The position numbers were made by a program, and so were the translations under genes. DNA of 20,000 nt from Piedraia hortae CBS 480.64. Lineage: Eukaryota. Shown here piece after piece: positions 1 through 20,000 of the stretch. The stretch's first letter is position 1; every line of letters starts with the position of its first letter. The notes under the pieces were generated by a model that was not told the origin of the DNA, ran no database searches, and saw only the letters and a program-made list of their open reading frames with translations. The stretch is taken from positions 301,502 through 321,501 of the forward strand of contig MU005969.1 of the NCBI GenBank assembly GCA_010093745.1. The letters run 5' to 3'.

Positions 1-1356
1 TTGTTGGTGCGGGGGTCATTGGTGCGGGCTATCTGGTGGGACAATATGTCCTGTCCAAGCTCCAAGAAGCGCGTCAACGCATGACCGAGGATCGTGTGGC
101 AAAGGAAAAGTGAGTAGCTGCTGTAGTGCAGGAACTATTGTTAACTGTCCAGTCTCCAGCGCCGCTTCAGGCAAAATCAAGAAGACTGCACCTACACCGT
201 GCTAGCGCTTCTTCCAACAGTCCGAGAGGAAGTCTTTAGCGCATTACCAGTGGAACAAATCAGTGAGCAATTGCAGCAGGAGAGACAGGAGAGATTACAA
301 AGAGGAGGAGTGCGATCAGATGCATCTTCCGTTCCCGATGAAGACAAAAGCGTTACATCCAGCGGCTATGTTGATGCAGCAGCAGAACATTCACCGCCAC
401 GACGGAAAAGGGCGGAGCTGTGGGAAGAAATGAAAATCAATTCCATTGTCAGAGCTTTGACTTTGCTCTATACCTTGTCCCTGCTAACGCTTTTGACGAG
501 AATCCAGCTGAATCTGCTTGGGCGAAGGACATACCTGTCCTCTGTTGTCGCTCTGGCTGCTCCGCCAGATATTCAGGGTTCAACAAAGATATCTCTGGAG
601 AACCGCGATGATGATGGCTACGAAGTCTATGGAAATGATTTTGAGACCAATCGCAAATACCTTACATTTAGCTGGTGGTTGCTCCACCGGGGCAGTCTGC
701 AGATCATGAATCGCGTTCGAGAAGCCGTGGAAGAGGTATTTGGGTGGGTCAACATTCGAGAGGAGGTGACAATGGAACGGCTGTCCGAGCTCATCATGGA
801 TGTCCGTCGAAAAGTCGAGGGCGCTACTGAAGACGAAAGGCTGGAGACCCAGTGGCTGCCATACCTACTTCCTTCTAAAAGCGAAGAGGCTGATGTCATT
901 CGACAGGCCGGGTCAACAGATGATTCAACTGACATTAACCCTTCGCTAAGACGCCTACTTGAAGAGACTTCGGACCTCATTGAATCTCCACCGTTCACCC
1001 AAGTATTGACTCATACTTTGGACTTTACATATTCGCATCTCGTCGACCACTACGTCGCGATTGAGGCATTCAAGCAAGTTAAGATAAAGAAGCTGGCCCA
1101 CATTCTGCCCGTGTTCTGTCGACAAGCGCATTTCATCTCAACAGGCAGCGGAGACGTGGCCAACGAAGAAAACGAATACCTCTGTGCAATCGACAAGACA
1201 CGCGAGCTGGAGGCATTCGCCGCAATTATCTACTCTAGCAATTTTGAGTACGAGATTGAGACCAAGGCTGACGTTGGCAACGGCGTAGCGCTGGAACATG
1301 CGTGGAAACGGGCGCTAGCGGAAGAGGATGGAACACTGGTGGACTCCGGCCAATAG
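1..1356 (+). CDS. PEX3: Peroxin-3 (peroxisomal membrane biogenesis factor), 5'-partial; exons <1..109 and 153..1356
   Basis: Frame from nt 3 reads VGAGVIGAGYLVGQYVLSKLQEARQRMTEDRVAKE. Splicing 110-152 continues it as N-LQRRFRQNQEDCTYTVLALLP, the Pex3 signature. Also ELWEEMKINSI, LLTRIQLNLLGRR and YLTFSWWLLHRG. Start codon lies upstream of the window. Confidence 0.95.
110..152 (+). other. Spliceosomal intron of PEX3 (43 nt, phase 2)
   Basis: GTGAGT donor at 110, GTTAAC branch-like site at 140-145, CAG acceptor ending at 152; removal restores the conserved KENLxRRF motif in frame. Confidence 0.92.
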
Positions 1357-1373
1357 CATCCTGGTACGGGCAG

Positions 1374-1520
1374 CCCCGCCTTGGTCCTGACGCTCCAACC
1401 TCGGCTCATGATGGCGTCGGCAGCCGTTTCGAGTAATTCGACTAATCACCCCCGCCCCGCCCCGCGCCGCCACTTGGGCCAAGCTTTTTCCGCACTTCAT
1501 CAAAAACAGCGATACCCCAC
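1374..1520 (-). promoter_or_regulatory. Cluster of five SYGGRG (CreA/Mig1-type) sites upstream of the sugar transporter
   Basis: CCCCGC at 1374, 1450, 1455 and 1460 and CCCCAC at 1515 (reverse complements GCGGGG/GTGGGG), all within the 200 bp between the PEX3 stop and the transporter ATG. Confidence 0.5.
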
Positions 1521-1556
1521 GTTTGGATCGTCACCTTCTCTTCTTTTATCTGCAGC

Positions 1557-3134
1557 ATGCTCACTGCAAAGTCCCGGGATGATGCCAATGGGGTTCCCCA
1601 TTTTATGGGCCTCACAGGCAAAAAGCTCAACCTCATGGTGTCTACCGTCGCGACTTGCGGATTCTTACTATTTGGTTACGATCAGGGAATCATGTCTGGC
1701 ATAATTGGCGCGCCAGTGTTCAACAACTACTTTCCTAAAACCAAAAACAATCCAACCTGGCAAGGCTTTGTTACGGCCATCTATGAAATCGGATGCCTTG
1801 CCGGCGCAATCTTTCAACTTCTGATGGGCGACCGATTTGGTCGTCGTCGGTCTATAATCTTGGGCGCATTTATCATGGCTCTTGGCGTCATCATTCAGGT
1901 TACCAGCTTCAAAGGCCATGCGGCAACTGCGCAGTTCATCATTGGACGGGTTGTCACTGGGGTAGGCAATGGAATCAACACTTCGACCATTCCCACATAC
2001 CAAGCCGAGTGTTCCCGCTCCACCAATCGCGGTCTTCTTATTTGCATCGAAGGCGGCGTGATTGCGTTTGGCACGTTGATCGCCTACTGGCTCGACTACG
2101 GTGCCAGCTACGGGCCTGATGAAATGACATGGCGATTGCCAATTGCATTCCAGCTCGTCTTTGCCATGATTATCGTGACGGGCATGTTGAATCTGCCCGA
2201 ATCACCTCGTTGGCTCCTGACCAGGGGGCGTCGTGAGGAAGCGAACGCGGTTCTTGCCGCCCTTCGCGGAACTACGCGCGATGCTGAAGAAGTCCAGACG
2301 CAAATGACGGTCATCACAGACAGCATTGAAGCTTCTGGTCACGTCGGGGGCAACACACCCATGCGTGCTCTCTTTACCGGCGGCAAAACCCAGCATTTCC
2401 GGCGCATGATGCTTGGAGTGTCGAGTCAATTCTTCCAGCAAATTGGCGGCTGCAATGCAGTCATCTACTACTTTCCCGTGCTCTTCCGCACCAGCATCCA
2501 TGCCAGCGCCAATCTGTCTCTCCTACTTGGCGGCGTCAACATGATTGTCTACTCCATCTTCGCAACAACATCTTGGTTTGTCATTGAGCGCATCGGGCGG
2601 CGGAAGCTGTTCCTAATCGGCAGCATTGGACAAGGGCTGTCCATGGTCCTCGTTTTCGGCGCGCTGATCCCGAAGACGGCCGTAGCCGCGAAGGCTGCAG
2701 CCGCAGGCTTCTTCACTTATATCGCCTTTTTCGGCGCGACCTGGCTGCCTCTACCGTGGCTTTACCCGGCCGAGATCAACCCAATCAAGACACGCGCCAA
2801 GGCAAATGCAGTCAGCACAATCAGCAATTGGCTCTTTAACTTCACGGTAGTCATGTTCACGCCTCCCTTTGTCGCCGGCAGCCCTTGGGGATGTTATGTC
2901 TTCTTCGCGGCTGTCAATGCAATGTTTGTACCCATCATCTACTTCTTCTACCCCGAGACGGCAGGGCGGAGTCTTGAAGAGATCGATCTCATATTTGCCA
3001 AGGGCTATGTCGAGAATATGAGCTATGTGCGGGCCGCCAAGGAGCTGCCCAAGCTCTCAGATGAGGAGATTGATATTAAGGCAAGGGAGTATGGCATGGT
3101 CGAGGAGATTGGCAAGGACAAGGCCGAGGCATAA
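1557..3134 (+). CDS. MFS sugar porter, STL1-like (glycerol/polyol/sugar:H+ symporter), 525 aa, intronless
   Basis: Motifs GFLLFGYDQG, DRFGRR, PTYQAEC, PESPRWL, QQIGGCNAVIYY, ERIGRR, PWLYPAEI and PETAGRSLEEID; about 12 hydrophobic segments; ATG with A at -3. Substrate is inferred from the family. Confidence 0.93.
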   Translation: MLTAKSRDDANGVPHFMGLTGKKLNLMVSTVATCGFLLFGYDQGIMSGIIGAPVFNNYFPKTKNNPTWQGFVTAIYEIGCLAGAIFQLLMGDRFGRRRSIILGAFIMALGVIIQVTSFKGHAATAQFIIGRVVTGVGNGINTSTIPTYQAECSRSTNRGLLICIEGGVIAFGTLIAYWLDYGASYGPDEMTWRLPIAFQLVFAMIIVTGMLNLPESPRWLLTRGRREEANAVLAALRGTTRDAEEVQTQMTVITDSIEASGHVGGNTPMRALFTGGKTQHFRRMMLGVSSQFFQQIGGCNAVIYYFPVLFRTSIHASANLSLLLGGVNMIVYSIFATTSWFVIERIGRRKLFLIGSIGQGLSMVLVFGALIPKTAVAAKAAAAGFFTYIAFFGATWLPLPWLYPAEINPIKTRAKANAVSTISNWLFNFTVVMFTPPFVAGSPWGCYVFFAAVNAMFVPIIYFFYPETAGRSLEEIDLIFAKGYVENMSYVRAAKELPKLSDEEIDIKAREYGMVEEIGKDKAEA

Positions 3135-3225
3135 TGCATATTGTATCATGTAGGGCTGGCTCACCTACTGAGTCTGATTGGCGTCTGAATATTGGAGGAA
3201 GAGAGGCAGTTTAGAATGGATAAAG

Positions 3226-4833
3226 TCAACCCAACTTCCTTTTTTTATTCTTAACCCCCTCATCCTCATTCCACGCCTTTGTAAAAACTTTCTCCTTGCC
3301 CTCAAATTTGAGTAGCGCCTCCCTTGGATCCTCATCCCTCAGTCCTGCAAGTGGGACATTCTTCCTCACATAGTCCTCATCGGGATTGAATCTTCCGAAC
3401 GGCGTTTGGACCGGAATGTCGGGCCTCCTGGGATCTTTGACACTCATCCTTTTCTTCTTGGGCGCCTCAACCTCGTCGCCCTGCGCGGCAGCCGTCAGAT
3501 CTAGGTTGACCGTATCGAGGGATTCGTCGACATGGACCTTTTTCGGAGCACGTGAGAGGACACCTAGGGCGCCATTTGAAGAAAGCTTGGGATCAAAGAG
3601 GACGGAAATTCTGCCATCCCCGCCGCCAACAAGAATCTGGTTCGTTTTCCCGTCCCATAGCACGGACGTCATGGCTGAGTCGTACACTTTGGTGCGCAAC
3701 TCCTCGGTCAAGGTGGCGGATTGAAGGATAACCAGTTCCCCCGTGGGAGACCCGTGCAGGAGATACATAGCATCGGGGGAAAATGAGAGGGCGGACGCTA
3801 CTCCGCCAGGGGAGGAGATTGTCTTGAGCGGCTGGGCCATTTGGCGTGTATCGAACAGCAGGATGCGCTCTGCAGATTGAGAGGCCAGGAGACGCGCATT
3901 GGCGCCGACACAAAGCGACATGCTCTTGCCTGATCCCTCGACCCAGTCCGGAGCAATTTTTGTCTTGGTCTGCGTTCGATTCGGGACGCGAATGTCCCAA
4001 TGTCCCAGTTCCCCATCGCGTGACAGCGCATATATGGCCGTCGCATCGCCCCAACCAACGGCTTCAAATGCAATGCGCCCTGGCCGTAGCATGATGGCGC
4101 TCTGCTTGCGCAGTGATGCCATTAGATCCCATACCCGCAACGTTCCATCTGTCCCCGCTGTGATGAATTCGGATGCCCTGCGCGCCGACCATGCTCCTCC
4201 GGTTATACCTGAGATGTGGCCCTTTGTGTTCCGCAGATCAGACAAATAGACGTCGCCCTTGACCGTTTCGGCCAGAGCGACACCGTCGCGTGAGAGAACT
4301 TTTGCGTTGGAAGTAGGTGTGATTACCAGTAGTTTCTGCGACGAGGAGTCGAATGAGGCGGACAGCACGGGCTGTAGCTCCACTCGCGCCGTCTCTGCCT
4401 CACGCGTAGCCACTTTGCTGCCTATGGCCCCGGGCTCAAGAATCGACGGCGTCACGCTTTTGAACGCCTTTAGCGTGCTTAAAGTCATGGATGAGAAGTC
4501 ATTGAACCCCAGCGTGCTATCCAACGATGCTGTTACGAGTCTGTTCCCTGAACCATCGACCGCAAGGCTTGTGATGCTCCGCGAGTGGCTGCTAGAGAGC
4601 GCCAGGCAGTGACTGGTCGGAAAAACCGGGTCCTGGTCTCCATCTTCTGAGGACTCATCTGACGAGTCTGCTGTCTTTCTCGTAATGTCCTTGCATTTCG
4701 CGGTCAGTGGTTGCCGTCTGGCGGATTCGATTTGCGCTCCAATATCAACGGCACAGTGGCGCGCACCGAAGCCTTTCGTGCCGAGAAACGACTGTAGCGC
4801 TTCTTCTTCTTCAATCTCGGGAGACGAGGACAT
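3226..4833 (-). CDS. WD40-repeat protein, WDR70/GAD-1 family
   Basis: Contains KGDVYLSDLRNTKGHISGIT and DEDPREALLKF, typical of WDR70, plus WD-type repeats (TAGTDGTLRVWD) and a basic C-terminus KNKKRKLG. The ORF-track start at 4905 is TTG; the likely ATG is 4833 (MSSSPEIEEE), alternatively 4845. Confidence 0.85.
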   Translation of the reverse strand: MSSSPEIEEEEALQSFLGTKGFGARHCAVDIGAQIESARRQPLTAKCKDITRKTADSSDESSEDGDQDPVFPTSHCLALSSSHSRSITSLAVDGSGNRLVTASLDSTLGFNDFSSMTLSTLKAFKSVTPSILEPGAIGSKVATREAETARVELQPVLSASFDSSSQKLLVITPTSNAKVLSRDGVALAETVKGDVYLSDLRNTKGHISGITGGAWSARRASEFITAGTDGTLRVWDLMASLRKQSAIMLRPGRIAFEAVGWGDATAIYALSRDGELGHWDIRVPNRTQTKTKIAPDWVEGSGKSMSLCVGANARLLASQSAERILLFDTRQMAQPLKTISSPGGVASALSFSPDAMYLLHGSPTGELVILQSATLTEELRTKVYDSAMTSVLWDGKTNQILVGGGDGRISVLFDPKLSSNGALGVLSRAPKKVHVDESLDTVNLDLTAAAQGDEVEAPKKKRMSVKDPRRPDIPVQTPFGRFNPDEDYVRKNVPLAGLRDEDPREALLKFEGKEKVFTKAWNEDEGVKNKKRKLG

Positions 4834-5396
4834 TAGAGTTAGCATCCATAGTCGTCCTGATGCTGCTATACAATAGGCGATGTTGGAAACGATTACGTAA
4901 TTCAATGCATGAAGGAGATTGGTCTAACCGTTTTTGGTCTTTACACAGAGAATGTGAACCTGGTCCACTGAACCACCAGTGCACCTCACTCACCCAGAAT
5001 AGCGGTGAAGAATATTGCTTTTCCGATAGTTGCTGGCTACTTATGCAAAAGAAATCGTCTTCAAGCATCGTCTCTGGTCTATGATGAGAATCACTGCAAC
5101 ACCCTGTATGCAGCCCGCAGAAAGTTGATCTCGCGATGCTCATGTTCGACTGCTTGCAGCGACCCATTCTCTGCACTACGGTTTCTCCTTCCCCCCAACC
5201 CACCCCGGAGCTATTCATCTAGAGACTCAGTGCCCATATACGAAGCTCAAAAAGATAAGTTTACCTTCACACGACACCTCATATCCTTCCATGAAATGAT
5301 CCCCATGTGTTGTGAGGCTGGCAAGATGTCTTGGAAACAGAGTCTACATAACACTGAAAGTTACGTAGGGCAGTTTTCTCTCCAAGTTGTATCTCG

Positions 5397-5942
5397 TCAC
5401 TCATTGGGATCTGATTTTATCCATCCTTGCGGTGTAGATATCTTCCAATCCCATGGATCCCCCACTTGATTTAGATACTTGCTCCATCGGTCGGCTGCTC
5501 CAAGTAACTCTGCCTTGGCCTCGGGACAATTTTCAAACTTCCTGCCTTTGTTCTTGCAAAGTTCTACCGCGTACTTTGCGTGTTTCAACCTTTGAATAAT
5601 GCCATCGTACGCCTGGGTCGCATTTGGTTCTCCGAAGTTGGCAAGCGGCTCATTGAACCATTTCCAATGGTGTCGCATCAAGCGTGCGTCGTCAAAACTT
5701 TTCGGATTCGGTGGCTCGCCGGCAGTGATTAAATGCGTGTATGACCTGCCCAAGTCCTCATCTGATGGCAAAGCATAAGTGGGGGATTTGAGAACCCTCT
5801 CTCTAGGCAAGGGATTTGCCCTGGGTAGAAAGCATATCGAGACTGTTTGCAAATGTTAAATTTACGCCAATAACAAGGCAAAGGGATGCATGCATAAGAG
5901 GAGAGTCACTAAAACGCTCTGGAGGACTGTGAATGGATTCAT
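5397..5942 (-). CDS. Small secreted protein, paralogue A (164 aa); exons 5942..5894 and 5842..5397
   Basis: ATG at 5942 in ACCAACATG context. Spliced N-terminus MNPFTVLQSVLVTLLLFSICFLPRA-NPLP looks like a signal peptide and joins the 5397-5852 ORF in frame. The C-terminal 62 aa align without gaps to the neighbouring gene. Requires a GC donor. Confidence 0.75.
5843..5893 (-). other. Putative GC-AG intron of paralogue A (51 nt, phase 1)
   Basis: Minus strand: GCATGC...TTTAAC...GCAAACAG. Same phase and position as the GTATGC intron of paralogue B. Unspliced read-through hits TAA. Confidence 0.65.
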
Positions 5943-6320
5943 GTTGGTGACGTATTTGGGCAAGGGGGCCAGCTCTTTCTCTTATCCACAGGCGTCATCT
6001 TACGTATGATACTCACAGTTCCTTGTTGCAAAACCTATGATATGACTGTACGCGCACGCTATTCCAGAATCTTCTACATAAGCGAATTCCTCTTTATAGC
6101 CAATTTTCAGTGCCCTTACTTTTGTCCCCAAGCACCCGTAGGTACCTGGACACAGCGGATTCCTGACATAGCGGACAGAAGTTTTCTGCTAGATCGATCC
6201 GCTACATCCAGGATCGACTGTAGATGATTCCATAACTAACCTGAATGGGCTGAACGTGCCCCTGATCGTATAATGGAAACTCACTGCTAGACAACCTCTC
6301 TATCGAACTCCCGAGGTTTT

Positions 6321-6801
6321 CTAGTGACTTTGAATATTTTCCAAAAACAAGCCCAGATACGGGTACGTGTATCGGTGGCCATCTTTGAACGTGATATCTT
6401 GTACCCACGGATTGCTGACAGCATTTGTGTAGTCTTTATACGCGTTGCTCACAACGTGCAGCAGGTGTCTTGCCTCCCAGCATTCTTCCAAGTTTTTCCC
6501 TTTCACTTTACAATTGTGTGCAGTCATCTTTGCTCGCATTAAGTACGCCATCGTGAGATTATAACTTTCCCTCGGAGGTCGATCATGTAGAGGGTTCAAA
6601 GTTGAGCCAGCAGTGGGAGGCTTGGTGGGAATGGGGCGGCGGAATGGACGCGGAGATCCTCCGTCCGAGATGGGAACAGCAATTGCTATCGGGACTAATT
6701 TCGAAGGTCAGAAGCTTTGGTTGCGATCCAGGAATGGAAATGAGAGGCTGCATACCTAGGAGGAACAACATGAGGCCTCGGAGGATGGCGAGCAAGTCCA
6801 T
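6321..6801 (-). CDS. Small secreted protein, paralogue B (139 aa); exons 6801..6756 and 6694..6321
   Basis: ATG at 6801 in CAAAAGATG context. Spliced product MDLLAILRGLMLFLLVPIAIA-VPISDGGSPRPFRRPIPTKPPTAGSTLNPLHDRPPRESYNL... has a signal-peptide-like N-terminus and joins ORF 6321-6599 in frame. Homologous to paralogue A. Confidence 0.85.
6695..6755 (-). other. Intron of paralogue B (61 nt, phase 1)
   Basis: Minus strand: GTATGC donor, TTCTGAC branch point, TAG acceptor; splicing creates an intact signal peptide and an open frame. Confidence 0.85.
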
Positions 6802-8324
6802 CTTTTGCTGATCGGGGCGTGAAAATTGTGTTGTGGTTTCGCACCACGAGTCAGGAAGTTGACTGCCAGAACCTCTGGCGGTATGAGGCGACAACCCTTC
6901 TGGGCCAGAGGGATTGAGTCAGACTCCTCGTTCATTCAGCAAACAAGAACAGAGCCCAGCACTTCGGATTGCGGAACATGAACTTACTCATCCGTGGTTC
7001 TGCTTCACCTTCTACACCCTCAGAGATGCCAGCTAATCAAGCCAATTAACTGTGAGTGCTCTCCAGTCTGTCTCAGTGGGGCTTGTCTCGTCACATTCCC
7101 GGACCAATATTCAAGGGCTTGGAACCCAAGGGCCTAGGTGTGTAACGATAGTGCCACCACTCTCCGGTTTGTTCGCTCAATTTAGACCACATTTCCTCGA
7201 TATAGCCCTTCCAGATACCATACGTCTTGCTCTGGCGAGTTCAAGTGGTATACGAGGCTAGAGAAATGAGCGCAAGCAACACGACGAGTTGTGAGTTCAA
7301 GATAGATTCGTTGAATTACTTGGATAATGATGTGATTCCATCTATTCTATTATGCTTTCAAGCAGATATCATATGCGCCGCATTTGGGTTAATAGCTGTC
7401 GCCGGGAGTGCAGTCCCATCGCCTCAATTTCTGCTTGGTCTCAGGTGGACGAACTTGCTTCGCGGATCCCTGCGATGACATCGATTTGATATACTCTTGA
7501 TACATAGAGGTCAAGGTCACGAAACTGGTCTGCAAGCATTTATGCATGGTTGGAACTGGTATCCTTTTTCGATTGACAAACTTGTCGTTGCCATGACTTT
7601 GGACGGAAAAATTACTAGTGGGCAACTAGTCTGTCTACTTGTCGAGTAGAATAATAGCCCAGCATGCTAACAGGCCCAGTTTTAGATATGTATCAGTCAC
7701 CTCCTTTTACCAGATTGTATCTTTTGCGTCTATGAGGCAACACACAAAACTGGGCTGATCAGATCACATTAGGCATTAATGTGTACACACGTCGGAGTTG
7801 CTTGCCTCCAAGAGCATGCAGCATCAAAAAATACTACTATGACCCTCAAAAGCTGGGGACCGAGTACTCCATGTGTGGTATTTGAGGTACGATTTCAATC
7901 AAGGCCGGGCGTTGGGATACTTTGGTATCTACACGACAATGTGGCAGTGTCGACTTTTACTCCGACTTACAGGTAAATTTATCGCCTAAATGGTTCGTCA
8001 AGCCACACGCAATAGACGCAAGCTGAAAAAGGGCACAGTAGGCACTAAGCCTTGCTCTCTGTACAAGAAGCTCAAAGGCTTACAGAAGGACAAGGCTGAA
8101 ACCGCCAATCCCAAAGATAGAACATAATCGATGGAAACAACTCCTTGTCAACCACAGCAAGTTTCGCAAAAAGGTACTTATCGCTTCCAACGGCATGAAT
8201 AATTCCTTCAAGTGTGGCAGTACAGCAAAATGAGCAGATCCGCCAACACCAGGATCCATTATCACCTCAGCCTCGGGCCCTGGGTATAAGTACGTGGTGA
8301 CGGCCTTCTCACCACACCCCCAAG

Positions 8325-9289
8325 ATGTATCCCAAATCACTTCTTCTAGCAGCCTGTACTTTTGCTCAGATATATGAGTGAGTTTCGTTCGCACCAAGGA
8401 CCATGCACTGCCAACTTACACAGCCAGTCCAATCCAGACATCATCAACCACAGATGCCAGCAGTTTATCCAGCGACGGCCCTTCTTCCCTCACATCTGCA
8501 CCGGTGTCGATCCCTACAGCTAGTCTTGTTCCCTCGTCAGTCCTCTCTGCAGACGCATCGTACTTTGAGACCTTTACTTCCAAGCCTCGTGTTCCTCAGC
8601 CAACCATGACGTTAGCCAACACCAGTACAGCAACGCCCTACCCCCCACCAAACACCACAGAGCCTCTCCCGACATCCGCGCTGCCGCACTTTGTCTCAAC
8701 CGTATTGGAGGCTGTATCGTCGGGAAAACATTTCTTGGGCAACCTTCCGAGTCCTTTACAGACGCAGCTCTCCAGCGCATGGGAGGCAGCCACGTCAGTC
8801 TACTCGAACCTCCCAACAGGTATCCGGAACGAGATGATCTCCGACCTGGCCGCCGCAACGTCATTCGTGCATGGCGCGTTGCCGTCTGAGATTAATCGCG
8901 AATTGGACAATGCGTGGAGCAAAGTCCTTAGCGATGCCAGCTCAGAGCTGGACACGGCGCATTCCTCGACAAGGACGGGCTTTCCGCCTTGGTTCACGGT
9001 GTTGCCCCCTGGTTTGAAGACGATTGTAATGGAACAGGTGATGGGAGAAGAGGGGCTCCAGCAATTGGCGACGGGTACGTCGAGAAGCGCCGCCTCGCAA
9101 AGCTCAACGCAGACGCAGAGTGATGTGGAAACGCCTACCACTACGGCTACTGTACTGGAGACTGCAGCAAATAACTTGACGAGCTTCTCGCTGGGTGTTT
9201 CTTCGGGGGCGAAGAGAGATCTGCATGCTGTTACGGTTGGGTCGGCGTTGCTTGCGGGGATAGTTTTGGGAGGCATGTTGATAGTCTGA
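8325..9289 (+). CDS. Ser/Thr-rich secreted, probably GPI-anchored cell-surface protein (304 aa); exons 8325..8377 and 8428..9289
   Basis: TATAAG at 8285; CCCAAGATG start. Exon 1 MYPKSLLLAACTFA-QIY is a short signal peptide; the GTGAGT..CAG intron joins it in frame to DPIQTSS. Two S/T-rich stretches; C-terminus SSGAKRDLHAVTVGSALLAGIVLGGMLIV fits a GPI signal (small residues, spacer, hydrophobic tail). Confidence 0.82.
8378..8427 (+). other. Intron of the GPI-type gene (50 nt, phase 2)
   Basis: GTGAGT donor (the ORF track's GTG 'start'). Of the two close acceptors, AG ending 8423 or 8427, only 8427 keeps the signal-peptide exon in frame. Branch point is weak (CTTAC). Confidence 0.7.
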
Positions 9290-10720
9290 AGGTTCCCGAC
9301 CAGACATGATTTGGTCGGACAAGTCAGAGAATAAAGGCAGAACGATTTCGTTATTGGGAGTCTACATTATTTTGTCTGGACCTGCAATGTCATGGAATTC
9401 TTGTACTGTAGATTCGACGGCATCTCAAAGCGAGCAGCCTGGTTTGCGTGGAAACCAGGCCATTCTGGGGTAAAGGAACCGTTGCGGGGTTCTCACTATT
9501 CAGCAGGTTGGAGCCCATCCTACTGGCCTGAACTATCAAGCCTTTTCTCGTCTACGAGCCTTCTTTTTGCCGTCAGGTAGCCGTTTGCGGCGTAATTTTG
9601 GCCCACCATCAACGACCGAGTTGTGGCAGATGACCCCAAACGTCCCAACGAATTAGAACGTTTCGTTAGGGGTTTCCCTTTTGCAGTAAACAGTAACGGA
9701 CTAGAGGCTGACCAATGAGGTGGCAAAATCATACACCAATCACGATGGACATATTTGAAAGCATTCTTCACTGTGATCCCACCAACCGGGCGCTCTCGAC
9801 GGCAGCTAGCGCTGTGGCACAAACGGATATGGATACCGAGCCGGTCGAATGCCTACATACGTATGTAAGTAATCAATCAATCATGCTCGACCGAAATAGA
9901 ACTCAAAAAGACGGCTGCAACCTGGCGCGTGAGTGACCTAGGCCTCACGCACATCCAGACACATATCCAAGAAGCACCTGGGAGGAAGTCGATGCGTTGG
10001 CTATTGTAATGACAGATATACAGGGTGGCTTAGGCGGTGTCCGCATACTGCTTGGTGGTACGCGCAAACATGTTGATGACCGCCATAACAAGGGGAGTGA
10101 TGAGTCAGTGGACCAAATTTCGGGTCGTACATGAAGCATGCAGGCGCAAGAGAACGAATTCGGGATGAGGCAATGTGTATATCGTGATACTATGTTTAGT
10201 CATGGTGGACCGCAGCCTCGTATCTACTAGTTGAAAAGTGGATGGCAGTCGCCAGTAGAAACGACGAGGACGGTCAATATGTTTATTCCAGCCACTGGCC
10301 CCGGAAACTCGAGGCCCCGCACCCCCACTTGCCGCCTCCGCATGTTCTCCGCTTCCCCGCACGTTATTGTTCCGCTAAAGTATGTGGCGGGAGCAGGGAT
10401 GTACCCCAGTCGCGTCACACCGTCTTTTGCCATGGCCGAAGCGATCTGGGGATTCTCGGTCGACGTGATGATCACCGTGGATCACGGTTGACATGATTGG
10501 CAGATTAGGATGTTGGACATGGCGAGCGTCTTAGACACCTTAGACTTCGTGGCCTACTAGACAAAATGTGGGCAGCTCCATCGGAGAGTCTTGCACGCCA
10601 CCCGCCACCGACTTCCTGCCGGATTCCCTACTGCCTGCAGCAGGGATCCTCGCCGTCCCGGTGATCCATTTGATTGACCACGTCGACTCTTTTTACCCAG
10701 ACCACATTTCTCTTCCCTCA

Positions 10721-11812
10721 ATGTCCCATCGTAAGCGTAACTCGCTATTTTCCAAGCCGCTGCGGTCGTCGCTGTTCCGCCGCGAGGACGTCGCCGCTGA
10801 AGTTGCCTCGATGCCGTCGTCGCCGTCGCCGTCGCCGTCGCTCAGCGTCGTGCGCAAAGACTCGATATCGCTGCCATTCAACTTTGAGCACATCTCGCAT
10901 ACGGAGCGCTTCAATCTACCGCTGCTGGGTTCCGTGCGTGGCCGAGTGCTGACTGAGGCCTTCTTCGCCGCATCGATGCGGCCGCGGCCGCGCAAGCCGC
11001 TGGCCGGCATGCGCGTTGACGACGTGCCCGAAAAGCTGTCGGCCATGGGTGTTGCAAGGGGCGCGTCCAGATCCCACCCCGAGTCAGCCGCTACCGCCAC
11101 ATATCCTCCTGTCTCACTGCCCGTATGGCTTGACTCGCGGTCCGACCTCCCGCTGCAGCCGCCGCCTAAGGCCGACAAAGACAAAAGCTGTAGCTCGTCG
11201 CTGCTCGCTTCAACCATAATATACACCAGCCCACTCAAATCTCCTGCCATGTCGGATAGCTGGCAATCTGACTGGCCTATTGATTGGGAGCACGACGTGG
11301 ACTACTGCTATGCCCAGGAGGCCGAGAGCACCTGCGACTTCGACTGGTCGCGGCCCGAAAAGCAGCCGTCACGGACACCTTCCGTCTCATCGCAGAACCA
11401 CGCACCCCTTGGCCACGCTGGTGTCCTCGCTACCAGAGGAGCGCCGGGCCCAACCCCCTACGATATTTCTTCAGCTTCGCTTTCCATTCCCGTCGCCTCT
11501 AAACCCGTTTTCACTCCGCCCAACTACGGTGCTACAAGTTTCGCGACGTCGGCTCAGCGAGAGATCGAAGCGCCAGCAGCAGCGGCGATAACAGCCACCG
11601 ACGGAGTCGACGCATCGCCGGAAACCAGCAGCTCGTCACGGCGTATTAGCAAGTCGTCACTGCGGAACATGCTGTCAAGATCGCCTGAGGCGTCACGCGA
11701 CAGTTATCAGGAGCGGCCCCGGAGGTCGTCGACGGCGGCACCGCGCTTTTTGCGGTCTAAACGGCGTCAGCAACAACAGCAACAAGCGCGAACGGAGCCG
11801 GCGTGGTTCTAA
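10721..11812 (+). CDS. CRIB/PBD-motif protein, low complexity (about 363 aa), candidate Cdc42/Rac-binding protein
   Basis: ISLPFNFEHISHT matches the CRIB consensus ISxPxxFxHxxH. Also has an acidic/aromatic block WEHDVDYCYAQEAESTCDFDW that I recall from uncharacterised Pezizomycotina CRIB proteins. First in-frame ATG is 10721; the track's 10568 start is GTG. Confidence 0.75.
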   Translation: MSHRKRNSLFSKPLRSSLFRREDVAAEVASMPSSPSPSPSLSVVRKDSISLPFNFEHISHTERFNLPLLGSVRGRVLTEAFFAASMRPRPRKPLAGMRVDDVPEKLSAMGVARGASRSHPESAATATYPPVSLPVWLDSRSDLPLQPPPKADKDKSCSSSLLASTIIYTSPLKSPAMSDSWQSDWPIDWEHDVDYCYAQEAESTCDFDWSRPEKQPSRTPSVSSQNHAPLGHAGVLATRGAPGPTPYDISSASLSIPVASKPVFTPPNYGATSFATSAQREIEAPAAAAITATDGVDASPETSSSSRRISKSSLRNMLSRSPEASRDSYQERPRRSSTAAPRFLRSKRRQQQQQQARTEPAWF

Positions 11813-11930
11813 TGTTAATAAGTTGTACATAGCAGACGGTAATCATCAGAGCAGCTGCAAATAGCGGCGGCGGTCAAAGAAGGCTGCCTCAGGGGCCAAC
11901 GGTACACCAAATTTAGACGATCCATCATCC

Positions 11931-11970
11931 CGTTCCCGTCGTTCCCGTCGTGCCCGTCGTTCCCGTCGTT
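11931..11970 (+). repeat. 9-bp tandem repeat (CCCGTCGTT)x4 plus partial unit
   Basis: Units at 11935, 11944 (ends in G), 11953 and 11962, preceded by CGTT. Confidence 0.9.
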
Positions 11971-12065
11971 CTGTAGTTCTATTCTGGGACTTTGACAGCG
12001 CCGGAAGCGGCCTAGCGTCTCTTGGAGCCGCACGTGGAAGCTCCGGGCCCAGAACGAAGGACAAG

Positions 12066-14032
12066 ATGTCGCTGTTGGACCAGGGCTGGATCAAGGTGCA
12101 GGCCAAAACGTTTACGAAATGGTGAGTTGGCCCAGAAAGAGAGAAAGAGGCACAACCGATGCTGACGCCCATAGGCTCAACAACAAACTGGCCGCCCGCG
12201 ACCGCCAGATCAACGACATTGTCACCGACCTCTCCGACGGCGTCGAGCTGATACATCTGTTGGAGATTCTGTCACAGGAGTCTTTGGGTCGGTATGCGTC
12301 GCGGCCGAAGCTGCGGGTGCAGCGGTTCGAAAACGTCAACATTGCACTGGACTTTATAAAAAGCCGGCGCATTCAACTGACCAACATTGGCGCCGAGGAC
12401 ATTGTCGACGGTAACCGCAAAATCATCCTGGGCCTCGTTTGGACGCTCATTCTGCGCTTCACCATCAGCGACATCAACGACCAGGGGCTTAGTGCGCGTG
12501 AGGGTCTCCTTCTCTGGTGCCAGCGCAAGACGGCCTGCTACGATGACGTTGACGTGAGAGACTTTTCGGCCAGCTGGAACGATGGCCTCGCCTTTTGTGC
12601 CCTGCTGGACATCCACCGGCCGGATCTCATAGACTTTGACGAGCTGGACAAGTCGGACCACCGCGGCAACATGCGCCGCGCCTTTGATATTGCTTCGCGC
12701 GAAATTGGCATCCCCGACCTGCTAGATGTCGAGGATGTCTGCGACGTGGCCAAGCCGGATGAGAGGTCACTCATGACGTACATTGCCTACTGGTTCCACG
12801 CCTTCTCGCAAATGGAGCGCGTGGAGAACGCGGGTAGACGGGTCGAGAAGTTTGTGTGCACCATGCAGGGCGCGTGGGACATGCAGAACGACTACGAGCG
12901 GCGCATGCGGGCGCTGCTGGCCAAGGTCGATGCCCAACGCAAGGCGTGGGAGGCTGCCACCTTTGACGGCACCTATGCTGATGCAAAGGAACAGGCCCGT
13001 GCCCTGACGGCCTACAAACAAGGCGAAAAGCGGAGCTGGGTGGGTGAGAAGAGCGAACTGGCCAGTTTACTGGGCAATATCAAAACGAAGCTGAACACGT
13101 ACCGTCTACGACCCTACGAGCCACCAGATGAGCTCCGTCCCGAGGCGTTGGATGCCGCCTGGAACGGGCTCATGTCTTCTGAACGCGACCGGAGTCAGCA
13201 GATCAATACGCAGATGCGGGAGATCAAGCAGGCTCTCCAACGCGGCTTCGCAGACAAGGCCAACGACTGCGCTCTGGCATTGAAAACCATTGGGCTCAGC
13301 ATCTCCGGGCTGGAAGGCGACGTTGAAGACCAGCTCGACCACACAAATCGCATCGCGCGCAGTGTGCCGCCAGTGGAAAAGTACCTGGAGCTTCTCCAAG
13401 ACCTGGACACTCGGTGTCGCGAAGCCAACATTGAAGAAAACGACTTCACCACTTACACTTACGACGAGCTGGTCTACGAGCTCTCGTTGGTCAAAACGTC
13501 TGTGCAAAAGAAGCTTGCCTTTCTAGAAAACCAGATCGTTGCCCGGAACATGACGAACCTGACGCCGGTACAGCTGGAAGAATTTGAAAGCGTCTTTCGC
13601 CACTTCGACCGCGACGGTTCCAATTCGCTGCAGGAGCTCGAATTTTCCGCTGCCGTGGCCAGTCTAGGGCTTGTCTACGACGAAGAGGAGATGCATTCGA
13701 CCTTCATGGCCGTCGCGGGGGCGGGGACAACATCCGCCACCTCTTCATCACCACCGAGCGTGACGTTTGAACAGTTTATCCATTTCATGGTCGGTGTTAC
13801 GGCCGACCAGCACACGGCCGAGCAGGTCTTCGAGTCCTTCCGAGAAGTAGCTGATGGAAAGCCATATGTTACGGAGCTGGACCTCACGCACTCGCTCATT
13901 CCGGAGGACGTGGTCAAGATGCTCGTTGAGAGCATGCCAAAGCACGAGGGTCCCGTTCAGGTCAAAGATGACAGAGAACTGGACAAGTTTGACTATAGCA
14001 GGTTCATGCAGGGTTTCATGCAAAACACGTGA
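12066..14032 (+). CDS. ain1: Alpha-actinin (fungal Ain1-like; two CH domains, short spectrin rod, EF-hands), 637 aa; exons 12066..12121 and 12175..14032
   Basis: Spliced N-terminus MSLLDQGWIKVQAKTFTKWLNNKL (actinin KTFTKW signature). Also NIGAEDIVDGNRKIILGLVWTLILRF, LLLWCQRKT, KPDERSLMTYIAYWFHAF, EF loop DRDGSNSLQELE and C-terminal FDYSRF. Confidence 0.96.
12122..12174 (+). other. Intron of alpha-actinin (53 nt, phase 2)
   Basis: GTGAGT donor, GCTGAC branch at 12161-12166, TAG acceptor; splits the Trp codon of KTFTKW. Confidence 0.95.
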
Positions 14033-15143
14033 TGCTATATCACTGCCTCTGACTGCAAGGACTGGCTTTTTCTTGTTTCTTTTTCCTTTTCCTTTTTTTG
14101 TTTCTTCAGTTGCGTTGAGCGTGGGTATGAAACGATAACATTCTAGACAACAGTGGGATGAACCGGACTGGAACTGGAAAGGATGGGATAGACTTGTACG
14201 TTGCTTTTAATTTAGTCATTAATCCATTTCTTCATCAGCTGCCGTTATGCATTTGGAGCGGCGATTGTGGAAAGACAGCCACGCTGTGCTCAGGTGGGAA
14301 GTCCTAAAATGTGTGCAGATCGATACCTATGCCGAGTCGAACAAGAATGTCATGACAGTACTGTCATCATGAGGTTAAACGACATAGGCATATCATACAA
14401 CACCTATGTCTTTTAGCCTTCTACAAGTCTAGCCTCGGCCTAATCAACACTTTTCATTGGGGTGAGCAACTCGCTCATCTCAGCTTTGATTTCTTTCCCG
14501 CGCTTCCTGGGAGGATCCATCGTGGCAGACTGTTGGCTGGCCGACTGTTGTATGATATTTGGAATTGTTTTCGGTAAAGGTATTGCTTGTATATAAACTT
14601 TGCTGTTCATCAGAAGTTAAATAATGACTTCGACCCACTCTCGGTATGAAAACTACTTTCCACTTACGATTTTGCATCAGTATCCCATCATTCGTCACGG
14701 CGTCCTTCACTTGCTCTTTGCGTGACTTTGGCATGGTTCCTTTGACACCGTTCCGCAATAAATGTTACCTCGCTACACATCTGAGTAATCTGATGCGTGA
14801 CTTTCGCGTTGACAGATGCTTGATTGATAGCTAGGCATGTGAAACACAGGGGGAGGAGGGGGGGGGGCCGCTATCTTGGTCTCATGTTGCAATGTAGGCG
14901 TGAGCATTGATTTGTATCCGCCAAGAATTGCTCGTTATGCTTTCACTGTCACTCCATCCTTCCAGTCTACGGACCGTGACGCTCCAAGGTGACTATATCG
15001 AAATGACGTACTGTACCCCCACATCCAGTTAAATAGTCCCTTTCACCGTCTTCCCCGACAACAACTCGCCAGCAGCCTTCCCCCACGACATCGGTTTCAT
15101 GCACATCATCGTAGCGTCCAACCACAATTCTCAGCAAGGTGCT

Positions 15144-16067
15144 TCATCTAAGCACAACTGCAAAATTGTTTCTCCCACCCCCTTCCCTGAGCACCTCTTT
15201 TAACCAAACTCTCCCGTCTCCGGGACCAACTAGCTCCCAAAGGTAATAAACCAACTTCCCCACCTTCCTCTCCCTAAGCGCAAATCCCAGCGAACGCATG
15301 ATCTCTTCTAGTCGTTCCTCGGTCAGATACCTCGAATTGAGCACACAAGGAGCGGGGAGGACGAGGAAGAGGAGTCCGTTACTCGGAGCGCCCGAAGCGT
15401 CCCTACTCCGCGAAGCATCCACGTTCCCCTCCCACCCACGTCTCAAGAACCTCGAAACGCGCCTCAACATTTCACCTCTCTGTCCAGGTTCGGGCACGAA
15501 GTTCAGGACTAGCGAAAGCGAGAGGATATCATATGGAGTTTCGGGTACAGGGAGGAGCATAAAATCCGCCTTTTCGATTCCCGGGACGGGCGGGCGGAGG
15601 TCGATACGTGTCATTTCAAACTTCCCCGACCGGGAACATGCGTTGTTGGTTGATAGGGATCCGATTTCTAGCATCCGTGGGTTTTGGCCCGATTCTTTGA
15701 TGTTTAGAGGAGGTCTAGCTTCGCTGCGTGAAGGCGATAAAGGAGTATTGGTTTGGGGGACGTGGTTTTCGTTCTTGAAAAGCCATTCGATGAGGATGCG
15801 GGAAGAGTCGCCCCCTCGGTCGACGGCCTGGCCTTGGCTAGATGCGGCTTGATACGATTCTATCCCGCCCAGGTCGGCGAGCTTGGTTCGCAGGAGTACC
15901 ACTTCGCGGGTGTTATTGTTTCTTTCGGCGAAGGAGAGCTTTTTGGCTAGCGTGTGGTGAGTCCGAATTAGGTGGCGGGAGGATTTTTGAGTTAGTGCTC
16001 GAGGGTTGGAGGTCAGGAGAGGTGGACGACCGGCCGATAGGGGTTTCCTCTTGGTAGACTTCAGCAT
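15144..16067 (-). CDS. BMT2: 25S rRNA adenine-N1 methyltransferase Bmt2 (307 aa)
   Basis: LIRTHHTL, LGGIESYQAASSQGQAVDRGGDSSRILIEWL, SAM motif MLEIGSLS, ILSLSLVLNFVP..RGEML, LVLPAPCVLNSRY and terminal RNNFAVVL. First ATG at 16067. Confidence 0.92.
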   Translation of the reverse strand: MLKSTKRKPLSAGRPPLLTSNPRALTQKSSRHLIRTHHTLAKKLSFAERNNNTREVVLLRTKLADLGGIESYQAASSQGQAVDRGGDSSRILIEWLFKNENHVPQTNTPLSPSRSEARPPLNIKESGQNPRMLEIGSLSTNNACSRSGKFEMTRIDLRPPVPGIEKADFMLLPVPETPYDILSLSLVLNFVPEPGQRGEMLRRVSRFLRRGWEGNVDASRSRDASGAPSNGLLFLVLPAPCVLNSRYLTEERLEEIMRSLGFALRERKVGKLVYYLWELVGPGDGRVWLKEVLREGGGRNNFAVVLR

Positions 16068-16319
16068 TGTTGGGTTTTGTTCTAATAAGCAGCGGCACCT
16101 CACAGGTGTGTCCGTATATACGTGTATCTAGAGCTACACAAGAAAATCTCCGAGTATCCGAACCCTGGTTAGGGATGTGGGTCATCACGTGTGGATCGCT
16201 CCGCGGCGACCTGCACAATAGGTTTGATGCTTTTGGGGATAATTGCATTCTAGGTATGATACCTGCCTAGCATGTAGGTGTAGGTTCTATTCCTAACCCT
16301 AGAAGCATGCGGATGCCCG

Positions 16320-16354
16320 CGTATACATATCTCATCGTATACATATCTCATCGT
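16320..16354 (+). repeat. Perfect 16-bp tandem duplication (CGTATACATATCTCAT)x2 + CGT in the divergent BMT2/SDR promoter
   Basis: Units at 16320-16335 and 16336-16351, read directly from the sequence. Confidence 0.92.
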
Positions 16355-16473
16355 TTGGCTTGTGATGGTGAACGGCCTATCGCGCAGCTCGTCCCCGGCA
16401 CCGATGATGTCACTGAGGGGCACGATATCAACGACCCCGCATCGCCTCCAACAGCCCCTGCGCAATCACGACA

Positions 16474-17244
16474 ATGGTCAAGATCATCCTGTTTGGTGCG
16501 ACGGGCAAGGTAGGCGGAGAGATTCTGGACCGATGCATTGCGAATTATTACGTATCCCGCATCATCTGCCTCACACGGCGGCCGCTGGATCAAAAGTACG
16601 TCCGGGACCCTCAGGCGCGGGCCAAGGTGCACGAGATCATCCACACAGACTTTAACGAATACCCAGAGGAGCTGCTGCAACGTCTCAAGGCCGAGGGCGC
16701 GGAATGCTGCATCTGGGCGCTTGCGACCAAAATCGATATGAACAACTACAAGAAGCTGGAAGATGCGCAGGAGGTCGGCATCCGCTACCCCGTCGCGGCC
16801 GCCGAGGCGTTTTCCAAGACACTCGCCACAGCGCTGAGCCCGCAGGACATGCCCAAGAAGAAGTTTCCGTTCCGCTTTGTGTTCATCTCCAGCTGGGGCG
16901 CGGAGCAGGACCAGTTCCGGCCACTGTGGGTGTGGAACGACTCGCGCAAAATCAAGGGCGCTGCAGAGAAGGCGCTCTTTGAGATTGCAGATGGCAGCCT
17001 TCTCATCCAGGGACATCGCTGTTTTGAGGTCATCGCCATGAGGCCCGGCCAGATCATTCCCGGCGGTACCGCCCTCAGCACGCTCATCTGGGAGGCGACG
17101 GTTCCCTCGTGTGCTGTTGATCAGCTGGCAAAAACGGCGCTCAAGACGGCCATGATGGGCACAATGCGGGAGAGGGAGCGGATCATGGAGAACGGGGCCT
17201 GTTTGGGTGACGATTGGGCCATGATTAATTCGTTGAATATCTGA
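16474..17244 (+). CDS. NAD(P)-binding Rossmann-fold protein, atypical SDR (TIP30/epimerase-like), 256 aa
   Basis: N-terminal KIILFGATGKVGGEIL (GxxGxxG), LTRRPL, HTDF, CIWAL, FRFVFISSWGA, KGAAE and MRPG, the pattern of fungal NAD_binding_10-type proteins. Substrate unknown. Confidence 0.88.
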   Translation: MVKIILFGATGKVGGEILDRCIANYYVSRIICLTRRPLDQKYVRDPQARAKVHEIIHTDFNEYPEELLQRLKAEGAECCIWALATKIDMNNYKKLEDAQEVGIRYPVAAAEAFSKTLATALSPQDMPKKKFPFRFVFISSWGAEQDQFRPLWVWNDSRKIKGAAEKALFEIADGSLLIQGHRCFEVIAMRPGQIIPGGTALSTLIWEATVPSCAVDQLAKTALKTAMMGTMRERERIMENGACLGDDWAMINSLNI

Positions 17245-17353
17245 CCAAGTGTATAGGCCAGGTATATAGATAGGAAACACAGTTTGCGGCTGTGCACCCA
17301 AAAGGTTGTGGTGGGGCCCTATCAATGTAGATACAGCACATATACCCTGACAA

Positions 17354-17941
17354 ATGTCTCCGGCGCAGACGTGCTCTCTTGCCCTTCACTCGGATCGCTC
17401 CAGCCTGCAGGCGACGCTCTCGGCGCTGCTGCACGTGATCTTCTTCCATCGCGTCATGGCTCCGCTGCGCCCCGTCCACCATCATGTCCTGGACCTCATC
17501 ACACTGCCACGCGTGCCCGATGAGGCGATTGAGAGGACGATTAGCGGAAAATCCGCAGAACTGTTTGGCCATTTGGCGGGAAACAGCATGTCGGCTAAGA
17601 CGACTGTCATCCTACAGTTCCTTGACGATTCGAGAGCCTCGTCTGCGGCCCCTCTGCAGAAACGCTCCCGCGGCGGTTGGTTCAGCTCTCCGCAGCAAGA
17701 CACCCACCCCACAGCTGAGATCGAGCCCGAAGTGTGGGAGAGCTGGGCCATTGACATCTCGCTCCTGCCAGCAGCGAGGGACGAAGGGGACAAGCACAGA
17801 GTGCGAAAAGCTATGGAAGACAGTCTCATCAATGCCGCGTTGCAGGTTGGGGAGTTTGCAGGAACCGCAAGACCTCCGCCGGGACATTCAGCCGAGGGAA
17901 TGAGGGGGTATCGAATCTTGGTTTACCCAAGGGTAATCTAG
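17354..17941 (+). CDS. ATG101: Autophagy-related protein 101 (HORMA domain), 195 aa
   Basis: LLHVIFFHR, VLDLITLP, VILQF, WF finger (KRSRGGWF), EVWESWAIDI and VRKAMEDSL match the Atg101/DUF1649 pattern. Confidence 0.85.
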   Translation: MSPAQTCSLALHSDRSSLQATLSALLHVIFFHRVMAPLRPVHHHVLDLITLPRVPDEAIERTISGKSAELFGHLAGNSMSAKTTVILQFLDDSRASSAAPLQKRSRGGWFSSPQQDTHPTAEIEPEVWESWAIDISLLPAARDEGDKHRVRKAMEDSLINAALQVGEFAGTARPPPGHSAEGMRGYRILVYPRVI

Positions 17942-17949
17942 AATCTTAC

Positions 17950-19224
17950 TCAGTCGAGAACGACGATGCCCTCCATCGGCGTCCCACCCACATCCTCCTT
18001 CTCTTCTATACCGGTCAAGGCAAACACTCTTCCGTCTAATGCATCACCATCCCAGACCGCAAAGTTCATAATCGTCGCCTCTCTTTTCCCCAAGAAGTTA
18101 ACAACATCCTCGCTTGCCCTAGCGCCCACAAATGCTGTCGTCGGCGTAATCTCACACTCCAGCCCTTGCAGGAGCTGTCTTAAGAACTCGGCCTTGACGA
18201 TTGTAGGCTGCAATCCCAGCTCCTTCGTCTTCCGCATGCTCAGCTCCGTGAACGTCTTTAGATCGCCCTGTGTTCCCAACACCGGAATCCTTCCGCCATT
18301 CAAGCTCTCGTACTCAAACAGAGCGAGCAGACACGGTAGTAAAGGGGGAACGTTCCCCAATCGTCTCCTATTTCTCCTGACACTCTCCTCCAGCAACGAT
18401 CTAGCGGCCTCCTTGAGAGGCACATAACTTTCCCTCTTCCGCACCGTTTCCATGGCCTTCCCGGTCTGATCATCCCTAACCACTTCAACGGAAATCACAC
18501 TTCTCGTCGCAGTCTCCCTCCCAATGGCAGTCTCGACATTAGCCGCCTCGCGACTAAGCGCATACTCATGCTCCACCAAATCCGCAAAAATAAACCCATA
18601 TAAACCCAGAGCACGCGCATAGTAAAACGCCGTTCCCGCGGAGCGACATAGCGCGTTAATCTCGCATGCGCGCGGGTACGTTACATCGGTGGTGATCACG
18701 ACGGAGAACCCTCCCACACTGCCGACATCCCCTAGCGTTTCAGCAGCTGTGACCTCCACACGGGGGTTCAGTTCTCTCAAACGGGGCAGAGCAGCATCTA
18801 ACCTCCTTAACCCGACTTCTCCTTCTCGGAGCAGGAACTGCGCGCTTAAATCTTGTTGAACGACTATGCAACCCCTAGAATCGTCCTCGGTCAGATCCGC
18901 ATCTTGATCATCGACGTGGCCTTGGCGACCGCCATTCTCCCCGTTTCCATCTGCACATCTCTCGCTCTCGGAGTCCACAACCACCAACGATTTTATTCCA
19001 GCAAGCACGAGGTTCTTCGCAATTTCACTCCCCAGCGCTCTAAGGCCAATAAGAAGGATGGACGAGCCACGGAGAAGCTCCTGCGCGCCGCGCCCCCAGA
19101 GCCGGATTTGGCGGTCATAGAGTGCGATTTCGGCTGCGGTTAGGGATTTCGGTTCGGAGAGTTCATTGGGAGGAAGTGTTACTTTGTTGGGTGTTACGAC
19201 TGGGACGGTACGTGTCTTTGACAT
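17950..19224 (-). CDS. AOS1: SUMO-activating enzyme E1 subunit 1 (Aos1/Rad31/SAE1), 424 aa
   Basis: LTAAEIALYDRQIRLWG..AQ, IGLRALGSEIAKNLVLAGI, DLSAQFL, LRELNPRV, GLYGFIFADL and EITPTTAFVG...EDVVNFLG..E.TIMNF: ThiF-family, N-terminal-half E1 subunit. Confidence 0.93.
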   Translation of the reverse strand: MSKTRTVPVVTPNKVTLPPNELSEPKSLTAAEIALYDRQIRLWGRGAQELLRGSSILLIGLRALGSEIAKNLVLAGIKSLVVVDSESERCADGNGENGGRQGHVDDQDADLTEDDSRGCIVVQQDLSAQFLLREGEVGLRRLDAALPRLRELNPRVEVTAAETLGDVGSVGGFSVVITTDVTYPRACEINALCRSAGTAFYYARALGLYGFIFADLVEHEYALSREAANVETAIGRETATRSVISVEVVRDDQTGKAMETVRKRESYVPLKEAARSLLEESVRRNRRRLGNVPPLLPCLLALFEYESLNGGRIPVLGTQGDLKTFTELSMRKTKELGLQPTIVKAEFLRQLLQGLECEITPTTAFVGARASEDVVNFLGKREATIMNFAVWDGDALDGRVFALTGIEEKEDVGGTPMEGIVVLD

Positions 19225-19725
19225 TTTGCTGGGATGGTAGAGGTGAGGTTGGTTGGGCAGGCAATTTACGCTTGTGGCCCGGCCCGGTCCGTTTCCACAG
19301 CTGTGGGTCTACTTGTCGGGATATGGTTGGTAGTAGCTAAGACTTGATATGATACCAAATGAGAGTATTGAGACTAACTTCTTGTCAAATCTGGGACCAG
19401 CACGTGTTTTATGGCATGACGCAGGGAAGGGTAAGTGAATGATCTGTGGAAGCATCCCCCCCCCATTACTCTAACTTTGGGCAGTCCCTCTACATATCAA
19501 AGAGTGGGTCTGCCCGGCAAACACGCAGACAAAGGGCCTAGCCAAACACCACAAAAAACGCTGCCGAAAATCACTTCTGAGGTGTTTGTCCGCGATATCT
19601 CCACAGGCCATCAAATGCCTTCGTGATGTTGCCCAAGTGATCCCCATCAAAGGTTTGGCAACGGACCATATACTGAAGAAATGAATGATACGTCGTCAGA
19701 ATGATTTCTTAAGGTTTGAAACTAT

Positions 19726-20000
19726 TCAGTCTTCAATTTGAGCATTTCCTTGATTCAGGACCCACCTCGTGTTAGGTTTCGCGCATATCTGTGACAGTTT
19801 CGATCCGCCAACAACTTCATGCGAATGATACAGCCGCGGTTCAAGCAAGTTTTCTCGAAATGTCTCTGTCCTGTTGAATGCTCTTAACAAAGACTGATGT
19901 AAGCCATCTACACCACTCGCTGCTGACTCGCAGAAACCTACTATTATAATTGTGAGCAGATGTGTACCTGCATACAAATCTCTACGGAAAACTAGTTGAC
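19726..20000 (-). CDS. Possible exon of an unrecognised gene running in from beyond the window edge
   Basis: Minus strand has GCTCAC followed by ATAG (branch/acceptor-like, ending 19941), then an open frame xGFCESAASGVDGLHQSLLRAFNRTETF... to TGA at 19726. No recognisable homology. Confidence 0.25.
   Translation of the reverse strand, partial: QLVFRRDLYAGTHLLTIIIVGFCESAASGVDGLHQSLLRAFNRTETFRENLLEPRLYHSHEVVGGSKLSQICAKPNTRWVLNQGNAQIED

Follow-up and report, generated by a model that had tools for sequence, protein, structure and literature searches.

A transcribed pair of tandem paralogues in Piedraia hortae belongs to an apparently species-restricted family of predicted secreted two-helix proteins

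Gene Structure and Transcripts

The window, a 20,000-nt stretch of contig MU005969.1 from Piedraia hortae CBS 480.64, carries two adjacent small genes on its minus strand, here called A and B. Gene A starts with an ATG at 5942, and its first exon (5894..5942; 16 codons plus one base) encodes most of a hydrophobic signal-like segment. A 51-nt phase-1 intron with GC-AG ends (5843..5893) and a branch-like TTAAC 17 nt from its 3′ end leads to the second exon (5397..5842, including the stop codon), which encodes the end of the signal, a linker of ~69 aa, and a conserved domain (5424..5609). This domain runs from Tyr95, contains Cys112 and Cys122, and is predicted to form an antiparallel two-helix hairpin. 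Gene B starts with an ATG at 6801; its first exon (6756..6801; 15 codons plus one base) encodes a signal-like segment and is followed by a 61-nt GT-AG intron, also in phase 1 (6695..6755), with CTGAC 17 nt from its 3′ end. The second exon with the stop codon (6321..6694) encodes the end of the signal, a Pro-rich linker of ~34 aa, and the putative hairpin domain (6378..6563, from Tyr60, with Cys77 and Cys87). Both introns had been placed at the same position by an earlier sequence-only reading of this DNA; their phase is indeed identical, while their positions are equivalent rather than identical (16 versus 15 codons plus one base).

Transcript evidence comes from the contigs of one run (X1) of one study, the sole run that the search matched, and demonstrates presence rather than level. 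Six splice joints, five GT-AG and one GC-AG, fall within 4400-8899, so X1 represents spliced RNA; two of them are exactly the introns of A (joint 5842/5894) and B (joint 6694/6756). The joints bear out both spliced models of the sequence-only reading (164 aa for A, 139 aa for B), which had left the GC donor of A unstated; a 45-nt GT-AG alternative for the intron of A, possible on paper, is not seen among the X1 joints. A further joint, whose short side spans only 29 letters, defines a 61-nt minus-strand intron upstream of the B start codon (6927..6987), whose donor is a perfect GTAAGT but whose acceptor, GAG, is unusual. This intron probably sits in the 5′ UTR of gene B; once it is removed, an upstream ORF of three codons remains, with its start at 6991.

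The minus-strand spacer between the stop codon of B and the ATG of A (5943..6320, 378 nt) is covered without a gap by RNA, since a single 1,813-nt X1 contig spans 5002-6926 and holds both genes in spliced form. Such an arrangement of adjacent, same-strand genes would suit an obligate pair, in which A and B associate as a four-helix heterodimer in the manner of tandem ESAT-6/CFP-10-type genes or build the fibrils of the nodule cement. However, X1 contigs routinely merge neighbouring transcripts (another measures 8,854 nt and the longest record 19,839 nt) and gene A has a TATAAA of its own at 6098-6093, 156 nt upstream, so the 1,813-nt contig does not establish a shared transcript. The upstream regions of the two genes share two 8-mers, one containing a reversed CCAAT, at −163 and −136 for A and at −246 and −215 for B; order is kept and spacing is similar, and about two such matches are expected by chance.

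Homology, Selection, and Annotation Status

The conserved domains of A (5609-5424) and B (6563-6378) align without gaps, with 20 of 62 residues identical. Recomputation reproduced exactly the translations, coordinates, and identities previously given for this alignment, and the consensus derived from it corresponds to the invariant columns. Smith-Waterman comparison of the second-exon products gave a score of 89, a value reached by none of 5000 shuffles (mean 28.4, sd 4.8, maximum 59). Among the 11,026 pairs formed by the 149 stop-to-stop ORFs of at least 60 aa in the window, the A/B pair ranks first, with the runner-up at 64. Nucleotide identity at codon positions 1, 2, and 3 amounts to 34, 34, and 16 of 62 (Fisher p=1.8e-4), and with pS at 0.76 and pN at 0.49, synonymous sites and third codon positions are saturated. 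The codon-position pattern together with this saturation indicates an old duplication kept under protein-level constraint, as the sequence-only reading had proposed. A and B are thus intact, spliced, transcribed paralogues that arose from an old tandem duplication in P. hortae. That the pair could instead be a chance alignment or dead, decaying copies might be suspected from the weak GC donor of A and from the absence of B from the annotation. Against this reading stand the shuffle tests, the codon-position pattern, the intact frames, the splice joints seen in RNA for each gene, and a third member independent of the pair (below). For genes and transcripts these findings refute it, and we regard it as hardly credible.

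A protein search with A returned one match among 12 candidates, the hypothetical protein K470DRAFT_27147 (KAF2861990.1) of P. hortae CBS 480.64, which is identical letter for letter to the GC-AG spliced model (164 aa). Gene A is therefore already annotated. Neither of two profile searches that included B (one of 108 and two of 405 candidates returned) recovered its protein, nor did an HMM search over 1.84 billion representatives of any length. In a control of seven look-ups with guessed starts, exact-sequence matches on this 321,501-nt contig were obtained for three of five neighbouring genes. The proteome is thus represented in the collection, and gene B is probably an unannotated spliced gene of 139 aa. 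The description of the pair as hidden consequently holds for B, which is absent from the collections, but not for A. According to the available text of PMC5677156, fungi do have GC-AG introns, which certain gene finders overlook; the annotation here caught the GC-AG gene and missed the GT-AG one.

A Third Member and the Reach of the Family

A family HMM search, which the sequence-only reading had suggested, yielded a third member, K470DRAFT_295555 (KAF2859539.1, 143 aa, E 3e-7), encoded on another P. hortae contig of 172,704 nt. It scores 151 against B and 111 against A (none of 3000 shuffles reaching either value), so B is closer to this unlinked relative than to its neighbour. B and KAF2859539.1 are also alike over their first 36 residues, comprising the signal and the segment that follows (score 67, 0 of 3000 shuffles). 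After the conserved P-W, KAF2859539.1 has a different C-terminal tail, with a 14-residue insertion in the alignment. Its neighbourhood may hold more unannotated copies. The only other HMM match fell in a repeat of a protein of 1,182 aa that carries a type IX secretion tail, and it was dropped as a chance hit.

Relatives outside P. hortae were found neither in protein collections, Pfam, NCBIfam, PDB sequences, and the ESM Atlas nor in viral, prokaryote, or metagenome contigs, the most sensitive of these searches having been run with a two-member profile; comparison by fold likewise gave no convincing relative among the matches listed. Pfam returned no family at E≤1 for the second-exon products of A and B, full-length A, or the third member; with the domain only, the best result was DUF7183 (E 0.099, 13.2 bits against a cut-off of 27), obtained for one of the three members. 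Earlier failure to recognize the family thus agrees with the lack of a significant profile or family match in these searches. The three neighbouring housekeeping genes found in the control are themselves singletons at 90% identity, which indicates that close relatives of P. hortae are unsampled in the collection. Judged by titles and the starts of abstracts, the literature on the P. hortae genome and secreted proteins contains no paper on the family; "K470DRAFT" is absent from the papers among the matches listed, although A and the third member may appear in the secretome tables of PMC7082219. On these searches, the family, with three members found in no other organism, appears to be lineage-restricted. 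We hold the genes and the family as described to be close to certain.

Secretion, Domain Architecture, and Predicted Fold

N-terminal hydropathy over 11 residues peaks at 2.9 in A and 3.05 in B versus 0.25-1.98 in five neighbouring genes, and no hydrophobic 19-mer occurs further along the chain. Cleavage-like sites and hydropathy support a putative signal in all three members, in keeping with the signal peptides proposed by the sequence-only reading. Each protein is predicted to comprise a cleavable signal peptide, a variable linker, and a hairpin domain of ~55 aa. The linker had been called Pro-rich throughout, a description that suits B (26% Pro) but neither A (13%) nor the third member (8%). 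Likewise, the supposedly shared N-x-T sequon dissolves on alignment: Asn90 of A lies five residues before the first conserved Tyr, Asn61 of B lies one residue after it, and KAF2859539.1 is without a sequon.

Two AlphaFold2 domain models agree on helices at residues 4-27 and 36-55/56 (mean pLDDT 76 and 79), with the first Cys ending helix 1 and the second beginning helix 2, so that the cysteines lie at the turn, as had been surmised; the model for A adds a low-confidence β-hairpin tail. The domain is thereby predicted to fold as an antiparallel two-helix coiled-coil hairpin. Columns that are hydrophobic in all three members show heptad spacing, and their 3.5-residue periodicity was reached by 307 (helix 1) and 2 (helix 2) of 20,000 column shuffles, whereas the invariant columns in helix 2 are not periodic (10,684 of 20,000). 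Pairwise identity amounts to 27/39 at core positions and 13/81 elsewhere, in a register chosen after the alignment had been viewed and with a conservation pattern drawn from three sequences. From the models, the conserved residues are predicted to fall into three groups: those of the hydrophobic core, those at the turn (C, G, E-x-C-x-E), and those of an aromatic cap over the open end (Y, Y-x-N-x-V, P-W). Overall, we consider secretion and the two-helix fold highly probable. The domains carry a net charge of +3, +3, and +4 (pI 9.0-9.3 in all three members), and the mature A protein as a whole is nearly neutral (net +1). Each protein has one C-x9-C among its two to three cysteines, and dibasic sites number zero in A, one in B, and one in the third member.

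Comparison with Known Systems

Two familiar classes of secreted fungal proteins can be set aside on composition. Hydrophobins have an eight-cysteine pattern, which the two to three cysteines per protein exclude. Kex2-processed repeat proteins contain repeated units parted by dibasic sites; the dibasic counts given above and the lack of any tandem repeat in A and B exclude such a precursor.

WXG100/ESAT-6-CFP-10 pairs are tandem genes for diverged secreted helical hairpins with a central W-x-G motif. The present genes resemble them in being tandem and in encoding diverged, putatively secreted helical hairpins, and the predicted hairpin in both domains favours the obligate pairing raised above. 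They differ in being fungal and in their predicted signal-peptide route. A W-x-G motif is found in none of full-length A, the B second-exon product, and the third member, and no WXG100 profile matched. The positions hydrophobic in all three members are the core heptad positions only, which fits a self-contained hairpin, and the greater similarity of B to the unlinked third member than to A also counts against a dedicated partnership, which we consider quite unlikely.

Dld1 (PIIN_05872, PDB 5LOS) of Serendipita indica, from the DELD family, is likewise a small secreted fungal protein and is said to be an antiparallel two-helix coiled coil; DELD proteins reportedly end in a C-terminal DELD motif. 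The family here lacks that motif and has a cysteine pair, and 5LOS is absent among the fold matches listed for the domain models. The His (2.4-4.9%) and Ala (6.3-7.9%) contents of the family also contrast with Dld1, which is His/Ala-rich by the title of its paper. By the features compared, the family belongs neither to the DELD proteins nor to WXG100.

A further possibility is that the family descends, with heavy divergence, from a helical protein of wide distribution, for example one of the twin-CX9C/CHCH mitochondrial proteins, and acquired a signal peptide on the way; rapid evolution and thin sampling would then explain why it looks like an orphan. In twin CX9C/CHCH proteins each motif lies along one helix and disulfides connect the helices, whereas the lone C-x9-C here spans the turn. 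The resemblance consists of a two-helix hairpin and the C-x9-C spacing (PMC7909247, available text). Among PDB sequences, the three-member profile matched best to an NDUA8 protein of the CX9C type from a ciliate, and the C-x9-C falls in register in this alignment. This match is non-significant (E 0.22), NDUA8 is unlisted with the domain-only profile, and no Pfam CHCH-type family matched. According to the same source, the known proteins have two motifs (four cysteines) rather than one and enter the intermembrane space by import, compared with the signal-like N-terminus here (PMC7909247). In the present family the cysteines flank the turn. Twin-CX9C membership was set aside on the single motif in each of the three proteins. 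That even the housekeeping neighbours are singletons at 90% identity lends the broader idea of a diverged offshoot some backing, but it strikes us as very improbable. Foldseek placed QCR6 hinge proteins among the weak matches listed (E at least 2.8).

The closest parallel is with the orphan candidate effectors of Pezizomycotina as defined in the available text of PMC10462633, with which the family shares a signal-like N-terminus, the lack of a Pfam domain, a conserved core, and a variable surface, as well as its occurrence as a small paralogue set in one species. The definition asks for a mature size of <300 aa, and the three proteins measure 164, 139, and 143 aa before signal removal (PMC10462633). 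On disorder (<50%), A is perhaps borderline because the linker takes up ~69 of its ~139 mature residues. The family fits this working definition of an orphan candidate effector; that paper describes 62 structural families (PMC10462633). Unlike the orphan candidate effectors of plant pathogens, it belongs to a hair coloniser. In the portions available, PMC10462633 reports 4,987 orphan candidate effectors in 20 genomes, 34.5% of the modelled ones being singletons at its stricter cut-off, PMC7082219 gives ~1,950 species-unique gene clusters for an average Dothideomycete genome, and PMC12018790 names MAX, ToxA, LARS, KP4, KP6, RALPH, and FOLD as solved fungal effector folds. Species-restricted small secreted families are, on these partial accounts, common in fungal genomes (PMC7082219, PMC10462633). 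The family is a new species-restricted one of ordinary kind, and because orphan small secreted families are so common in fungi, it holds little surprise unless a function is shown.

Putative Function

The sequence-only reading put forward a C-x9-C disulfide and three candidate roles (effector, antimicrobial, or host-surface protein), all of which stay at the level of proposals. In the mechanism we favour, the two cysteines would pair as a disulfide within the ER, pinning the turn and stabilizing a small extracellular protein. This protein would act as a non-enzymatic rigid scaffold, whose variable, mildly basic outer surface may bind anionic partners outside the cell, most plausibly the surface of the hair or, on the fungus itself, the melanised wall or the fibrillar matrix; each paralogue would have binding partners of its own. 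Conservation is read as serving the fold rather than an active site because there is no catalytic-looking cluster beyond two turn glutamates and one asparagine. Binding to wall, matrix, or hair is ranked first because P. hortae has hair nodules and a microfibrillar matrix and because hair and melanised walls are anionic. We put the probability of a secreted hairpin that binds such anionic surfaces at roughly 0.35. Several points weigh against it: the basic charge is modest, with mature A as a whole only at net +1; the proteins are without the repeats, high cysteine content, and GPI-type tail typical of matrix and adhesion proteins; the invariant columns of helix 2 lack periodicity; and the conservation pattern draws on three sequences and the transcript evidence on contigs of one run. 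The nodules on hair are described as hard (PMC7082219), and the hyphae as embedded in a microfibrillar extracellular matrix whose composition is not established in the available text of PMC11551259.

The same basic charge of the domains (+3 to +4), the amphipathic character of helix 2 (moment 0.36-0.55), and a paralogue set with a variable surface could alternatively belong to an antimicrobial or competition protein, a secreted basic hairpin that binds competing microbes on scalp and hair and damages their membranes or walls. However, the hydrophobic stripe is a narrow heptad core buried within the modelled hairpin, charge density is low (3-4 per 53 residues), and no known antimicrobial family was matched in sequence or profile searches. 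Although many fungal secreted proteins across diverse folds are predicted to be antimicrobial (PMC13525658, available text), we regard this role as rather unlikely for the present family.

Small size, a stable scaffold, and a variable surface would also be expected of a developmental or signalling ligand (for hyphal adhesion, or stroma or ascus formation) that binds a receptor of the fungus, perhaps once a short pro-peptide has been cut off. A short post-signal segment that ends in a dibasic FRR is indeed common to B and the third member. Yet A has no dibasic site, that of B is followed by proline, which blocks Kex2 cleavage, and a receptor-like gene was not found beside the A/B pair; a ligand therefore ranks among the readings we think unlikely.

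The wall-, matrix-, or hair-binding interpretation has a more specific and far more speculative form, in which the family is a species-specific structural or adhesive part of the "cement" in black piedra. Its basic hairpins, stapled by disulfides and perhaps paired as an A:B heterodimer made from a read-through transcript, would bind hair keratin or assemble into the microfibrils around the hyphae. We give this version only a slender chance. If true, it would supply a first named protein of the nodule matrix, and fungal adhesins that bind keratin would gain a new class. The proteins of this family are cheap candidates for what hardens and glues black-piedra nodules. Apart from function, one probably unannotated spliced gene (B) is gained and three hypothetical genes are tied into a defined family. 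P. hortae has the smallest Dothideomycete genome of its study, with 16.95 Mb and 7,572 genes (PMC7082219, available portion), and the retention of three selected copies in so reduced a genome suggests a useful extracellular role.

Genomic Neighbourhood

The genes flanking the pair are of housekeeping type: one flank has genes for PEX3, a WD40 protein, and a sugar transporter, and the other, at a greater distance, has α-actinin, Bmt2, ATG101, and a ThiF-family gene. A plus-strand gene (8325-9289), oriented head to head with B, encodes a 304-aa Ser/Thr-rich protein with a hydrophobic C-terminal tail; its short first exon encodes a signal-like start, and its intron (8378-8427) is an RNA joint. 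It has no Pfam match above cut-off and, by these features, looks like a GPI-anchored wall protein. Upstream of it, two RNA-supported GT-AG introns on the plus strand (7629-7679 and 7993-8038) yield no ATG-started ORF of >70 aa in any splice combination, and they would belong either to a long 5′ UTR or to a non-coding transcript. A 422-codon Ser/Pro-rich ORF on the plus strand (10544-11812), also without a Pfam match above cut-off, contains a short stretch that we take to resemble a CRIB motif. Three stretches of 0.7-1.2 kb each, at 9300-10540, 14030-15140, and 19310-20000, are without a convincing long ORF and could hide further small spliced genes like B.
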